A stretch of 64,000 nucleotides of DNA, taken from assembly GCA_934101115.1 (NCBI GenBank), contig CAKOPW010000009.1, positions 677-64,676 on the forward strand, in the 5' to 3' direction. A model generated the notes under the pieces. That model did not search any database and was not told the DNA's origin. It saw only the letters and a program-made list of their open reading frames with translations. Positions 1 through 64,000 of the stretch are shown here, one piece after another. The translations under genes were made by a program, and so were the position numbers. The DNA comes from an uncultured Bacilli bacterium. Its GTDB lineage: Bacteria; Bacillota_I; Bacilli_A; RF39; UBA660. The stretch's first letter is position 1. The number at the start of each line of letters is the position of its first letter.

Positions 1-657
1 ATAACATTTGAAACATTAAAATTAAAAACATTAAATCAAACATCAGTACTTACATATGAAGTAACAAATAACTCAAGTAACTATGATGCAGAAGTGCGTG
101 TAACATGTGTACCAAAGGACGGAACAACAGCAAAATATACAAGTATAAAGAACAAACTTGAAAATGATGCAATGGTTGTAGAAGCAAAAGAAACATTAAA
201 CGGAACATTAACAGTAACACTAGATAAAACATCAACGGAGGAAGTAACAGAAGAATATACATGTAAATTAGAATTCAATGCCGTAGAAAGGGATACATTA
301 GGTAGTAGTGAATTAATATATTATTATGAGTTCGGAATACCAACAACATCAAGTACAACAAATTATACAGCATTAGGAAAAAATGTGTTCATAAGATTAG
401 GAACTGATGATTCAAAATCGGTATGTATAAATGATAATGGATTATTTTGTATAAAAGTAAATGATTATGATAATTCAGCAGGTTCTTTGAAAGATCATTT
501 TGGAGAATCTGGTTGTTCTAGTAATAATTCTCTCATCCATTGTAATTCTGACACTTTCAACTGTGTTGCTTATTTGACAGGGCGTGTGTTTTGCAGTGAA
601 AGTTTAAGTAACGACCGTTGTAGTGTTGATTCTGTTGGCACGATTACTTGTAGTTAA
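1..657 (+). CDS. hypothetical secreted/surface protein, 5'-truncated by the window edge, Cys-rich C-terminus
   Basis: Frame 1 is open from base 1 through the listed ORF (94..657) to the stop at 655-657. The protein is Thr/Asn/Ser-rich with about 10 Cys in the last ~85 aa. A hairpin terminator follows. No family recognised. Confidence 0.5.
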   Translation: MTFETLKLKTLNQTSVLTYEVTNNSSNYDAEVRVTCVPKDGTTAKYTSIKNKLENDAMVVEAKETLNGTLTVTLDKTSTEEVTEEYTCKLEFNAVERDTLGSSELIYYYEFGIPTTSSTTNYTALGKNVFIRLGTDDSKSVCINDNGLFCIKVNDYDNSAGSLKDHFGESGCSSNNSLIHCNSDTFNCVAYLTGRVFCSESLSNDRCSVDSVGTITCS

Positions 658-683
658 TTTTTCCTTTATTTAACTAAAATATG

Positions 684-714
684 AAAAGCAAAAACGTTTT
701 ATTGCTTTTTTTTT
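684..714 (+). terminator. rho-independent terminator
   Basis: Stem aaaagcaa (684-691) pairs with ttgctttt (702-709) and is followed by a T-run. Confidence 0.6.
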
Positions 715-730
715 ATGTATAAATTATAAT
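702..730 (+). promoter_or_regulatory. putative sigma-A promoter of the suf operon
   Basis: TTGCTT (702-707), 17 nt spacer, TATAAT (725-730). Confidence 0.4.
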
Positions 731-746
731 TATCTTGGTGGTTTTT

Positions 747-1484
747 ATGTTAAGTATAAAAAATTTAACAGTTAAAGTTAATGGTAAAACTATATTACAT
801 GACTTTAACTTGGATATAAATGATGGTGAAATTGTTACTCTTATGGGACCTAATGGGGTTGGAAAGAGTACAATATGCAAAGTTATTATGGGAGATCCTA
901 CTTATGAAGTAATAAGTGGTAGTATTTTTTATAATGATACAGATTTACTTTCTCTTACAACTGATGAAAGAAGTAGAAGAGGGATATTTTTATTAGCTCA
1001 AAATCCAATTGAACTTGAAGGTATTACTAATGCTGAAGTATTAAGAAGTGCTTTAGAGTGTAAAACAGGAGAACATGTAAATATCTTTGATTTTAATAGA
1101 AAGGTTACTGAGATATGTAAAAAACTAAATATACCTGTTGAATTTATTCATCGTGGTGTTAATGAAGGTATGAGTGGTGGAGAAAAGAAAAAAAATGAAA
1201 TTCTTCATTTATATGTTTTAGAGCCTAAATTAATTCTTTTGGATGAACTTGACAGTGGATTAGATGTTGATAGTTTAAAAAGTTTAAGTGCATCTTTAAT
1301 GGATTATAAAGATGAAACAGTATCAATTTTAATCATTACACATCATACTAATATATTAGAGTATATTAAACCTGATAAAGTTTCAATTTTAAGTGGTGGA
1401 AGTATTGTTAAAGAAGGAGATGCTTCTTTAGCCCGTGAAATCGAGACATCTGGCTTTAGTGCGTATGAAGTGAGTGAAAAATAG
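747..1484 (+). CDS. sufC: Fe-S cluster assembly ATPase SufC
   Basis: Walker A GPNGVGKST, signature MSGGEKKK, Walker B LLDELDSGLD. Lies at the head of a suf cluster. ATG at 747 is preferred over the upstream listed start (RBS-like ttggtgg). Confidence 0.9.
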   Translation: MLSIKNLTVKVNGKTILHDFNLDINDGEIVTLMGPNGVGKSTICKVIMGDPTYEVISGSIFYNDTDLLSLTTDERSRRGIFLLAQNPIELEGITNAEVLRSALECKTGEHVNIFDFNRKVTEICKKLNIPVEFIHRGVNEGMSGGEKKKNEILHLYVLEPKLILLDELDSGLDVDSLKSLSASLMDYKDETVSILIITHHTNILEYIKPDKVSILSGGSIVKEGDASLAREIETSGFSAYEVSEK

Positions 1485-1485
1485 T

Positions 1486-2112
1486 ATGAAGAATAATATA
1501 TTATTGGATGGAGTTAATTATCAATTAGAAACTACAACTAATGCATTTGATGTAACTGGTTCTGTTAAAGTATTCATCATAAATAAGAATGTTAAAGATT
1601 TAAAATTTAATATGACTGACTCATCAACTTTGGAAATAATTAACTTTAGTGAAATTGAAAGTGATACTAAAATTGAAATAAATATGCATAATAATTCAAC
1701 ATTCAAATATGTTTCAAATATTGACGTAAATGCAAGTTATAAATTAAATATACTTTTAAATATGCTTGGAAATAATTCTTTAAGTGATATAGAAATATCT
1801 GGTGTAGTAAGTGGAAGCGCTGATATAAGTGTTAATTCATTTGATGAAGTTGGAACAATTGATAATACAATAGATGAAAATATAAGAATATTAAATGATG
1901 GTGGTAAAGTACATGTAGAACCAATTCTTAGAGTAGGATCACGTAATGTAATAGCTAATCATAGTAATTCTATAACTGATGTTAATCCCGATTATTTATT
2001 TTATTTAAAAACTAAAGGAATAACAGAAGAAGTTGCACGCAAAATCATAATAGACTCTTATAAGTATGGATTAGTGAGCAAATATGAAGAATTAAAAAAT
2101 ATAAAAAAATAA
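1486..2112 (+). CDS. short SufB/SufD-family protein (about 208 aa, no cysteine)
   Basis: C-terminal NPDYLFYLKTKGITEEVARKIIIDSY matches the conserved SufB/D tail (..QLFYL.SRGI.E..A..L...). It lies between sufC and sufS. The start is uncertain (GTG 1474 or ATG 1486). Confidence 0.6.
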   Translation: MKNNILLDGVNYQLETTTNAFDVTGSVKVFIINKNVKDLKFNMTDSSTLEIINFSEIESDTKIEINMHNNSTFKYVSNIDVNASYKLNILLNMLGNNSLSDIEISGVVSGSADISVNSFDEVGTIDNTIDENIRILNDGGKVHVEPILRVGSRNVIANHSNSITDVNPDYLFYLKTKGITEEVARKIIIDSYKYGLVSKYEELKNIKK

Positions 2113-2124
2113 AGGAGGTGTAAT

Positions 2125-3318
2125 ATGTATAGAGAAGATTTTCCGATGTTTGATAATGATATTATATATTTAGATAATGGAGCTACTACTTTTAAACCTA
2201 AATGTGTAATAGATAAGATGACGGAATATTATACTAAATATTCAGCAAATGCGCATAGGGGAGATTATGATATCTCATATAAAGTTGATGTTGAATATGA
2301 AAATGCACGTAAACTTGTTTCTAGATTTATCAATGCAGAAATGGATGAAGTAGTTTTTACAAGTGGGGCAACAGAATCTTTAAACATGATAGCAAGTGGA
2401 TTTTTTGAACATATTTTAGAACCTGGTGATGAAGTTTTAATAACTTTATCAGAACACGCAAGCAATGTTTTACCATGGTTTATGCTTGCACGTAAAAATG
2501 GCATAATAGTCAAAAATATAGAATTAGACTCTAATTTACATGTTACTTTAAACAATGTAATTAAAGCTATCACTCCTAATACTAAAGTAATATCTCTTGC
2601 GCATATAACAAATGTGGTTGGAGATATTAGACCAATAAAAGAAATATGTGAATATGCTCATGAACACAATATCTTTGTTGTTGTTGATGGTGCTCAAAGT
2701 GTTCCTCACATAAAAACTGATGTAAAAGACCTTGACTGTGATTTTCTTTCATTCTCTGCTCATAAAATGTGCGGACCAACTGGAGTAGGTGTTCTTTATG
2801 GAAAGCATGAACTTCTTGAGAACTTAGTTCCAATCAATTATGGTGGTGGCATGAATGAATCTTTTGATTCAATAGATGAAGTATATTTAAAAGATTTACC
2901 AACAAGATTAGAAGCAGGTACTCCAAATATTGCATCAGTAATTGGATTTGGGGAAGCAATAAAATATTTAAATAATGTTGGTATGGATAATATTACAATT
3001 CATGAAATAAAATTAAAAAAATATTTAATTGAAAAATTAAAAACAATACCTCATATAAACATTGTAAACGATGAATGTGATTCAGGAATAATTGCTTTTA
3101 ATGTAGATGGTGTATTTGCACAGGATGTAGCATACTTCTTAAATAAATATCATATTTGTGTTAGAGCTGGAAATCATTGCGCTAAGATATTAAAAAGTGC
3201 AATTGGTGTAAAAAATACAGTAAGAATTAGCATGTATTTTTATAATACTTATGAAGAATGTGACAAAGTTTATGAACTATTAAAAGATAAAAATAGAATA
3301 ATAAGTGAGATGATCTAA
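2125..3318 (+). CDS. sufS: cysteine desulfurase SufS (class V aminotransferase)
   Basis: PLP-lysine context SFSAHKMCGPTGVGVLYG and catalytic Cys context RAGNHCA. RBS aaaggagg lies upstream. Confidence 0.9.
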   Translation: MYREDFPMFDNDIIYLDNGATTFKPKCVIDKMTEYYTKYSANAHRGDYDISYKVDVEYENARKLVSRFINAEMDEVVFTSGATESLNMIASGFFEHILEPGDEVLITLSEHASNVLPWFMLARKNGIIVKNIELDSNLHVTLNNVIKAITPNTKVISLAHITNVVGDIRPIKEICEYAHEHNIFVVVDGAQSVPHIKTDVKDLDCDFLSFSAHKMCGPTGVGVLYGKHELLENLVPINYGGGMNESFDSIDEVYLKDLPTRLEAGTPNIASVIGFGEAIKYLNNVGMDNITIHEIKLKKYLIEKLKTIPHINIVNDECDSGIIAFNVDGVFAQDVAYFLNKYHICVRAGNHCAKILKSAIGVKNTVRISMYFYNTYEECDKVYELLKDKNRIISEMI

Positions 3319-3320
3319 TA

Positions 3321-3749
3321 ATGGACGGAATTGAAAAAAGAGAAATAATACTTGATAATTACTCTCATCCATTTCATAAAACAAGCGAGAATGTAGATGG
3401 ATATATAAAAGTAAATTCAAATAACGAATCGTGTATAGATAACATTGATATCTATGTGTTAATAAAAAATGGTATACTTGAAGACATTAAATTTGATGGA
3501 GAAGCGTGTGCCATATCAACATCTTCAACATCAATTATGATAAGAAATCTGATTGGAAAAACAGAAGAAGAAGCTCTTGAATATATAAATAACTTTGAAG
3601 CAATGCTTAATGAAGAAGAATATGATGGTTCTTCTTTAAATGAAGCGATTGTCTTTGACGAAACTTATAAACAAGGTAATAGAAAAACATGTGTGACTTT
3701 GCCTTATGTAGGATTAAAGAAAATTTTGGAACAACATAAAGAGGATTAA
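3321..3749 (+). CDS. sufU: SufU/IscU-like Fe-S/sulfur-transfer protein
   Basis: 142 aa with three conserved Cys contexts (NESCID, GEACAISTSS, RKTCVTLP). Directly follows sufS. Confidence 0.85.
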   Translation: MDGIEKREIILDNYSHPFHKTSENVDGYIKVNSNNESCIDNIDIYVLIKNGILEDIKFDGEACAISTSSTSIMIRNLIGKTEEEALEYINNFEAMLNEEEYDGSSLNEAIVFDETYKQGNRKTCVTLPYVGLKKILEQHKED

Positions 3750-3750
3750 G

Positions 3751-4521
3751 CTAATCCTCTTTTAATATGTCTAATACATGCGTTGATAAACCGAGCATTT
3801 CATGTCTTTCACATATTGATAATTGAAATTTTATAAATAGTTCAAATTCTTCGTCATTTAATTTGTTGATATATTCTCTCATATAGTTAGATATGCTATC
3901 TTGAGAGATAATTTTAATTCTTCTTAAATTGGCAAGTTTATTTAAATTATCAATGTCATCAAGTCTTGCGTATGAATAAAGATCATCTTTTTTAGAAATA
4001 ATATGAAAACTATCATCAATTTTATCTGTTTCTTCAAGAATATGTCTATCTTTAAATCCGTGTCTTATAATAGCATAATCATTCATAATATATGAAATAA
4101 GTATTGTACCGTTTTTCTTTAAAACTCTTTTTGCCTCATTTAAACATTTTAATTTTTCTTCTGTAGATATTAAATGATACATTGGACCGAATATTAGAAT
4201 CACATCAAAACTATTATCTTCAAGCATGTTCAAATTAGTCGCATTTCCATGTATTAATTTAATATTGTGACTATTTTTTTCAATTACTTTTAGATTATGT
4301 TTAACAAGTTCTAAAGCAGTAACGTCATAATACTCACTTAGAGGAATTGTATAAGCTCCACATCCCGCACCTAAATCAAGTATTCTAGGTTTCTTATAAT
4401 TTTTTAAAATTTCTTCTATATATTTCATAGTTACTATAAATTCAACACGACCATGTCTTGTTTTTAATCTTTTGTCTTCATTAAATTTATTATAATAATC
4501 ATTTAAGTTTTTTTCGTTCAT
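3751..4521 (-). CDS. class I SAM-dependent methyltransferase
   Basis: Motif I ILDLGAGCGAYT and the general Methyltransf_11/25 pattern. One of the few minus-strand genes. Confidence 0.75.
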   Translation of the reverse strand: MNEKNLNDYYNKFNEDKRLKTRHGRVEFIVTMKYIEEILKNYKKPRILDLGAGCGAYTIPLSEYYDVTALELVKHNLKVIEKNSHNIKLIHGNATNLNMLEDNSFDVILIFGPMYHLISTEEKLKCLNEAKRVLKKNGTILISYIMNDYAIIRHGFKDRHILEETDKIDDSFHIISKKDDLYSYARLDDIDNLNKLANLRRIKIISQDSISNYMREYINKLNDEEFELFIKFQLSICERHEMLGLSTHVLDILKED

Positions 4522-4603
4522 AAATATAACCTCTTGAATATTATAGCATCTCTTTTATTTTAATAACAAGTTTGCTATAATAATTAAAAGTGAGGAATAA
4601 TTT

Positions 4604-5185
4604 ATGACGTTAGTTGAAATTGAAGCGAAATTAAAAATAAATTTTGAAGAAAGTTATGAAGCGTTTTTGGAAGCTTTGAAGCTAATTAAAACAGATGAAC
4701 TTAGAGAAGAAATGAAAAGCAAATTTTTGAAGACAATAGAGCCATATGTAAATTCATTTTATCATAAAGATCATATTGTCTATGAAATAAAAAAACTGAA
4801 ATATTTTGGATTTATTCATAACGCAGATATTGAGTTTTATCTTCAATATGTATTGGAAAATTATGACGAAGAAACGTTTAATAGATTTTATTCTACCGTT
4901 TATGAAATTGGCCTTTCATCAACAAGTACAGCATCAAGAATATGTCATAATTCTTCTTGGTATACTGGAAAAAAGGATAAAGAAAGAATTATTGAAGAAA
5001 CTTTTAGAAGTGGACATTTGTTAGCAAATACTTTTGAAGAAGAAATAAGAAAGTGTATTGAGAATGTAATAGAAATTGAAATAGATTATATCAATGAATG
5101 TCAAAAAAAATCATTAAAAGGTGAAACTTATTGTGACAATTGTTCACCGCTTTGTCTAGAGAAAAGGATAGCTAGGGAGGAATAG
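4604..5185 (+). CDS. hypothetical protein
   Basis: Clean 193-aa ORF with an RBS (gtgaggaa), abutting gmk. C-terminal CxxC (CDNCSPLC). No family recognised. Confidence 0.5.
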   Translation: MTLVEIEAKLKINFEESYEAFLEALKLIKTDELREEMKSKFLKTIEPYVNSFYHKDHIVYEIKKLKYFGFIHNADIEFYLQYVLENYDEETFNRFYSTVYEIGLSSTSTASRICHNSSWYTGKKDKERIIEETFRSGHLLANTFEEEIRKCIENVIEIEIDYINECQKKSLKGETYCDNCSPLCLEKRIAREE

Positions 5186-5187
5186 TT

Positions 5188-5868
5188 ATGGACGTTATTA
5201 AAGAGAAAAGCAGAGGATCATTAATTGTTATAAGTGGTCCAAGTGGTGCTGGTAAGGGTACTGTTATTAAAGAATTTTTAAATATTCATGAAAATGCATG
5301 GTTAAGTATTTCTTGTACTTCAAGATCTCCTAGACCTGGAGATAAGGAAGGCGAAACGTATTATTTTTTATCAAAAGAAGAATTTGAGGAAATGATTAGA
5401 AATAACGAATTTTTAGAATATGCTGAGTATAATGGTGCTTATTATGGTACTCCTAAAAAGTATATAGATGATAGATTAAATAGTGGAATTGATGTTATCT
5501 TAGAAATTGAAGTTCAAGGAGCTTTAAAGGTTCGTGAACTTTTACCTGAAGCAATATGTATATTTATTCTTCCACCTTCAATGAGTGAACTTAGACGTAG
5601 ACTTACATGTCGTGGAACAGAAACTAAAGATAAAGTACTTTCGAGATTTAAAAGAGCATATCAAGAAATTAATGAAGTTAAAGATTATAACTACGTTGTA
5701 GTTAATGATACAGTAGAAAATGCTGTACAAAAGATAACAAGCATATTGATTGCATCTAAATGTTCTGTTGATAGAATTGAAAATATTTATTTAGACAATC
5801 AAGAAGAAGAAATCCATGAAATATTGATGGATAAAACGTTTGAAAATCGTGACATTCATATTGACTAG
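5188..5868 (+). CDS. gmk: guanylate kinase
   Basis: P-loop GPSGAGKGT, TSR.PR.GE..G..Y.F and EIEVQGA motifs. Has a C-terminal extension of about 20 aa relative to typical Gmk. Confidence 0.9.
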   Translation: MDVIKEKSRGSLIVISGPSGAGKGTVIKEFLNIHENAWLSISCTSRSPRPGDKEGETYYFLSKEEFEEMIRNNEFLEYAEYNGAYYGTPKKYIDDRLNSGIDVILEIEVQGALKVRELLPEAICIFILPPSMSELRRRLTCRGTETKDKVLSRFKRAYQEINEVKDYNYVVVNDTVENAVQKITSILIASKCSVDRIENIYLDNQEEEIHEILMDKTFENRDIHID

Positions 5869-5899
5869 ATAAAGAAAATAAGATAAAATTTTGTTTGTA

Positions 5900-6096
5900 A
5901 AGCGAAGATATGAGATTAGTAATAAATGATTTGTTTTGAAGAGAGTTTGTGGCTGGTGTAAACAAACAATAAATATTTATGAATCTCCTCATTAGTGTTG
6001 TTAATAGCAACCGGGGTTAAACCGTTATCTAAATTAAGTTAAAAGTAGGATGGTACCGCACATAAGTGCTCCTTTGGGTGGTATCATTTTTTTTAT
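5900..6096 (+). promoter_or_regulatory. T-box leader (tRNA-sensing riboswitch), Ser specifier
   Basis: Stem I elements: AGUA (5918-5921), AG bulge gaagagag (5938-5945), and distal hairpin gtttgt/acaaac with a GGTGTAA loop (5955-5961). GAA-UCU lies at 5981-5986 in the specifier position. T-box sequence aggatggtaccgca (6047-6060) is followed by a terminator-like stem and T-run (6087-6094), just before the RBS at 6101. Confidence 0.75.
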
Positions 6097-6111
6097 TAGA
6101 AAGGAGTGTTT

Positions 6112-6867
6112 ATGAGAAAAGTAATAACTGATGACTGTCATAAAAAGCAAAGTTTATCTAATAGAATAAAACAGTTGAATAGGTTAAAACAGCTGGGATT
6201 TAAATTAGTCTATAGTGAAAATCTAGAATCTTATAAAGATAAGTATATTTGTATACATTCTTTACCGGATAATTTATTTGATTTAGTTGACTTATTTGAC
6301 ACAAGCAGAATAACTGATGATAATAATTTGCTTATCAGTTTTTCTAGAGAAGATTTAGAAAAAATAAGAGAAATGGATGACCAATATCTTAAGGCTGCTG
6401 TAATAGTTCGAAGAGTGTTTGCAAATGTTTTGGATAAAGCAGGTAATCCGTATATAAATCATTTATATACTGTTTCTATAAGTGAAGATTATATTTCTTC
6501 AGTTGCTGGATTATTGCATGATATTATAAAGGATACAAATGTAACTGCTTTAGATTTATTAGAGGTTGGAATTGATAGAGACATAGTTGAAACTGTGTTT
6601 ATTGTTACAAATCCTTTAAAAGATGAAATACTTTTAAGTGATGAGGATCGACTTAATGCTTACAATGAAGAAATAGATTCAATTATAAATAGTGGAAATC
6701 CACATGCGTTAAGATTAAAGATGCGTGATATGAAAAATAATTATGATCCAAAAAGATTAGAGCTTTTATCGATAGAACAACAGGAATGGCTTGGAAAAAA
6801 ATATGGTAATAATTTAAAAAAATTAGAAAAAGCATTAGAAAGTAGGAATAAAGATGATAGATATTAA
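6112..6867 (+). CDS. HD-domain protein, RelA/SpoT-type (small alarmone hydrolase-like)
   Basis: DKAGNPYINHLYTVS ... VAGLLHDIIKDT resembles the SpoT/Mesh1 HD hydrolase core (K.G.PY..H...V, LLHD..EDT). ATG 6112 lies behind RBS aaggag. The 3' end overlaps serS by 14 nt. Confidence 0.6.
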   Translation: MRKVITDDCHKKQSLSNRIKQLNRLKQLGFKLVYSENLESYKDKYICIHSLPDNLFDLVDLFDTSRITDDNNLLISFSREDLEKIREMDDQYLKAAVIVRRVFANVLDKAGNPYINHLYTVSISEDYISSVAGLLHDIIKDTNVTALDLLEVGIDRDIVETVFIVTNPLKDEILLSDEDRLNAYNEEIDSIINSGNPHALRLKMRDMKNNYDPKRLELLSIEQQEWLGKKYGNNLKKLEKALESRNKDDRY

Positions 6868-8143
6868 ATTAATAAGAGAAAATAAAGAATTAGTAAAAGA
6901 GAATATAAAGAAAAAATTTCAGGATGAAAAATTACCTTTAGTTGATGAAATATATGATTTAGATAATGAGTATAGAGATACTAAACTAAAAATGGATACT
7001 ATGCGTGCTGAAAAAAATAAATTAAGTTCTGAAATTGGAAACTTAATGCGTGATGGAAAAAGTGAAGAAGCTGAAGCAATAAAGACAAAAGTATCCACTA
7101 TGGGAAGTGAAATAGATACTTTAACTTCTAGAGAAGAAGAACTAAGCAAAATAATTAAGGAAAAAATGATGGTTATTCCAAATATTGTTGCTCAAGATGT
7201 TCCAGTAGGTAAAGATGATTCAGAAAATGTTGAGTTAAAAAGATTTGGAGAAGCAACTGTACCAGCTTATGAAATACCATATCATGCTGATATTCTTGAA
7301 AGCATTGATGGACTAGATAAAGAAGCAAGCGGTAGAACAAGTGGAAATGGTTTCTATTATTTAATGGGTGATGCTGCAAGACTTTCAAGTGCAATGCTTG
7401 CATATGCAAGAGACTTCATGGTACAAAAGGGTTTCACTTATTGTATTCCTCCATTTATGATTAGAAGTGACGTTGTAACTGGTGTTATGAGTTTTACTGA
7501 AATGGATGCCATGATGTATAAAATTGAAGGAGAAGATTTATATTTAATTGGTACAAGTGAACACTCAATGATTGGTAAATTTAAAGATCAATTAATAAAA
7601 AAAGAAAGTTTACCTATTTGTATGACTTCTTATTCACCTTGTTTTAGAAAAGAAGTAGGTGCTCACGGTATTGAAGAAAGAGGAATATATAGAGTTCATC
7701 AATTTGAAAAACAAGAAATGATTGTTCTATGTGAACCAGAAGATAGTGATGCTTGGTATGAACGTATGTGGAATTTTACAGTTGAATTATTTAGAAGTTT
7801 AAATATTCCAGTAAGACAACTTGAATGTTGTACTGGAGATTTAGCTGATTTAAAATATAAATCATGTGATGTTGAAGCTTGGAGTCCAAGACAACAAAAG
7901 TTTTTTGAAGTAGGTTCTTGTTCAAATTTAACTGATGCTCAAGCAAGAAGACTTGGTATTCGTGTTAAAAGTGATAAAGGAAATTATTATCTTCATACGC
8001 TTAACAATACAGTACTTGCATCTACTCGTGCTTTGATTGCTTTAATTGAGAATAACTATAATGAAGATGGAAGTATAACAATTCCTGAACCTTTAAGAAT
8101 GTATATGTTAGGTCAAGAAAAAATTGAACCAAAAAGAAAATAG
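6854..8143 (+). CDS. serS: seryl-tRNA synthetase
   Basis: N-terminal coiled-coil arm (MIDIKLIREN...) and class II motifs (FRKE.G..G...RGI.RVHQF.K.E). 429 aa. Confidence 0.95.
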   Translation: MIDIKLIRENKELVKENIKKKFQDEKLPLVDEIYDLDNEYRDTKLKMDTMRAEKNKLSSEIGNLMRDGKSEEAEAIKTKVSTMGSEIDTLTSREEELSKIIKEKMMVIPNIVAQDVPVGKDDSENVELKRFGEATVPAYEIPYHADILESIDGLDKEASGRTSGNGFYYLMGDAARLSSAMLAYARDFMVQKGFTYCIPPFMIRSDVVTGVMSFTEMDAMMYKIEGEDLYLIGTSEHSMIGKFKDQLIKKESLPICMTSYSPCFRKEVGAHGIEERGIYRVHQFEKQEMIVLCEPEDSDAWYERMWNFTVELFRSLNIPVRQLECCTGDLADLKYKSCDVEAWSPRQQKFFEVGSCSNLTDAQARRLGIRVKSDKGNYYLHTLNNTVLASTRALIALIENNYNEDGSITIPEPLRMYMLGQEKIEPKRK

Positions 8144-8193
8144 CTAGTTTGCTATTTTTTTTGTAATTAAATATAATATATTTGAGGTGAACT

Positions 8194-8988
8194 ATGAATT
8201 ACAAACTATTAAACGAAGCTGTTCAATATATTGAAAATCATTTAGATGAAGAAATAGATTATGATAAGTTAAGCAAAATAACAGGAATGAATATTTTTAT
8301 TTTAGAAAGAATTTTTAATTTTTTAACTGGAATAACCTTAAAAGAATATATTAAAAGAAGAAGATTAGGTGCTGCCTTTGAAGAAATAAAAAATACTGAC
8401 AATAAAATTATTGATGTAGCATTTAAATATCAATTTAATTCAGCAGCCTCTTTTACTCGTGCTTTTAAAAAGCAATTTGCAATTTCTCCAAGCGTATGTC
8501 GTAAAGCAGATATAGTTTATCAAAGTGTGCCAATAATTACTTTTCCCATAGATGATGGAAAATTTAATTTTGATTATGAAATAAAAACGCTTGATCAAAG
8601 AGTATTATATTGCTACCATTTATCTGAAAAAAACCATGATGATTTACTTTATAAAATAAGAAGATTGTTTTGCACTTTAAAACAAGAACAAGATTATTAT
8701 GAATTAATAGAAAAGGAAATGCTTTATGGCATTTTTATAAAACACAACGACAAGTATGAATATTATTTAGGAACTTCAATAAAAAATGAAAATTTGGAAG
8801 TTTATAAGTTAGATAAAAAGCAGTATGTGATATTTAAATTAATTGGTGATAAACAAAATGAAATAGTTTCACTTGAAAAGAAAATCATAAAGTCATGGTA
8901 TCCATCAACTAGATATAATGCTGATAAAAATATCATGATAGAAAATTATTCTAATGATTACACATATATTATGTTACCACTAAAATAG
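8194..8988 (+). CDS. AraC-family transcriptional regulator with GyrI-like effector domain
   Basis: N-terminal HTH_18 pattern (LSKITGMN...YIKRRRLGAAFEEI...FNSAASFTRAFKKQF). The C-terminal ~150 aa is of GyrI/SOUL type. Confidence 0.8.
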   Translation: MNYKLLNEAVQYIENHLDEEIDYDKLSKITGMNIFILERIFNFLTGITLKEYIKRRRLGAAFEEIKNTDNKIIDVAFKYQFNSAASFTRAFKKQFAISPSVCRKADIVYQSVPIITFPIDDGKFNFDYEIKTLDQRVLYCYHLSEKNHDDLLYKIRRLFCTLKQEQDYYELIEKEMLYGIFIKHNDKYEYYLGTSIKNENLEVYKLDKKQYVIFKLIGDKQNEIVSLEKKIIKSWYPSTRYNADKNIMIENYSNDYTYIMLPLK

Positions 8989-9060
8989 TTTACATAATTG
9001 ATATAGAAATTGTAAAGAATCTAGAGATTAACTTTTTTATAATTGATTTGGTGATTAGTT

Positions 9061-10770
9061 ATGAAAAGTAAATCAATTAATATAATTAAAAAATATTTTT
9101 CATTAGTTGGCTATAAGGACTTTAGTCTGTATGTTTTTATTTTTATATGTTTGATAAATGTTCTTATTGGTTTACTAAAACCTTATTATGAAACATCAAC
9201 TATTGCTTTGATAACTGATGCATCTTATTCGATGGTTCTTAAAAATTTGATAGTGCTTTGTTTTATATTAGTAACAAATAAAACTTTATCTTTTATTACA
9301 AACGTTTTATATGCTAAATATTTTAAAAAGGTTTATTCAAAAATCCATCAAATGTTGGTTAAATCAGTATGTGAATTTGATGAGGATTATGGAAGAAAAA
9401 TTAACAATGGTAAAATTTTAAATTCGTCTAACCATGACATATTAAATATAGCAGAAATACCATCAATTGTTTTTGAAATGTTTATTGAAATAATAAAGTT
9501 GATAATTTTGTTTGTTATATTTTTTAATAAAAGCTTTTTTGCTTTCTGCTATATTATTTTTGTCTTTTTTATTTATTATATTTTTGCAAAAAAGTGTATT
9601 ATTAAATCTAATGAGTCGTTAAGAGAGCAATGTAAATATGCTGATGAATTAACTTCTTTACTTGCTCAATTATTAAGAGGTCTTAAAGATGTCAAAAGTT
9701 TAGGACTTTATTTTAAACTTGAAAATAAAATGCGTGAATTGAGAGTTAAGTGGGAAAGAAGCTATTATCAAAAAAGAAAATATTTAATAGTAAGGAAAAA
9801 TGTTGTTTCGCTTTTTGCGGATCTTGGTAAATTTATCTTAGTTTTTATTTTAATGCATTTTTTGATAAATAAGGAAATTAGTTTAACCATTGTTTTATTG
9901 TTAATATCGTATTATGGAAAAATTAAGGAATCATTAGATACAATTATTTCTTTTTATGTTTCTTTAATGGAAAGATACGTGTCATTTGAACGAGTTAAAG
10001 ATATTATTGAACATAAAAATAATATTTATTTTACTAGTGATACTCTTAGAAAAGATGTATTGGGAGTAGTTGAGTTTAAAAATGTGTCTTTTAAATATGA
10101 AGACAAACTAGTTTTAAATGATGTATCTTTTAAAATTAAAGAAAATTCTTTAGTAACAATTGTTGGTGAATATGGTTCTGGTAAGACAACAATATTTAAT
10201 TTGCTTTTAAGACTTTATAAAATTAGTAGTGGTGAAATATTAATTGATAATTTTGATATATATAAATATTCTAAGGATAAATATAGTTCAATAATAAGTG
10301 TGGTAAACCAAAGTACTTTTATGTTTGATTTTAGTATAAAAGATAATTTGTCTGTAGGGAATTCGACTATAGAAGAACAAATTGAAGTGTGTAAAAAAGT
10401 TGGTATACATGATTACATTATTTCGCTTAAAGATGGTTATGATACTGTACTTAAAGAAAACGCTGATAATCTAAGTGGAGGTCAAAAACAACTTTTATCA
10501 CTTGCAAGAGTGATGCTTATTAATCCTAAAATAATTTTATTTGATGAAGTGACTTCTTCTTTAGATCCAAAAACATCTCATAAAATATTTCAATTAATTA
10601 ACGAATTAAAGAGAAATCATACTATACTTGTTATTACACATAATAAGAAAATTATGAAATTATCTGATAATTTAATACTATTAGAAAAAGGTAAGATTAT
10701 GGGAATTGGCAATCATGACTCTTTAATAGACAATAAAACGTATAAAAATTTAGTCGATACTGTAAATTAG
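9061..10770 (+). CDS. ABC exporter, fused permease/ATP-binding protein
   Basis: N-terminal 6-TM-like hydrophobic domain. Walker A GEYGSGKTT, signature LSGGQKQ, Walker B ILFDEVTSSLD. Confidence 0.85.
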   Translation: MKSKSINIIKKYFSLVGYKDFSLYVFIFICLINVLIGLLKPYYETSTIALITDASYSMVLKNLIVLCFILVTNKTLSFITNVLYAKYFKKVYSKIHQMLVKSVCEFDEDYGRKINNGKILNSSNHDILNIAEIPSIVFEMFIEIIKLIILFVIFFNKSFFAFCYIIFVFFIYYIFAKKCIIKSNESLREQCKYADELTSLLAQLLRGLKDVKSLGLYFKLENKMRELRVKWERSYYQKRKYLIVRKNVVSLFADLGKFILVFILMHFLINKEISLTIVLLLISYYGKIKESLDTIISFYVSLMERYVSFERVKDIIEHKNNIYFTSDTLRKDVLGVVEFKNVSFKYEDKLVLNDVSFKIKENSLVTIVGEYGSGKTTIFNLLLRLYKISSGEILIDNFDIYKYSKDKYSSIISVVNQSTFMFDFSIKDNLSVGNSTIEEQIEVCKKVGIHDYIISLKDGYDTVLKENADNLSGGQKQLLSLARVMLINPKIILFDEVTSSLDPKTSHKIFQLINELKRNHTILVITHNKKIMKLSDNLILLEKGKIMGIGNHDSLIDNKTYKNLVDTVN

Positions 10771-10848
10771 TTGACTCTTTACATAAATATTTACAAATTT
10801 TGCCCCTAAAATCTTTAATTAGGTTATAATTATATTAGGGTGAATGGT

Positions 10849-13092
10849 ATGACAAAACGTAAAAAGAAAAAAAGTGCAAATACAACCAATCCAAAGTTCT
10901 CTGTAGAAATAACTGGATTAATTTTAATACTTATAGGAGTAATTGGTCTTGGTGTTTTTGGACCAGTTGGAAATATTATAAAAGATTTTGCTATATTTTT
11001 ATTTGGTTCATATTATAATATTTTAATTATTCTTTTACTTATTTTAGGAATGTATATGTTATTTAAAAGAAAAATGCCTAAATTCTTTACGGCAAGATTA
11101 ATCGGATTTTATTTGATTTTACTTTCGGGATTAACTTTAGCTCATATGAATTATGTTGAAGGCGGAGAAAAAATAGCCGACGTATTAAACAATTCTATGG
11201 AAGTGTTCCTATCTGTAATTAATGAAAAATTTGTTGGTTTAAGTCAAACAGGTGGAGGAATAATAGGTTTATTTAGTTCATGGGCTTTAGTATCTTTGCT
11301 TGATAAAATTGGAACATATATTATTGTTTCCGTTGTCATAGCTTTTGGATTAATTTTAATGTTTAATATATCGTTGTCAGATTTATTAGATAATTTTGGC
11401 ACTTTTGTTGAAAATCGACGTGAAAAGAGAAAAGAGGCAAAGAAAGCAGCTAAGATAGCTAAGGCAAATAAACAAATGGAAAAAGAAGATGAAGAAGATG
11501 ATGAAGAGGGCGATAAAGTTGTTATTAAATCTGTTGAAGAGTTGAAGAAGTATAAAAATGTTGATGAAGAAGTGCCAGCTCCAACTGCTCCAGTTGCTGA
11601 CGTTCCTCTAATTAGTATTAATTCTAATTATCGTTTACCAAAACTGGATGATGTTTTAGATCCATTAAAGAAAAACAAACGTACCAACAGTGATGAATTT
11701 ATTAAACAAACAAGCATTGCTTTACAAAACGTTCTTGCTGATTTTGGTATAACAGGAAAAGTTGTTGCTGTTCATGAAGGACCTACGGTAACCCAATTTG
11801 AGGTTGCTGTAAAAAATGGTACAAAAGTTAGCAAAATAACTGGCCTTTCTAAAGAAATAGCCTTATCTCTTGCTGCTAAAGATGTCCGTATTGAAGCGCC
11901 AATTCCAGGTAAAACAACGGTTGGAGTTGAAATACCTAATAAGATAACTGTTGGAGTACAAGTAAGAGAGGTAATTCAAGATAAGCAAAAAGAAATGATG
12001 TCAATGAAACTCCCTGTTTCTTTAGGAAAAGATATTAATGGTAATAACTGTATAGCTGATCTTGCTAAAACACCACACTTACTAGTTGCTGGTTCTACTG
12101 GATCAGGTAAATCTGTATGTATAAACTCATTTATCAATAGTTTACTTATTACTAAACGACCAGATGAAGTAAAACTTGTATTGGTTGACCCAAAAAAAGT
12201 TGAACTTTCAAATTATAATGGCGTACCACATCTATTGTGTCCTGTTGTAACTGATCCTAAAAAGGCAAGTATTGCCTTACAAAATATTGTAAAAGAAATG
12301 GAAAAACGTTACGACATGTTTGCTGATGAAAAGGTAAAAAATATAGTTGGATATAATGAAAAAATGAGCGCATTGATGAAGAAAAATCCTGAGGATAAAA
12401 CAATTCATTTAATGAGTTACATTGTAGTAATCATTGATGAACTTGCTGATTTGATGTTAGTTGCATCAAAAGAAGTAGAGGACTCAATTATGAGAATTAC
12501 TCAAATGGCAAGAGCAGCTGGAATTCATTTGATAGTTGCAACTCAAAGACCTTCAACTGATGTTATCACTGGTGTTGTAAAAGCAAATATTCCATCACGT
12601 ATTGCTTTTGCTGTTGCTTCACAAATTGATTCAAGAACTATTCTTGATATGGGTGGTGCTGAAAAACTTTTAGGTAAAGGTGATATGCTTTACAAACCAA
12701 TGGGAGAAAATACTCCGCTTAGAATTCAAGGTAACTTTATAAGTGATGAAGAAATAGAAAGAGTAATCGCCTATACTTCTAAAGAACAAGTTGCCTCATA
12801 TGATGAATCAATTACTCAAATGAGTCAAAATACTGAATCAATTTCAACTGCTGGAGTAGGTGGAAGAGATACTTCAGAAGATGATCCTCTTTACAATGAA
12901 ATTGTTGATTTTGCAATTGAAACTGGTAAAGTATCAGCATCTTTATTACAACGAAGATTTAGACTTGGATATAATCGTGCTGCAAGAATCGTTGATCTAC
13001 TTGAAGAAAGAGGAGTAATTGGACCATCAAATGGTTCAAAACCAAGAGAAGTTTTAATTAAAATGGATAAACAGGAAGATACTGATGATTAG
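10849..13092 (+). CDS. ftsK: DNA translocase FtsK/SpoIIIE
   Basis: N-terminal TM segments and an acidic/basic linker. Walker A GSTGSGKS, IVIIDELADLM, and a gamma winged-helix (LLQRRFRLGYNRAARIVDLLEERGVIG). ATG 10849 preferred over GTG 10840. Confidence 0.9.
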   Translation: MTKRKKKKSANTTNPKFSVEITGLILILIGVIGLGVFGPVGNIIKDFAIFLFGSYYNILIILLLILGMYMLFKRKMPKFFTARLIGFYLILLSGLTLAHMNYVEGGEKIADVLNNSMEVFLSVINEKFVGLSQTGGGIIGLFSSWALVSLLDKIGTYIIVSVVIAFGLILMFNISLSDLLDNFGTFVENRREKRKEAKKAAKIAKANKQMEKEDEEDDEEGDKVVIKSVEELKKYKNVDEEVPAPTAPVADVPLISINSNYRLPKLDDVLDPLKKNKRTNSDEFIKQTSIALQNVLADFGITGKVVAVHEGPTVTQFEVAVKNGTKVSKITGLSKEIALSLAAKDVRIEAPIPGKTTVGVEIPNKITVGVQVREVIQDKQKEMMSMKLPVSLGKDINGNNCIADLAKTPHLLVAGSTGSGKSVCINSFINSLLITKRPDEVKLVLVDPKKVELSNYNGVPHLLCPVVTDPKKASIALQNIVKEMEKRYDMFADEKVKNIVGYNEKMSALMKKNPEDKTIHLMSYIVVIIDELADLMLVASKEVEDSIMRITQMARAAGIHLIVATQRPSTDVITGVVKANIPSRIAFAVASQIDSRTILDMGGAEKLLGKGDMLYKPMGENTPLRIQGNFISDEEIERVIAYTSKEQVASYDESITQMSQNTESISTAGVGGRDTSEDDPLYNEIVDFAIETGKVSASLLQRRFRLGYNRAARIVDLLEERGVIGPSNGSKPREVLIKMDKQEDTDD

Positions 13093-13227
13093 TTCTTCCT
13101 TTTTTATTTGACATCATCAAATTTGACAAAAGTGTTAACTTTGTGTTAAGATAGGTCTCACATATCGAAATAAAGCCTAGTATTTGGTATAATTGATGTG
13201 TAATGTAGAATAAGGGGGATTATAATT

Positions 13228-13647
13228 ATGAAAGGATTTATTCTCGATTACATTAATGAAAATGAGTTTAGAAAATTAGAGAGAGCATTAAAGAAATATA
13301 ATATGCTTGCTTTTAAAAAATTAAATTTTGAATACTACCCATCTTTACGTAAGGGAGAATTTTTAGGTGAATTAGTATCAACTGATACAAAAAAATGTAC
13401 AGAGACCTATGAATTAAAATTACCAAGTGATCATCTATTTACTCAAGTTCATGGTGAAGTAAAATTGAGATATATTGTTTATAAAGATCAAAATGTTGTT
13501 ATGCTTGAAACTATTGAACCAAGAGATATTTTACTTGAGGGACATGTTGCTGAGTTAACGACTTATAAAGGTGTAATGATTTCAAAAGCAAATGCTGATA
13601 AAGATAAATTCATGGTAAATTTATTTTCTGCTATGGATCATAAATAA
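13228..13647 (+). CDS. hypothetical protein
   Basis: 139-aa ORF behind a strong RBS (taagggggat) and an extended -10 (tggtataat). No family recognised. Confidence 0.45.
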   Translation: MKGFILDYINENEFRKLERALKKYNMLAFKKLNFEYYPSLRKGEFLGELVSTDTKKCTETYELKLPSDHLFTQVHGEVKLRYIVYKDQNVVMLETIEPRDILLEGHVAELTTYKGVMISKANADKDKFMVNLFSAMDHK

Positions 13648-13729
13648 AATCTCTTTGGAGATTTTTTTTTGACAAAATTTGAAAATTAATATATTATATA
13701 CAACTATAAAAAGAGGGGAACTTTTGGTT

Positions 13730-13924
13730 ATGGATGTATATAGAAAAAGAGAAAAAATTAAATATAATAATCAATTATTTCAAATTATTGAAAGAAATGA
13801 TAAAAAATTAGGTTTCTTAAAAATAAAATATGATGGAGATAATGTCGTTTATGAATATCCAACAGCTTATGAATTTTTGCATTTAAGCAGTTTCATGAAT
13901 AAAAAAAACAGAATAAAATTCTAG
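13730..13924 (+). CDS. hypothetical small protein (64 aa)
   Basis: ATG 13730 lies behind RBS agagggga. The stop overlaps the stop of the convergent endonuclease gene (ctag). No family recognised. Confidence 0.3.
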   Translation: MDVYRKREKIKYNNQLFQIIERNDKKLGFLKIKYDGDNVVYEYPTAYEFLHLSSFMNKKNRIKF

Positions 13925-14667
13925 TTATTTTTGGAGTTAATAAGTTTAAAGATGGAACTAATGCCATCCTTTTTTATCGCAAAAATTAGTCCTTTATTTC
14001 TGTTTTTTCCAAGTAAATTACTTGAGCGATCAAATCTTAGGGAAATTGTTATCTTTAAATCATCATTTTTGATTGCTTTTATAAAGTTTTCAAAATCTTT
14101 TAAAATATAACAATCAATTTGATAATATCTATAATATAAATTATTATCTTCTTTTTTCTTACTAGCTTTTATTAGCACCATTTTTTTGATTTTAATATCT
14201 GCTCTGGTTTTAATAGTATAAAAGTCAATGTATCCAATTTTATCTATTAAAATTTTATCTTGATTATAAACATAAGTGACTATTCCGTCATCAAGTACTT
14301 TTAATTCAAAGTAGTAATCACCGTATTCTATTAATTCATTGTATTTTAAAGCGAGATTAAATACTTTTCTATCTTTATAAACTCTATCGTAAATTCCATA
14401 GTTGTTTAAAATGTAATCGCTTTCATACTCATGATATCCAATAAATGTAGATGAGAACAAAGAAACTGGAAAGTTACTAAACCTTGTACTTGTTTTTATT
14501 TCTATTTCTTTATAATCTGGAAATATAGAAGTGTTAGGATTTATATTAAGAAGATGCTCGAATGTAAGTCCACAGGAATTATATGGATTATTATTGATCG
14601 CTTTAATATATCCTTTAGAACTAATATCTTTGAATAATTTAATTATATCCTCAAAATCTCTTTTCAT
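13921..14667 (-). CDS. MvaI/BcnI-family (MutH-like) type II restriction endonuclease homolog
   Basis: Co-linear with my recollection of BcnI/MvaI. N-terminal ..KGYIKA.., then GLTFEHLL, a D-x(n)-E-x-K catalytic block (FPDYKEIEIKT), KIKKMVLIKA, and a C-terminal basic segment (GKNRNKGLIFAI). 248 aa. Confidence 0.65.
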   Translation of the reverse strand: MKRDFEDIIKLFKDISSKGYIKAINNNPYNSCGLTFEHLLNINPNTSIFPDYKEIEIKTSTRFSNFPVSLFSSTFIGYHEYESDYILNNYGIYDRVYKDRKVFNLALKYNELIEYGDYYFELKVLDDGIVTYVYNQDKILIDKIGYIDFYTIKTRADIKIKKMVLIKASKKKEDNNLYYRYYQIDCYILKDFENFIKAIKNDDLKITISLRFDRSSNLLGKNRNKGLIFAIKKDGISSIFKLINSKNN

Positions 14668-14769
14668 TATTTCCTCCTTTCATAATTTTGCTATTATAGA
14701 TGGTTGATCTTGTAGTTTTTGTCGAAAAAAGGAATTATTAAGAAAAAGAATATTTTATCAAAAAAGTAC

Positions 14770-14798
14770 TTGCAACCGACCGCCGGTTATGATATATT
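14770..14798 (+). promoter_or_regulatory. sigma-A promoter for the tRNA pair
   Basis: TTGCAA (14770-14775), 17 nt spacer, TATATT (14793-14798), about 30 nt upstream of the first tRNA. Confidence 0.5.
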
Positions 14799-14828
14799 TA
14801 ATGAGTAGTACGTTGGTGACTATAGTTT

Positions 14829-14905
14829 GGATCTTTAGCTCAGTTGGTTAGAGCATCCGGCTCATAACCGGGCGGTCGTAGGTTCGAGTCCTACAAGATC
14901 CACCA
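14829..14905 (+). tRNA. tRNA with CAT anticodon (Met, or Ile2 if lysidine-modified)
   Basis: Acceptor ggatctt/aagatcc, D-arm tagctcagttggttagagca, anticodon loop ctCATaa, T-arm gtaggttcgagtcctac, encoded CCA. The body resembles Ile-type tRNAs. Confidence 0.9.
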
Positions 14906-14913
14906 TTTATTGT

Positions 14914-14998
14914 GCAGGTATGGCGGAATTGGCAGACGCGCTAGACTTAGGATCTAGTGGAGTGATTCGTGCAGGTTCAAGTCCTGTTACCTGCACCA
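14914..14998 (+). tRNA. tRNA-Leu (TAG)
   Basis: Acceptor gcaggta/tacctgc, anticodon loop ctTAGga, long variable arm, T-arm gcaggttcaagtcctgt, encoded CCA. Confidence 0.9.
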
Positions 14999-15042
14999 TT
15001 GATAAACTAATTAGACCTTTTAGGTTTAATTAAATAGAAGAG

Positions 15043-15068
15043 AGAACTTGAAAATAGTTCTTTTTTTT
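15043..15068 (+). terminator. rho-independent terminator after the tRNA pair
   Basis: Stem agaact (15043-15048) pairs with agttct (15056-15061), followed by T8. Confidence 0.6.
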
Positions 15069-15155
15069 GTTATCAAACAAAAATTGAGGTTCAAATGAAA
15101 AAATATTTACTATATAACATTATCTTTTATATGACTTAAATCAAATAAGTTTTTT

Positions 15156-15184
15156 TTGATTTTATTTGTGAAAAATTGTAAAAT
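15156..15184 (+). promoter_or_regulatory. putative sigma-A promoter (extended -10)
   Basis: TTGATT (15156-15161), 17 nt spacer ending in TG, TAAAAT (15179-15184). Confidence 0.4.
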
Positions 15185-15209
15185 AAATTTTATGAAAGAA
15201 GACGTCAAA

Positions 15210-15767
15210 ATGGTAATTAAGACTATACAAGATAATATATTTAACACTGATGCAAAACACATTGCTTTTGCTATAAACACTGAGGGGTACAATGATTTTG
15301 GTTTTGCTGGTAAGGTATCCGATAATTATTGGCCTGAGATAGCAAATTGTGGAAAACATGAATTGGGTACTGTTATATCAAAAACGGTTGGAGATAAAAC
15401 TTTTCATGCATTAGTTTGTCATTCTTTAAAATATGGCTGGGGAGACAATCAAGATGAGATTATTAAAATGTGTTTTGACACAATAGATTCTAATGGTGAG
15501 CCAATTGCAACAGTTGCTATAGGAACAGGTTTAATTGGTGTTACAAGTGGTGCCAATGTTCCCGAAATTTTTTGCGGCATGCATGAATCCAAACAACAAA
15601 TCATGTTGTATTCTAGATTTTCATTAGATTTCGTTATAGATTGTTATAATAGCGAAAAAGAAACAAGAATAGTAAGAGAAGATTTAGTTGAGGAAACAGC
15701 TGCTGAAACCTTGAGCACTTTACCGGAAAAGACTATGAAAAAAGTTTTAGAAAATAAAGGCAAATAA
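15210..15767 (+). CDS. macro-domain-like protein (putative ADP-ribose binding/hydrolase)
   Basis: IQDNIFNTDAKHIAFAINTEGYNDFGFAGKV ... ATVAIGTGLIGVTSGANV follows the macro pattern (GDIF...D.IVH..N..G.MG.G.A ... P.IG.GL.GG). The start is ambiguous (ATG 15192 or 15210). Confidence 0.45.
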   Translation: MVIKTIQDNIFNTDAKHIAFAINTEGYNDFGFAGKVSDNYWPEIANCGKHELGTVISKTVGDKTFHALVCHSLKYGWGDNQDEIIKMCFDTIDSNGEPIATVAIGTGLIGVTSGANVPEIFCGMHESKQQIMLYSRFSLDFVIDCYNSEKETRIVREDLVEETAAETLSTLPEKTMKKVLENKGK

Positions 15768-15842
15768 CCATTTTCACTCCACAAAGTTGACAAAACTAGA
15801 AAAAAATATATAATATTCTAATGAGAAGAGGGGAGTACTTTT

Positions 15843-17318
15843 ATGAAAAATATTTTAACTATAGGAAAAAAAGGAAAAACAAGTGGAGATTTTTGTGCTA
15901 ATATTACTCCAGACTATTGCAATCTGGTTGCTTTTATAGATTTAGAAAATGATGACTTGCTTGAAAAATTATCACATCATGATTTAATAATAAATGATGT
16001 AATGGAAAATTCATTTCTTGAACCACAAGAAGCAAAAGATTATTTATCTACACTATTTGGATATGAAAATATTATTGATGCGTTTGATTATGTGGATTTA
16101 GATGTTGGTTTAAATGATTTAACAATTCCAAAAAGTTTATTAGCTAAAAACCCTTGGATTAAATCAAAAAAGATAATTTTAACTAGCGATGAAGTTTCTG
16201 TGAATGAGGCAATTGAACTTGCTAATCAATATGCTGAGTATAAAAATCAACTTGTTTTTAAGTTAAAGGGAAACAAGGAATATGTTTCGTATGAAGATGT
16301 TTTAAAGATGAATGAAATTTTAGAACATTATGTGCAAGCAATAAAATCCTGTAGTTTAACTAGTCAACTTGAGCTAATCATGTTATCTTACGATATTGAC
16401 AGAAAAATTGTATATGGAAGTTTTGATGAAACACAAAGTGAAGAAATAGATACTTTTGATAAAATTTATAATACAAATTCTGTTCAATTAAATTTTGCTT
16501 TGTTGTTTTCCGAAATTTTAAACTATTTAGGTATCAATTCAAAAATTGTAAAGCAATCTTCTGAAATAAATCGAAATAAAAAACTTTCTAGAGTATCAAT
16601 ATATATAAAAGATGACAAATATAATGTCGATGGTATATATTTCTTTGATCCGTTTCTTGATTGTATGAAAGGCTTGGAAGAAAAGAAATATCCTACATTA
16701 TATAATTACTTTTTAAAAACTGCAGACGAGGTAGAAAAGCGTGATAAAGAAAGATTTCCGTGGGAAAAATTTGAGTCTAGGGAACGAATTGAAAATGATG
16801 AGATTAAAGGATTATCTATGCCAGAAATTCAAACTTTAGGTGCTTCAAAATGGAAATATATTGAAAATTTATACGAAATTGTTACTGGAGATCATTTTGA
16901 TTTTGTCCAAACTGTTCTTATCAGTTCTGAAGAGGAAAAGAAAGCATTTATTAGTAAAGTAAATGAATTTGAAACCATGATGAATAAGCCTATTGATACG
17001 AAAACTAGGTTAAGTCTTTTTGATAATGTTAGAAGAGCTGAATACTATTACAATATAAATTCTTTAGATTACAATGTTGAAGATATGTTAGAGGCAATGG
17101 AATCTAGCGGTTGGAACATTGATGAGTCTGAAATATCTCCAAAAGACTTAAATAAAAGAGATAAAGAACTTTTAGGATTATTTGGTGGAGTAAGTTATAA
17201 AGTGATTGGACTTCGTAAATATATTAAAGAACAAAACGTTGAAAGAAAAATTAGTGGCGTAAGATTAACTAAAGTATTAAAAGAGTATTCAAAAAATAAA
17301 GAAAATGACTGTATGTAA
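15843..17318 (+). CDS. hypothetical protein (491 aa) with a possible degenerate transglutaminase-like core
   Basis: Own promoter (TTGACA-16-TATAAT at about 15788-15815) and RBS gaggggag. The segment NFALLFSEILNYLGINSKIV ... SRVSIYI ... IYFFDPF resembles a TGase-like fold, but the Cys and His positions are not conserved. Confidence 0.5.
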   Translation: MKNILTIGKKGKTSGDFCANITPDYCNLVAFIDLENDDLLEKLSHHDLIINDVMENSFLEPQEAKDYLSTLFGYENIIDAFDYVDLDVGLNDLTIPKSLLAKNPWIKSKKIILTSDEVSVNEAIELANQYAEYKNQLVFKLKGNKEYVSYEDVLKMNEILEHYVQAIKSCSLTSQLELIMLSYDIDRKIVYGSFDETQSEEIDTFDKIYNTNSVQLNFALLFSEILNYLGINSKIVKQSSEINRNKKLSRVSIYIKDDKYNVDGIYFFDPFLDCMKGLEEKKYPTLYNYFLKTADEVEKRDKERFPWEKFESRERIENDEIKGLSMPEIQTLGASKWKYIENLYEIVTGDHFDFVQTVLISSEEEKKAFISKVNEFETMMNKPIDTKTRLSLFDNVRRAEYYYNINSLDYNVEDMLEAMESSGWNIDESEISPKDLNKRDKELLGLFGGVSYKVIGLRKYIKEQNVERKISGVRLTKVLKEYSKNKENDCM

Positions 17319-17333
17319 AGTACAGTTTTTTTT
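17307..17333 (+). terminator. rho-independent terminator
   Basis: Stem gactgta (17307-17313) pairs with tacagt (17321-17326), followed by T8. The hairpin includes the stop codon. Confidence 0.6.
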
Positions 17334-17423
17334 ATAATTTTTTCATATAATATATTAAGTTGCATCTTGTATTTTTCTAAAGTTATTGATATATTTTTAT
17401 TGTAAGATAGTGGAGGTGGTAGT

Positions 17424-18173
17424 ATGGTCCATTTAACTTACGTAGAAAATCCATTTGACAAAGATTTTTTTACTTCTTTATCAAAATATGCAGACGAAAA
17501 AAGCTTTTATGATTGTGTTAATAAACGATTTGTTGATGAAGAAGCTTTTAAAAACTTGGAGTATGGATTCCGTATGTATATGCTTACTGGTGACAGTAAT
17601 GAATGGATAGGTTTTGTTTTGTTTTCAAATGAAAATAGAGTTAAAGGTTTAAGATATTATGCTTATAGTTACTTTTTAGAATGCCTAGATCGATTAGAAG
17701 AATTAATTCCAAGTGATATAACACAAGAGATAGTTAAATTGGTAACAGATCAAAAGAATCAAAATGTATTATTTAATACAATCGATGAAAGTTTTGAGAA
17801 TTTGTCTTCAATTATCAACCCATCAATTATTGATTTAGAGAAGAAATCATATAGGAAAAAACTTGATGATGTATTAAATGAGTTTGCTGACTATATGTAT
17901 TTGGATACTTTTATATCCCTTCCAAATGATGAAAAAATTAAGATACGACTAGAAAATGAGACAAGCAATTTAGATGAAAATCAATTAGTTGAGAAAAAAT
18001 ATTATGGTTTTATTCAAGAAACTCTTGGCTTGGTTGAAAACTTGATACAAAACTCTTTTAATGGAATACATATTATTTTAAAACAAGAAGGTACAAATAT
18101 ATTTTTAGTAGAGACAAGTAGTTTTGTCGAAGATAAAGAACTTACAAAAGTTTTAATAAATCAAGAAGAATAA
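17424..18173 (+). CDS. hypothetical protein (249 aa)
   Basis: ATG lies behind RBS gtggaggtgg and is bracketed by terminators. No family recognised. Confidence 0.5.
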   Translation: MVHLTYVENPFDKDFFTSLSKYADEKSFYDCVNKRFVDEEAFKNLEYGFRMYMLTGDSNEWIGFVLFSNENRVKGLRYYAYSYFLECLDRLEELIPSDITQEIVKLVTDQKNQNVLFNTIDESFENLSSIINPSIIDLEKKSYRKKLDDVLNEFADYMYLDTFISLPNDEKIKIRLENETSNLDENQLVEKKYYGFIQETLGLVENLIQNSFNGIHIILKQEGTNIFLVETSSFVEDKELTKVLINQEE

Positions 18174-18198
18174 TAGAACTGGTTCTATTATTTTTTTT
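18172..18198 (+). terminator. rho-independent terminator
   Basis: Stem aatagaac (18172-18179) pairs with gttctatt (18182-18189), followed by a T-run. Confidence 0.65.
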
Positions 18199-18219
18199 GC
18201 AGAAATATGCGAACAATTG

Positions 18220-18248
18220 TTTACAAACAAGAACAAATGTTTTATAAT
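18220..18248 (+). promoter_or_regulatory. sigma-A promoter of the radical-SAM/DUF4130/Cpn60-like operon
   Basis: TTTACA (18220-18225), 17 nt spacer, TATAAT (18243-18248). Confidence 0.5.
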
Positions 18249-18266
18249 TTAATTGGTGATGAATTT

Positions 18267-19478
18267 ATGGATTTAAAAGAAAAACTACATATTCTTGCCG
18301 ATAGTGCTAAATATGATGCATCATGTTCATCAAGTGGAAGTACTAGAGACGATGGTGGAGTTGGAAATACTAATAGAAGTGGAATATGTCATTCTTTTGC
18401 TTCTGATGGAAGATGTATTTCTCTTTTAAAAATACTTATGACTAACGCTTGTATTTTTGATTGCAAATATTGTCCCAATAGAAAGAGTAATGATGTTAAA
18501 AGGGCGATTTTTACTCCGACAGAAATATGTGAAATTACAATGAATTTCTATAAAAGAAATTATATTGAGGGATTGTTTTTGAGCTCAGGTATCGTTAAAA
18601 ATCCTGATTATACGACAAATCTATTAATTGAAACAATATACATGCTTAGAAATAAGTATAAGTTTAATGGATATATTCATGTAAAAGCCATCCCCGGTAC
18701 AAGTGAAACATTAATAAAAAAGCTTGGGTCCATGGTTGACAGGATGAGTGCTAATATAGAGTTACCAACAGAAAACGGGCTTAAATTATTAGCTCCTAAC
18801 AAAAGTGAGGATAAAGTTACTAAAATAATGAAATATGTCAAAGAAAATCGAAGTAAACACTATGTTCCTGCTGGTCAAAGCACTCAAATGGTCATAGGAG
18901 CAACAAACGAAACAGACTTTGATATTATGACTAAAAGCAAAAAACTATATGATGAACACAAATTAAAAAGAGTATTTTACTCGGCATATATTCCTGTTAA
19001 TAAAGACAATATGCTGCCATCTATAAGTATCCCACCTTTAAAAAGAGAAAATAGACTTTATCAAGCTGACTTTCTTTTGAGATTTTATAATTTTAAAGTT
19101 GATGATATATTAGACAAAGAAAATCCTAATTTCAATTTATTATTGGATCCAAAAGCTGCTTGGGCTTTAAAAAATATTCACTTATTCCCAAAAGAAATAA
19201 ATACTTGTTCTTATAATGAATTACTCCAAATACCAGGAGTGGGTGTAAAGGGAGCAAAGAAAATATATAGTTCAAGGAAGTACTTTAAAATAAAATTTGA
19301 AGATTTGAAGAATATGAATATTGTTATGAAAAGAGCAAAATATTTTATTACTTGTGATGGTAAATATTTTACGGATGCAGCTAATTTTAAAAGAAACATA
19401 ATAGAACAGTCGTTATTGCTTGAAGACTTAAAAGAAAATAGAAGAAAAGTTAGTCAGTTAAGTTTGTTTGATGAATAA
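18267..19478 (+). CDS. putative DNA modification/repair radical SAM protein (TIGR03916-like)
   Basis: N-terminal ILADSAKYDASCSSSG, a CxxxCxxC cluster motif (CIFDCKYC), and a C-terminal helix-hairpin-helix-like LLQIPGVGVKGAKKI. ATG 18267 lies behind ggtgat. Confidence 0.8.
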   Translation: MDLKEKLHILADSAKYDASCSSSGSTRDDGGVGNTNRSGICHSFASDGRCISLLKILMTNACIFDCKYCPNRKSNDVKRAIFTPTEICEITMNFYKRNYIEGLFLSSGIVKNPDYTTNLLIETIYMLRNKYKFNGYIHVKAIPGTSETLIKKLGSMVDRMSANIELPTENGLKLLAPNKSEDKVTKIMKYVKENRSKHYVPAGQSTQMVIGATNETDFDIMTKSKKLYDEHKLKRVFYSAYIPVNKDNMLPSISIPPLKRENRLYQADFLLRFYNFKVDDILDKENPNFNLLLDPKAAWALKNIHLFPKEINTCSYNELLQIPGVGVKGAKKIYSSRKYFKIKFEDLKNMNIVMKRAKYFITCDGKYFTDAANFKRNIIEQSLLLEDLKENRRKVSQLSLFDE

Positions 19479-20223
19479 TAATAAAGTTTATGTTTATAAT
19501 GATAACTTTTTAAGTCTTTTAGCTTTAATCGTAATTTTGATAAGAAAGAAAATTGTACCAAAAGATATAAAACCATATAATTTCGAATTTGGTTTGTTTG
19601 ATGAAGTGGAAGAACCTTTATTGCCTGAAAAAGAAGAAACTATTAATTATATTATAAAAAATATTGGTTACAATAATTTTAGTATAATATTTAGGCTTTA
19701 TTTATCGGTGTTTGAAGATAAAGAATTGACTATTTTTTATTATTGTTTGTATTCTTTAAAATACAAAGAAACAACTAGGTTTATGCGTAACAATAAATGG
19801 GTAAACGAAGCTTTAAAACAAAGTTCATATGTTTCAAGAGAAAATCATAAGTTTAAAGGATTCACTAGATTCAAAAAAATGAATAATGAAATTTATTATG
19901 CTGAAATCAATCCAACTAATAATATTCTTCCGTTACTCTCTAATCATTTCAAAGATCGCTTAAAAAGTGAATATTGGATTATTAAGGATGTTAATAGAAA
20001 TTTATATAGCTTATATGATAAAAAAAATTTTATTATTGTCTCTGAAGATGAATTCAAGATAAATGATTTTAATTTGAGTGATGATGAGGATAAATTCTTA
20101 AGTTTATGGAAAGAATTTTATGATACTGTTGGAATAAAAGCAAGAAAAAACGATAGATGTAGAATGAATTTTATGCCTAAAAAGTATTGGAAATATATCG
20201 TGGAAGTGAGTGATGAGCTATGA
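19471..20223 (+). CDS. DUF4130/TIGR03915-like putative DNA metabolism protein (usual partner of the radical SAM protein)
   Basis: About 250 aa, overlapping the radical SAM gene by 8 nt. The pattern ...RENHKFKGFTRFKK...YYAEI.P.NNILPLL..HF..R......WII.D fits my recollection of that family. Confidence 0.6.
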   Translation: MNNNKVYVYNDNFLSLLALIVILIRKKIVPKDIKPYNFEFGLFDEVEEPLLPEKEETINYIIKNIGYNNFSIIFRLYLSVFEDKELTIFYYCLYSLKYKETTRFMRNNKWVNEALKQSSYVSRENHKFKGFTRFKKMNNEIYYAEINPTNNILPLLSNHFKDRLKSEYWIIKDVNRNLYSLYDKKNFIIVSEDEFKINDFNLSDDEDKFLSLWKEFYDTVGIKARKNDRCRMNFMPKKYWKYIVEVSDEL

Positions 20224-21743
20224 AAAAAGTAGTTATAGGAGAAGAACTTGATAAAATAATTGAAGAAGCATTGGACATATTATGTGATACTGTTGGAGCT
20301 ACGCTTGGACCAAAGGGAAATAATTCAATTATTTCTAGTTCATCTTTACCGGCTTTTGTAACTGATGATGGTGTAACTTTAGCTAGAAATATTGAAAGTG
20401 ATGATGTGTGTGTTAATTCAGTTCTAGAGATATTAAAAGAAGCTTCTATTAAAACTGATGAAATAGTTGGTGATGGAACAACTACAACTCTTGTTTTATT
20501 AAAAGCTATAATGAGTAATGCTAGCAACTTAATATGTGGTGGAATGAGCAGATATCAAGTAAAAAAAGCATTAGAAAATGAGGAAAAAAGAATAGAAGAT
20601 TTGATAATAAAAGAATCTTTTAAACCTGATGATAAAGCATTAAAAAATATAGCTATTACTAGCTCAAAATCCGAAGAAATAGGAGAAACTATTTATCAAG
20701 TTGTAAAAAAAATAAAAAACATTGCTGGAGTTACAATAACAACTAGTAATAAAGAAGAAACTTATGTTAATTATTTTAAAGGGTATGAATTTGACACTAA
20801 TTTAGCAAGTCCTTTTTTCTTTAAAGGAAATTCAATAATAAAATTAGAAAATCCTTATATTCTAGTTACTTTTGAAAGTATATATGATATTGAAAAATTA
20901 AGCGATTTAATCAATAAGTGTTTTGTCGATAAAAGAAATTTATTGATATTTGCAACTGATTTTGATGATGATGTAATAAATCAGATATTATCGTTCAACT
21001 ATGACAATGATTTAAAAATATATTTGCTAAAAAATCCTGAATTTGGTAAGAGACAATATCTTTTAATGAGTGATTTACTGGAAATATGTGGATGTAAAGA
21101 ATATAAGAATCAGTTTAATTATGATAATGTTGGGGAAGTCAAAGAGGTTGTCATCAATAAAGATAAAACTTATGTTTATTTTGACAATAGTTTAACTAAT
21201 TATATTGAAGAGAGTAAAAGAGATTTGAAATTTATCAATGATGAATTTGATATCAATTACTATGAAAGACGTATTTCAATGTTGTCCGATGGACTTGCAA
21301 CTATTGAGGTAGGGGGAAAAACTATAAGCGAAGCAAGAGAAGCTAAAATGCATTATGATGATGCTATTCATGCGACTTATTCAGCTTTAGAAGGAGTAAA
21401 TATAGGAGCAGGATATACCTATTTAAAAATAGCATCAACATTAGAAGATAATTGCATTTTAAAAAATGTTTTATATACACCTTTTAGACAAATTTTAAAA
21501 AATGCTGGATTAGATGCAAGTGTGATAGAGAAAAATATTACATCTGATTTTAAAAAGATATATAATGTCAAAGTTGATGACTATGAAAGTATTGATTCTA
21601 CTTCAGTTTTGGATTCAACAAAAGTGCTAATTCAATCACTAAAGACAGCTGTATCTATTGCTAATATTTTACTTAGTACAGGTAGTTTAATAATTAATGA
21701 ACAAATAAAAAATATTGATATAGATCATGATATCAATATTTAG
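20220..21743 (+). CDS. divergent Cpn60/GroEL-family chaperonin paralog (no GroES partner, no GGM tail)
   Basis: GroEL motifs occur in order: TLGPKGNN, TDDGVTLA, VGDGTTTT, DDAIHATYSALEG, VLDSTKV. The protein is full length (507 aa) but its apical region is strongly diverged. ATGA overlap with the upstream gene. Confidence 0.75.
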   Translation: MKKVVIGEELDKIIEEALDILCDTVGATLGPKGNNSIISSSSLPAFVTDDGVTLARNIESDDVCVNSVLEILKEASIKTDEIVGDGTTTTLVLLKAIMSNASNLICGGMSRYQVKKALENEEKRIEDLIIKESFKPDDKALKNIAITSSKSEEIGETIYQVVKKIKNIAGVTITTSNKEETYVNYFKGYEFDTNLASPFFFKGNSIIKLENPYILVTFESIYDIEKLSDLINKCFVDKRNLLIFATDFDDDVINQILSFNYDNDLKIYLLKNPEFGKRQYLLMSDLLEICGCKEYKNQFNYDNVGEVKEVVINKDKTYVYFDNSLTNYIEESKRDLKFINDEFDINYYERRISMLSDGLATIEVGGKTISEAREAKMHYDDAIHATYSALEGVNIGAGYTYLKIASTLEDNCILKNVLYTPFRQILKNAGLDASVIEKNITSDFKKIYNVKVDDYESIDSTSVLDSTKVLIQSLKTAVSIANILLSTGSLIINEQIKNIDIDHDINI

Positions 21744-21744
21744 T

Positions 21745-22920
21745 TTATTTTCTTTTAAAGAAAAGCATTTTAAATATTTTAAAAATAAATAGAACGATTA
21801 ATAAATTTATAAATACTAATAGATAAAAATTTATTTTTACATCTTTAAATATTATGTCTTCTTCATAGATAAGATCATCTTTATATGTTATAGTGACTTT
21901 TCCAATTTGTTTATTATTGTCTAAAAATGTTACAGATGTTTTTCCGTTATAGTTAACTTTTATATCATCTTTATTATAGTCATTTGGCAAATAAATTAAT
22001 GCATCTTTACTTAAATGAATATTGTATTTAGTGATATTAGAAAAACTTACAGGAATTGTTTTGATTATGTCAGTTGATTTTGCAATCGTTTGATTATTAT
22101 AATTATTATCCATAAAATTTATTATATTTAAATTATCTTTTAAATTATAGTAATTTCCATAAATAAATTCGGCATTTGTTGAAATAAAAATAAATTCGTG
22201 ATTGTTACTTTCAAATATTGAAGATATACATAATCCAGCTTTGTTAGTGTAACCCGTTTTACTACCAACAATTCTGGAAATATCTAGTTTCATTAAGTTA
22301 TTATATTTTTTTATTGTAGCGTCTACTATTAAACCATTTGATAAAGTATAGCTTTTTGTTGTATATATTGTTTTAAATGTTTCATTTTTTAAAGCATATT
22401 GTAACATTTTTAATAAGTCACTTATTGTGCTATAGTGGTTATCAATATCAAGACCAGTAACATTTACAAAGTTAGAATTTTCCATCCCAATTTGTTTTGC
22501 TAAAGTATTCATATCATCTACGAAATTATTGATGCTTCCACTTAACGAATATGCAAGTGCTTGAGTGGCATCAGCTCCAGATGGAAGAATAGATGCATAT
22601 AATAAATCTTTGTAGGTCAATTTGTCTCCAATTCTTAGTCCGGCAAGAGAAGCATCATATTTTATATTTGAAAGCATTTCACTTGTAATAATTACATAAT
22701 CATCAAGATTATTTATTTTTTCGATAGCTGTTATAGTTGTCATAATCTTTGTAAGACTTGCTATATTTGTTCTTTCCTGTATATTTTTTTCATAGATTAT
22801 TTTATTATCAGTTAAATCATATAAACAATAATTTTTAGAATATAATGTAGGATCATCTAAAGCAAATACATTTATAGTAAAAGTAAAAAAACATAGGATA
22901 ATTAATACTAGTTTTTTCAT
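21745..22920 (-). CDS. D-alanyl-D-alanine carboxypeptidase (peptidase S11) with C-terminal membrane anchor
   Basis: Signal peptide, SLTKIMT (SxxK), PSGADA (SxN-like), SKTGYT (KTG), and a C-terminal hydrophobic helix. Confidence 0.8.
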   Translation of the reverse strand: MKKLVLIILCFFTFTINVFALDDPTLYSKNYCLYDLTDNKIIYEKNIQERTNIASLTKIMTTITAIEKINNLDDYVIITSEMLSNIKYDASLAGLRIGDKLTYKDLLYASILPSGADATQALAYSLSGSINNFVDDMNTLAKQIGMENSNFVNVTGLDIDNHYSTISDLLKMLQYALKNETFKTIYTTKSYTLSNGLIVDATIKKYNNLMKLDISRIVGSKTGYTNKAGLCISSIFESNNHEFIFISTNAEFIYGNYYNLKDNLNIINFMDNNYNNQTIAKSTDIIKTIPVSFSNITKYNIHLSKDALIYLPNDYNKDDIKVNYNGKTSVTFLDNNKQIGKVTITYKDDLIYEEDIIFKDVKINFYLLVFINLLIVLFIFKIFKMLFFKRK

Positions 22921-23048
22921 AAAACCACTTCCAGTATGAAAATTATATCAAATATGTCTGTGTAAGTGTATAAATTCCTTTCTTTTAAACCAAATAATAA
23001 TAAAATGTATAAAATTTCGATAAATTTGCGAAAATGCAGGTAAAAAAT

Positions 23049-23076
23049 TTGCATTTTTTTTATTTTGTGATATAAT
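23049..23076 (+). promoter_or_regulatory. sigma-A promoter of the adhesin/sortase operon
   Basis: TTGCAT (23049-23054), 16 nt spacer, TATAAT (23071-23076). Confidence 0.5.
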
Positions 23077-23104
23077 AGGCAGCAATTCAAGGGGGAAAAG
23101 GGTT

Positions 23105-24658
23105 ATGAAGAGAAACAAATTAATGACATTTATGTTTATGCTTGTTGTATTATTATTTGGGGGAATTGCTTCTGTTTCAGCAGCAACTACACTTCCAGAT
23201 AACGTTACTTCTGATAATTTAAGAGAGGTTGAATATATAAAAAACTTCCCAGTAATTATCAAAAAAACAAACCATGGATATGTTTATTGCTTAAACATGT
23301 CTCATACTTATGCAGCTGGAATAACATTCAATAAAACTGGTGAAGTTGCTGTAGGATATAATTATATTTTAAATAATTTACCAAATACTGGAGATGCAGA
23401 TAAAGATTTCTATATTGCTCAAATGGCAGTTTGGTATTATGAAGATTATTTAAATAACAATAATTTTAATTTAGTACCAGAGGTAAAAAAATATATTGTT
23501 CGTCATAAAGATACTGAAGAAGTAAGCAAAGCAATTTATAATTTGTATGAAGGTGCAAAAAATTATAAAGAACCAGTTGCGAAATTAGAAATTAGTCCAA
23601 GAGATATTACATTTACAAAAGATGGTGAATATTTTGTTTCAAATGAAATTAAAATAAACACAGCTAATTTAAATGGAAACCTAAGTTATTCATTAACAGG
23701 TTCTCCAGCAGGATCAAAAATCGTTAAAAGCGGTGAAGGAATAAAGGTAAAAATTCCTGTAGATAAGGTTGGAAATAATAAACAAATAACGGTTACATTA
23801 AATGTTAGTTCAACATATAAATCTCAAAGAGGTTATTATTATTTCTATAATGATAATTATCAAAAGGTTTTATACAATGAATTACTTGATAAAAATGTAA
23901 ATATACAAGATTCAATTAAAATGGTAGTAAGAAATAAAACTGAATTTGAAGTTGATATCAGTAAAAGTGATATTACTCAATCTAAAGAAATTCCTGGAGC
24001 TACATTAGTAGTAAAAGACAAAACTGGAAAAACATTATATAATTGGATTTCTACTACTGAAAGTAAGAAAATTATCTTAACTGAAGGTGAATATAGTTTG
24101 AGTGAAACTATTGCACCAGAAGGTTATAAATTAAGTACAACTACAATCGAATTTAAAGTAGATGCTAACGGAAGCGTTTATGTAAAAAATGAAAAAGGTA
24201 ATTATGTTGCTGTAGATAAAGTAGTTATGATCAATGTATTAAAAGATGTAGTAACTATTGCTAAAAAGGATTCTAAAACAGATGCTTTAGTAGCAGGAGC
24301 AACATTAGTAATTAAAGATAAAGATGGAAACGTTGTAAAAGAATTTACAACAACTAATGAATATTATCAATTAACTATGGATGCTGGAACTTATACAATT
24401 GAAGAAAAAAGTGCACCAGCTGGTTATATTAAGAGTAATGAAATAATAACATTTGAATTACTTGATAATGGAACATTAAAAATTAAGGATAAAAATGGGG
24501 ATTTTATCGAAAGCAATTTAGTAACATTCTATAACACTAAAGGGGAAGAAGTACCTGTTCCAGCAACAGCATCTTCTAGTACACTTTTAATTATTGGTGG
24601 TTTAGTCTTGATTATAGGTGGAGCTTACTGTGTTAGAAAAACTATCAAAGAATGCTAA
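23105..24658 (+). CDS. surface adhesin with an N-terminal thioester (TQXA-type) domain and Cna-B/SpaA-type repeats
   Basis: Signal peptide. Cys context GYVYCLN plus Gln context YIAQMAVWYY (thioester pair). Two repeats of ..GA.LV.KDK.G......T.....Y.L....G.Y...E..AP.GY. C-terminal hydrophobic helix plus basic tail (RKTIKEC), but no LPXTG. Confidence 0.75.
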   Translation: MKRNKLMTFMFMLVVLLFGGIASVSAATTLPDNVTSDNLREVEYIKNFPVIIKKTNHGYVYCLNMSHTYAAGITFNKTGEVAVGYNYILNNLPNTGDADKDFYIAQMAVWYYEDYLNNNNFNLVPEVKKYIVRHKDTEEVSKAIYNLYEGAKNYKEPVAKLEISPRDITFTKDGEYFVSNEIKINTANLNGNLSYSLTGSPAGSKIVKSGEGIKVKIPVDKVGNNKQITVTLNVSSTYKSQRGYYYFYNDNYQKVLYNELLDKNVNIQDSIKMVVRNKTEFEVDISKSDITQSKEIPGATLVVKDKTGKTLYNWISTTESKKIILTEGEYSLSETIAPEGYKLSTTTIEFKVDANGSVYVKNEKGNYVAVDKVVMINVLKDVVTIAKKDSKTDALVAGATLVIKDKDGNVVKEFTTTNEYYQLTMDAGTYTIEEKSAPAGYIKSNEIITFELLDNGTLKIKDKNGDFIESNLVTFYNTKGEEVPVPATASSSTLLIIGGLVLIIGGAYCVRKTIKEC

Positions 24659-25244
24659 GGTAACCCTAGGCATTCTTTTGCTTTTCTTAGGTATTGGCTG
24701 TTTATCATTTACTTATTTCAAAACAATCAAATCTAATATATTTAATGAGAAAAATCTTAAATATTTTGAAGAAATTGATATAGCCGAACCTGTTGAAGAA
24801 GTAGTTGATGAAACTGTGCCTGAAGAAACTACAACACCAGTAATAAATTATAATTATATAGGTTACTTAGAAATCCCTAAAATCAATTTAAAAAGAGGAT
24901 TTGTATCCTTGAACTCAAAATACAATAGTATTAGTTATAATGTTATGCTTATTAAGGGAAGCAGTATGCCAGATGTAAAAAATGGTAATCTTATACTTGC
25001 TGCTCATAGAGGTAACTCTTCAGTTTCATTTTTTGATAAGTTATATAAATTAAATATTGGTGATGAAGCCAATGTTACATATAATGATAAAGTATACACT
25101 TATAAATTAGTTAATACTTATTTAGAGGAAAAAGATGGAACAATCGCGATATATCGTGATGAAAATAAAAATACACTTACTCTTATCACTTGTACAAGAG
25201 GAGATAAAAAAACTCAAACAGTATTTATATTTGAGTTAGTATAA
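24630..25244 (+). CDS. sortase-family transpeptidase
   Basis: N-terminal TM, LILAAHRG (catalytic His) and TLTLITCT (TLxTC catalytic Cys). GTG 24630 lies behind aggtgga and overlaps the adhesin 3' end. Confidence 0.8.
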   Translation: MLEKLSKNAKVTLGILLLFLGIGCLSFTYFKTIKSNIFNEKNLKYFEEIDIAEPVEEVVDETVPEETTTPVINYNYIGYLEIPKINLKRGFVSLNSKYNSISYNVMLIKGSSMPDVKNGNLILAAHRGNSSVSFFDKLYKLNIGDEANVTYNDKVYTYKLVNTYLEEKDGTIAIYRDENKNTLTLITCTRGDKKTQTVFIFELV

Positions 25245-25256
25245 GGAGGTTAAATT

Positions 25257-25934
25257 ATGCCAGAATTATCAATTTTAGAAATTTTAAAATATGCGTTAAA
25301 ATCATTAATGGATTCTAAAGTATTTATACTTATTTTGTTAGAAATAGCTATATTTGCAGTATCAGTGATCTTTTCAAAACTAATGAATAAAAAAACTGTT
25401 AAATATACAGCAGTTGGAGCAAGTTTAGTTATACTTATGTTTTATATTGTTAACTATATAAGTACAGTAAAAGTATTTTTAAATAATGTAACTACAAAGT
25501 TAGTTGAATTAATATATTTTCCAACAACTTTAGAATTTGTTTTAGTAATGATTTTCTCATTTACAATAATGATTGTAACTTTAAAAAGCAAAAATACTAA
25601 TAAAATATTAAAGTTTATTAATTCGGTTTTACCACTTACAATCTCTTTCATATTTTTATCAATTATTGAATATATCAATACTAATAATATAGCTTTTGAT
25701 GAATTTAGTGTATTTTCTAATCCAATAATGATGAGTTTATATGAATTATCAATGGGATTATTTGTATTATGGATAATTGGTTTGATAATCTATAAAATAG
25801 ACGTATTCATTATCAATAAAATAGTCATAGTTGATGAATCTGAACTTCCTGATCGAAATGTAGAAATTTATTTACCAAAGAAAAAAGAAGTAGAAGAAGA
25901 AATTGAACTTCCAAGATTAAAAAGTCAAATTTAA
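25257..25934 (+). CDS. polytopic membrane protein, unknown function
   Basis: Strong RBS aaggagg, at least 5 hydrophobic helices, acidic C-terminus. Third gene of the adhesin/sortase unit. Confidence 0.5.
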   Translation: MPELSILEILKYALKSLMDSKVFILILLEIAIFAVSVIFSKLMNKKTVKYTAVGASLVILMFYIVNYISTVKVFLNNVTTKLVELIYFPTTLEFVLVMIFSFTIMIVTLKSKNTNKILKFINSVLPLTISFIFLSIIEYINTNNIAFDEFSVFSNPIMMSLYELSMGLFVLWIIGLIIYKIDVFIINKIVIVDESELPDRNVEIYLPKKKEVEEEIELPRLKSQI

Positions 25935-25990
25935 TTAAGAAGATTAGTTCTTCTTTTTTTTTACGTTCATAGTATTAAGTAGGTGAAGAA

Positions 25991-27115
25991 ATGAAAAAGA
26001 TAATTCTATTAATTATGTTATTAATTCCGTTTAAAGTTTTAGCAGTTGAAACCAGTGCTAAATCAAGTATTTTAATTGAACAATCAACTGGAACTATTTT
26101 AAGTGAAGAAGAAAGTCATACAAGATTACCTATGGCAAGTATGACCAAAATGATGACACTTTTAATTGTTATGGAAAATATTGAAAAGGGAAATATTAAA
26201 CTTGATGACATGGTTCCAATAAGTGAAAGTGCAGCTTCTATGGGAGGAAGTCAAATATACTTAAGTGCAAATACTACGATGAAACTAGATACTCTAATAA
26301 AAGCTATTTGTATTGCTTCAGCTAATGATGCAACTTATGCTGTTGCTGAATATATTGCAGGAACTCATGATGGTTTTGTAAAACTAATGAATGAAAAAGT
26401 TAAAGAATTAGGACTTAAAGATACTAATTTTGAAAATGTGCATGGATTAGATTCTGATAATCATTATTCCTCAGCATATGATATGGCTTTTATTGCTCGT
26501 GAACTTCTTAATCATCCCAAAATATTAGAATATTCAAGCATATATGAAGATTATATAGCTCATCCAAATGGAACAAATACATGGATTGTTAATACTAACA
26601 AACTTCTTAATTATTATGATGGATTGGATGGATTAAAAACAGGATATACAACTAAAAGTGGATATTGTATTACAGCAACAGCTAAAAGAAATAATATGAG
26701 ACTTATAAGTGTAGTAATGGGTGAAGAAAACAATAAAATTAGAAATCAAGATACTATTTCTCTTTTAAATTATGGTTTTTCTAACTTTAAACTTGAAACA
26801 GTATTAAAACGTGATGAAAATTTAGGAAAAATCAAAATTAAATCAGGTAAAGCCGAATATGCTAATTTAAAGTTAAAAACAGATGCTGTTGATCTAGTTA
26901 ATATTCTTGAAAAAAATAAATATAATTATAAAATAACAAAAAATAAGGTAAGTGCACCATTAAAAGTTGGAGATACTGTAGGAACACTTACAATCTATGC
27001 GAATGATATCAAAATTAAAGATATTGAATTAACTGTTGATAAAGATATAAAACGAGCTAATTATTTTGATTACTTTAAAAGAAATCTTAAATATTTTATT
27101 AGAGGTTGCTATTAA
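25991..27115 (+). CDS. D-alanyl-D-alanine carboxypeptidase (peptidase S11, DacB/DacF-like)
   Basis: Signal peptide, SMTKMMT (SxxK), SANDA (SxN), LKTGYT (KTG), and a C-terminal PBP5_C-like domain. Confidence 0.85.
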   Translation: MKKIILLIMLLIPFKVLAVETSAKSSILIEQSTGTILSEEESHTRLPMASMTKMMTLLIVMENIEKGNIKLDDMVPISESAASMGGSQIYLSANTTMKLDTLIKAICIASANDATYAVAEYIAGTHDGFVKLMNEKVKELGLKDTNFENVHGLDSDNHYSSAYDMAFIARELLNHPKILEYSSIYEDYIAHPNGTNTWIVNTNKLLNYYDGLDGLKTGYTTKSGYCITATAKRNNMRLISVVMGEENNKIRNQDTISLLNYGFSNFKLETVLKRDENLGKIKIKSGKAEYANLKLKTDAVDLVNILEKNKYNYKITKNKVSAPLKVGDTVGTLTIYANDIKIKDIELTVDKDIKRANYFDYFKRNLKYFIRGCY

Positions 27116-27178
27116 TCTACATTTTTGTAGATTTTTTTTTATTATTTAACGTGATATAATATCCATAGAGGTGGAAAG

Positions 27179-27820
27179 ATGAATAAGTATGTGTATCGTA
27201 GGATATCAGCATTTTTAATAGATATTTTTTTAGTAACATTTGTATCAACTATATTTTCGTCAATACCATATGTTAATCCATTTATTGATAATTATAAAGA
27301 TGCTTATGATGAATATAGAGAAGTTTATAAATCAGAAAGTGAAAGTGTGTTAACAAATCCAACTCTTAAAAATGTTATTGATTATTCAAGTAAAATGAGT
27401 AAGCAAATACATAATATGGATTATTCGTTGCTTTTCAATAATATATATTATTTAGTTTTTAGCTTTTTATATTTTGTTTTGTTTGCATATTTTACTGGTG
27501 GACAAACTCTTGGTAAAAAAATGTTTAAATTAAAAGTTGTGAAGTATGATGGTAGTAAAGTAAAACTATCTAATCTAATGTTGAGGACACTTTTTAGTGG
27601 ATCAAGTATTTTTATGGGAGTTAATATTATTGTATTTATCCAATTATTGTTTTTAATGATTAATCAAAATCAAGTATATTTCTATGCTATTTTATTTTCT
27701 TCAATGATTTCTTATGTTATTGAAATTGTTGGATTTGCATTATTGTTCTCAAAAGAGCATCGTTCTCTAGATGATATAATTGGATCTACTAAAGTAGTTG
27801 ATGAGGTAAAGTATGTATAA
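27179..27820 (+). CDS. RDD-family membrane protein
   Basis: N-terminal YRRISAFLIDIF and C-terminal HRSLDDIIGSTKVV bracket the TM helices. Confidence 0.65.
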   Translation: MNKYVYRRISAFLIDIFLVTFVSTIFSSIPYVNPFIDNYKDAYDEYREVYKSESESVLTNPTLKNVIDYSSKMSKQIHNMDYSLLFNNIYYLVFSFLYFVLFAYFTGGQTLGKKMFKLKVVKYDGSKVKLSNLMLRTLFSGSSIFMGVNIIVFIQLLFLMINQNQVYFYAILFSSMISYVIEIVGFALLFSKEHRSLDDIIGSTKVVDEVKYV

Positions 27821-28649
27821 AATTATAAAAAATAAAGAAATAGCAAAGAATGTATTTGAGTTAGTGGTTGAAAATGAATTAATTGCAAGTCATTTTAAAC
27901 CTGGCCAATTTGTTGTTGTAATGCCAAATGAAACATCGGAAAAAATACCATTAACAATATATAAAACTGAAGGAATTAATGTATCAATGATTTATCAAGT
28001 TGTAGGTAAAACAACGTATGATTTGTCAAAAAAGAATGATTATATTTTTTCCATATTGGGTCCACTTGGAAAACCATCAATTATTTTAAATATGGATGTT
28101 AAAAAGGTTTTATTTGTAGCTGGTGGAGTTGGAATTGCCCCTGTCATTCCTCAAGCTGTTGAATTAAAAAAACGTGGTATTACGTGTGATTTAATTTATG
28201 GGATGAAAACAATTGGAAATTGTATTTTAAAGGATGATATTGATAAGTGTTTTGATAATACTTTAATAGTAACGGAGGATAACACAGCTGATCATATCGG
28301 ATTTGTTACAGATTATGTTGATGATTTAGGTTATGATTTTATAATAACTATTGGACCAGTAATAATGATGAAGAAGGTTGTAGAAATTGCCGAAAAGTTA
28401 AAAGTTCCTTCAATAGTAAGCATGAATCCTATAATGATTGATGGTACAGGAATGTGTGGGGCTTGTCGTTTGTTCTACGATGGAATTGTTCATTATGCAT
28501 GTATAGATGGTCCAGAATTCATTGGAGCAAAAGTTGATTTTGATTCAGTTATTAAAAGAATGGATATGTATAAAACGATTGAAGGAAGAAAGTATCTTGA
28601 AGAGATTGAAGGAGATACTCATCATGGAGGTTGTGGTAACTGTGAATAA
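27813..28649 (+). CDS. nfnA: sulfide/dihydroorotate dehydrogenase-like FAD/NAD-binding protein (NfnA/PyrK-like)
   Basis: FNR-like fold pattern (GQFVVV, VAGGVGIAP) and a C-terminal 2Fe-2S Cys cluster (GMCGACRL...C). Confidence 0.7.
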   Translation: MYKIIKNKEIAKNVFELVVENELIASHFKPGQFVVVMPNETSEKIPLTIYKTEGINVSMIYQVVGKTTYDLSKKNDYIFSILGPLGKPSIILNMDVKKVLFVAGGVGIAPVIPQAVELKKRGITCDLIYGMKTIGNCILKDDIDKCFDNTLIVTEDNTADHIGFVTDYVDDLGYDFIITIGPVIMMKKVVEIAEKLKVPSIVSMNPIMIDGTGMCGACRLFYDGIVHYACIDGPEFIGAKVDFDSVIKRMDMYKTIEGRKYLEEIEGDTHHGGCGNCE

Positions 28650-29892
28650 TAAATATGATTTTTCTGAAGTAAAAAAAGATATTAGTTATGAAGAAGCTGC
28701 TTCTTTAAGCAATCATTGTTTGAACTGCAAAAATCCGATGTGTAAAAAAGGGTGTCCTTTGGAAATTGATATTCCTGATTTTATTTCTGCAATAAAAAAT
28801 GAAGAATATGAGCGTGCTTATGAAATTATTAGTCAAAAGAGTGTAATGCCAGAAGTTTGTGGACGTGTTTGCCCACAAGAACTTACTTGTGAAGCCAAGT
28901 GTATTCGTGGTCTAAGAGGCGAAAGTGTTAAAATAGGAAATCTTGAAAGATTTGCAAGTAACTATAAAACTCCAATCAAGGTTAAGCCAAGTAATGGTTT
29001 AAAAGTTGCTGTTGTTGGTTCTGGTCCATTTGGTTTGAGTTCAGCATATCATCTAAGAAGAGAAGGATTTGATGTAACTGTTTTTGAATCAAGTCATGTA
29101 TTAGGTGGAGTTTTAATCTATGGAATTCCTGAATTTCGTCTACCTAAAAGAATTGTTGATGATATAATTGAAAAACTTAAAAATATGGGTGTTATATTTA
29201 AAACAGATGTTTTAATTGGAGCAACAATTCCAATTGATGAATTAAAAAAGAATTTTGATTACATCTTTTTAGGAACTGGCGCTGGTGTACCTAAAATGTT
29301 TGATATTCCTGGAGTTATGTCTAAAAATGTGATGAGTGCAAATGAACTTTTAACAAGAATAAATGTGATGCATGCTCCAAACTCGGATACTCCTTTAATA
29401 ATTCCTAAAAAAGTAGTAGTTATTGGTGGAGGGAATGTAGCTTGTGATGCTGCAAGATCTTTAGTTCGTCTTGGAAGTGATGTAACTATTTGTTACCGAA
29501 AAAGTGAAGAATTTTTAAAGATGCGTAAAGAAGAATATGAACATGCTAAAATGGAACATGTAAACTTTATCTTTAATGCAGAGCCAGTAAGAATTGAAAC
29601 TGATAAAAGTTTTGCAGTCAATAAATGTGTGTTTAAAATAGCTAAAAAACAAGAAAAAATTGAATGTGATATGGTTGTTATCGCGATTGGAACAACTCAT
29701 AATGACTTGATTCCACGTTTAAGTGGCATTAAATCTGACGAATTTTATAGAATTGAAGCAAATGAATTCGTTACAAGTGATGAACGAGTATTTGCTGGTG
29801 GGGATGCAACAAGAGGCAATGCAACAGTGATTGATGCTTTAAGTGATGGCTTAAAAGCAGTAGAAAAATTAATGCAAATGATAAAAAAATAG
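28624..29892 (+). CDS. nfnB: NADPH-dependent glutamate synthase small-chain-like oxidoreductase (NfnB/GltD-like)
   Basis: N-terminal 4Fe-4S Cys motifs (CLNCKNPMCKKGCP, CGRVCP), two Rossmann motifs (VVGSGPFGLS, VIGGGNVACD) and GGD near the C-terminus. ATG 28624 lies behind gaaggag; the listed 28507 start runs inside nfnA. Confidence 0.8.
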   Translation: MEVVVTVNNKYDFSEVKKDISYEEAASLSNHCLNCKNPMCKKGCPLEIDIPDFISAIKNEEYERAYEIISQKSVMPEVCGRVCPQELTCEAKCIRGLRGESVKIGNLERFASNYKTPIKVKPSNGLKVAVVGSGPFGLSSAYHLRREGFDVTVFESSHVLGGVLIYGIPEFRLPKRIVDDIIEKLKNMGVIFKTDVLIGATIPIDELKKNFDYIFLGTGAGVPKMFDIPGVMSKNVMSANELLTRINVMHAPNSDTPLIIPKKVVVIGGGNVACDAARSLVRLGSDVTICYRKSEEFLKMRKEEYEHAKMEHVNFIFNAEPVRIETDKSFAVNKCVFKIAKKQEKIECDMVVIAIGTTHNDLIPRLSGIKSDEFYRIEANEFVTSDERVFAGGDATRGNATVIDALSDGLKAVEKLMQMIKK

Positions 29893-29908
29893 ATTTGGAA
29901 GTGAGAAT

Positions 29909-30490
29909 ATGAATAAGAAAAGTATTTTAGTAGTTATAGCTATTCTTTTATTTATCATTATTTGTGGTTATTTAACTGGTAAAAATGATAAAGTGGCAGA
30001 TGAATATCTAAGCGGTAAATATAATATAGAAATAAAGATAAAAGACTATGGAACAATAGATGCAACACTTGATGCTGATGTAGCCCCAATAACAGTTACA
30101 AACTTTGTTGATTTGGTTAAAAGTGGATATTATACAGGCTTAAAATTTCATCGTATAATTGATGGTTTTATGATGCAAGGTGGAGCAGGAGATACAAGAA
30201 AAACAATAAAAGGTGAGTTTTCAAGCAATGGTGTTACGAACAATATTAGTCATGTTCGTGGAACAATTTCTATGGCTCGTAGCAGTGATCCGGATTCCGC
30301 ATCAACTCAATTTTTTATAGTTCAAAGCGATTCAACTTATTTGGATGGAAATTATGCCGCATTCGGTACAGTAACAAGTGGCATGGATGTCGTTGATAAG
30401 ATTTGTAAGAATGTTGATGTTGAAGATAACAACGGAACGGTTGCCGAAAAAAATCAACCAGTAATTGAATATATAAAAGTAATTGAGTAG
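29909..30490 (+). CDS. cyclophilin-type peptidyl-prolyl cis-trans isomerase, membrane-anchored/secreted
   Basis: FHRIIDGFMMQGG, SMARS, STQFFI motifs and an N-terminal hydrophobic helix. Confidence 0.85.
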   Translation: MNKKSILVVIAILLFIIICGYLTGKNDKVADEYLSGKYNIEIKIKDYGTIDATLDADVAPITVTNFVDLVKSGYYTGLKFHRIIDGFMMQGGAGDTRKTIKGEFSSNGVTNNISHVRGTISMARSSDPDSASTQFFIVQSDSTYLDGNYAAFGTVTSGMDVVDKICKNVDVEDNNGTVAEKNQPVIEYIKVIE

Positions 30491-30497
30491 GTGAGTT

Positions 30498-32345
30498 ATG
30501 AAAAAAATAAAAAATGCTGAATTAATTTGTTATTTAATCATGTTTATTTCTTTTTTTTCAATCTGTATATTTACTGATGCTTTTACTCGTGACTTAATAA
30601 ATTTAAACAGCTACTATTTTAATGGAATTCATTATCGTATTCTTTGGGCTTTGTTTTCTATATCTTGGGTAATTTTATTTTTACTCATCTTGTATCTTAT
30701 TCCTGAAAAATATCGTTATAATGTGTTTATTATTATGAATATTGTAATTGATGCTGTATTCTTTGCTCAAATATGTTATGTTCAATCTTTGGGTAAGTTT
30801 ATGATTTTCTCTGACCTTTTTGTTGCTGGTGAAGGGTTACAATATGTACATTCAATATTTGCAAATATGAGTGTTGGTATGCTTTTAACAATTGCATTTA
30901 CCTTTATATGTATGATTGCTGTTAAAGTATTAAGTAAATATGATGAAGATGGAGAAAAGAAACCTAAACTAGTTGTCATTCTTATATTGATTGCTGTAAG
31001 TTTACTTTTTAAAACAACTGGTTACATTTTGCTTGGAAGTAATAAAAATGTTAGAACTTGGGAAGAAAACTATAATGCAAAAAGTATTTATTTTAATTAC
31101 ACAAATCCCAATGCATCGATGTTTATAAGCGGATTTTACGAATATAATGTACGTGCTATATATAAATATTTTTATAATCTACTAACTCTTGATAAAAGCG
31201 CACTTAAGAGTAAAATTGATGAATATAATAATATTTATGGAGTTGAATCTAAAGATAATGATTATACGGGGATATTTAAAGGCAAAAATGTTATTTATAT
31301 AATGATGGAAAGTGTTGATAATTGGGTAATTGATGAAGAAACAGCTCCAACTTTATATAAACTTAGTCAAACAGGTTTAAACTTTACAAATCGATATTCA
31401 CCATTTTTTAATGGAGGTCAAACAATAAATTCAGAGTTTGCTTGTAATACAGGAATGTATGCGATAAGTGATAAAGAAACAATATATGATAAAGATGATA
31501 TTAGTTATCCATATAGTATTGCTAATATGCTAAAGAAAAACGGATATCGAGTAGCAAGTTTTCATGCAAATACTAAAACTTTTTATAATCGTGGAGAGTT
31601 TCATAAACGTTTAGGTTATGATATGCATTACTCAGCTTATGATCTTCAAGCTTCAGGTTTACTTGATAAAGATAAAAATTATTTCAGTGATTATAATTTT
31701 ATAAGCGATGATAACCTATATGATCTTATGGTAAGCGACAAACCATTCTTTACATTCTTTACAACATATTCTGGACATTTGGAATATAATACAAATAATA
31801 AAGTATATAAATCTATAAAAAACAAAACTTTGTCAAAAAAGAAATATAGTGAAGAAGAATATGTCTATAGAACTTTAGTTCATGATACAGATGACGCTAT
31901 TAAAACTTTAATTGAAAAGTTAGAAAAGAGTAAACTTTTGGATAAAACTGTTTTAGTATTAGTAAGTGATCATTATGTATATGGATATTCTGATACTGAT
32001 TATGTTGCTATGAAAAAGAACAAGTTAAACGATCGTAAAGAGCTTCAAAATACGCCGTTTATTATTTGGTCAAAGGACATTGAAGCTAAAACTATTGATA
32101 CAATACTTGATACAGCTGATATTTTACCAACACTTCTTAATATGTTGGATATAGCATATGATCCTAAGAATTATCTTGGTGATGATGTGTTCTCATCAAG
32201 TCATGATGATTTTGTGTGGTTTTCAGATGGAACGTTTATAAAAAGTTCCGATTGTGATTTGAGTGATGAATCAATTTTGACTAAAGTAAATTATAATATA
32301 AATAAAAATAGAGATATCTTGTTAACAAATTATTATGGAAAGTAG
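30498..32345 (+). CDS. LTA synthase family protein (sulfatase-domain phosphoglycerol transferase)
   Basis: Five N-terminal TM helices plus an extracellular sulfatase-like domain (YIMMESVDNW, SDHY). Confidence 0.8.
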   Translation: MKKIKNAELICYLIMFISFFSICIFTDAFTRDLINLNSYYFNGIHYRILWALFSISWVILFLLILYLIPEKYRYNVFIIMNIVIDAVFFAQICYVQSLGKFMIFSDLFVAGEGLQYVHSIFANMSVGMLLTIAFTFICMIAVKVLSKYDEDGEKKPKLVVILILIAVSLLFKTTGYILLGSNKNVRTWEENYNAKSIYFNYTNPNASMFISGFYEYNVRAIYKYFYNLLTLDKSALKSKIDEYNNIYGVESKDNDYTGIFKGKNVIYIMMESVDNWVIDEETAPTLYKLSQTGLNFTNRYSPFFNGGQTINSEFACNTGMYAISDKETIYDKDDISYPYSIANMLKKNGYRVASFHANTKTFYNRGEFHKRLGYDMHYSAYDLQASGLLDKDKNYFSDYNFISDDNLYDLMVSDKPFFTFFTTYSGHLEYNTNNKVYKSIKNKTLSKKKYSEEEYVYRTLVHDTDDAIKTLIEKLEKSKLLDKTVLVLVSDHYVYGYSDTDYVAMKKNKLNDRKELQNTPFIIWSKDIEAKTIDTILDTADILPTLLNMLDIAYDPKNYLGDDVFSSSHDDFVWFSDGTFIKSSDCDLSDESILTKVNYNINKNRDILLTNYYGK

Positions 32346-32352
32346 GAAGAAT

Positions 32353-32955
32353 ATGAAAAATACAAAAGAAATAATTTTATTTTATGATAAAACACCTGAT
32401 TTTAATTTAACCGATATAGCTAAGGAAATATTAAGCAGATACGAATGTTTAGGAGAGCCAACTATTATTCCTAGAAATGAAAATAATACTTTCTTAGTTG
32501 TGTTCAATAAAAATTCAGAATTTCAAATTGAAATAAACGATAAAAATGTTTTAATAGTTATGAAACATAGCTATTTTAATGATCTTAACTCAATTGTTTT
32601 TGACGTCGTTGATGCCTTTGAAATGTTTAGTACTAAATTTTCTAGAATGGGATATATTTCTTCAAATTTTGAATCACCATTAAAGATTGAAAAAGCAAAA
32701 GAAAAATACTTACAAGTTGATGAATTTAAAGATGTTTTAGAACTTAATTTAAGTTGGTATAGAAAAATAGATTTTAGATCATCATATATTAATTGTTGGG
32801 AAAGAGTAATTACAGATACTGTTAATTTTAAAGATTTGTTATTACAATATGATATAAATACTATAGTAGGTGAAAAAGTAGACATCGACATGAAATTTAT
32901 TAAAGAGTTTTTTAAAACAGCAGACGATTATATAGAAAAGAGAATAGACTTTTAA
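32353..32955 (+). CDS. hypothetical protein
   Basis: ATG 32353 lies behind aggaag. About 200 aa, soluble, no family recognised. Confidence 0.45.
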   Translation: MKNTKEIILFYDKTPDFNLTDIAKEILSRYECLGEPTIIPRNENNTFLVVFNKNSEFQIEINDKNVLIVMKHSYFNDLNSIVFDVVDAFEMFSTKFSRMGYISSNFESPLKIEKAKEKYLQVDEFKDVLELNLSWYRKIDFRSSYINCWERVITDTVNFKDLLLQYDINTIVGEKVDIDMKFIKEFFKTADDYIEKRIDF

Positions 32956-33395
32956 TGGTTAAAAAGTTTTTATCAATCATTATAGTTCTTGTATGGTGTA
33001 CTTTAATATTTGGTTATTCAAATCAAAATGGAGATGTTTCAAAAGGTACTTCAGATAAAGTTGTTAACTATATTGGAGATGTTTTTAAAATAAAAGAAGA
33101 AAATCGTGAAAAATTGACGTTTCCAGTTAGAAAATGTGCTCACTTTTTTGTCTATTTTGTACTAGGATTTTTAGTAATTAACATGTTTAAAACTTTTGAT
33201 GTTAAAACATCTCATGCAATTATTATTTCAATTATTTTTTGTATGATTTTTGCTGGAAGCGATGAACTACATCAATTATTCGTTAAGGCTCGCACAGCTA
33301 AAGTTAGTGATGTTTTACTTGACTCAAGTGCATCTATATTTGGAATATATTTATATTATTTATTGATTAGAGGCAAATATGAAAAAGGGGTATAA
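32955..33395 (+). CDS. VanZ-family membrane protein
   Basis: RKCAHFFVYFVLGFL and DELHQLFV motifs; 4 TM helices. Confidence 0.7.
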   Translation: MVKKFLSIIIVLVWCTLIFGYSNQNGDVSKGTSDKVVNYIGDVFKIKEENREKLTFPVRKCAHFFVYFVLGFLVINMFKTFDVKTSHAIIISIIFCMIFAGSDELHQLFVKARTAKVSDVLLDSSASIFGIYLYYLLIRGKYEKGV

Positions 33396-33921
33396 TTTCT
33401 TACTTGCAGTTATATTTAGTTTAACAATAATTGTTAGCTCTTTTTCTTTAACTGTAATGTCTAAAAGATTACAATTAAAAGCTGTTAATAAAAGTGAAGT
33501 AATAAATAAAATATCCATTGAAACTAAAGTAGATAAGGATATTATAAAGAAAGATTTAAAAGATTATATAAACTCAAAGTATAAAGCAGTTGATTATGAA
33601 AATAAAAAGTATGAAAAAAATATTAATTTCTTTTTAATTAATGACTATAAAAATATAATCTATGCAGTAACGATAATTTTAGTAATTGTTACAGGATATT
33701 TATTCAACAAAACGAAAAAGATGCATAATATTTATATTATACTTTTAATAACATCTTTCTTTTTAGTGGTTTTTTATGGAACTATTTATATAACTATTGA
33801 TGTAAACCTTATATTTAATTACCTTTTAAATATTTATTTACATTTTATATTAATTATAGCAGATATATTTTTTATTCTAGGAATTGTTAATAAACATAAA
33901 AATACCTCAACTAACTGCTGA
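33379..33921 (+). CDS. hypothetical membrane protein
   Basis: N-terminal and C-terminal TM helices; overlaps the VanZ gene by 17 nt. Confidence 0.45.
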   Translation: MKKGYNFLLAVIFSLTIIVSSFSLTVMSKRLQLKAVNKSEVINKISIETKVDKDIIKKDLKDYINSKYKAVDYENKKYEKNINFFLINDYKNIIYAVTIILVIVTGYLFNKTKKMHNIYIILLITSFFLVVFYGTIYITIDVNLIFNYLLNIYLHFILIIADIFFILGIVNKHKNTSTNC

Positions 33922-33967
33922 GGAATAAAATCAGTCCATTATGGGAAAATATAATTGTGGTGATTAT

Positions 33968-34204
33968 ATGACTGGAATGGACGAAAATTATGTTTACTAT
34001 TTAGTTAGTAGAAATTTAAGAAGAATTAGAAAAGAAAAAGGATTAACTCAAGAAAAGCTTGCAGAGTTAAGCAATTATTCAGTTGGATTTATTATGAATA
34101 TTGAAAGTGAAAAATATTATCAAACTTTTTCTTTAGGAACTTTATGGCAATTTGGTAAAGCTCTAAATGTAGATATAAGAGAATTCTTTAAACCACTAGA
34201 TTAG
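33968..34204 (+). CDS. XRE-family helix-turn-helix transcriptional regulator
   Basis: LRRIRKEKGLTQEKLAELSNYSVGFIMNIE is a Cro/C1-type HTH. The start is uncertain (33941, 33968 or 33977). Confidence 0.65.
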   Translation: MTGMDENYVYYLVSRNLRRIRKEKGLTQEKLAELSNYSVGFIMNIESEKYYQTFSLGTLWQFGKALNVDIREFFKPLD

Positions 34205-34216
34205 TCTAGTGGTTTT
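34190..34216. terminator. shared bidirectional hairpin between convergent genes
   Basis: aaaccactaga (34190-34200) pairs with tctagtggttt (34205-34215) around loop ttag. The hairpin embeds both stop codons. Confidence 0.5.
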
Positions 34217-34907
34217 ATAGTTCAATATTTTTCTTTTTACATTCACGATATATTTTAGAAATAGCTCTTTTTTCTATTCTTGAAACATAGGATCTAGAAA
34301 TATGCATTTGGTCGGCAATTTCTTTTTGAGTTAATTCATCAAAATCAAATAAACCATATCTTTTGATTATAATATCTTTTTCACGAGGAGTTAAAATATT
34401 TAGATACTTATCAATATTGCTTATATTGTCGTTGCGATGAAGAACTTCTGCTATGTCTTCATCGTCAGATTTTATAACATCCATTAAACTTATTTCATTT
34501 CCTTCAGAATCATGTCCAATTGCATCATTTAAAGAAACGTTGTTTAAATTCTTTTTATTGCTTCTGAAATACATTAGAATTTCGTTTTCGATACAGCGAG
34601 CTACATAAGTTGTAAGCTTATTTTTTTTATCCGGTTTAAAAGAGTCAATTCCTTTAATTAAACCGATTGTTCCTATACTAATTAAATCGTCGTTTATTTT
34701 TTCGATTCTTTCAAATTTCTTTACAATATGAGCAACAAGTCTTAGATTATGTTCAATTAATTTAGCTCTTGCATCTTTATCACCATTAATCATTTTATCG
34801 ATTAGTTTTTCTTCTTCTTCTTTTGATAATGGATTAGGAAAAACGTTTATAGAGTAGGATCCTGTTGAAAATGATAAAAGATTTAATAAATGTATTAAAA
34901 ATAACAT
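34215..34907 (-). CDS. sigK: sporulation sigma factor SigK (pro-sigma-K, uninterrupted)
   Basis: Pro-sequence followed by NVFPNPLS, LIEHNLRLVAHIVKKF, ISIGTIGLIKGI, EGNEISLMDV and ISRSYVSRIEKRA, closely matching B. subtilis SigK. ATG 34907 lies behind aggtgat. Confidence 0.85.
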   Translation of the reverse strand: MLFLIHLLNLLSFSTGSYSINVFPNPLSKEEEEKLIDKMINGDKDARAKLIEHNLRLVAHIVKKFERIEKINDDLISIGTIGLIKGIDSFKPDKKNKLTTYVARCIENEILMYFRSNKKNLNNVSLNDAIGHDSEGNEISLMDVIKSDDEDIAEVLHRNDNISNIDKYLNILTPREKDIIIKRYGLFDFDELTQKEIADQMHISRSYVSRIEKRAISKIYRECKKKNIEL

Positions 34908-35015
34908 AACATCACCTAGTAAATTCAATGATTGCTTGTCAAATAATATGAATATAAAATGTAAATAACTTGATAAATAATAGACAATAAATTATAATTT
35001 AGATAGGTGATTTGT

Positions 35016-35744
35016 ATGAAAAAAAATAGCATACTACTAATAATGTTTATATCTTTATTTTTTATTTTTGATAAAAATGTATTTGCAGCATGTAAAGATT
35101 TTGGAAATTTTGGATCAGCAGCTTGTCTAGCTGAAAGTGAAGATGGATTTAAGTGTGAATATAATGCTAGTAGAAAAGGTGGAGCTAGGTGTTATAAAAG
35201 CAAAAATTTAAGTGACGACAAAATTTCAGAAATTGGTTCAACAATTAATAGTTGCTCCGAAATTAAAGAAGGTTCTGAGGTTTGCAATAAAACTAAAATT
35301 AATGGAATTCAATGCTTTTATTCTCATGGAGTTTGTACGAATAAGACTGATTCTGATGGCTCTGGAGAAACAATAGTGGATGGAACAGTGGTTAAAGAGG
35401 GTGAAAAAACTGAAATAAAAAAAGATACTGATAGTGAATATTATACTGGATGTCCTTTAGGAGTTAATGTAACTAAAGACATTTATGGCCTTTTAAAAAT
35501 ATTAAAAATAGTTGTACCAATTTTGGTTATTGGTTTAACTATATTAGAAGGTGTTAGAGCTGTAGCTAAAGGTGAAATTGTTGGAGAGGAAAAGAAACTT
35601 GCAATAAGATTTGTTAAAAGATTAATAATAGCAGTTATATTATTTTTCCTACCAGTACTTGTTAATCAAATTATGATAATGGCAAACATTTGGGATGAAA
35701 ACGGAACTTGTGATTTTAGTAAGACAGCAGAAGTAAGCAATTAG
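35016..35744 (+). CDS. secreted Cys-rich protein with a C-terminal two-helix membrane hairpin
   Basis: Signal peptide (..NVFA/AC). Eight Cys in the first ~90 mature residues with an internal duplication. Two C-terminal TM helices are separated by a charged loop (AKGEIVGEEKK). Confidence 0.55.
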   Translation: MKKNSILLIMFISLFFIFDKNVFAACKDFGNFGSAACLAESEDGFKCEYNASRKGGARCYKSKNLSDDKISEIGSTINSCSEIKEGSEVCNKTKINGIQCFYSHGVCTNKTDSDGSGETIVDGTVVKEGEKTEIKKDTDSEYYTGCPLGVNVTKDIYGLLKILKIVVPILVIGLTILEGVRAVAKGEIVGEEKKLAIRFVKRLIIAVILFFLPVLVNQIMIMANIWDENGTCDFSKTAEVSN

Positions 35745-35820
35745 AATTTTTCGTAGAATTATATTGCTTTATTTGATTTTTTATGTGTTGTCTATATAAA
35801 AATGATTTTATAAGTTAAAG

Positions 35821-35851
35821 AATAATAGTGAAAAAACTATTATTTTTTTTT
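35821..35851 (+). terminator. rho-independent terminator
   Basis: Stem aataatagt (35821-35829) pairs with actattatt (35836-35844), followed by a T-run. Confidence 0.6.
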
Positions 35852-35883
35852 GATGTTTATTATGCTAAAATATAGTATATGAG

Positions 35884-36417
35884 GTGGATGAAGTGATAGA
35901 TAAGTTTGTTCCAGATAAATATTTTAAAAGCATATATGATATAAATTATGAATTGTTAAAAAAAACTGGTGTTAAATGTTTAGTTTTTGATATTGCTAAT
36001 ACACTAATGCCAGAGACTTCTACTAAACCAAGTAAAAAAGTAAAAGATTTATTTGAAGACCTTAAGGATATGGGATTTAAAATTATACTTTTAAGCAATA
36101 ACTTTAAGAGAAATGTTGAGTCATTTAAAGAAGAATTATGTGTGGATTCAGCTTATCTTTCATTTAAGCCGTTTAAGTTTAAGTATAAGAAAATTGTTAA
36201 ATTATTTGATTTTAAAGATACAGAAATTGCTTGTATAGGGGACCAACTCCTATATGATATTTTGGGGGCAAACAGGATGAATTTCACATCAATACTTGTT
36301 AATCCAATAAGTGTTGATGAATATGCAGTTTCTAAATTAAATAGAAAATTGGAGAACTTAATTATAAAAAGAATAACAAAAAAAGATTTATTTAAAAAAG
36401 GAAGATATTATGAATAA
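35884..36417 (+). CDS. yqeG: YqeG-family HAD-IIIA phosphatase
   Basis: FVPDKYFKSIYDI..ELLKK.GVK.L.FDIANTL aligns with the B. subtilis YqeG N-terminus. Sits upstream of yqeH, as in Bacillus. The start may be GTG 35893. Confidence 0.75.
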   Translation: MDEVIDKFVPDKYFKSIYDINYELLKKTGVKCLVFDIANTLMPETSTKPSKKVKDLFEDLKDMGFKIILLSNNFKRNVESFKEELCVDSAYLSFKPFKFKYKKIVKLFDFKDTEIACIGDQLLYDILGANRMNFTSILVNPISVDEYAVSKLNRKLENLIIKRITKKDLFKKGRYYE

Positions 36418-37402
36418 GATATGTTTTGGATGTGGTGTGAAACTACAATCAACGGATAAAGAAAAACTTGGCTACGTACCAGAAGAAAAATTAGAATCAT
36501 CAAAATACTGTATGCGTTGTTTTAGGATGATGCATTATGGAGAGGTAAGATTAGAAGAAACTCCTAAAGATAAAAAGGAGATAATTAACAAAATTAATAA
36601 AGATAATAAGTTTGTTATATTTTTAGTTGACTTTTTAAATATAAATGATAATACAATGGATTTATATAAAAGTATAAAGCGTGATAAACTTCTTGTAATT
36701 AATAAGTGTGAGTTGTTACCTAAACATGTTAAACGTGAAAACATAAGAAATTTCGTCAAGGAATATTATCACGTTAATGGAGAGATAAGACTTAAAGGTG
36801 GTAATAATTCTCATGGAGCTACGTCTATCTTAAATTATTTAGAAAAAAATAATATAAAAGAAACTTATATAGTAGGAATGACTAATGCTGGTAAAAGTAC
36901 ATTAATAAATGATTTGATAAAAGCAACAAATACAGATGTTTCTAAAATTAATGTAAACAATAAAAAGAATACAACTCTTGATTTTATTCGTGTAAAATTG
37001 AATAATGGTCTTCTTTTAATTGATTCTCCAGGAATTGTATTTGATGACTTTGTGTCATGTGATGTTGTTGATGATAGTGTAGGTGCTTATAGTTTTAATA
37101 TGAAATCAGGTGAAACTTTGGCTTTACTTGATAGAAAATATTATGTAAAAGTAGATTCGTCAACGCCAATAACTTTTTATACTAATTTAAGTGCTAAAAA
37201 TGTTGCTAAGAAAGTTTATAAGAATTCTGAAAAATTGAACAATTCAATAGAAGTTTTAGGAAATACGGATATAGTTATAAAAGGTATTGGTTTTATATCT
37301 ATAAAAAATAGAACAAAAGTAAGTCTTAATATAGATCCTAAATATTTAGAAATTAGAAAGAGTATTTTTGGAGGTATTTATGAAAATACAAGTAATGAGT
37401 GA
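36410..37402 (+). CDS. yqeH: ribosome biogenesis GTPase YqeH
   Basis: N-terminal zinc finger (CFGCG...CMRC) and a circularly permuted GTPase (NKCELL before GMTNAGKSTLIN). Confidence 0.85.
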   Translation: MNKICFGCGVKLQSTDKEKLGYVPEEKLESSKYCMRCFRMMHYGEVRLEETPKDKKEIINKINKDNKFVIFLVDFLNINDNTMDLYKSIKRDKLLVINKCELLPKHVKRENIRNFVKEYYHVNGEIRLKGGNNSHGATSILNYLEKNNIKETYIVGMTNAGKSTLINDLIKATNTDVSKINVNNKKNTTLDFIRVKLNNGLLLIDSPGIVFDDFVSCDVVDDSVGAYSFNMKSGETLALLDRKYYVKVDSSTPITFYTNLSAKNVAKKVYKNSEKLNNSIEVLGNTDIVIKGIGFISIKNRTKVSLNIDPKYLEIRKSIFGGIYENTSNE

Positions 37403-39155
37403 TAATTTAGCTAATAAAATTGCTGCAGGAGAAGTTGTTGAAAGAATTTCTTCAGTTGTCAAAGAATTAGTTGAAAATAGTATTGATGCTGGTAGTAAAA
37501 CTATAATTGTTGATTTAGTTGAAAGTGGAACTAAGCAAATAAAAGTGACTGATGATGGAAGCGGAATGGATCATGATGATGCTCTTTTATCATTTAGAAG
37601 ACATGCAACTAGTAAGATAAAAAAAGAAGATGATTTATTTTTTATTTCTACGTTGGGATTTCGTGGTGAAGCATTGCCAAGTATTGCATCAGTTTCAAAG
37701 GTGGATCTTCGTACTTCAACTGGAGTAGGCGGAACACATATCGTTATTAATGGAGGAACTCTAGTAACTGATGAACCATCTCAAGAAAAATGTGGAACAA
37801 CTATAAGTGTTAATGATTTATTTTATAATACACCTGCTAGATTAAAATATTTAAAAAGTGATATTACAGAACTTTCTAATGTAACTACCTATATTGAAAA
37901 ACTAGCATTAAGTCATCCAAATATTTCTTTTACTTTAACTAATAATGATAAAAGAATTGTATTTACTTCGGGTAGTTCTGATCTTCTTAAAACTATTCAT
38001 GAAATATATGGTTATCAAGTTAGTTCTAATATGCTTTCTTTTAAGGCTAGTAATGATGATTATGATATCTCTGGTTTTATTTGTAAACCTTGTATTTTAA
38101 AAAGCAATAGAAATCATATGACAACTATTGTTAATGGAAGATGCGTAAGAAATGCCGAAGTTAATGCAGCTATAAATGATGGTTATCATACTTTTAAACC
38201 GGATATAAAGTATCCAGTTGTAGTAATGATGATTGATACCGATCCAACACTTATAGATGTTAATATCCATCCAACAAAACAAGATATTAAATTTTCGAAA
38301 ATTGATGGACTTAAAACTCTTATTACAGAAACAGTTAATTCAACACTAAAAAAAGCTCTTTTAATTCCAAAGATAGATACTTATGAATATCAAGAAATCA
38401 ATGAATATCCAACAATATCTGATGTTGAAAAGATAGAAACAGAAGAGATTCAATTTGACTTTAAAACGACTCCAAAAGAAGATATAACCAAGGAATCCAC
38501 TTTTGAGGATATTAAAGAAATTGTTGATGAAACTAAAAATCCAGATTTGGTTGAAAATGAACAAATAAAAAAAGAAGAGCTATATGCTGTAGGAATCGCT
38601 TTAGGAACTTATATAATAGCTCAAAATGAAAAAGGAATGTATTTGATTGATCAACATGCAGCTCAAGAAAGAATCAATTATGAACGCGTTTTAAGAGGAC
38701 TTGAAAGTGCAACTATTTATACAACACCTTTACTTCTTCCAATTCCAATTGAACTTACTACATCGGAATTTTTAAAGATAAAAGAGAATATGAATGTATT
38801 AAATGATTTAGGTTTTAAAATAGAAGAATTTGGAATAAATACATTTGTAGTTAAAGAGCATCCTACTTGGTTGATAAATGGATTAGAAACAGAAAGCATT
38901 AGACGTATATTTGATATTATAATTGAAGGTAAGAATATGTTTGATCGAGTTAAATTTCATGACCATATAGCAGCAACTATGGCATGCAAAATGAGCGTTA
39001 AAGGTAATGAAGCAATAACACTTGAACAAGCCCAAAAACTTTTAGATGATTTGGTTTTATGCAATAATCCTTATAACTGCCCACATGGAAGACCAACAAT
39101 AATTACATTTACTCGTTATGAACTTGAAAGAATGTTTAAAAGAGTTATGAATTAG
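37380..39155 (+). CDS. mutL: DNA mismatch repair protein MutL
   Basis: N-terminal GHKL ATPase (LANKIAAGEVVERISSVVKELVENSIDAG, DDGSGM) and the C-terminal endonuclease motif DQHAAQERINYE. ATG 37380 lies behind ggagg. Confidence 0.92.
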   Translation: MKIQVMSDNLANKIAAGEVVERISSVVKELVENSIDAGSKTIIVDLVESGTKQIKVTDDGSGMDHDDALLSFRRHATSKIKKEDDLFFISTLGFRGEALPSIASVSKVDLRTSTGVGGTHIVINGGTLVTDEPSQEKCGTTISVNDLFYNTPARLKYLKSDITELSNVTTYIEKLALSHPNISFTLTNNDKRIVFTSGSSDLLKTIHEIYGYQVSSNMLSFKASNDDYDISGFICKPCILKSNRNHMTTIVNGRCVRNAEVNAAINDGYHTFKPDIKYPVVVMMIDTDPTLIDVNIHPTKQDIKFSKIDGLKTLITETVNSTLKKALLIPKIDTYEYQEINEYPTISDVEKIETEEIQFDFKTTPKEDITKESTFEDIKEIVDETKNPDLVENEQIKKEELYAVGIALGTYIIAQNEKGMYLIDQHAAQERINYERVLRGLESATIYTTPLLLPIPIELTTSEFLKIKENMNVLNDLGFKIEEFGINTFVVKEHPTWLINGLETESIRRIFDIIIEGKNMFDRVKFHDHIAATMACKMSVKGNEAITLEQAQKLLDDLVLCNNPYNCPHGRPTIITFTRYELERMFKRVMN

Positions 39156-39163
39156 GAGGGTTT

Positions 39164-40015
39164 ATGAAAAAAAAGATACTTATTGGCATTATTATTGTGC
39201 TTGTTGTATTTTCTTCGATATTTGTTATTTTTACTCTTGATAAAAAAGATGAAAAAGCAATTATTCCTGTTACTAACAGTAGCACTTCATCAACTTCGAT
39301 TGAAACAAGTGAAGTTACAACCGAGACAACTACATCAGTAACTGAAGAGGTATCTACAACATTAACAACAAAAAAGACAGAAACAACTAAGAAAACTACT
39401 ACTAAAAAGTCAACAACGACACTTGATTACAAACTAGTGAAAGAAACTAAAAGCGAAGAGACTACAAAGTATGGAACTATAATAAAAGATAATTATGAAA
39501 TATCTTATAAAGTTTATAACGATGGGAGAAAGGAAGAAACATCTAAAAAGAAAAAGAGTACAACAATTGATTCTACAAATTTTAAAGCAACAACGAGTGA
39601 ATTAAAAAGTGAAGCTAATTCTGTAAAGAATTCTAATAAAAGTACTTATAATGAAATGCTTTCATATGTTAATAATTATCGAAGTGAGGTTAATGTAGGT
39701 TCGTTAACTATTGATGACAATTTGAATTTGGCAGCTACGATTCGTGCAATTGAGATGGCTTATTCAAAAAAGTTTTCTCATACTAGACCAGATGGAAGTA
39801 TGTGTTATAGTGTCATTGATGATTTAGGAATTACGGCTTATTCAATAGGAGAAAATATAGCATATGGTCAAAGAACAGTTGCTGCTGTAAGTGAGGCATG
39901 GAAAAATTCTTCTGGTCATTATGCTAATATGATAAGTTCAAACTTTTCAAAAATTGGATTTGGCAAGTATACTTTAAATGGATATACTTATTGGGTTCAA
40001 ATATTTGCTGATTAA
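39164..40015 (+). CDS. CAP/SCP-domain protein with an N-terminal TM anchor and Thr/Ser-rich linker
   Basis: C-terminal YRSEVNVGSL...FSHTRPDG...GENIAYG...W.NSSGHYANM is a CAP (PR-1-like) pattern. Confidence 0.75.
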   Translation: MKKKILIGIIIVLVVFSSIFVIFTLDKKDEKAIIPVTNSSTSSTSIETSEVTTETTTSVTEEVSTTLTTKKTETTKKTTTKKSTTTLDYKLVKETKSEETTKYGTIIKDNYEISYKVYNDGRKEETSKKKKSTTIDSTNFKATTSELKSEANSVKNSNKSTYNEMLSYVNNYRSEVNVGSLTIDDNLNLAATIRAIEMAYSKKFSHTRPDGSMCYSVIDDLGITAYSIGENIAYGQRTVAAVSEAWKNSSGHYANMISSNFSKIGFGKYTLNGYTYWVQIFAD

Positions 40016-40041
40016 ATATTCTCGTTTTGAGAATATTTTTT
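40014..40041 (+). terminator. rho-independent terminator
   Basis: Stem aaatattctc (40014-40023) pairs with gagaatattt (40029-40038), followed by a T-run. Confidence 0.65.
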
Positions 40042-40042
40042 C

Positions 40043-40071
40043 TTGCAATAAATCGTATTTTTAATTATAAT
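40043..40071 (+). promoter_or_regulatory. sigma-A promoter of the three-paralog operon
   Basis: TTGCAA (40043-40048), 17 nt spacer, TATAAT (40066-40071). Confidence 0.55.
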
Positions 40072-40096
40072 ATGTTCTACATTGGAGGGGTGTTTT

Positions 40097-40894
40097 ATGA
40101 AAATACTTATAATAATTATGGAAATTATTCTATACTTTACTGAACGTGCAAGACTTTCAAGAATGTTACAAGATAAAGGATACTTTTACAAACGTTTTTC
40201 AATATTTAAAACTAAGCCATTACTAAAAATATTGATTATGCTACTTTACATTTTATCAGCGCTATTTCCTTTATGCTTTATAGTTTTTAATGATATTCTA
40301 TTTTATTCAGTTAAAAGAAAAATCGAAACTGATATTGATTCTTTAAAACCTTACCTTATCCCTATGACTGAAAGAGAAAAACAATTTCATGAAAATGTTA
40401 AAAATGTTAAATCTCGTGAAGAAGTGTTGGATTTACTAGAAAGTCCATTAACTAATGAACAAACAGAAACTCTTACTGACAAGAGAAAATCTAAGGGTCT
40501 TAAAACAAATCAAAAGAGTTTAAGAAAGTTTCAAAATCGCTTACTCCCTCTTGCTTATACTTTAGATGAGGTAGAATACATAAGTGAGAATCTTAATATT
40601 CCTTACACACTTGCAACTGATGGAAGCATTAATATGGCATTTCTTGGAATGGATGAAAAAAACAATTTTAAAAGCTATGTTGATGGCGAAAATGTAACAT
40701 TTAATATAATAGGTTTAGATGAAGCTAAAGATTCTACTTTCATTGTTTTTACATCTTGTGGTGAAGAATTGACTGATCCTTTGATCGAAAATATTAGAAT
40801 TATGAGAAAAAATAAAAGTGTTTGTTCAATACCAACAAGCTCAGATGCTTATGAATTTGTTACGAATGATAAAAAATTAGAAAGGGTATTGTAG
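40097..40894 (+). CDS. unknown-family membrane protein, paralog 1 of 3
   Basis: ATG lies behind ggagggg. N-terminal TM and a second hydrophobic segment. C-terminal block LPLAYTLDEVEYISENLNIPYTLATDG...AFLG is shared with the next two genes. Confidence 0.55.
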   Translation: MKILIIIMEIILYFTERARLSRMLQDKGYFYKRFSIFKTKPLLKILIMLLYILSALFPLCFIVFNDILFYSVKRKIETDIDSLKPYLIPMTEREKQFHENVKNVKSREEVLDLLESPLTNEQTETLTDKRKSKGLKTNQKSLRKFQNRLLPLAYTLDEVEYISENLNIPYTLATDGSINMAFLGMDEKNNFKSYVDGENVTFNIIGLDEAKDSTFIVFTSCGEELTDPLIENIRIMRKNKSVCSIPTSSDAYEFVTNDKKLERVL

Positions 40895-40895
40895 T

Positions 40896-41738
40896 ATGGC
40901 TTTTTTTGTCCTTTTTACATTTTATGTAATTTTAGCTTATTTAACTGGTAATGTTTATAAAACTATTATGGATCGAAAGAAATATGAAGTATTTTTTAAA
41001 TTTGCTGAAGAAGGATATGTTTTAAAAGATGATCCAGTGTTTTCAGAAGAGGAAAAAGAAAGACTTGCTTCGTTTGCGATTATGTCTGACCTTTTTAAAT
41101 TCATACCATTTATTAATATAATTGGAGCACTTGCTCTCACTCAAGAAACGATTAAAATGTATAAGTCGGCAAAATATTCAGAAAAAGATAAACTTTATTT
41201 GTCAGAGGAGGATAGAAATAAGTTTTTAAAAAGTAATAGTTATTTGGAAAAAAAGTTAATTATAGATAAAGTTGCTTTAGAACTCGGATTAATGCACTTT
41301 GCTTCATATTTGAGAACGTCTATAATAATATATGATATTTTATTGTTAAAATGTCAATTGTGTCCAATGGCATATACGTTAGATGAAGTAAAACTTATTG
41401 CAGAAAAGCTAAAAGTACCATTTACTCTTGGAAAAATAGATGGCATACCAGTTGCTTTAATTGGAGCACGTATTTTTGAAAGCATTAAAACAGATGATAA
41501 TTCTTTATATGAAATATCAGATGATTTTGGCTCAAATGATCATTTTAAAATTTATTTAATTAATAAAGAAGAATTAACCGATGAAGCTATTAATGGTTTA
41601 GTTGACATGGTTAATAATAATAGAAGAAAGTCTAATAAAGAACCTTATGAAACAACCTCGCCGAATTTAAATAATTGTTTAGCTGAACAACTTGAATGTG
41701 CACCAATTGATGAGATAAGACTAGAAAAGAGAATATAA
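40896..41738 (+). CDS. unknown-family membrane protein, paralog 2 of 3
   Basis: Starts 1 nt after the paralog-1 stop. Contains FKFIPFINIIGAL, LSEEDR, CPMAYTLDEVKLIAEKLKVPFTLGKIDGIPVALIG and FKIYLINKEELTDE. Confidence 0.55.
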   Translation: MAFFVLFTFYVILAYLTGNVYKTIMDRKKYEVFFKFAEEGYVLKDDPVFSEEEKERLASFAIMSDLFKFIPFINIIGALALTQETIKMYKSAKYSEKDKLYLSEEDRNKFLKSNSYLEKKLIIDKVALELGLMHFASYLRTSIIIYDILLLKCQLCPMAYTLDEVKLIAEKLKVPFTLGKIDGIPVALIGARIFESIKTDDNSLYEISDDFGSNDHFKIYLINKEELTDEAINGLVDMVNNNRRKSNKEPYETTSPNLNNCLAEQLECAPIDEIRLEKRI

Positions 41739-41739
41739 T

Positions 41740-42555
41740 ATGCCTTCTTTTATAATAGCATTTTTAATATATGCATTTTTAACGTATAAGACTATTCAAG
41801 TTCAAGATAACTTGTTAAATTTGATGAAGTATCGAATTGCAAAAAAGTTAACTTCTAAAGGGTTTATATTAAAAAATGGAAAACATTTTAATGAACAAGA
41901 GCAAAAGAACTTTGATATACTTTTAATGATAAATGATATAATTAAATTTATTCCTTTTATTAATGCTGTATATGCTGCAATGTTTTCAAATTTAGTGGTA
42001 AGGAAAGCTACTAAAAGAAATTATTCGGATAATGAAAAAATATATCTAAGTAAAGAAGAAAAATTTAATATAACAGGTGCTAAAAATGTTCATGAATTAA
42101 TTATAGCTGTTGATAAGGTTCGTTTAAGAGACATGAACGAAGATAGGAAAAAATATTTTTCTACTTCATATGTTTCATCTGGAAAGCTTCATTTAAAAGG
42201 TAAACTACCTGATTTATCTTATACTTTATCTGAAGTTTATAAAATAGCTACTATGTTGGATAAACCTTTTACTATTGGTAAAATAGGAGATGATTATCTA
42301 GCTTTTGTTGGTAATAATATTGAAAATCTGATAAATACTCATCCTGATAATAAGCTGTTTGTTCCAATGAAAGAAGTAGAGGATAATAGCAGATTTGAAG
42401 TATATTTAATAAATTTAGAAGATTTATCTGAAGAAGAAAAGAATCAAGTAGTTGAAGTAATAAAAAATGAAAGAGATATAGATTCTTCTGATTCTGAACC
42501 TAATATAAAAGTCTTTGAATCAACAGAAGAAAGAAAGTTAGAATTAACGCGTTAA
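41740..42555 (+). CDS. unknown-family membrane protein, paralog 3 of 3
   Basis: Starts 1 nt after the paralog-2 stop. Contains IKFIPFINAVYAA, LSKEEK, LPDLSYTLSEVYKIATMLDKPFTIGKIGDDYLAFVG and FEVYLINLEDLSEE. Confidence 0.55.
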   Translation: MPSFIIAFLIYAFLTYKTIQVQDNLLNLMKYRIAKKLTSKGFILKNGKHFNEQEQKNFDILLMINDIIKFIPFINAVYAAMFSNLVVRKATKRNYSDNEKIYLSKEEKFNITGAKNVHELIIAVDKVRLRDMNEDRKKYFSTSYVSSGKLHLKGKLPDLSYTLSEVYKIATMLDKPFTIGKIGDDYLAFVGNNIENLINTHPDNKLFVPMKEVEDNSRFEVYLINLEDLSEEEKNQVVEVIKNERDIDSSDSEPNIKVFESTEERKLELTR

Positions 42556-42602
42556 ACCGTTAATTTTTTTATGTATATTTTTGTAAAATAATAAAAAACA
42601 GA

Positions 42603-42672
42603 TTGATTGAAGTGGCATTTTAGTGTATATTATATGTAGACAGTGGCAGAAAGTGGAAGAAAGTGGGGAAAT
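42603..42672 (+). promoter_or_regulatory. Pmra promoter with MraZ-type GTGG direct-repeat operator
   Basis: TTGATT (42603-42608), 17 nt spacer, TATATT (42626-42631). AGTGG(N)5 units begin at 42611, 42642, 42652 and 42662, and the last three have exact 10-bp phasing. Confidence 0.6.
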
Positions 42673-42674
42673 TT

Positions 42675-43118
42675 ATGTTGATGGGTGAGTATCATCATAA
42701 TATTGATGATAAAAATCGACTAGTTCTTCCGAGTAAGTTTAGAAACGAATTAGGAGAAAAAATCATTATTACTCGTGGACTAGATAAATGCTTATTCGTC
42801 TATTCGACCAGCGAATGGCAAAAAATTGTCGATAAATTAAAAACTTTACCATTTACACATAAAGACGCTCGTGACTTTGTTCGATTTTTCTTATCTGGCG
42901 CTATCGAAGCTGAATTCGACCGTAGTGGAAGAATCAGCATTACCTCCCCATTGATCGGATATGCCGGTATTACACGTGAATGTGTTATTATCGGCGCAAA
43001 CGATCGACTAGAAATTTGGGATAATGATTCATGGAATAATTTCCTAAATGAAAATGATGAAAAATTTGCAAGTATAGCAGAAAATTTATTTACTACAGGT
43101 GATTACAATGCATTATAG
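42675..43118 (+). CDS. mraZ: transcriptional regulator MraZ
   Basis: MLMGEYHHNIDDKNRLVLPSKFR plus a second DxxxR repeat (EFDRSGRISI). Heads the dcw cluster. Confidence 0.9.
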   Translation: MLMGEYHHNIDDKNRLVLPSKFRNELGEKIIITRGLDKCLFVYSTSEWQKIVDKLKTLPFTHKDARDFVRFFLSGAIEAEFDRSGRISITSPLIGYAGITRECVIIGANDRLEIWDNDSWNNFLNENDEKFASIAENLFTTGDYNAL

Positions 43119-44019
43119 TGTTTTGCTTAAAGAAAGTATTGATTTACTAAATATAAAAGAAGATGGAATATATGTTGATTGTACATTAGGCTATGCTGGT
43201 CATAGTAAAGAGATTCTAAAAAGATTAAAAAATGGATTCCTTTATGCTTTTGATCAAGATTTAGAGGCAATTGAATATTCTAGAAAAGTTTTATCAGAGA
43301 TTGGAGATAATTTTGAGATAATTCATTCCAATTTTTCCAATTTGAAAAATGAACTTATGGAAAGAGGAGTTACTCACGTTGATGGAATTTTATTTGACTT
43401 AGGATTTTCTTCTCCTCAAATCGACAATGTTACTCGTGGTTTTTCTTTTATGAAAGATGCAGATCTCGATATGCGTATGGATCAAACAGCAAAGAAAAGC
43501 GCTTATGATGTAGTAAATAATTATAGTCAAGAAGAATTAACTAATATATTTTATAAATATGCTGAAGAGAAATATTCAAAAAGCATTGCTAAAAATATTG
43601 TATCTTCAAGACCAATAAAAAGAACTTTAGAACTTGTAGATATTATAAAAAGAAGTGTACCAGTTAGTTACTATAATACAAGACATCCTGAACGTGTTAT
43701 ATTTCAAGCGATAAGAATTGAAGTAAACAATGAACTTGGTGTCTTAGAAAGTGTTCTACCTGATGCTATAGATTTATTAAATTGTGAAGGAAGAATTGCT
43801 GTTATAACGTTCCATTCTTTAGAGGATAGAATAGTTAAGCATATATTTAAAAATGCCAGCGAAGTTCCGGAAATAGTAAAAGGTATCCCTGATATACCTG
43901 ATGAATATAAACCAAAAATAAAATTAATAAATAAAAAACCAATTGTTGCATCAAGCAACGAAATAAATGAAAACTCACGAAGCAAAAGTGCCAAACTTAG
44001 AGTAATAGAAAGGGTATAG
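43108..44019 (+). CDS. rsmH: 16S rRNA (cytosine1402-N4)-methyltransferase RsmH
   Basis: H.SVLL.E, YVDCTLGYAGHS, DLGFSSPQ and ITFHSLEDR motifs. Overlaps mraZ by 11 nt. Confidence 0.92.
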   Translation: MHYSVLLKESIDLLNIKEDGIYVDCTLGYAGHSKEILKRLKNGFLYAFDQDLEAIEYSRKVLSEIGDNFEIIHSNFSNLKNELMERGVTHVDGILFDLGFSSPQIDNVTRGFSFMKDADLDMRMDQTAKKSAYDVVNNYSQEELTNIFYKYAEEKYSKSIAKNIVSSRPIKRTLELVDIIKRSVPVSYYNTRHPERVIFQAIRIEVNNELGVLESVLPDAIDLLNCEGRIAVITFHSLEDRIVKHIFKNASEVPEIVKGIPDIPDEYKPKIKLINKKPIVASSNEINENSRSKSAKLRVIERV

Positions 44020-44021
44020 TT

Positions 44022-44318
44022 ATGAAAAAATCAACTTCAAACAAAGGAATTAAATTTAAAAAAGGAGAAAAGTTAATTATTGCAGTTTTAGCTCTTCTTG
44101 CACTTATGACACCAGTTATGATTGTGTATACAAGTGCTACTTTATCAAGTTCAAATATTGAAGTCGAAAAGATGAAGAAGAAAATTGAAAAACAAGAAAA
44201 TGTTAATTCAAGTTTATCAATGCAAGTAGATGAACTTGCAAGTCTATCCACTATTCAAGATGTTGCAAAGAGTAATGGTTTAAGCTATAATAATGATAAT
44301 ATAATAGTTATTAAATAA
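44022..44318 (+). CDS. ftsL: cell division protein FtsL-like
   Basis: 98 aa with one TM helix followed by a coiled coil. Lies in the canonical position between rsmH and the PBP. Confidence 0.6.
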   Translation: MKKSTSNKGIKFKKGEKLIIAVLALLALMTPVMIVYTSATLSSSNIEVEKMKKKIEKQENVNSSLSMQVDELASLSTIQDVAKSNGLSYNNDNIIVIK

Positions 44319-44334
44319 TAAGTGAGGTTAAAGC

Positions 44335-46515
44335 ATGAAATATACGAACAATACAATTAAAATCAATTTTGTTTTTATAATTTGTATTGTTCTTTTATTT
44401 GTGCTTTTTTTTGCTAAGCTTGCTTATGTTGCAACCAATGATACAGTGGAAGGTTCTAATTTAAAAGAGATTGCTGAAGCTAGAAGTACAACAACTAAAA
44501 CTCTTTATGCAACACGTGGTAATATTTATGATAATGCTAATAATCTTTTAGCTCAAAATGTTAATTCATATACTTTAATAGCTTATCTTTCTTCTAGCAG
44601 AACTACTGATGAAAGATATCCTAAGCATGTTGTTGATAAAGAAACTACGGCAAGAAAGCTTGCAGAAGTGCTTGAACCTATTAATAAGACAATGACCTAT
44701 GAATATATTTATAAAAGATTGAATGTAGAAAATAAGTATCAAGTTGAATTTGGAGCTGGTGGTAAAAATCTAAGCGAACTTGATAAACAAAAGATAGAAG
44801 AGCTTGATCTTCCAGGAATAGCGTTTGTTAAATCATCTAAAAGATATTATCAAAATGGAGATTTTGCTTCATATTTAATTGGTTATGCTAAAAAGAATGA
44901 AGAAACTGATGAGATAACAGGTGAACTTGGTATTGAAAAGTTTTGTGATAGATATTTAAAAGGAAAAGACGGAAGTATTACATACCAACATGATGCTTAT
45001 GGTTATCAAATGGCTGATAAAGTAAGTCAAAATACACCGGCTGAAGATGGATATGATGTTTATCTTACATTGGATAAACAAGTTCAAATATTCCTTGATA
45101 ATGCTGTAACTGAATTTAATGAATATAATCCTTCTTGGGTAACTATAACGGTGGCTGATGCTAAAACGGGTGCAATAATCGGCTCTTCTACTTCTCCAAG
45201 TTTTAATCCAAATAAGCTTGATTTACAAAATTATAATGATCCACTTATTTCATACACTTATGAACCTGGTAGTACAATGAAGATATTTTCGTTTGCTTCA
45301 GCTATTGAAGAAGGTTTATATAAAGGAGACGAATTATATAGATCAGGTACGGTTGAAGTAGCTGATTATAAGATAAAGGATTGGAATAAAGTAGGTTGGG
45401 GAAATATTACATATGATGTAGGATTCACGTATTCTTCTAATGTTGCAGCCGTTAACCTATCAAAAAGATTAAAAAAGCAAGGTTTAACTAAATATTATAC
45501 TAATCTAGGATTTGGAGAAAAAACGGGAATTGAACTTGCTAATGAATATAAAGGAGATATTAATTTTGAGTACGAAACAGAAGTTGCTTCAGCTTCATAT
45601 GGACAAGGTATAACGGTTACTCCGATTCAAATGATTCAAGCACTTACAACATTAACAAATGATGGAACAGTTATGAAACCATATATAATTGAAAAGATTG
45701 TTGATCCAAATAAGAATGAAGTGGTTTACCAAGGTGGTAAAAAGGAACTTAATAAAGTGTATTCAACTTCAACGATAAATAAAATTAAAGAACTTATGGA
45801 TTTAACAGTTAATGGATCTGATACTGGGGCAACTGGACGTGTATACCATACAGATTCAGTTAGACTTATTGGTAAAACAGGTACAGCTAACTATACGAAT
45901 GGAGCTGGTAGTTATATTGTTGGTAACTATAATGTAATTAGATCTTTTGCTGGAATATTTCCAAAGGATGATCCAGAATATATTTTGTATGTTGCTGTAA
46001 AAGATTTCCATGGAACTAGCAAAAATATGGGAACAATTGTTAAAAAAATGGTTGAAAGCGTTGCTAAATATAAAAATCTTGATACAAGAGTTAGTGATAA
46101 AGACTCTAGCAAAATTGTAGATATAGATTCATATGTTAATAAAACTGTAACTGCTGCTACATCTTCTTTACAAAGTAAAGGAATAAATCCTTTAGTTATT
46201 GGTGATGGTACTAGAGTAATAAAACAATATCCTGAAGCTGGTGTAAAAACAAGTCAAAGTTCAAAAGTTTTCTTACTAACAAATAGTAAAAATATAACAA
46301 TGCCAGATATAACTGGTTGGAGTGAAAGTGAAGTTATCAATTTCTGTAATTTAATCGGTCTTAAATATAATTTTAACAATTACGGATATGTAGAAACTTA
46401 TAGTATTCCAGCAGGAACATCGTTGGATATTGAAAATTCTACACTTGAAGTTAATTTTCAAAATATAAATCCAAATACATATTCCAAAAAGAAAGAAGAA
46501 GAAAAAAATGAATAA
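44335..46515 (+). CDS. penicillin-binding protein 2B / SpoVD-type transpeptidase with two PASTA domains
   Basis: N-terminal TM and a dimerisation domain. GSTMKIF (SxxK), YSSNVA (SxN), GKTGTA (KTG), and two C-terminal PASTA-like repeats. Confidence 0.88.
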   Translation: MKYTNNTIKINFVFIICIVLLFVLFFAKLAYVATNDTVEGSNLKEIAEARSTTTKTLYATRGNIYDNANNLLAQNVNSYTLIAYLSSSRTTDERYPKHVVDKETTARKLAEVLEPINKTMTYEYIYKRLNVENKYQVEFGAGGKNLSELDKQKIEELDLPGIAFVKSSKRYYQNGDFASYLIGYAKKNEETDEITGELGIEKFCDRYLKGKDGSITYQHDAYGYQMADKVSQNTPAEDGYDVYLTLDKQVQIFLDNAVTEFNEYNPSWVTITVADAKTGAIIGSSTSPSFNPNKLDLQNYNDPLISYTYEPGSTMKIFSFASAIEEGLYKGDELYRSGTVEVADYKIKDWNKVGWGNITYDVGFTYSSNVAAVNLSKRLKKQGLTKYYTNLGFGEKTGIELANEYKGDINFEYETEVASASYGQGITVTPIQMIQALTTLTNDGTVMKPYIIEKIVDPNKNEVVYQGGKKELNKVYSTSTINKIKELMDLTVNGSDTGATGRVYHTDSVRLIGKTGTANYTNGAGSYIVGNYNVIRSFAGIFPKDDPEYILYVAVKDFHGTSKNMGTIVKKMVESVAKYKNLDTRVSDKDSSKIVDIDSYVNKTVTAATSSLQSKGINPLVIGDGTRVIKQYPEAGVKTSQSSKVFLLTNSKNITMPDITGWSESEVINFCNLIGLKYNFNNYGYVETYSIPAGTSLDIENSTLEVNFQNINPNTYSKKKEEEKNE

Positions 46516-47026
46516 AGTAAAAGAATTTTTTAATAGCCCTAGACCTATAATAATAACTTTAATAGTTTTGCTTGCTATAAGTGTTTTAGTTATATATAAA
46601 TTAAGTACATCTAGTAAAATCTATATATCTTCTATTAATGACGATGAAGTAAGTATTTCAACTATTCATGCTTTTATCAATAATGACATGCATATGTTTT
46701 ATTCAACTCCAGCCACTTATAATAAGGATGATTATAAAATATATGGAATTACTGCTGGATATTATGTTAAAACAGGAAATGAATATATGGAATTTTTAAC
46801 TCAAAGTGATGAATTTGATTCAGCTGAGTCTTTGTCTAAAACTTTAGAGTTCTATAGTGCCTTTAATTATATTGAAAGCAATAATAAACATGAAAAATTT
46901 AGTAAAACGGTAAAGAAAAATTTTGAAGATAATCTATATTTTGTGGTTAAAGTAAAAAAGGATAAAAATAGCAGTTTAGAAACTATTTATGAGAAAAAAA
47001 TAGAGATGAAGAAACTAACTAAATAA
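46508..47026 (+). CDS. hypothetical membrane-anchored protein
   Basis: Overlaps the PBP stop by 8 nt. Single N-terminal TM helix. No family recognised. Confidence 0.45.
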   Translation: MNKVKEFFNSPRPIIITLIVLLAISVLVIYKLSTSSKIYISSINDDEVSISTIHAFINNDMHMFYSTPATYNKDDYKIYGITAGYYVKTGNEYMEFLTQSDEFDSAESLSKTLEFYSAFNYIESNNKHEKFSKTVKKNFEDNLYFVVKVKKDKNSSLETIYEKKIEMKKLTK

Positions 47027-47105
47027 GAATTGTTTTTTTTAATAAATATGGTGCTTGTTAGCACTTTTTCTTTGTGTTATTATAATTATCCAAGGAGATG
47101 AATGT

Positions 47106-47648
47106 ATGAAAATTGTCAGAAATGGCACAGTTTATATGCAAGTAAGAGACTTTAAAAAACTATTAGAGGTAAAAGTTGATGAAGCATTGACTAATGAAAT
47201 TTTTGCTATTTTACTTAAAGAAGCAAGCAAAGGTACTGGTTTTTTTGTTATGAGCAGTAGTAATGCGAATGATTTTTTGGAATTTAGAAACCAAAAATCA
47301 GTTGAATACTTAACGAAGCTTGATGATATAGCTGATTATGATGAAATAAAAGATTTAAGCTGTGAAGAAATGGATGCTTTAAGAGTTTGTATTATTAATG
47401 AAAAAAATGAGATAGCTTCTAAAATAAATTTAATGTCTGCAGAAGAACAAAATGAACATCCAGAGCTATTTAAAAGATATAATGCACTTTCTTTGAAATT
47501 TCTTTCGCTTAATGATGTTTATTGGTTTAAACGTGGAAAATCTAAATTAGTGCTTCCGGATGGAGTAGAAGAGTTGAAACCAATTTCATTTGGCAGTGAA
47601 CTTAAGTTACGTATTAAAAATGCTTTTAGTAGAAAAAGTGGCAAATAA
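47106..47648 (+). CDS. hypothetical protein
   Basis: ATG 47106 lies behind aaggagat. 180 aa, soluble. No family recognised. Confidence 0.45.
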   Translation: MKIVRNGTVYMQVRDFKKLLEVKVDEALTNEIFAILLKEASKGTGFFVMSSSNANDFLEFRNQKSVEYLTKLDDIADYDEIKDLSCEEMDALRVCIINEKNEIASKINLMSAEEQNEHPELFKRYNALSLKFLSLNDVYWFKRGKSKLVLPDGVEELKPISFGSELKLRIKNAFSRKSGK

Positions 47649-47675
47649 AAAAAACGACCTTAGAAGTCGTTTTAA
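47647..47675. terminator. bidirectional hairpin terminator
   Basis: Stem aaacgac (47652-47658) pairs with gtcgttt (47666-47672), flanked by an A-run and a T-run. It lies between the convergent CDS and tRNA-Glu. Confidence 0.6.
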
Positions 47676-47683
47676 TTTTACAT

Positions 47684-47760
47684 TGGTGACCCGTACGGGA
47701 TTTGAACCCATGAATGCATGCGTGAAAGGCATGTGTGTTAAACCACTTCACCAACGGGCC
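47684..47760 (-). tRNA. tRNA-Glu (TTC)
   Basis: The reverse complement reads GGCCCGTTGGTGAAGTGGTTTAACACACATGCCTTTCACGCATGCATTCATGGGTTCAAATCCCGTACGGGTCACCA. It has anticodon loop cTTTCAc and an encoded CCA. Confidence 0.9.
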
Positions 47761-47770
47761 GTGCAAATAG

Positions 47771-47800
47771 ATAATACTATAAATTATATATTGGTGTCAA
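47771..47800 (-). promoter_or_regulatory. putative sigma-A promoter for tRNA-Glu
   Basis: On the minus strand: TTGACA (47800-47795), 18 nt spacer, TATTAT (47776-47771), about 10 nt upstream of the tRNA 5' end. Confidence 0.45.
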
Positions 47801-47873
47801 GTAAAATATTTATTAAATTTAAAATATATAGTTTTTGATAAAAATGATATAATAAAAATATAGAGGTGTGAGT

Positions 47874-49340
47874 ATGAGTAGAGTTAAAAGAAAATTTATT
47901 AAAATTAATAATGTTTATATTGAAATTACTAGAATTGCTTTGGCTTTACTTATATTTGTAGTGAGTATGATTTTGTCTAAATCAATGTTCGAACCTAAAA
48001 AAGTATATTCTTTAATTTTAAATGGCAATACAAGCGTTGATGTATCAATAAAAGGAGATTATACTGATGCTGGGTTTGAGTTTTTAGAAAACAATAAAAA
48101 AGTAGATGTTGATGAATTGAAAGTCAATGTAAAAAATGATGTAGATACAACTAATTTAGGTCAATATGCTTATACTTATGAAATTACATATAATAATACA
48201 ACTTATACAGCAAAAAGAATTGTTAACGTTATTGATAATATTCCTCCAGTAATAAAAACGGATATGCAAGAAGTTGAGTTGTTTTCTTGTCAAAAAGACG
48301 GAAAATTGAATATTGAATTTTCTGCAGAAGACAATTATGATGGAGTAATAACTGATAAAGTCAAAGAAAAAATTGATGGTAATAAAGTTGTTCTTAGCGT
48401 TGTTGATTCTTCAGGCAATGAAACTACAAAAGAAATTCCAATTGTTGAAACAGAGGAACCAAGTCCTAAAATCACTTTAAATGGAAGAGAAATCGTATAT
48501 GTTAAACAAAATGAAACGTATACTGAAGAGGGTGCAGTTGCTTTTGATGCTTGTGAAAATAAAATAGATGATGAAGTTAAAATTGAAGGTAATGTGGATA
48601 CAACAACAGTTGGAACTTATGAAGTTAAGTATAGTGTTACCAGTGGTTCTAAAACGAGTGTAAAGACGCGTACGGTTATTGTGTATGATGGAATAATTAA
48701 TAATCCTATATCTCCAAATAGAGATAAAGTAGTTTATTTGACTTTTGATGATGGACCTGGAAGATATACGGAGGAACTTTTAGATATTTTAAAAAAATAT
48801 AATGTTAAGGCAACGTTTTTTGTAACTGATCAATTTAAGGCATATGTACCTTTAATAAAAAGAGAATATGAAGAAGGACATAGTGTAGGAGTTCATACCT
48901 TAACTCATAAGTGGAGTGTATATGATTCGGTAGAGACTTATATAAAAGATTTTAATGATATGAATAATATTGTAGAGCAATATACAGGTTCAAAAACCAG
49001 TTTATTTAGATTCCCTGGAGGTAGTTCTAATACGATAAGCAGAGGGCATTCTAAGGGTGTAGTATCGGCAATTGCTAACGAAATGACTAGAAGAGGATAT
49101 GTTTATTTTGATTGGAATGTCGACTCAAATGATGCTGCTGGTGCAAATTCTAGTCAAATATATAAAAATGTGACAACAGGAATAAGCAAAAGACATGAAT
49201 CAGTTGTTTTAATGCATGATATAAAAAGAAGTACGATCGATGTAATTGAAGATATTATTGTTTATGGTTTAAACAATGGCTATACATTTGACACTTTAAA
49301 TGTGTCATCTCCAACTGTACACCATCACATAAATAATTGA
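47874..49340 (+). CDS. polysaccharide deacetylase (NodB-homology) with an N-terminal TM anchor and Ig-like repeats
   Basis: C-terminal TFDDGP, GVHTLTHKW and FRFPGGS motifs. The repeated GDYTDAGF / YTEEGAVAFD segments resemble DUF5011-type Ig-like domains. Confidence 0.8.
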   Translation: MSRVKRKFIKINNVYIEITRIALALLIFVVSMILSKSMFEPKKVYSLILNGNTSVDVSIKGDYTDAGFEFLENNKKVDVDELKVNVKNDVDTTNLGQYAYTYEITYNNTTYTAKRIVNVIDNIPPVIKTDMQEVELFSCQKDGKLNIEFSAEDNYDGVITDKVKEKIDGNKVVLSVVDSSGNETTKEIPIVETEEPSPKITLNGREIVYVKQNETYTEEGAVAFDACENKIDDEVKIEGNVDTTTVGTYEVKYSVTSGSKTSVKTRTVIVYDGIINNPISPNRDKVVYLTFDDGPGRYTEELLDILKKYNVKATFFVTDQFKAYVPLIKREYEEGHSVGVHTLTHKWSVYDSVETYIKDFNDMNNIVEQYTGSKTSLFRFPGGSSNTISRGHSKGVVSAIANEMTRRGYVYFDWNVDSNDAAGANSSQIYKNVTTGISKRHESVVLMHDIKRSTIDVIEDIIVYGLNNGYTFDTLNVSSPTVHHHINN

Positions 49341-49385
49341 TTTTGCAGCTTATTTAATTTATAATTAAACTATGAGGTGTTGTAA

Positions 49386-50369
49386 ATGGATAGTAAAAAA
49401 GACGTAAACAATAAACAAAAATCTTATTTAACAAAAAAAGAAAAAGAAAATATTAGAAAAGGTGTACTTGAAGAAATAAATGATGAGGTTCGTTCTAGTT
49501 TATGTGAAAATGTATTAAACGATGTAAATGAACGTATCAATGATGAATATAAAGAAAATTTAAAAGAAACTATTTCTAATGAAATCATAAGTGATATTAA
49601 AGAAAGCATCAAAGAAGATGAGAAAAAAATGTCTCGTCGTAAAAGTTTTAAAATTGTTAGATTATATATTTATATCTTATTACTAATGGCAGGCTCTGTT
49701 TTCTTGATTTATAAATTATATGTTACAGGTAATTTAGATGTTGTTAAAGATATAAAAATTTCTACAACTACAACGACTACAACTACAGCGTTAGTAAAAG
49801 ATCTAAAATGGTATATGAATAAATATGGAAATATTTTGGATAATATAAAATTTGACAATGTAGCTTTGCTAAAAGGAAATTTTGATGTAAGTAAAATTGA
49901 TATAAAAGATAAACTTGCTATTGCATATAATAATTTATCAAGTGAATCTATTTCTAAGGATGGAATAATTTATTCTGTTAAAGAAGAAGATTTAAAAAAT
50001 TCTTATATAAGTATATTTGGAAGCGAAGAAGGATATTCATCTAGTTCATTCCAAATAGGTGGGGTAGCTTTTGCTTATTCTTTATCCAATGCAACATATA
50101 TGGCAATTGCAAATAAGGATATTGTTAGTGATAGTATTTTAACAGAAATTACTAGCATCAAAGAAGAAAATGACGAACTTGTTGTAGAATGCATAACAGG
50201 ATTAGTAAAAGATAATAAACTCTATAATATAAATAATCAAGAAGTTGCTTTAAAGGATTATAGTAGCGGTGAATCATTAAAGTCTTCCGAGAGTAACTTA
50301 TCAAAAAATAAATTTACATTTAAACTTATTAATGATAAATATTATATAAGTTCAATTTCAGTTATTTAA
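49386..50369 (+). CDS. hypothetical bitopic membrane protein
   Basis: Acidic/basic N-terminal region, one TM helix, a Thr7 linker, and an extracytoplasmic domain of unknown family. Confidence 0.5.
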   Translation: MDSKKDVNNKQKSYLTKKEKENIRKGVLEEINDEVRSSLCENVLNDVNERINDEYKENLKETISNEIISDIKESIKEDEKKMSRRKSFKIVRLYIYILLLMAGSVFLIYKLYVTGNLDVVKDIKISTTTTTTTTALVKDLKWYMNKYGNILDNIKFDNVALLKGNFDVSKIDIKDKLAIAYNNLSSESISKDGIIYSVKEEDLKNSYISIFGSEEGYSSSSFQIGGVAFAYSLSNATYMAIANKDIVSDSILTEITSIKEENDELVVECITGLVKDNKLYNINNQEVALKDYSSGESLKSSESNLSKNKFTFKLINDKYYISSISVI

Positions 50370-50451
50370 ATATGCTTTTTTGCATATTTTTTTTGTTTTA
50401 CAAGAAAATCATGAATTTATCGGTAAAGATATTTATAGGAGGGATAAATTT

Positions 50452-50862
50452 ATGAATTATGAAAATTATATACATAACTTGTTTGTTGATAATGAAATAT
50501 TTCAATATTCAATTAGTGAAATAGAGAATCAACATGAAATAAGTTTTTATATTCGCTTTGGAAGTGTTCTTTATAATTTGAATCACGATTATGGATCAAC
50601 TGGTTTAAGAAAAATGGTTGATTATATTAACTCGGAAATAAAACAGGATATTTCGTTAAAAGAAGTAAAACAAGTTATTAAATTCTTTAAACTTATATGT
50701 CGTGGAATGATTATAAGTTATAAGTTGACGTTTGATCATTATAAATGTTTATTAAAATATGATGATGTTGTTTTTATCAATAGCTGTATTGAAATTATCA
50801 ATAGAAATCCGATGAATATAGAACGTTTTGAAGAGATTATAAATGGAAAAAGAAGTAATTAA
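50452..50862 (+). CDS. hypothetical protein (136 aa)
   Basis: ATG 50452 lies behind taggaggga. No family recognised. Confidence 0.4.
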   Translation: MNYENYIHNLFVDNEIFQYSISEIENQHEISFYIRFGSVLYNLNHDYGSTGLRKMVDYINSEIKQDISLKEVKQVIKFFKLICRGMIISYKLTFDHYKCLLKYDDVVFINSCIEIINRNPMNIERFEEIINGKRSN

Positions 50863-50936
50863 TGCTTTACAGTTAATAATTGTAAATTATTATTAATTAT
50901 TTTTTTCTTATGTTATAATGATTATATGGTGATGGT

Positions 50937-51638
50937 ATGGAATTCATAGAACTAAAAAATGTCTATAAAGTATATAAAAATGGTGTAACAGCATTAGCAG
51001 ATGTAAGTTTGACGATAAGTGCTGGTGAGTTTGTATTCATTATTGGTGAATCTGGATCAGGAAAATCAACGCTTACAAAACTTTTATACAGAGAGGAAAA
51101 ACCAAACAAGGGAAGTGTTTTTGTTGGTGGAATTAATGTTTCTAGTTTAAGAAATAGTAATGTTTACAAACTAAGAAGAAAAATAGGAGTAGTATTTCAA
51201 GACTTTAAATTATTACCTAAGTTAACTGTTTATGAAAACATAGCTTATCCACTAGAAAGCTATGGTGTTGATAAGAATGAAATAAAAGAAAAGGTTTTGA
51301 AAGCTGTTGAAAGAGTTGGACTTAAAAATAAACTTAGAAGTTATCCAAATCAATTATCAGGAGGAGAACAACAAAGAGTTTGTATTGCTAGAGCAATTGT
51401 AAATGAACCAAAACTTATTATATGTGATGAACCAACAGGAGATTTGGATCCTAAAATGAGTAAAGAAATAATGGACGTTATTAATAATATAAATAAAGAT
51501 TTGGGTTCAACAATTATTATGGCTACACATGATAAAGAAATTGTTAATAGAATGAAAAAAAGAGTCATTGCTATTCATAATGGTGTAGTTGTGTCTGATA
51601 AAAAGAAGGGAAGTTATATAGAAGATGAGACTGTTTAG
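50937..51638 (+). CDS. ftsE: cell division ATP-binding protein FtsE
   Basis: Walker A GESGSGKST, LSGGEQQRV, Walker B IICDEPTGDLD. Followed by ftsX. Confidence 0.9.
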   Translation: MEFIELKNVYKVYKNGVTALADVSLTISAGEFVFIIGESGSGKSTLTKLLYREEKPNKGSVFVGGINVSSLRNSNVYKLRRKIGVVFQDFKLLPKLTVYENIAYPLESYGVDKNEIKEKVLKAVERVGLKNKLRSYPNQLSGGEQQRVCIARAIVNEPKLIICDEPTGDLDPKMSKEIMDVINNINKDLGSTIIMATHDKEIVNRMKKRVIAIHNGVVVSDKKKGSYIEDETV

Positions 51639-52521
51639 AATTTTAGGAAAAAGTATCAGTAATGCTTTTAAAAGCATTGTTCGTAATTTCTCACTTAGTT
51701 TGGCTTCTATATCTTGTACAGCAATTACTTTGATATTAGTATCAATTGCTTTACTAGCAACTTATAATGTTAATTCGATGACTAAAAATATTGAAGGTTC
51801 AATGACTATTGTTACTTTTATAGATGAAAATGCCACTGATGAAGAAATAGAAAATGTAAAAAACAGCATTTTGAGTATAGAAAATGTTGATAAAGATAAA
51901 ACTGTCTTCCGTAGTAAAGATGAAATAAAAAATGAGTTATTAAAGGATGATCAAATAAAAGAAACGTTGTCTGCTTTTGATGAAAATCCTTTGCTTTCAA
52001 CTATGGTTGTTAATGTAAAAAATATAAGAAAAATTACATCAACAGCTAATGAAATAAAAAATATCGATAAAGTAAAATATGTAAAGTATGGTGAAACAAT
52101 AGTAAATGAAGTTTTAAATGCTTTTGATTTTGCTAGATATGCTTGTATTGCTGCGGTTATAGCTTTAGTGTTGGTAACAATATTCTTAAATGAAAATACC
52201 ATTAAAATCACAATTTTCTCAAGAAAAAATGAGATTGGTATAATGAGATTGGTTGGTACAAGCAATACCGTAATTAAATTACCATTTATATTTGAAGGAT
52301 TTATTCTTGGACTTATTGGAGCTATCTTACCAATTGTACTTACAATATTTGGATATACTTACTTTTATGATGTGTTAGGCGGAAAAATATATACTGACTT
52401 ATTAATGCTTGTAAAACCAGCTGATATTGTTTATGTATCTAGCTTTGTTTTAGCTATCATTGGCTCTTTAGTTGGTGTATTTGGATCAATCAAAGCGGTA
52501 AGGAGATATTTAAAAATATGA
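51625..52521 (+). CDS. ftsX: cell division permease FtsX
   Basis: TM1, a large extracellular loop, then three C-terminal TM helices (FtsX fold), including EIGIMRLVG. Overlaps ftsE by 14 nt. Confidence 0.85.
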   Translation: MRLFRILGKSISNAFKSIVRNFSLSLASISCTAITLILVSIALLATYNVNSMTKNIEGSMTIVTFIDENATDEEIENVKNSILSIENVDKDKTVFRSKDEIKNELLKDDQIKETLSAFDENPLLSTMVVNVKNIRKITSTANEIKNIDKVKYVKYGETIVNEVLNAFDFARYACIAAVIALVLVTIFLNENTIKITIFSRKNEIGIMRLVGTSNTVIKLPFIFEGFILGLIGAILPIVLTIFGYTYFYDVLGGKIYTDLLMLVKPADIVYVSSFVLAIIGSLVGVFGSIKAVRRYLKI

Positions 52522-53717
52522 TGAAAAAAGTAGTTATTGTAATATGTGCAGCTTTACTTTTAGTTACAGGAACTAGTACATATGCAGCTAGTAAAGCGCG
52601 TACTTTAAGAGAACTTCGTGCAGAGCTTGCCTCGTGGAAAAAAGAACAAGCTAATAATGAATCCAAGAAAAATGCTACTAAAAATGAAATTAGTAGCGCT
52701 AAAGCTTCTGTTTCAAGTAAACAAACAGAGATATCCAACAATCAACAAAAAATAGCTGATTCGCTTGCAGAATCAGAACAGTTAGAAAAGGATATTGCAG
52801 ATGGTAAAACTGAACTTGAAAAAATAGTAAAAAATTATCAAGTTTCAAAAGGCGATAACGTATATTTAGAATATATATTTAAAGCCACAAGTTATGAAGA
52901 TTTAATTTATAGATATGCAGTTATGGAACAACTTATGGACTATCAAAAAAATAAGATTGATGAGTGGAAAGGTAAAATAGAATATAACACTCAATTAAAA
53001 ATTGATCTTGAAAATAGAGAAGTTGAATTAAATAACCAAATAGATAGTCTAGCTAACGATATAAAATCATTGAATAATAAGTTATCTGATTATTTGGATG
53101 TTACTATGGATATTAAAGATGAGATTTCATCAACTCAAGAGTTAATAAATTATTATGAGAAGATAGGTTGTAAAGAAGATGAAGATCTTGAAAAATGTGT
53201 AAGTGTAAAAGGCGATACAGGATTTTTAAGACCTTTAAATAGAGGAGTAACCACTTCATATTTTGGATATAGAACTCATCCAGTAACAGGTGTTAAAAAT
53301 AAGTTCCATTCAGGAATAGATATCGGTGGTAATAAGGAAGGAACCAATGTTTACAGTGTAGCTAATGGAATGGTTTCTAAAATTGTTAGAAAAGCAAGTT
53401 GTGGCGGAAATCAAGTGTATATTCAACACTTAATAAATGGAAAACAATATACTTCATGTTATATGCATCTTTTAACTATAAAAGTAAATGTTGGAGATAA
53501 AGTTACAAATCAAACTGTCGTTGGAACAGTTGGTGGAGGTTCGGGAACTCCATGGGATTCTTGTTCAACTGGTGCACACTTGCATTTTGGATTAGGAACT
53601 GGTTGGTATGGAACAACATATACATCATACTCTAAATGGGTTGCTAATCTTGTTGATCCAAAAAGCTATTTAAAATTTCCTGATTTAAAGAAATATTTCT
53701 ATACAAGAACGTTATAA
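52518..53717 (+). CDS. M23-family peptidoglycan hydrolase with an N-terminal coiled coil (PcsB/EnvC-like architecture)
   Basis: Signal peptide and about 200 aa of coiled coil. LytM motifs HSGIDIGG (HxxxD) and GAHLHFG (HxH). ATGA overlap with ftsX. Confidence 0.85.
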   Translation: MMKKVVIVICAALLLVTGTSTYAASKARTLRELRAELASWKKEQANNESKKNATKNEISSAKASVSSKQTEISNNQQKIADSLAESEQLEKDIADGKTELEKIVKNYQVSKGDNVYLEYIFKATSYEDLIYRYAVMEQLMDYQKNKIDEWKGKIEYNTQLKIDLENREVELNNQIDSLANDIKSLNNKLSDYLDVTMDIKDEISSTQELINYYEKIGCKEDEDLEKCVSVKGDTGFLRPLNRGVTTSYFGYRTHPVTGVKNKFHSGIDIGGNKEGTNVYSVANGMVSKIVRKASCGGNQVYIQHLINGKQYTSCYMHLLTIKVNVGDKVTNQTVVGTVGGGSGTPWDSCSTGAHLHFGLGTGWYGTTYTSYSKWVANLVDPKSYLKFPDLKKYFYTRTL

Positions 53718-53771
53718 GTATATTAGAATATATTTAAAGCATATTATTATTAGAACATAGGAGGCTTACAG

Positions 53772-54986
53772 ATGAAAAAAGATAATAATTTAAAAAATAT
53801 ATTGTTATTAGTAGCTATAGTTGTTGCTGTAGTTTTAATTCTAATATTTTTACCGAATACACCAATTTGGAATATAGTTGTATTATTACTCATTTTAAGT
53901 GTATTAATTTTTGTTCATGAAGGAGGACACTTCTTAGTAGCAAAAAAATGTGGTGTACATGTTTATGAATTTGCTTTGGGAATGGGACCTAAAATCCTTA
54001 CATTTAAAAGAAAAAATGATCCAACTGAATATACTTTAAGAGCTTTTCCAATTGGAGGATTTTGTGCAATGGCTGGTGAAGAAGGAGAAGATGATGCAGA
54101 TCTTCCTAAAGATAAATTTATGTGCAATAAATCAAAAACAAAGAGAATTTTGATTTTAGTTGCTGGTGTAACAATGAATTTTATTACAGCGATTCTTTTA
54201 CTTTTCATGATTGGACTTTTCTATGGAAGTACTGAACAATCTAGTATTATTGGGAGTGTTCAAAGTGGAAGTCCAGCAGAAACTGCCGGATTAAAAGCGA
54301 ATGATGAAATAATCGGCTGCAATGGATATAAAGTTAATACTTGGGATAAACTCACGATTGTAACAAATTTAAAAAATAAGAATGATTATTATACATACAA
54401 AATAAAACATGACGATGGAAGTGTCGATGAATATAAAATAGTTCCTGATAAATATGTTGTTTTTGATGATAAAACAATAAAGCTTGATGATTCAACAACT
54501 CTTGAGAGTGTCTTAAAAGAATATGGTAAAACTGAAAAAGAGGTTACAGTAACTAAGTTAGTTGGAATATCTGCACCAAGTGAAATTCATAAAGGATTTG
54601 GATATGCGATAAAATATGCATTTTCTAAATTTGGCAGTATAGTTTCAACTATGCTTCTAATAATTGGATCGTTATTTACTGGTAAACTTGGGTTATCCGC
54701 TTTATCTGGCCCTGTTGGAATGTATTCAGTTGTTGGAACAGTTGCTCAAGCTGGATTTGCTAATTTAATATATTTAATGGCTTATTTGTCTATTAATTTA
54801 GGAGTTTTAAATATTTTACCTTTTCCAGCGTTTGATGGAGGAAGAGTATTATTCGTTTTAATAGAAGCAATTACTAGAAAAAAAGTTGATCCAAAAGTAG
54901 AAGGTTATTTCCATTCGGTTGGATTTATACTTATAATGATATTGATGTTATATATAACTTTTCAAGATGTACTTAGATTATTCTAA
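53772..54986 (+). CDS. rseP: RIP metalloprotease RseP/RasP (site-2 protease, M50)
   Basis: HEGGHFLVAK (HExxH), a PDZ segment (GSPAETAGLKANDEII), and NILPFPAFDGG. Confidence 0.88.
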   Translation: MKKDNNLKNILLLVAIVVAVVLILIFLPNTPIWNIVVLLLILSVLIFVHEGGHFLVAKKCGVHVYEFALGMGPKILTFKRKNDPTEYTLRAFPIGGFCAMAGEEGEDDADLPKDKFMCNKSKTKRILILVAGVTMNFITAILLLFMIGLFYGSTEQSSIIGSVQSGSPAETAGLKANDEIIGCNGYKVNTWDKLTIVTNLKNKNDYYTYKIKHDDGSVDEYKIVPDKYVVFDDKTIKLDDSTTLESVLKEYGKTEKEVTVTKLVGISAPSEIHKGFGYAIKYAFSKFGSIVSTMLLIIGSLFTGKLGLSALSGPVGMYSVVGTVAQAGFANLIYLMAYLSINLGVLNILPFPAFDGGRVLFVLIEAITRKKVDPKVEGYFHSVGFILIMILMLYITFQDVLRLF

Positions 54987-55054
54987 TGCATCTTTTTTCT
55001 TGTTTAACTTCTTTTTATGTGATAATATTGATATTGTAGAATAGAGGGAGTTAA

Positions 55055-55693
55055 ATGAACGCTTTTGACGAATTTATAATGAGTGATGCTTTTTTTCCTG
55101 TTATAGTAGTTTTATTGGTGTTGTTAGTAGCAGTATTTATTATAATAACAATTAATAACAAGAAAAAATATGGGCCATTTAAAAATATAAAAAATATTGA
55201 AAAACCGGAAATTGATTATTCAAGTGAAATTCATATTGTTGATGATTTAAGTCCAGCAGAAGAAATAAGTGATGACGAATTTGATACAATTTTAAATACA
55301 GTCGTGTCTTCTGAAGAAGCTGTTGAAAAGAACAGTAATGCAACTAAATCAGAAAATATAATTGTTGAAGAACCTAAAATTGAGACTCAACCAACAGAAA
55401 ATGAATATAAAGATTTAAATGATCTAAATAAAATGGCTTGGACTGCCTTTGATAATATACAAACTGAAGAATTTCCAGAAAAAACTGAACAAAAAAATAT
55501 TGAAGTTTCAAACAAAGTAGATACTAATTCCCAAGATAATGATAAATTTATGGCTGATGTTCATGAATTTCCGGATTTCTCGACAATTGAGAAAATTGAT
55601 AAAAAAGAAGAACATAAAAGTAGCAGAATAGAAGAAGATGTACTAGATGCAGCTAATAAATATATTGAATCTATAATGTCAAACAATAAGTAG
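55055..55693 (+). CDS. hypothetical membrane-anchored acidic protein
   Basis: One N-terminal TM helix, then a Glu/Asp-rich low-complexity region. No family recognised. Confidence 0.45.
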   Translation: MNAFDEFIMSDAFFPVIVVLLVLLVAVFIIITINNKKKYGPFKNIKNIEKPEIDYSSEIHIVDDLSPAEEISDDEFDTILNTVVSSEEAVEKNSNATKSENIIVEEPKIETQPTENEYKDLNDLNKMAWTAFDNIQTEEFPEKTEQKNIEVSNKVDTNSQDNDKFMADVHEFPDFSTIEKIDKKEEHKSSRIEEDVLDAANKYIESIMSNNK

Positions 55694-55700
55694 GTGGAGT

Positions 55701-55829
55701 ATGAAAACTGATTTTGAAAATGTTTATTTGGAGTACGTACAAGATACAACTGACAAACTCTTAAAAGATAAAATGACTAAAGAGGAATTGTTAAAGAAAC
55801 TCGATGAAACTCAAAAAATAAACTTGTAA
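55701..55829 (+). CDS. possible small protein (42 aa)
   Basis: Below the ORF-track cutoff. ATG 55701 lies 5 nt after RBS ggtggag. It reads MKTDFENVYLEYVQDTTDKLLKDKMTKEELLKKLDETQKINL and is followed by hairpin aagaca/tgtctt plus a T-run (about 55862-55888). Confidence 0.3.
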   Translation: MKTDFENVYLEYVQDTTDKLLKDKMTKEELLKKLDETQKINL

Positions 55830-55922
55830 CATTATTGTAAAATAATCTAAGTTTACGTTTATAAGACACATTTGGTTGTCTTTTTTTTTAATTTATGTTA
55901 AATTTTATTAAGGTGATGCTTT

Positions 55923-57839
55923 ATGGCAGGAGCAAAGAAGTATGATGCTTCATCAATTAAAATTTTGGAAGGATTAGAGGCTGTAAGAAAGAGACCAGGT
56001 ATGTATATTGGTTCAACTGATAAACGTGGGCTTCATCATTTGGTTTGGGAAATAGTTGATAATTCTATCGATGAAATAATAAATGGTTATGGTGATATGG
56101 TCAAAATTCGACTTAATGGTGATGGCTCAATTACCATAGCTGATAATGGACGTGGAGTTCCAATTGGAATGCATGAAAGTGGAAAGTCTACTCCAGAAGT
56201 TATTTATACTGTATTACATGCTGGTGGTAAATTTGAAGAAGGAAACTATAAGGTTTCTGGAGGATTACATGGTGTAGGTGCTAGTGTAGTAAATGCTTTA
56301 TCTTCATGGATGGATGTTACTATTTATACTGATGGACAAATTTCTAATATCCGTTTTAAAAATGGTGGAGAGGTTTCAAGTCCATTAAAAAAAATCGGTG
56401 AATCCAAGAAAACAGGAACTTGTGTTACTTTTATGCCTGATTATGAAATTTTTAAAAACTGTCAATTTTCTTTTTCTACTATTTGTGAAAGGATGCAAGA
56501 AAGCGCTTTCTTGTTACCAAGATTAACTGTAGAACTTGAAAACGCTATTGATAATAAAAAAGTAACTTATCATTATGAAAAAGGAATAGTATCTTTTGTT
56601 GAATATATGAATGAAGACAAAAAAACTATAAATAGTATTGTTCCAATACATGGTGTAAAAAATCACATAGAAGTGGATATTGCTCTTCAATATACCGATT
56701 CTTATAATGAACAAATAGTATCTTTTGTAAATAATGTTAAAACAAGTGATGGTGGATCTCATGAAGTTGGGTTTAAAACTGGACTTACAAAGGTTTTCAA
56801 TGATTATGCAAGAGCTAATGGAATTTTAAAAAACAAGGATTCCAACTTTGATGGAAGTGATGCACGAGAAGGATTAACTGCAGTTATAAATCTAAAAATA
56901 CCTGAAGATTTACTTCAATTTGAAGGGCAAACTAAAGGAAAACTTGGAACACCAGAAGCCAGACCTGCTGTTGAACAAATTGTATATGATACTTTAAAAT
57001 TTTATCTTGAAGAAAATAAAAGCGAAGCAACAATTATTTTAGATAAGATGAGTAAGAGCAAATTTGCTCGTGAAGCTGCAAGAAAAGCAAGAGAAGAAGC
57101 AAGAGCTGGTAAAAGCAAAAGAGATGAGAAGAGAAGTTTATCTGATAAGTTAACTCCTCCTCAAACTCGTAATCCAAAAATCAATGAATTATTTATTGTT
57201 GAAGGTCAATCCGCAGGAGGGACTGCTAAAAAAAGTCGTGATAGAAAGTTTCAGGGAGTTTTGCCTTTGAGAGGTAAAGTTTTAAATACTGAAAAAGCGA
57301 GTGTAGCTGATGCTTTTAAAAATGAGGAAATAAATACTTTAATACATTGCATAGGAGCTGGATGTGGAGCTGAATTTGATGTAAAAGACGTCAATTATGA
57401 TAAAGTAATTATCATGACCGATGCTGATGATGATGGAGCACATATTCAATGTTTGCTTTTAACTTTCTTTTATCGTTTTATGAGACCATTAATTGAGGAA
57501 GGACATCTTTATATTGCAATGCCACCTTTATTTAAGGTTGATGAAGGCAAGAAAGAAACATATTTTTATACTAATGAAGAATTTAAAGATTATGTAAGAG
57601 ATAAGGATAATTCAACATATCGAGTACAAAGATATAAAGGATTAGGTGAAATGGATGCTGAAAATTTAAATGTAACAACTATGAATCCTAAAACAAGAAA
57701 TTTAATTAAAGTAAGCATAAGTGATGCAGCAATGGCTGAAAAAAGAGTATCTGTCTTAATGGGCGATTCAGTAGAACCAAGAAAAGAATGGATTAATGAA
57801 AATGTTGATTTCTCATTAGAGGACGATTTTAAAATATAG
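55923..57839 (+). CDS. parE: type IIA topoisomerase subunit B, most like ParE (topoisomerase IV)
   Basis: LEGLEAVRKRPGMYIGS, HHLVWEIVDNSIDE, GKSTPEVI..VLHAGGKF, EGQSAGG (Toprim) and IMTDADDDGAHI motifs. The GKSTPEV and FKNGG segments look closer to B. subtilis ParE than to GyrB. Confidence 0.75.
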   Translation: MAGAKKYDASSIKILEGLEAVRKRPGMYIGSTDKRGLHHLVWEIVDNSIDEIINGYGDMVKIRLNGDGSITIADNGRGVPIGMHESGKSTPEVIYTVLHAGGKFEEGNYKVSGGLHGVGASVVNALSSWMDVTIYTDGQISNIRFKNGGEVSSPLKKIGESKKTGTCVTFMPDYEIFKNCQFSFSTICERMQESAFLLPRLTVELENAIDNKKVTYHYEKGIVSFVEYMNEDKKTINSIVPIHGVKNHIEVDIALQYTDSYNEQIVSFVNNVKTSDGGSHEVGFKTGLTKVFNDYARANGILKNKDSNFDGSDAREGLTAVINLKIPEDLLQFEGQTKGKLGTPEARPAVEQIVYDTLKFYLEENKSEATIILDKMSKSKFAREAARKAREEARAGKSKRDEKRSLSDKLTPPQTRNPKINELFIVEGQSAGGTAKKSRDRKFQGVLPLRGKVLNTEKASVADAFKNEEINTLIHCIGAGCGAEFDVKDVNYDKVIIMTDADDDGAHIQCLLLTFFYRFMRPLIEEGHLYIAMPPLFKVDEGKKETYFYTNEEFKDYVRDKDNSTYRVQRYKGLGEMDAENLNVTTMNPKTRNLIKVSISDAAMAEKRVSVLMGDSVEPRKEWINENVDFSLEDDFKI

Positions 57840-57928
57840 AAAATTCAAGAAGTTATTTCTTGTTTTTTTATTATAGACAAAATAATATATTTGGTATTAT
57901 AATACATTTTTGTTTGGGGGAATTATTT

Positions 57929-58756
57929 ATGATTTTATATCACGCTTTAACTGATTATGATCAATTTATTGATGCAGAAAAAGATGGATTAATATCTAAA
58001 TACATTATAGAAGAAATAATAAAAAGAGAGTATCTTGATGGAACAAGCAAAAAAATAGGGTTGCTTAAAAAAGATGAACTTGAAGATATAATTATGGAAA
58101 GTATGCCTGAAATAAGAAAGTTGGTACAAAGTTATCAAGAAGAAGTTTGGACTTATTGGGATTTATTAATGTCCGAATCTAAGTTATTTGGCGATGAAGC
58201 AGCTTCTCATATTAGTCTTATCGCTAATGGTGCCATTGATAAGCGAGATAAATTACATAAAAATTGGATCGGTTTATCAAAGAACCCATTAGGCGAAAAA
58301 GAAGCTTATGATGAACAAGAAGACTGCAAAGTTATCTGTGTTGATACTGGAAATGGTGTTAAAAATTTAGAAATATATTCTAGAACTTTTTCTATATCTA
58401 TAGAAGATAGAGTTATGTACTATACAGCTGTTCCATCTTATAAAATAGCAGCTACTCTTAATGCATGCGAGTATGAAAGGGTAATCTATGGCATTTCAAC
58501 AATAGATGAGATATTAACTAATAATAAAACACGCTTAGAGCAAAATGAAAAATATATAAGTGATTTAATGAGTATGTATAAAAATGGAGAGTTTGAGCAA
58601 TTTTTGATACAAGAACATTTAGAAAAAAACAGATCATTAAAAGATATTTCAAGTGATGATATAGATCATAGTAATGTAAATCTGTCGTGGTTTATAAATG
58701 ATTCTTGGGATAAGGTGATAAAAACATATAAAAAGAAAAAAGGACTTCGTGATTAA
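57929..58756 (+). CDS. hypothetical protein (275 aa)
   Basis: ATG 57929 lies behind tggggga and is followed by hairpin acttcgt/acgaagt plus a T-run. No family recognised. Confidence 0.45.
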   Translation: MILYHALTDYDQFIDAEKDGLISKYIIEEIIKREYLDGTSKKIGLLKKDELEDIIMESMPEIRKLVQSYQEEVWTYWDLLMSESKLFGDEAASHISLIANGAIDKRDKLHKNWIGLSKNPLGEKEAYDEQEDCKVICVDTGNGVKNLEIYSRTFSISIEDRVMYYTAVPSYKIAATLNACEYERVIYGISTIDEILTNNKTRLEQNEKYISDLMSMYKNGEFEQFLIQEHLEKNRSLKDISSDDIDHSNVNLSWFINDSWDKVIKTYKKKKGLRD

Positions 58757-58826
58757 TACGAAGTTTTTTTATTATATTGATTAGCATAAATTAATATGAT
58801 AAAATTTATATGTTAGAGGTGAAGTT

Positions 58827-59069
58827 ATGGATAAGACAACTCTATTTGAAATTGAAGATATAACTAATGCGTTAATTGAAACTACTTTAGACGAGATTTA
58901 TGATGCGTTAAAAGAAAAGGGATATAATCCAATTAGTCAAATTGTAGGTTATTTAGTATCTGGAGATCCTGGTTATATAACTAATTATAAAAATGCTCGT
59001 GATAAAATGCTTGGTCTTGATAGAAATAAAGTCTTAGAACTTATGGTTAGGAATTATTTAGAAAACTAA
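58827..59069 (+). CDS. IreB/UPF0297-family regulatory protein (YrzL-like)
   Basis: YDALKEKGYNPISQIVGYLVSGDPGYITNYKNAR matches the YrzL core. Confidence 0.75.
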   Translation: MDKTTLFEIEDITNALIETTLDEIYDALKEKGYNPISQIVGYLVSGDPGYITNYKNARDKMLGLDRNKVLELMVRNYLEN

Positions 59070-59497
59070 TGAAAGCTCTTGGAATGGATTTAGGCACGAA
59101 GACATTGGGCCTTGCTGTGTCTGATAGATTAGGAATAATATCAAATCCTTATAAGACTTTAAGATATAATGATATTGACGATTTAGTAAATGAAGTTTTG
59201 AATTTAATTGATGAATTACATATTGAAGTTCTAGTACTTGGTTATCCTAAAAATATGAATAATACTTTGGGTGAAGCGATTGAAAGAACTAATGTATTTA
59301 AAGAAAAATTAGAGGAAAAGACGAATATGCCTATAAATCTAGTTGATGAAAGGTTAAGTACGGTTGAAGCAGAAAAGTATCTTATTGGGGCTGATATGAG
59401 CAGAAAAAATAGAAAAGAAGTTATAGATTCAGTGGCAGCAAGTATTATTTTGGATACTTATTTAAAAAGAATAGGAAGTGGAACTGATGTTAGATAA
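59069..59497 (+). CDS. ruvX: Holliday junction resolvase-like nuclease RuvX (YrrK)
   Basis: GMDLGTKTLGLAVSD and VDERLSTVEAE motifs. Confidence 0.88.
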   Translation: MKALGMDLGTKTLGLAVSDRLGIISNPYKTLRYNDIDDLVNEVLNLIDELHIEVLVLGYPKNMNNTLGEAIERTNVFKEKLEEKTNMPINLVDERLSTVEAEKYLIGADMSRKNRKEVIDSVAASIILDTYLKRIGSGTDVR

Positions 59498-59789
59498 TGG
59501 AAAAATTGTAATAAAAAATGATAAAGGTGAAGAGTTAGTATGTGATGTTTTATTTACATTTGATTCTGATGAAACTGGAAAAAGCTATATTGCATATACC
59601 GATAACACAACTGATGAAGCAGGTAATACTAAAGTTTATGCAAATACTTATGATAAAACAGGTGAAGATTTAAATTTGACACCTTTAACAACTGATAAAG
59701 AATGGAAAATAATAGATAACATACTTTCAAGTGTAATTGATATGGTTAAAGAACAAACTGATACAACAGCTGGTGGTAAGAATGAATAG
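59487..59789 (+). CDS. DUF1292-family protein (YrzB-like)
   Basis: DKGEELVCDVLFTFDSDETGKSYIAYTD pattern, in the conserved position after ruvX. Confidence 0.7.
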   Translation: MLDNGKIVIKNDKGEELVCDVLFTFDSDETGKSYIAYTDNTTDEAGNTKVYANTYDKTGEDLNLTPLTTDKEWKIIDNILSSVIDMVKEQTDTTAGGKNE

Positions 59790-60870
59790 TGACGTTGATA
59801 AAGTTAGCAAGAAAATAAAAAAAGTGGTGCTTATTCTCTTTATTGTTTTCTTTGCTGGTTTAGTTGTTATTGGTGGGGTATCTTTTTTTATGATGTTGCC
59901 TGTTAATCCTTCAAATAACGATGAAGTTATGTTTAATGTTGAAAGTGGGACAAGCAAAAATCAAATCATAGTTAATTTAAAAAAAGAAGGTTTGATTAAA
60001 AATGTAAACTTCACAAAAATTCTTGTTAAAATTAGTTATCAAAATGGATTTTTGGCTGGAAATTATAAGTTGAGTAAAAGCATGTCTCTTGCGGAAATAT
60101 TAGAAAATTTAACTAATGGCACTAATATTGAAAAAAATGAAATTGCAATTACTTTTATTGAAGGAAAACGTTTTACAGAATATGCTGATGTTCTTGCAAA
60201 CAATTTAACATTCACTAAAGAAGACGTGATAAGTACTTGTAAAGATAAAGAATATTTAAATACTTTAATTGAAAAATATTGGTTTATAACTGATGATATT
60301 TTAAAAGATGGTGTATATTATCCTTTGGAAGGATACTTATTTCCTGATACATATTTTATAAAAAAAGATGCCACTGTTAAAGAAGCAATTGAAGTCCTTT
60401 TAAATGGTATGAATACTAAATTAAGTCCTTATAAGGAATATATTGAAACTAATAACTTAAATATTACTAGTTTACTTACTCTTGCGAGTGTGATAGAATT
60501 AGAAGCGTCTAGCGAAAGCGATAGGAAAGAAATATCAGGTGTATTTCAAAATAGAATAAAAAATAATATGTCTATTGGAAGTGATGTCACAACATATTAT
60601 GCAGTAAAGAAAGAACTTGGTTCTGCTATACTACAAAGTGATATTAATTCATGCAATGCATATAATACTAGGGGAACTTGTACTACAGGAATCCCAATTG
60701 GACCAATTTGTAGCCCATCAATTGTTTCAATTGATGCAGCAATAAATCCTAATACCAATGATTATTTCTATTTTGTTGCTGATGCTACCGGCAAAGTATA
60801 TTTTAGTAAGACAGCTTCAGAACATGCAAATGTTGTTGCTGATCTTAAAAGCAAAGGCCTTTGGTCTTAA
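59782..60870 (+). CDS. mltG: endolytic peptidoglycan transglycosylase MltG (YceG-like)
   Basis: N-terminal TM, LEGYLFPDTY, ASVIELEA and YNTRG..G.P.GPI motifs. Confidence 0.88.
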   Translation: MNSDVDKVSKKIKKVVLILFIVFFAGLVVIGGVSFFMMLPVNPSNNDEVMFNVESGTSKNQIIVNLKKEGLIKNVNFTKILVKISYQNGFLAGNYKLSKSMSLAEILENLTNGTNIEKNEIAITFIEGKRFTEYADVLANNLTFTKEDVISTCKDKEYLNTLIEKYWFITDDILKDGVYYPLEGYLFPDTYFIKKDATVKEAIEVLLNGMNTKLSPYKEYIETNNLNITSLLTLASVIELEASSESDRKEISGVFQNRIKNNMSIGSDVTTYYAVKKELGSAILQSDINSCNAYNTRGTCTTGIPIGPICSPSIVSIDAAINPNTNDYFYFVADATGKVYFSKTASEHANVVADLKSKGLWS

Positions 60871-60885
60871 AGAGGAGAAGTAAAA

Positions 60886-61497
60886 ATGAATGATGTTATA
60901 AAGGAAATGGAAAGGTATGCTGAGGCAAACAATGTGCCTATAATTGAGCATGATTCCATAAAATTTATACAAAAATATATTAAACTTAATAATGTTAAGA
61001 AAATTCTTGAATTAGGAACTGCTATTGGTTATTCGGCAATCCTTATGGCAAGTGTTGATGATGATGTGGAAGTTACTACTATTGAAAGAGACGATAAACG
61101 TTATAGAGAAGCTGTTAAAAATGTAAATCGTACAGGAATGGATAAAAGAATTGAAATTGTATTTAATGATGCTTTAGATGTTAATTTAGTTGATCATGAA
61201 TATGATTTAATATTTATTGATGCAGCTAAAGGTCAATATATAAAATTCTTTGAAAAGTTTCAAAACTATCTATCTAAGGGTGGTGTAATCATCACTGATA
61301 ACTTAAAATTTCATGGTTTAGTAGCTGATAAAGATAAAATTGAATCAAGAAATGTTTTAGGATTAGTAACTAAAATTGAAAAATATATTGAGTTTTTACG
61401 TACTAATGAAGAGTTTGTCACTAAATTCTACGATATAGGTGACGGATTATCAGTTAGTTTTAGGAAGTCTGATGAAGATGTCAAAAATATTGATTAA
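60886..61497 (+). CDS. class I SAM-dependent O-methyltransferase (YrrM/TrmR-like)
   Basis: ILELGTAIGYSAI and DLIFIDAAK motifs. Lies upstream of the U32 pair, as in B. subtilis yrrM-yrrN-yrrO. Confidence 0.8.
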   Translation: MNDVIKEMERYAEANNVPIIEHDSIKFIQKYIKLNNVKKILELGTAIGYSAILMASVDDDVEVTTIERDDKRYREAVKNVNRTGMDKRIEIVFNDALDVNLVDHEYDLIFIDAAKGQYIKFFEKFQNYLSKGGVIITDNLKFHGLVADKDKIESRNVLGLVTKIEKYIEFLRTNEEFVTKFYDIGDGLSVSFRKSDEDVKNID

Positions 61498-62254
61498 TAT
61501 AAACAATTTAAGTGAAATGGAAGAGTATAAGAAAGTTGGAATCACCAATTTTCTTTTTGCTGTTAAGAATTTTTCTATTGGATATAATTCTTTTGACTTA
61601 TGTGATATTCCAGATGATTCATATGTTTATCTAAATAGAGTTATGGATACAACGGCAATTGATGAGTTAAAAAGTATTAAAGATAAGTTTTTAAGATTTA
61701 AGGGAATCATTTTTGAAGATTTAGGAGTTTTCAATATATTCAAAGATACAAACATTCCTCTTATTTGGAATCAAGCTCATTTTGCGGTGAATTATAATTC
61801 AATTAATTTTCATTTGAAAAATGGATGTACAAGTGCAGTTATTTCAAATGAGATCACGAAAGAAGAAATAGATGAAATAATTAATAATTCTGTTAAACCA
61901 CTTATACTTCCAATATTTGGAAAAAATAATATTATGTATTCAAGAAGAACTTTACTTACAAATTTTAATAAACATGCAGGATTAAGTGATTATAATGATA
62001 TGGTTTTAAATGAAAAAATAACTGGTAATGAATTTTTAGCAAGAGAAAGTGAGTATGGTACATATATATTTAATAATACTTATTTTAATTATGTTTCTTT
62101 GATGCCTAAATATGAAGATAAAGTAATGTTTTTCTTAATATTAAATATTGATTTAAGTGTAAGTGAAATAAAAGATGTAATTGATGGTAAGAATTATGGT
62201 GATGATGGTTTCTTAAATAAAAAAACTGTATTTAAATTGGAGGACTATAAATAA
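61472..62254 (+). CDS. peptidase U32-family protein, short form (YrrN-like)
   Basis: Position and size match yrrN. TIM-barrel-like alternating pattern. Start ATG 61472 or 61478. Confidence 0.65.
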   Translation: MKMSKILININNLSEMEEYKKVGITNFLFAVKNFSIGYNSFDLCDIPDDSYVYLNRVMDTTAIDELKSIKDKFLRFKGIIFEDLGVFNIFKDTNIPLIWNQAHFAVNYNSINFHLKNGCTSAVISNEITKEEIDEIINNSVKPLILPIFGKNNIMYSRRTLLTNFNKHAGLSDYNDMVLNEKITGNEFLARESEYGTYIFNNTYFNYVSLMPKYEDKVMFFLILNIDLSVSEIKDVIDGKNYGDDGFLNKKTVFKLEDYK

Positions 62255-63450
62255 TGGAAAATATTGAATTACTTGCTCCAGCTGGTTCTTTAGAAAAAAT
62301 AAAATATGCTTTTATGTATGGAGCTGATGCTGTATATTTTGGTTATAAAAATTATTCATTAAGAGCTAATGCTAAGAATTTGGATTTAGATGAAATAAAA
62401 ACGGCTGTTGATTATGCGCATTCTTTAGGAAAAAAAGTATATGTTACAGTTAATATAGTGTTTCATAATGAGGATTTTAAAGGTTTAAAAGATTATTTGA
62501 TTTATTTAAGTGAAATTCATGTTGATGCCATAATTACAAGTGATGTAGCCGTTATGAATATGATTCGTGAAAATAACATAGATTTATGTATACATGTATC
62601 AACTCAAGCATCGATTTTAAATTATGAAGCTGCTTTATTCTATAAAAAATTGGGGGCAACTAGAGTAGTTTTAGCACGTGAAGCAAATAAAGAAGATATA
62701 AAAAGAATAAAAAGTGAAACAAGGTTAGAAATCGAATGCTTTGTTCATGGAGCAATGTGTACAAGTATAAGTGGTAGATGCGTGCTTTCTAATTACTGTA
62801 CCAACAGGGATTCCAACAGAGGTGGATGTGCTCAAATATGTCGTTGGACTTTTGACTATGAAAAGAATGGAGAAAAGGTATGCGAAGAACCATTCTCAAT
62901 GACTCCAAAAGATTTAAATATGGTACCTTTTATTAAAGATATGATTGAGGCAGGAGTTAATTCATTTAAAATTGAGGGAAGAATGCGTAGTATTTATTAT
63001 GTATCTACTGTAATACTTATTTATAGAAGATTAATTGATAAAATTTTAAATAATACTTTAACTCCTGAATATTCAACATATGCTTTAAATATTTTAAATC
63101 GCGTAGCTAATCGTGAATCAACTCCACAATTCTTTGATAAACTTCCTGGAGTTGATGAACAATATTATTTAGGTAGATGTGAATATTCTAATCAAGATTT
63201 CTTGGGATTAATAATAGATTATAAAGATGGAATTGCAACAATTGAGGAAAGAAATTATTTCAAAATAGGTGATGAAGTTCAATTCTTTGGACCATCTACA
63301 GAAACTAAAAACTTTTGTATAGAAGAAATATTAGATGAAGATGGAAAAAATATAGAGGAAGCTAATCATCCTCAAATGATTGTTAAGATTCGAGTGCCAT
63401 TTGAATTAAAAAAATATGATATGATGCGTTTAAAAGTGTTTGACTTTTAG
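62254..63450 (+). CDS. peptidase U32-family protein (YrrO-like)
   Basis: ELLAPAG and the U32 signature ECFVHGAMCTSISGRC. Confidence 0.85.
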   Translation: MENIELLAPAGSLEKIKYAFMYGADAVYFGYKNYSLRANAKNLDLDEIKTAVDYAHSLGKKVYVTVNIVFHNEDFKGLKDYLIYLSEIHVDAIITSDVAVMNMIRENNIDLCIHVSTQASILNYEAALFYKKLGATRVVLAREANKEDIKRIKSETRLEIECFVHGAMCTSISGRCVLSNYCTNRDSNRGGCAQICRWTFDYEKNGEKVCEEPFSMTPKDLNMVPFIKDMIEAGVNSFKIEGRMRSIYYVSTVILIYRRLIDKILNNTLTPEYSTYALNILNRVANRESTPQFFDKLPGVDEQYYLGRCEYSNQDFLGLIIDYKDGIATIEERNYFKIGDEVQFFGPSTETKNFCIEEILDEDGKNIEEANHPQMIVKIRVPFELKKYDMMRLKVFDF

Positions 63451-63519
63451 AACATTATGTAGTAATCTTATGAAAGTAGTTTTGATAAACAAATATTTAT
63501 TAAAGAAGGGTGACTAATT

Positions 63520-63990
63520 ATGTCAGGAAAAAAAGAAATTAAATTAACTGCTAATGGTTATTTAGAAGTTGAAAATGAACTAAATAAATTAAGGGAAGAA
63601 GATAGACCAAGAATTATTCAAGCTATTAAAGAAGCAAGAGCTCAAGGAGATTTATCTGAAAATGCCGACTATGATGCAGCTAGAAATGAACAAGCTCAAG
63701 TAGAAGCAAGAATTAAAGAACTTGAATATATGATTGAACATGCTATTATCATTGAAGATGCTCCAAAAGATATTGTTGGTTTAGGTTCTACTGTTGAAAT
63801 AGAATATGTTGATGATGATGATACTGATGAATATAAAATTGTTGGTTCTCTAGAAGCTGATCCATTTGCTAATAAAATCAGTGATGAATCACCAATTGGT
63901 AAAGCTTTATCTGGTAAAAAGGTTGGAGACATAGTTAAAGTTCCAAGTCCAAATGGAGATTATGATGTTAAAATTGTTAAGATATCTTAA
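63520..63990 (+). CDS. greA: transcription elongation factor GreA
   Basis: N-terminal coiled coil with AR.QGDLSENADYDAAR, and a C-terminal FKBP-like domain (ISDESPIGKAL.GKKVGD). Confidence 0.92.
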   Translation: MSGKKEIKLTANGYLEVENELNKLREEDRPRIIQAIKEARAQGDLSENADYDAARNEQAQVEARIKELEYMIEHAIIIEDAPKDIVGLGSTVEIEYVDDDDTDEYKIVGSLEADPFANKISDESPIGKALSGKKVGDIVKVPSPNGDYDVKIVKIS

Positions 63991-64000
63991 CAATTTTTTT

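Follow-up and report, generated by a model that had tools for sequence, protein, structure and literature searches.

Genes for a radical-SAM/HhH enzyme and a DUF4130(-UDG) partner (TIGR03916 plus TIGR03915/TIGR03914; COG4277 plus COG1573) form an SOS-regulated cassette. From the COG definitions, we take the COG1573-COG4277 operon to be this radical-SAM/DUF4130 pair. That operon is reported to be SOS regulated in other phyla (PMC8565304). Spore photoproduct lyase, SplB, is likewise a radical-SAM enzyme that acts on DNA and has SOS-regulated relatives. Among chaperonins, the specialized or orphan GroELs (chlamydial GroEL2 and GroEL3 and the extra mycobacterial and rhizobial copies) are diverged, have no adjacent groES, and are presumed to have narrower roles; we know of none that forms part of a radical-SAM or DNA-repair operon. 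The group I-like chaperonin gp146 of phage EL works without a co-chaperonin.

The locus described here lies in a 64,000-nt stretch of DNA (the window, to whose positions all coordinates refer) and consists of three genes (Table 1). Genes 1 and 2 are bona fide members of the cassette, in its usual order. They encode the radical-SAM/HhH enzyme, which is widespread, and the nucleic-acid-binding DUF4130 protein that partners it, with a putative role in DNA repair. Unlike the cassette, the operon has an additional, translationally coupled Cpn60 gene (gene 3), and its DUF4130 protein differs from the DUF4130(-UDG) form in standing alone, without a uracil-DNA-glycosylase domain. The layout of three open reading frames that an earlier note on this DNA had described was found as claimed, with overlaps of 8 nt between genes 1 and 2 (ATGAATAA) and 4 nt between genes 2 and 3 (ATGA), and the three genes are probably carried on one transcript. 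The stop codon of a convergent D-Ala-D-Ala carboxypeptidase gene is 1 nt away from that of gene 3.

Both family assignments were upheld by HMM searches, in which gene 1 exceeded its curated cut-off and gene 2 scored above a TIGR03915 cut-off of 112.25 bits, with a PF13566 match at E = 2e-43. Gene 1 is not SplB, which belongs to a different family; no SplB model was among its matches. The helix-hairpin-helix proposed for gene 1 is present as an HhH-like segment, but the HhH Pfam matches fall under the gathering score (21.7 versus 27). The position of this segment matches that of the HHH_3 domain of this family as described in a preprint.

Table 1. Features of the three-gene locus and its upstream region in the window.
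Feature	Position	Strand	Description
AT-rich hairpin and U-run	18166..18198	+	Probable intrinsic terminator for the preceding gene (17424-18173); sets the operon apart
Operator box 1, CGAACAATTGTTTA	18210..18223	.	LexA/Cheo-box-like palindrome; overlaps the -35 hexamer
Sigma-70-type promoter, TTTACA-17-TATAAT	18220..18248	+	11/12; top match within 17300-23200
Operator box 2, AGAACAAATGTTTT	18230..18243	.	Candidate operator between the -35 and -10 hexamers
Gene 1	18267..19478	+	TIGR03916 radical-SAM protein; 597.4 bits versus cut-off 343.5; PF04055 matched
CxxxCxxC (CIFDCKYC)	18450..18473	+	Radical-SAM [4Fe-4S] cluster motif; gene 1 residues 62-69
Helix-hairpin-helix-like segment, LLQIPGVGVKGAKKI	19221..19265	+	Gene 1 residues 319-333; PF12836 and PF00633 under the gathering score
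Gene 2	19471..20223	+	TIGR03915/DUF4130 partner, 250 aa, stand-alone, no UDG domain; 190.7 bits
Gene 3	20220..21743	+	Diverged group I Cpn60, 507 aa; ATP site intact, apical domain altered
C-terminal tail, (L/I)(V/I)INE...[YF]x[EDN][LIMF]-COOH	21687..21740	+	Family specific; stands in place of the GroEL Gly-Gly-Met repeats

The hairpin upstream of the operon was missed by a terminator scan that requires three G-C pairs. Nevertheless, its RNA fold has an energy of -8.9 kcal/mol (z = -3.98) and is followed by a U-run, and it is therefore a plausible AT-rich terminator, as the earlier note had it; in many related loci, too, the promoter follows a comparable hairpin-plus-T-run element. The promoter is the best match of its region, although promoter-like sites are generally at chance level in this DNA (27% GC). 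Nearly all related loci show a TATAAT-like -10 element with the same spacing to the ATG.

The two LexA-like operators in this promoter had been overlooked, and their presence strengthens the link to DNA damage. Of 74 distinct upstream regions, 67 carry the box NC[AG]AA[CT]AWWTGTTT[GA][CA] near position -56 (seven are without it under the pattern used), and there are only three further strong matches elsewhere across 1.34 Mb. A second box at the position of box 2 occurs in a subset of related loci only (e.g., L004, L007, L014, and L033). A LexA-box-like operator is a feature shared with the SOS-regulated cassette (PMC8565304), and in two Clostridia, Pusillibacter and E. eligens, the pair has canonical GAAC-N4-GTTC (Cheo) boxes in its promoters; compared with these, the half-sites in the clade of the window are relaxed to RAAC-N4-GTTT. 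Because neither lexA nor recA was found in the DNA examined, the choice of LexA as the protein that probably binds the boxes is based on their resemblance to Cheo boxes and on these promoters from outside the clade. The heat-shock element CIRCE was found upstream of none of the triads; in one related locus (L055), a CIRCE-like site stands in front of an Hsp20-like gene.

Gene 3 encodes a full-length GroEL-family protein of group I, and its membership of the GroEL family is as proposed previously. It matches PF00118 with 129 bits (cut-off, 34.3), carries TLGPKG, VGDGTTT, DDAIHAT, GAGY, and VLDSTKV in GroEL order, and has GroEL and Hsp60 as its top PDB matches. Its AF2 model (pLDDT 89.8) has a TM score of 0.85 to GroES-bound GroEL/Hsp60 subunits. 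Residues D52, D87, T89-T90, D398, D495, G32, and P33 show no variation among 121 sequences, and N479 (120/121) and T91 (118/121) almost none; conservation extends to the hinge glycines G192 and G410. Gene 3 resembles GroEL/GroES (TIGR02348) in its ATP-site residues and hinge glycines, and keeps the entire residue set for ATP binding and hydrolysis and, in the model, the three-domain fold.

In contrast to GroEL, gene 3 scores below every cut-off of the curated GroEL models (258-281 bits versus 352-582), has no adjoining groES, and is preceded by a LexA-like operator instead of CIRCE. Its identity to B. subtilis GroEL is only 25-33%. Divergence is greatest in the apical domain, which the earlier note had called heavily diverged, with 23% identity to E. 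coli GroEL versus 31% for the equatorial domain. Gene 3 has lost traits that go with GroES cycling and with the canonical double ring: L234 is changed to S/A and V264 to S, and neither the R197-E386 salt bridge nor the inter-ring contacts remain. It probably forms a ring and acts without GroES. The Gly-Gly-Met tail is indeed absent, and the tail found instead ends in L/I/M/F in 157 of 168 family members, with E/N/D at position -2 in 155 and Y/F at position -4 in 99; the window's own copy ends in ...DHDINI. Across related loci, identity to the corresponding protein of the window is 37-61% for gene 3 and 65-85% for gene 1, indicating about 2-fold-faster evolution of gene 3.

Like the orphan GroEL paralogs, gene 3 is a diverged Cpn60 without an adjacent groES, but it is not a member by sequence, scoring 72 and 51 bits with the chlamydial models (cut-offs, 600). 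Phage GroELs are 29-31% identical to it, and the match to a phage chaperonin (PDB 6tmt, "putative GroEL-like chaperonine") is weak and partial (E = 8e-25, N-terminal 200 residues). No members of the gene 3 family were found in IMG/VR.

Relatives of gene 3 occur in at least 178 GTDB species, and the adjacency is thus not confined to a single strain. Of the best 80 loci (species representatives), which were the ones examined, 74 are complete and the rest end at a contig edge yet retain genes 2 and 3; every carrier is an AT-rich uncultured gut Bacilli metagenome-assembled genome. The order radical SAM, DUF4130, Cpn60 is kept across these 80 loci and in further metagenome contigs, so that the triad is strictly conserved amid variable genomic contexts, with 48-49 immediate-neighbor families among 73-74 loci. 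Genes 1 and 2 overlap by 8, 4, or 1 nt in 68 of 79 loci, and genes 2 and 3 share an ATGA overlap in 45 of 65, the remainder overlapping by more; only two loci have an intergenic gap, of 2 and 9 nt, between genes 1 and 2. The triad was also found in metagenome contigs at 43-62% identity, and a metagenome scan yielded about 12 AT-rich contigs that carry it. It is also present in four deeper, more GroEL-like subfamilies (P0278, P0267, P0285, and P0302), which extend the linkage to proteins about 34% identical to the window's gene 3. That the linkage outlasted extensive rearrangement of the neighborhood argues for selection on co-expression.

The absence of a GroES-like ORF was borne out for the window and every related locus. 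Canonical groES/groEL genes were found neither in the window nor in approximately 1.5 Mb of related loci, a sample of about 20 kb per genome in which approximately one chance match would be expected if they were present. As an internal control, canonical GroELs recovered in these scans are preceded by GroES and are in no case accompanied by genes 1 and 2. The pair occurs without a chaperonin in Pusillibacter and E. eligens (Clostridia) and in Parabacteroides (Bacteroidales). The earlier note knew of no description of the combination, and literature searches yielded no account of a radical-SAM/DUF4130/Cpn60 triad.

With moderate confidence, we favor a joint interpretation in which the terminator, the promoter with two LexA-type operators, and genes 1 to 3 constitute a single self-contained, translationally coupled, SOS-type operon, and the GroEL-derived ATPase of gene 3 serves the radical-SAM repair enzyme as a dedicated chaperone. 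The HMM matches, the conserved adjacency, and the chaperonin-free pair elsewhere support the dedicated ATPase of the earlier note, the word "dedicated" being drawn from operon structure. The operon would belong to a DNA-damage (SOS-type) response in a large clade of AT-rich uncultured gut Bacilli, which would have added the GroEL-derived ATPase to the pair. De-repression after DNA damage would produce gene 3 in step with the radical-SAM enzyme and, without GroES, gene 3 may fold, assemble, or keep active the radical-SAM/DUF4130 complex, its probable client, a partial-TIM-barrel complex that would be sensitive to oxygen and aggregation. TIM-barrel folds are enriched among GroEL clients, and UmuDC function in Escherichia coli requires GroEL. 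The fast evolution of gene 3 counts against a chaperone role, because it is unexpected with one fixed, highly conserved client surface.

Gene 3 could instead be a functional part of the repair machinery, a Cpn60 ring using ATP on the substrate rather than a folding helper, although we regard this as unlikely. Such a ring might pull out or unfold a protein that is cross-linked to DNA or stalled on it, or might keep hold of single-stranded DNA, giving the enzyme access to the lesion. Consistent with this role are the strict coupling, in a ratio of about 1:1:1 and with translational overlaps seen in all lineages, the DNA-damage-type operator, the family-specific remodeling of the apical (binding) domain and C-terminal tail beside an ATP site that does not vary, and the resemblance of the conserved [YF]x[EDN][LIMF]-COOH end to a docking peptide; single-stranded DNA binding has been reported for yeast mitochondrial Hsp60. 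However, most bacteria run the pair without a chaperonin, and its chemistry therefore has no need of one. In addition, the domain search of gene 3 matched PF00118 alone and revealed no feature of DNA binding.

It is also doubtful that gene 3 is the sole chaperonin of reduced genomes, a fast-evolving, GroES-independent protein of general folding fixed by chance behind the radical-SAM pair. The lack of canonical groES/groEL in the loci sampled would fit, as would the affiliation of these organisms with AT-rich relatives of Mollicutes-like lineages, groESL having been lost in many Mollicutes. Furthermore, the nearest outgroup in a neighbor-joining tree is a tail-less, GroES-coupled GroEL from another AT-rich lineage, showing that such lineages let GroEL drift. 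Against this, the absence of groESL from 20-kb samples is statistically weak, and one would not expect to find a housekeeping chaperonin in third place behind two repressor-type operators, with neither a promoter of its own nor CIRCE. The survival of the linkage through neighborhood shuffling points to selection on co-expression. Its divergence from canonical GroEL (25-33% identity) and within the clade (down to 37%, versus 65-85% for gene 1) is unlike that of any essential GroEL.

Adjacency without a functional link, through common descent in a narrow clade, is disfavored as highly improbable: with uncultured gut Bacilli as the only carriers, shared ancestry does play a part in the pattern, but across about 74 loci with 48-49 flanking families the triad is never broken, the overlaps are maintained, the linkage extends to subfamilies of about 34% identity, and gene 3 remains an intact ORF with invariant catalytic residues.

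Profile searches place genes 1 and 2 of the operon in the families proposed for them from the sequence, both above curated cut-offs. Gene 1 scores 597.4 bits against TIGR03916 (curated NCBIfam cut-off, 343.5), with residues 3 to 401 spanning model positions 1 to 415, and 39.9 bits against PF04055 (cut-off, 29.5). Its CxxxCxxC radical-SAM cluster motif reads CIFDCKYC (residues 62 to 69), and GVGxKxAxKI is present in a putative C-terminal helix-hairpin-helix, for which PF12836 (21.7 bits) and PF00633 (18.6 bits) lie under their gathering scores (27 and 24, respectively). Gene 2 scores 190.7 bits against TIGR03915 (cut-off, 112.25) and 148.3 bits against PF13566 (DUF4130; cut-off, 27; E = 2e-43). 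A TIGR03916 gene stands beside a TIGR03915/DUF4130 partner in the window and in all related loci. The radical-SAM/DUF4130 cassette is linked to the SOS response, and its chemistry has stayed undefined for over a decade. According to predictions in a 2026 preprint, the pair forms a tight heterodimer in which DUF4130 has a nucleic acid-binding role and a narrow channel fits a single-stranded substrate.

The pair and the diverged Cpn60 encoded by gene 3 (507 aa) occupy one strand of the window with zero intergenic space. The three-gene unit described in the earlier note, with its 8-nt and ATGA overlaps, is therefore upheld, and all of the motifs listed there were found in place. For gene 1, the start at 18267 is preferred over an ATG at 18207 because alignment to TIGR03916 begins at residue 3 and 18207 is upstream of the promoter. 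TGA is the stop codon of gene 2, which indicates translation table 11 rather than table 4. A convergent D-Ala-D-Ala carboxypeptidase gene has its stop 1 nt beyond the end of gene 3. The proposed TTTACA-17-TATAAT promoter is present and is the top-scoring site within 6 kb, but promoter-like sites occur at chance level in number in this DNA of 27% GC. The upstream hairpin (-8.9 kcal/mol; z = -4) is followed by a U-run; it was not called by a terminator scan, for which it is too AT-rich.

Positions of features in the window and in related or comparison loci (L-numbers)
Feature	Locus	Positions	Remarks
Operator box 1	Window	18210-18223	CGAACAATTGTTTA; covers the -35 hexamer
Operator box 2	Window	18230-18243	AGAACAAATGTTTT; between the -35 and -10 hexamers
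Gene 1	Window	18267-19478	
Gene 2	Window	19471-20223	Start within the end of gene 1, ATGAATAA; 8-nt overlap
Gene 3	Window	20220-21743	ATGA start overlapping gene 2
MvaI/BcnI-family restriction endonuclease gene	Window	13921-14667	Minus strand
tRNA-Met and tRNA-Leu	Window	14829-14998	
Three ORFs upstream of the operon	Window	15156-18173	203, 491, and 249 aa
Cell wall/pilus cluster	Window	21745-27115	
Additional operator match	L075	6498	Minus strand
mgsA/rarA ORF	L075	5078-6406	
CIRCE-like inverted repeat	L055	3447-3473	TTAGCAGTT-N9-ACAGTGCTAA; 3 mismatches
Hsp20/alpha-crystallin-like ORF	L055	3540-3968	142 aa
Tail-less, fast-evolving GroELs P0212/P0412	L098 and L100	5718-7551 and 1475-3409, respectively	groES-groEL operons
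Hypothetical ORF of Pusillibacter faecalis	L087	3376-3504	42 aa
Very diverged Cpn60	L137	1051-2625	

Conservation of the triad (genes 1, 2, and 3 in one operon) extends far beyond the window. A search of 5.8 billion proteins returned over 900 gene 3 relatives, mostly of 500 to 520 aa among the matches listed. Metagenome contigs carrying relatives at 62%, 44%, and 43% identity had the same triad order in different surroundings. A GTDB scan of one genome per species, using a family-specific pattern from the apical and C-terminal parts of the protein, found a gene 3 relative encoded in at least 178 species, and the loci of the best 80 of these 178 species were read. All 80 carriers are uncultured MAGs; the samples came from humans, rabbits, goats, mice, and the rumen, and the labels are Bacilli, Tenericutes, Mycoplasma sp., Erysipelotrichaceae, or Firmicutes. 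As to the GTDB order of the clade, PMC6785717 gives only “Erysipelotrichaceae,” on a long branch, for RUG12915. Genes 1, 2, and 3 are adjacent and co-linear in 80 of the 80 loci. The triad is complete in 74; in the remainder, it is cut by a contig end, with genes 2 and 3 still visible. The association of Cpn60 with the radical-SAM pair, noticed in a single sequence, is thus far from unique to one strain.

Across the read loci, identity to the window is 65 to 85% for gene 1, 43 to 68% for gene 2, and 37 to 61% for gene 3. Genes 1 and 2 are separated by -8, -4, or -1 nt in 68 of 79 loci and genes 2 and 3 by -4 nt in 45 of 65, with longer overlaps in the rest. The immediate neighbors belong to 48 families upstream (74 loci) and 49 families downstream (73 loci); the triad has stayed intact amid rearrangement of all of its surroundings.

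Gene 3 passes PF00118 (129.4 bits versus a cut-off of 34.3; residues 23 to 492), in line with its initial reading as a full-length GroEL-family protein, and falls under the cut-off of every curated GroEL model (TIGR02348, 258.4 versus 582.1; NF009487, 281.5 versus 352; NF000592, 279 versus 397). Group II (thermosome/CCT) models gave 45 bits in the N-terminal region only (cut-offs, 450 to 671), and the chlamydial GroEL2/GroEL3 models gave 51.4 and 72.5 bits (cut-off, 600). Among solved structures, group I GroEL and Hsp60 come closest (E, ~1e-57 to 1e-60), compared with ~1e-10 for group II chaperonins in the PDB. An AF2 monomer model built from 64 family sequences is confident (pLDDT, 89.8) and superposes on GroES/Hsp10-bound GroEL and Hsp60 subunits with a TM score of 0.85. 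The PDB matches and this superposition indicate that gene 3 encodes a three-domain derivative of the group I chaperonins. This corrects the annotation of its relatives, which PGAP, where it names them, calls “hypothetical protein” and IMG calls “chaperonin GroEL.”

Residues were compared using E. coli GroEL numbering, with a reference sequence checked for length and landmark residues. D52, D87, G88, T89, T90, D398, D495, G32, P33, and G53 are invariant in 121 of 121 family sequences; N479 is kept in 120 and T91 in 118, with S in the other 3. In the GGG loop, the middle glycine is replaced by S, A, or T in parts of the family, and the hinge glycines G192 and G410 are retained. The apical domain, described in the earlier note as heavily diverged, is indeed the most changed part (identity to E. 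coli GroEL, 23% versus 31 to 34% for the equatorial domain; identity within the family, 38% versus 57%). Hydrophobic character is retained at apical positions 199, 203, 204, 237, 259, and 263; L234 has become S or A and V264 has become S. The R197-E386 intersubunit salt bridge is lost (R197 to T/S; E386 to K/I/T/V), and the inter-ring contacts show no conservation at R452, E461, S463, and V464. The Gly-Gly-Met tail, already noted as lacking in the window protein, is absent across the family, which has its own end, ...(L/I)(V/I)INE...[YF]x[EDN][LIMF]-COOH. The stem-loop region (window protein residues 35 to 55) is nearly invariant, which is compatible with ring formation. The picture suggested by these patterns is that of an ATPase under strong purifying selection in which co-chaperonin, ring-ring, and cavity features have been rebuilt.

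An exhaustive HMMER search of 1.84 billion representatives returned ~55 family clusters at 50% identity, followed by a continuum of other GroEL-like proteins. In a neighbor-joining tree, the gene 3 family is monophyletic, with AT-rich sister branches adjacent. The representative protein P0172 and its relatives (34% identity to the window protein and 37% to B. subtilis GroEL) are encoded in triads, as are the sister branches P0285 and P0302. The triad-type Cpn60 has P0212 as its nearest outgroup in this tree. Ordinary groES-groEL operons encode P0212 and its relative P0412 (516 to 521 aa) in a different AT-rich lineage, which shares too few genes with the triad clade for the two to be tied. P0212 has no GGM tail and ~44% identity to B. 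subtilis GroEL, keeps R197 and L234, and has I at position 264. P0433, a typical canonical GroEL, is likewise encoded in a groES-groEL operon.

The same division was seen in a scan of JGI metagenomes, which served as an internal control. Gene 2 accompanies the AT-rich matches (21 to 30% GC) wherever the contig reaches upstream, gene 1 is also present given enough contig, and none of these gene 3-type matches has GroES beside it. GroES lies upstream of the GC-richer canonical GroELs (45 to 68% identity to B. subtilis GroEL) in seven loci, with neither gene 1 nor gene 2 nearby. Outside the clade, the TIGR03916/TIGR03915 pair of Pusillibacter faecalis, [Eubacterium] eligens, and Parabacteroides distasonis stands as a two-gene unit without a chaperonin. 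One comparison locus (L137) encodes a separate, very diverged Cpn60 (31% identity to B. subtilis GroEL; 30% GC) that has ankyrin-repeat protein genes on either side. It was set aside as unrelated to the triad and could derive from a symbiont or giant virus.

Two palindromes (operator boxes 1 and 2), overlooked in the earlier note, overlap the operon promoter. The same box recurs at ~-56 relative to the start of gene 1 in 67 of the 74 distinct upstream sequences of the aligned loci, with the consensus NC[AG]AA[CT]AWWTGTTT[GA][CA], and is also present in the deep subfamilies. Only three other strong matches to its position weight matrix occur in 1.34 Mb. One of these lies upstream of an ORF for MgsA/RarA, a replication-associated recombination protein, and is consistent with a DNA damage regulon. 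The LexA (Cheo) box of Firmicutes has the consensus CGAAC-N4-GTTCG, and the operator motif differs from it by one base per half-site. The promoter of the Pusillibacter pair has two perfect GAAC-N4-GTTC boxes, and that of the E. eligens pair has CGAACAAATGTTTT between TTGACT and TATAAT. In Pusillibacter, a 42-aa hypothetical ORF without a counterpart in the window separates the LexA-boxed promoter from the radical-SAM gene.

The families of genes 1 and 2 are presumably those of the COG1573-COG4277 pair. This two-gene operon is reported to be SOS regulated in Verrucomicrobia and Alphaproteobacteria and is predicted to be so in Bacteroidetes (PMC8565304). A comparative study (PMC3765255) had earlier connected SOS systems with DUF4130 and with SplB-like radical-SAM enzymes. 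The triad promoter is likewise predicted to hold a LexA-type (SOS) operator; neither lexA nor recA is encoded in the window or the fetched related loci. Heat shock regulation was rejected, as no CIRCE element was found upstream of any triad. A CIRCE-like inverted repeat does occur in one related locus (L055), ~70 nt upstream of an Hsp20/alpha-crystallin-like ORF, which suggests that HrcA-type heat shock control exists in the clade and is not used for the Cpn60 gene. With LexA-like boxes and no CIRCE, the chaperonin gene appears to be wired like a DNA damage gene and not like a heat shock gene. A second upstream element, approximately GCCAAAAATTGGC (CCAWAAATT in either orientation), lies ~70 to 90 nt before gene 1 in 19 of the 75 upstream regions (background, 0.02 per 150 nt), including L010, L012, L024, L033, L037, L040, L049, L072, L078, and L079; it is absent from the window. 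L057, L061, and L067 have this element and lack the LexA-like box.

Group I chaperonins are normally heat shock-regulated, GroES-dependent general folding machines. The triad is rated here as a widespread (at least 178 species) and well-defined combination of an SOS radical-SAM cassette with a specialized GroEL derivative, each known separately and joined in one operon in these species-level gut lineages. It offers a natural case of a chaperonin that probably has a single client system and DNA damage control. The earlier note knew of no such combination, and literature searches returned no description of a chaperonin in a radical-SAM/DUF4130 cassette. Chaperones are not mentioned in PMC7301438.

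The likeliest role, proposed with moderate confidence, is that gene 3 would act as a dedicated, GroES-independent chaperone for the folding, assembly, or maintenance of the radical-SAM/DUF4130 enzyme. This proposal draws on the function of the pair without a chaperonin in most bacteria, the lockstep production of the three proteins, and the retention of the ATPase with loss of GroES-related features. The core of a radical-SAM enzyme is a partial TIM barrel, no fold class depends more on GroEL than the TIM barrel, and UmuDC function in E. coli needs GroEL. The radical-SAM pair may need a chaperonin for solubility or activity; such a need could be the reason that its activity is still to be reconstituted.

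An unlikely alternative is that gene 3 is a working subunit acting on the damaged substrate. Such an obligate, ATP-driven Cpn60 part of a DNA damage repair machine would be an SOS-induced, GroES-independent ring that docks on the radical-SAM/DUF4130 enzyme via its remodeled apical domain or conserved C-terminal peptide and acts, beyond folding the enzyme, on a lesion-bearing substrate (e.g., a protein-DNA adduct or single-stranded DNA). Doubtful as it is, this arrangement, if true, would define a new functional class of chaperonin and provide a handle on TIGR03916/DUF4130 chemistry.

It is similarly improbable that gene 3 is the only, general chaperonin of the clade. A tblastn check of the window and all fetched loci, with GroEL and GroES queries, found no groESL in ~1.5 Mb of triad-flanking sequence; at ~20 kb per genome, this is weak evidence for genome-wide absence. 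No Cpn10-like ORF lies in the window or any triad locus, as the earlier note had it for the two sides of gene 3, whereas canonical GroELs of the same scans have one. Were gene 3 the sole chaperonin, the strict operon linkage, the operator, the fast evolution, and the failed GroEL membership tests would still set this locus apart from an ordinary groEL locus. Adjacency merely by inheritance is exceedingly improbable for a triad kept together amid such rearrangement. A defense system or mobile element was also rejected: PADLOC (anti-phage defense) gave zero matches for genes 1 to 3 and the three upstream ORFs, no family members were found in IMG/VR, phage GroELs share 29 to 31% identity with gene 3, and the neighbors of the triads are mostly housekeeping genes.

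The three ORFs upstream of the operon in the window also lack Pfam matches; the 491-aa ORF has a positional counterpart in a related locus (L004) with a weak transglutaminase-core match. Farther upstream, the MvaI/BcnI-family endonuclease gene (PF15515; E = 2.5e-26) adjoins tRNA-Met and tRNA-Leu. On the other side of the operon, the cell wall/pilus cluster comprises two D-Ala-D-Ala carboxypeptidases (PF00768), a SpaA/thioester-domain pilin, and a sortase. This cluster indicates that the organism has peptidoglycan, although some related MAGs are labeled Tenericutes or Mycoplasma.

Follow-up and report, generated by a model that had tools for sequence, protein, structure and literature searches.

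What do three small genes in tandem immediately upstream of mraZ encode, and do they belong to the division cluster that follows them? In the window (the whole 64,000-nucleotide stretch of DNA that was analyzed), gene A (positions 40097–40894, 265 aa), gene B (40896–41738, 280 aa), and gene C (41740–42555, 271 aa) lie on the forward strand, and the next ATG begins 1 nt past the stop codon of A as well as of B. The three lengths, the positions, and the 1-nt gaps given in the first-pass annotation of this DNA were reproduced. For gene A, the ORF program reaches upstream to a TTG at 40082; the ATG at 40097 is preferred because a GGAGGGG Shine-Dalgarno sequence on the same strand (40084–40090), positioned 6 nt 5′ of this ATG and kept in related loci, suits it. 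At least eight related loci retain the stop-N-ATG spacing, including some with no more than 42–54% protein identity. Upstream lies the gene for a CAP/YkwD-family protein (39164–40015; PF00188, E 3.6e-21), which gives the order CAP-domain envelope protein, A/B/C, and mraZ-rsmH-ftsL-pbp2B, with ftsEX and a gene for a PcsB-like hydrolase farther downstream. DalA is a Rhodobacterales outer-membrane lipoprotein (PMC10470522). The CAP protein has a weak NCBIfam match to it (42 bits, where the cut-off is 200), which reflects the shared CAP-type domain only, and this assignment was rejected.

The first-pass annotation also described a strong promoter ahead of gene A and terminators flanking the gene set. 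The promoter candidate is a sigma-70-type TTGCAA-17-TATAAT sequence (40043–40071, forward strand) with 10 of 12 consensus matches. Taken by itself the pattern is at chance level, as this DNA of 27% GC gave 28 promoter-like sites where 26.7 were expected, but neither hexamer varies across five related loci, one of which (L013) has adjoining DNA that is unalignable. The upstream intrinsic-terminator-like hairpin with its U-run (40014–40042, forward strand) ends the CAP-domain gene and folds at -11.7 kcal/mol (z -5.7), a stability reached by 0 of 200 shuffled sequences; it is kept in L001, L002, and L003 and absent from L013. While this hairpin can be regarded as real, the one downstream, followed by U7 (42540–42571, forward strand), is less stable (-7.4 kcal/mol, z -1.7). 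In L013, another hairpin occupies this position, ahead of the same T-run. A terminator scanner called neither hairpin because the stems have too few G-C pairs. Moreover, mraZ has a promoter and an operator of its own that are invariant across loci, and hence A/B/C constitute a separate unit. The earlier description of translationally packed genes thus stands, with A/B/C forming their own transcription unit.

Comparison of the protein sequences confirmed that A, B, and C are true paralogs, with similarity far above what chance would give. B and C are 33% identical across 252 aa (BLASTP E 1e-38), and A, the most divergent of the three, shows 35% identity to B across the C-terminal 92 aa (E 1e-10) and matches C with an E of 1e-5. 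The motifs listed in the first-pass annotation (GY.LK, FIPFIN, LS.EE, LP.AYTLDEV, GKI.....A..G, F.VYLIN, and the terminal KLE) all align in register and are family-wide. BLASTP and the motif alignment together uphold the idea of diverged paralogs with one shared architecture, and a family HMM recovers A, B, and C with E values of 3.7e-47, 4.2e-48, and 2.7e-43, respectively. The family was also correctly seen as unrecognized. Searches of A, B, and C against Pfam-A and NCBIfam gave nothing below E 0.03, and when 109 family members were scanned singly against the same two collections, no family was matched by more than one member. Neither PHROGs nor PADLOC matched A, B, or C. Against PDB sequences, the full and domain profiles hit nothing beyond a designed helical protein (E 1.6e-4, compositional) and matches at chance level, and a literature search did not identify the family. 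An exhaustive profile search of 1.84 billion protein representatives yielded just 195 clusters; one 90%-identity cluster of the family comprises 400 member sequences, and certain members bear two C-terminal domains on one chain. All six genome matches are gut MAGs labeled uncultured bacterium, Bacilli, or Tenericutes. Collectively, these data show that the A/B/C region is one sigma-70-type transcription unit carrying three diverged copies of an undescribed, lineage-restricted family of uncultured gut Bacilli.

What kind of protein does this family represent? The gene A product starts with a short hydrophobic helix that contains a Glu; a long hydrophobic segment of hairpin type comes next, and a variable linker leads to a C-terminal α/β domain. 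The AlphaFold2 model of the gene B product has a pLDDT of 82, and a second model one of 84.5. Foldseek searches, which the first-pass annotation had proposed, were run with full-protein and domain models and gave no significant match in the PDB and, for the full model, none in BFVD [best E values 1.4 (PDB, full model), 0.13 (BFVD, full model), and 0.39 (PDB, domain model)]. AlphaFold2 places a helix-break-helix at residues 51–69/73–91, and the predicted strands at 41–43 and 99–101 need partners located past this second hydrophobic segment (segment 2). In keeping with this, covariation of residues 29–44 with 98–122, scored by simple MI-APC on approximately 105 effective sequences, is about tenfold enriched among the top 40 pairs (p 1e-4). 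Segment 2 is flanked by K/R-rich stretches on both sides, and there is no N-terminal tail.

Judged from AlphaFold2, the charge distribution, and covariation, these features suggest a topology in which an N-out anchor helix precedes a membrane hairpin kinked at Pro and Asn, the α/β domain is cytoplasmic, and the chain finishes in a disordered tail with a basic end. The N-terminal helix would anchor the protein with its N-terminus outside, and over the family as a whole it bears a polar stripe of Glu, Thr, and Ser (E 68%, T 62%, and S 51%, at i, i+3, and i+7); B and C of the window are without this Glu. An amphipathic stretch, presumably cytoplasmic, would run into a conserved KGYK strand, and segment 2, kinked at a Pro and an Asn that are almost invariant, would dip into the membrane as a hairpin without crossing it. 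A conserved (I/L)PMTEEEK element is predicted to contact the KGYK strand. The compact α/β domain, modeled in the order helix, five strands, helix, would lie on the cytoplasmic side and be followed by the disordered tail with its putative terminal basic motif, which is GPVLKK-like or, in the mutL-CAP-mraZ clade, KLE(R/K). The near-invariant residues of the family are G, P, N, Y, A, F, and R; the α/β domain thus appears to lack conserved catalytic-type residues and to be non-enzymatic in character. As to the earlier claim that these are membrane proteins, anchoring is plausible and the charges fit an N-out anchor plus hairpin, but the hydropathy of both segments is marginal. The Kyte-Doolittle family averages are approximately 1.7 for segment 1 and 1.2–1.5 for segment 2, and 10 of the 109 members are without any 19-residue stretch over the 1.6 threshold. 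This marginal hydropathy speaks against the proposed topology, as would, if real, a fusion of gene A in L029 (see below).

Comparison between related genomes gave a new result, that positions 40008–42564 are a hypervariable cassette. The MutL, MraZ, and PBP2B flanks are 90–100% identical between these genomes, whereas A/B/C are 27–89% identical. Gene A orthologs are 42–73% identical where MutL is 92–99% identical, and the corresponding ranges for B and C are 47–89% and 52–82%. The dN/dS values are 0.33–0.49 for A/B/C versus 0.00–0.15 for the flanks, at similar dS. The conserved core domain evolves slowest (dN/dS 0.13–0.35) and the linkers, tails, and an anchor helix fastest; stretches with dN/dS of at least 1 are confined to the gapped linker of gene A (residues 91–150) and the N-terminal helix of gene B. 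The edges are sharp, as blastn homology to L013 ends at 40007 and returns at 42565, and the two hairpins mark the left and right edges of the cassette. In between, L013 carries a replaced gene set, in which the third gene is unrelated. The candidate assignment of this third gene, in L013 and L008, as a diverged family member was rejected (hhalign probability 0.3%). These data show that non-synonymous evolution of the cassette is approximately 10–30 times faster than that of the flanking core genes and that the cassette varies in copy number and is exchanged as a unit.

Rapid divergence and replacement by an alternative allele set are what one would expect of surface-exposed envelope proteins diversified by phage or host-antibody pressure. 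Segment 2 would then be a true membrane span or signal anchor and the C-terminal domain would face outward. The adjacent CAP protein, which is of an extracellular type, is variable as well (57–90% identity, dN/dS 0.18–0.24), and a typical segment 2, with some 19 hydrophobic residues after a K-rich stretch, resembles a signal anchor. In addition, in the L029 contig the C-terminal half of A is preceded by an in-frame lipoprotein signal peptide, a fusion that, if real, would put this domain outside the cell; L029 is, however, one 2.2-kb contig from a single sample (ERZ27279825). According to the positive-inside rule, the K-rich cluster directly after segment 2 (consensus KSKKIKKK) disfavors export of the downstream part. 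Moreover, the AlphaFold2 strands and the covariation join the loop before segment 2 to the region after it, and no part of the proteins evolves more slowly than the core domain. On balance, we regard an outward-facing C-terminal domain as quite unlikely.

The same substitution rates could signal decaying or dispensable duplicates, i.e., relaxed constraint on redundant copies without a collective function. Gene-wide dN/dS has no clear excess over 1 in the folded parts, and a copy is lost or replaced in L013 and L026. Against this, intact frames, family motifs, the 1-nt spacing, and the conserved promoter are found in all clade loci read (12 in addition to the window), at identities down to 27%; the core domain has a dN/dS well under 1, and the AlphaFold2 models are confident. 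Decay therefore seems very improbable. In the first-pass annotation, the low identity between copies was taken to mean old duplications kept as a set. The duplications do predate the split of several related species, since A/B/C orthologs are 47–89% identical and paralogs at most 33%. The argument from low identity to great age is nevertheless confounded by evolution as fast as these dN/dS values indicate, and rather than being kept as a set, the copies number two or three, with an unrelated gene in one position in L013.

Does the location beside mraZ point to cell division? A lineage-specific divisome or envelope scaffold could be imagined, in which a ZipA/EzrA-like anchor and cytoplasmic domain, together with a basic C-terminal peptide, recruit or tether a division or cell-wall protein, the copies being placed beside mraZ to act with the division cluster. 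The cassette does lie between the CAP-domain envelope protein and mraZ-rsmH-ftsL-pbp2B, with ftsEX and the PcsB-like hydrolase downstream, and an N-out anchor with its bulk in the cytoplasm would be of the ZipA/EzrA topology type. Each related genome examined has at least two copies behind the conserved constitutive-type promoter. Furthermore, the family tail motif P-x-(V/L)-L-(K/R)-(K/R), past a disordered linker, shares its pattern with the FtsZ C-terminal peptide, a likeness that serves as a lead only; ftsZ itself is not within the window. The wider family gives a different picture. The first-pass annotation had raised mraZ linkage and tandem multiplicity as points to check across the family, and it had named single-copy homologs with unrelated neighbors as the outcome that would speak against its proposal. 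This is the arrangement in 14 of the 14 loci outside the mutL-CAP-mraZ clade. The tandem copies of the clade group together on one branch of the family tree; they arose, adjoining mraZ, within one narrow clade, and this adjacency is a historical accident of that clade, not a trait of the family. Membership in the dcw cluster, judged by family-wide mraZ/rsmH/ftsL synteny and by co-transcription, is not borne out: the synteny occurs only in the mutL-CAP-mraZ clade, and a terminator-like hairpin as well as the promoter/operator of mraZ lie between the cassette and the dcw genes. For the core division genes of these loci, dN/dS is 0.00–0.14, compared with 0.33–0.49 for A/B/C, and a variable copy number with one copy swapped for an unrelated gene also argues against a division scaffold. 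ZipA, EzrA, and SepF Pfam families did not recur in the 109 members, nor did these proteins appear among the Foldseek matches listed. A role as divisome scaffold is thus unlikely.

A hypervariable cassette of variable copy number at a fixed site between core genes is also reminiscent of a phage-exclusion or abortive-infection module acting at the membrane. In such a module, sensing of an infection cue would fall to the cytoplasmic domains, and the anchor helices would oligomerize through their conserved Glu-Thr-Ser stripe into a membrane-disrupting pore. The family is taxonomically restricted, and its neighbors in other lineages are variable and mostly unannotated; the only one recurring across lineages is a DUF488-N3a protein, encoded directly downstream in two of them. 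No defense genes recurred as neighbors. PADLOC and PHROGs, which did not match A/B/C, left nine of 10 neighbors without a match, the sole match being a generic ATPase. The family was not found in phages (tblastn of 50,697 phage records and an IMG/VR scan) or in plasmid collections, and a phage or plasmid origin was rejected given its absence from phage, viral-contig, and plasmid collections. Moreover, B and C of the window do not have the helix 1 Glu, and the cassette, far from being patchily distributed, occurs in all related genomes. We accordingly assign such a module a low probability.

The explanation that we favor, if tentatively and with somewhat less than even confidence, is that A, B, and C are translated together into a hetero-oligomeric membrane complex that is subject to strain-specific selection and is no core division factor. 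As the genes are co-transcribed with stop-N-ATG spacing, the three proteins are probably made in fixed proportion. They would assemble as a hetero-oligomeric, membrane-tethered complex for binding or scaffolding, with a role in a strain-specific interaction, e.g., cell-envelope conflict or recognition, and in no conserved housekeeping step of division. Several observations run counter to this explanation. The conserved promoter and the presence of at least two copies everywhere fit a needed function equally well, a gene-wide dN/dS of 0.4 is possible from relaxed constraint alone, and the family has no match to a defense-system model and is absent from the phage and plasmid collections. A bolder version of the hetero-oligomer, which we consider a long shot, would see in the family both a novel fold and a novel type of membrane-tethered complex, peculiar to uncultured gut Bacilli. 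Here, three co-translated subunits that evolve in concert would come together on the cytoplasmic face of the membrane as a hetero-oligomer specific to the strain, and alleles swapped as cassettes would set compatibility with a variable partner. This partner might be a phage component (exclusion) or an envelope/division determinant of self and non-self, possibly engaged via the FtsZ-tail-like C-terminal peptide.

If the family has its own fold and function, an invisible envelope component would be added to abundant uncultured gut Bacilli; caution is warranted, as orphan families are frequent in metagenome-assembled genomes. The locus is in any event a natural experiment, in which three co-translated paralogs have diverged to 27–50% identity between near-identical neighbors. 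Selection can be separated from ancestry at the cassette, and hence the locus is suited to studying subunit co-evolution and strain-level diversification in the gut.

How do A/B/C compare with known systems? With ZipA/EzrA they would share the N-terminal, N-out anchor helix, the cytoplasmic bulk, and a globular domain tethered by a linker, and in the mutL-CAP-mraZ clade the genes are likewise placed beside division genes. They differ in having no sequence or fold match to those proteins, in the additional Pro/Asn-kinked membrane hairpin that is predicted here, and in being fast-evolving and variable in copy number, with a linkage to division genes that is not family-wide. The predicted helix, five strands, helix order is compatible with the Sm-like/Hfq fold and the MscS cytoplasmic β domain, and Hfq and MscS chains recur among the weak Foldseek matches. 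All of these are non-significant (E at least 1.1, TM-score 0.1–0.25, probability at most 0.14): Hfq chains recur at TM-scores of 0.13–0.25 (E at least 1.1), MscS is found at E 2.3–7 with a TM-score of approximately 0.11, and no MS_channel or LSM Pfam match recurs in the 109 members. As evidence of fold, these matches were rejected, their TM-scores being 0.25 or lower. The CAP/YkwD-family protein is a constant neighbor in the clade and, like A/B/C, evolves faster than the core genes; it is unrelated in fold and family, is separated from A by a terminator hairpin, and does not neighbor family members in other lineages. Finally, the agr and comQXP specificity loci and surface-antigen loci are polymorphic cassettes between core genes, with which the comparison is one of population genetics only. 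Their gene content is dissimilar, since the A/B/C cassette has no genes for a signal peptide precursor, a kinase, or a glycosyltransferase. Like A/B/C, they are discrete transcription units that occupy a fixed site in the chromosome; homology breaks off sharply at their edges, and the alternative alleles are deeply diverged in backgrounds that are nearly identical.

Genes A (40097-40894; 265 aa counted from its ATG), B (40896-41738; 280 aa) and C (41740-42555; 271 aa) lie head to tail on the plus strand, with 1 nt between each stop codon and the next ATG. For A, the ORF list also has a TTG start at 40082; the Shine-Dalgarno sequence GGAGGGG at 40084-40090 suits the ATG instead. B aligns with C over the whole length (33% identity, BLASTP E 1e-38), while A matches B (E 1e-10) and C (E 1e-5) mainly in the C-terminal domain. 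The coordinates, spacers and E-values bear out the three tandem paralogs described in the first-pass annotation, whose motifs each align in register across the three proteins. Its description of the family as unrecognised also stands: A, B and C have no match in Pfam-A, NCBIfam, PHROGs or PADLOC, and when 109 members were scanned singly against Pfam and NCBIfam, no family was matched by more than one of them. Four relatives of B came from a word-indexed search over 5.8 billion proteins, and a profile search gave 49 proteins in all. When 1.84 billion cluster representatives were searched exhaustively with a HMMER profile, 195 matched at E ≤1e-3 (139 at E ≤1e-10), nearly all 255-330 aa long and aligned over their full length. 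Scanning one genome per GTDB species for PLAYTLDEV, which detects only members with that exact motif, returned six loci, all in MAGs labelled uncultured bacterium, Bacilli or Tenericutes and, where the source is titled, from gut. The family was not found in phage genomes, IMG/VR contigs or plasmids; it is new and narrowly distributed. In uncultured bacteria, orphan families are nothing unusual; the behaviour of the cassette and the absent fold match are still notable.

The cassette (40008-42564) is preceded by mutL (37368-39155) and a gene for a CAP/YkwD-type membrane-anchored protein (39164-40015; PF00188, E 3.6e-21). As listed, mutL starts at TTG 37368 and overlaps the preceding GTPase gene (36410-37402) by 35 nt; the gene calls in related loci (591 aa) correspond to ATG 37380 (MKIQVMSD...). 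The CAP protein has a hydrophobic helix at its N-terminus and a linker rich in Ser/Thr; its evolution outpaces that of the core genes, with 57-90% identity from genome to genome. An identity as DalA was rejected, the NCBIfam match being weak and far under the cut-off. The first-pass annotation had set the genes behind a terminator and a strong promoter, and before a hairpin with a T-run. The hairpin and U-run at the end of the CAP gene are indeed strong in RNA folding (-11.7 kcal/mol, z -5.7), and the hairpin and U7 closing the cassette are weaker (-7.4 kcal/mol, z -1.7). The promoter candidate TTGCAA-17-TATAAT (40043-40071, plus strand) is no proof by its pattern, since promoter-like sites are about as frequent as chance predicts (28 against 26.7 expected). 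Both hexamers are, however, invariant in five related loci, including one (L013) whose surrounding DNA is unalignable, and this is probably the cassette promoter. The mraZ leader (42603-42674) is invariant across six loci, L013 and L026 included. It contains a promoter-like TTGATT-17-TATATT (42603-42631) and three GTGG repeats with a 10-nt period (42643-42666), a pattern that occurs once in the window and in none of 100 shuffles. The leader looks like an MraZ operator, repeats of this kind being the known operator type. The division cluster is thus under a control region of its own, with the cassette as a separate unit. The likely mraZ start is ATG 42675 (147 aa, MLMGEYHH...) rather than the listed GTG 42663.

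Downstream of the cassette lie mraZ, rsmH, ftsL and a PBP2B-type transpeptidase gene and, farther on, genes for a polysaccharide deacetylase, ftsE, ftsX, a PcsB-like M23 hydrolase and an RseP-type protease. In the 10 kb annotated after pbp2B the usual murE-mraY-murD-ftsW-ftsA-ftsZ continuation of the division cluster is absent; a minus-strand tRNA (47687-47760) is followed there by ftsE, ftsX and the hydrolase and protease genes. Four ORFs without a Pfam match (172, 197, 327 and 160 aa) lie after pbp2B and around the deacetylase gene (46508-47648 and 49386-50862); the 172-aa product has 95% identity in L001 vs 65% in L013.

Copies were counted with a family HMM over the window and 26 loci, and L026, L027 and L028 were examined besides. 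Three tandem copies are present in the window and in L001, L002, L016 and L017, as well as in L027, where BLASTP matches them to A, B and C. L003 has two, the locus being cut within a third; L028 has two and a third broken by the contig end; and L026 has two, matched by BLASTP. L008 and L013 carry two copies and an unrelated 277-aa ORF (L008 5967-6800; L013 7418-8251) at the third position before mraZ, in one allele; it lacks both a Pfam match and a hydrophobic helix at the N-terminus, and was ruled out as a diverged family member (hhalign probability 0.3%). The other 14 loci, all outside the mutL-CAP-mraZ clade, have a single copy, and their neighbours are mutually unrelated (QueH and a Mur-type ligase, cdaA, hisS-aspS and others). 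Neither tandem multiples in homologs generally nor a conserved dcw/mraZ linkage was borne out. The earlier observation is confirmed, and its interpretation holds in part. The CAP gene is a constant left neighbour within this clade only. The sole neighbour recurring across lineages, in two of them, is a DUF488-N3a protein directly downstream; this protein (212-218 aa; L007 4571-5209, L014 6579-7235, also L023 and L025) is a weak to borderline match (best E 6e-7) beside a single-copy family gene. A neighbour-joining tree built without bootstrap from 109 members groups all mutL-CAP-mraZ copies into a single clade of 15 leaves, which places the multiplication within that lineage. Judged by sequence, A, B and C form a tightly packed set of three, co-transcribed and originating in a single lineage. 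Three distant members (P0160, P0178 and P0215; 388-396 aa) have two C-terminal alpha/beta domains per polypeptide, indicating that module multiplicity arose more than once. Two others, which retain the N-terminal part of the family protein, may be rearranged or disrupted copies, running into unrelated sequence without a Pfam match after the PMT motif (P0217, 328 aa) or the start of the C-terminal domain (P0164, 270 aa).

The cassette is hypervariable: its proteins evolve very fast, and it is exchanged at one fixed position. Amino-acid identities to the window are 99% for MutL, 100% for MraZ and 99% for PBP2B in L001, with 73% for A, 89% for B and 82% for C; in L016 they are 97%, 99% and 94%, with 64%, 48% and 62%; and in L027, 98% for MutL, with 54%, 49% and 52%. 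In L013 (MutL 98%, MraZ 99%, PBP2B 94%) the family genes have only 27-31% identity to their best window matches, too little to tell whether they correspond to A, B or C. The dS of A/B/C (0.14-0.79) lies within the range of the flanking genes, and their non-synonymous divergence is 10-30 times that of the flanks. dN/dS is 0.33-0.49 in A/B/C, compared with 0.18-0.24 in the CAP gene and 0.00-0.15 across seven flanking genes. In sliding windows (five pairs, short windows), it is highest in A's gapped linker (1.0-2.4), B's anchor helix (about 1.2) and the tails, and lowest in the conserved domain core (0.13-0.35). Simple relaxed constraint would agree with the mean dN/dS; it is very unlikely given that frames, motifs, spacing and promoter are all preserved. 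The stop-N-ATG spacing is retained in window-like, L016-like, L027-like and L026-like alleles, which argues for translational coupling. By blastn, the window and L013 align at 35894-40007 and 42565-47027 (89-91% identity), so that one breakpoint falls where the CAP gene ends and the other at the cassette terminator; between them only 96 nt align, coding for the YTLDEV...GK core. Because L013 is nearer to the window than L016 in the flanks and far more distant in the cassette, replacement by recombination is indicated over divergence in place. Such population genetics would suit a phage-exclusion effector, a rather improbable role since no connection to defence or to phages emerged.

The confident AlphaFold2 model of B (pLDDT 82, pTM 0.62) has a long helix (2-38), a short strand at the GY.LK motif (41-43), a helix-break-helix (51-69/73-91) broken at the conserved FIP motif, a strand (99-101, YLS) and two helices; an alpha/beta domain (142-245; two short strands, a helix, five strands and a helix) and a disordered tail follow. 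In helix 1 (consensus MYILLGILGEI.TI.GS), one face carries the polar residues E (68%), T (62%) and S (51%), and segment 2, the second hydrophobic stretch, has about 19 hydrophobic residues with P (99%) and N (93%). Both segments are marginal in hydropathy (10 of 109 members lack a 19-residue stretch above 1.6). The predicted topology that we prefer has its anchor helix N-out, a hairpin dipping into the membrane and most of the protein in the cytoplasm, taking together the K/R-rich flanks on both sides of segment 2, the absence of an N-terminal tail, the strands 41-43 and 99-101, whose partners are possible only beyond segment 2, and covariation. In the latter (MI-APC, ~105 effective sequences), which looked for contact of the loop ahead of segment 2 with the part behind it, pairs between 29-44 and 98-122 account for 5 of the top 40 vs 0.47 expected (p 1e-4), an enrichment that persists in the top 100 and top 200. 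A ZipA/EzrA-like divisome anchor would have this topology and position; the evolutionary rate is too high and the linkage not conserved, which makes it unlikely. Charge pattern and covariation likewise disagree with a surface-exposed variable protein, an improbable alternative with which the variability and a lipoprotein fusion in L029 agree. In this fusion (P0041, 1054-1776) a lipoprotein signal peptide (LAGC lipobox) and Ser/Thr-rich linker are joined in frame to an A-type protein from about residue 94 to its end, with a B-type gene next. L029 is a single 2.2-kb contig, 99% identical to L003 from nt 1284, with an EamA transporter gene upstream in place of the CAP gene. The fusion is either a real rearrangement, in which case it bears on topology, or an assembly or read chimera.

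Our main reading, a tentative one, is that A/B/C, presumably membrane-anchored, would act in a strain-specific interaction and not in a conserved step of division. The N-out anchor would carry a cytoplasmic, non-enzymatic domain, and A, B and C might assemble as a hetero-oligomer. Family-wide motifs are KGYK (its G 98%), (L/I)PMTEEEK, L.PLAYTLDEV, G..DG.N.AIIG.P, F.VYP and, in the final helix, I..I...R; the variable tail ends in a basic motif (e.g., GPVLKK; KLE(R/K) in the mutL-CAP-mraZ clade). Residues that hardly vary are G, P, N, Y, A, F and R, a set that would suit a scaffold or a binding module more than an enzyme. PDB sequence searches matched only a designed helical protein, and Foldseek gave nothing significant (best E 1.4 in PDB for the full model, 0.13 in BFVD, and 0.39 in PDB for a domain-only model from 60 sequences, pLDDT 84.5). 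Among its weak matches, Hfq and MscS chains are recurrent. At TM-scores of 0.1-0.25 they offer a lead rather than a finding: the order of secondary structure in the C-terminal domain is similar to that of an Sm-like unit.
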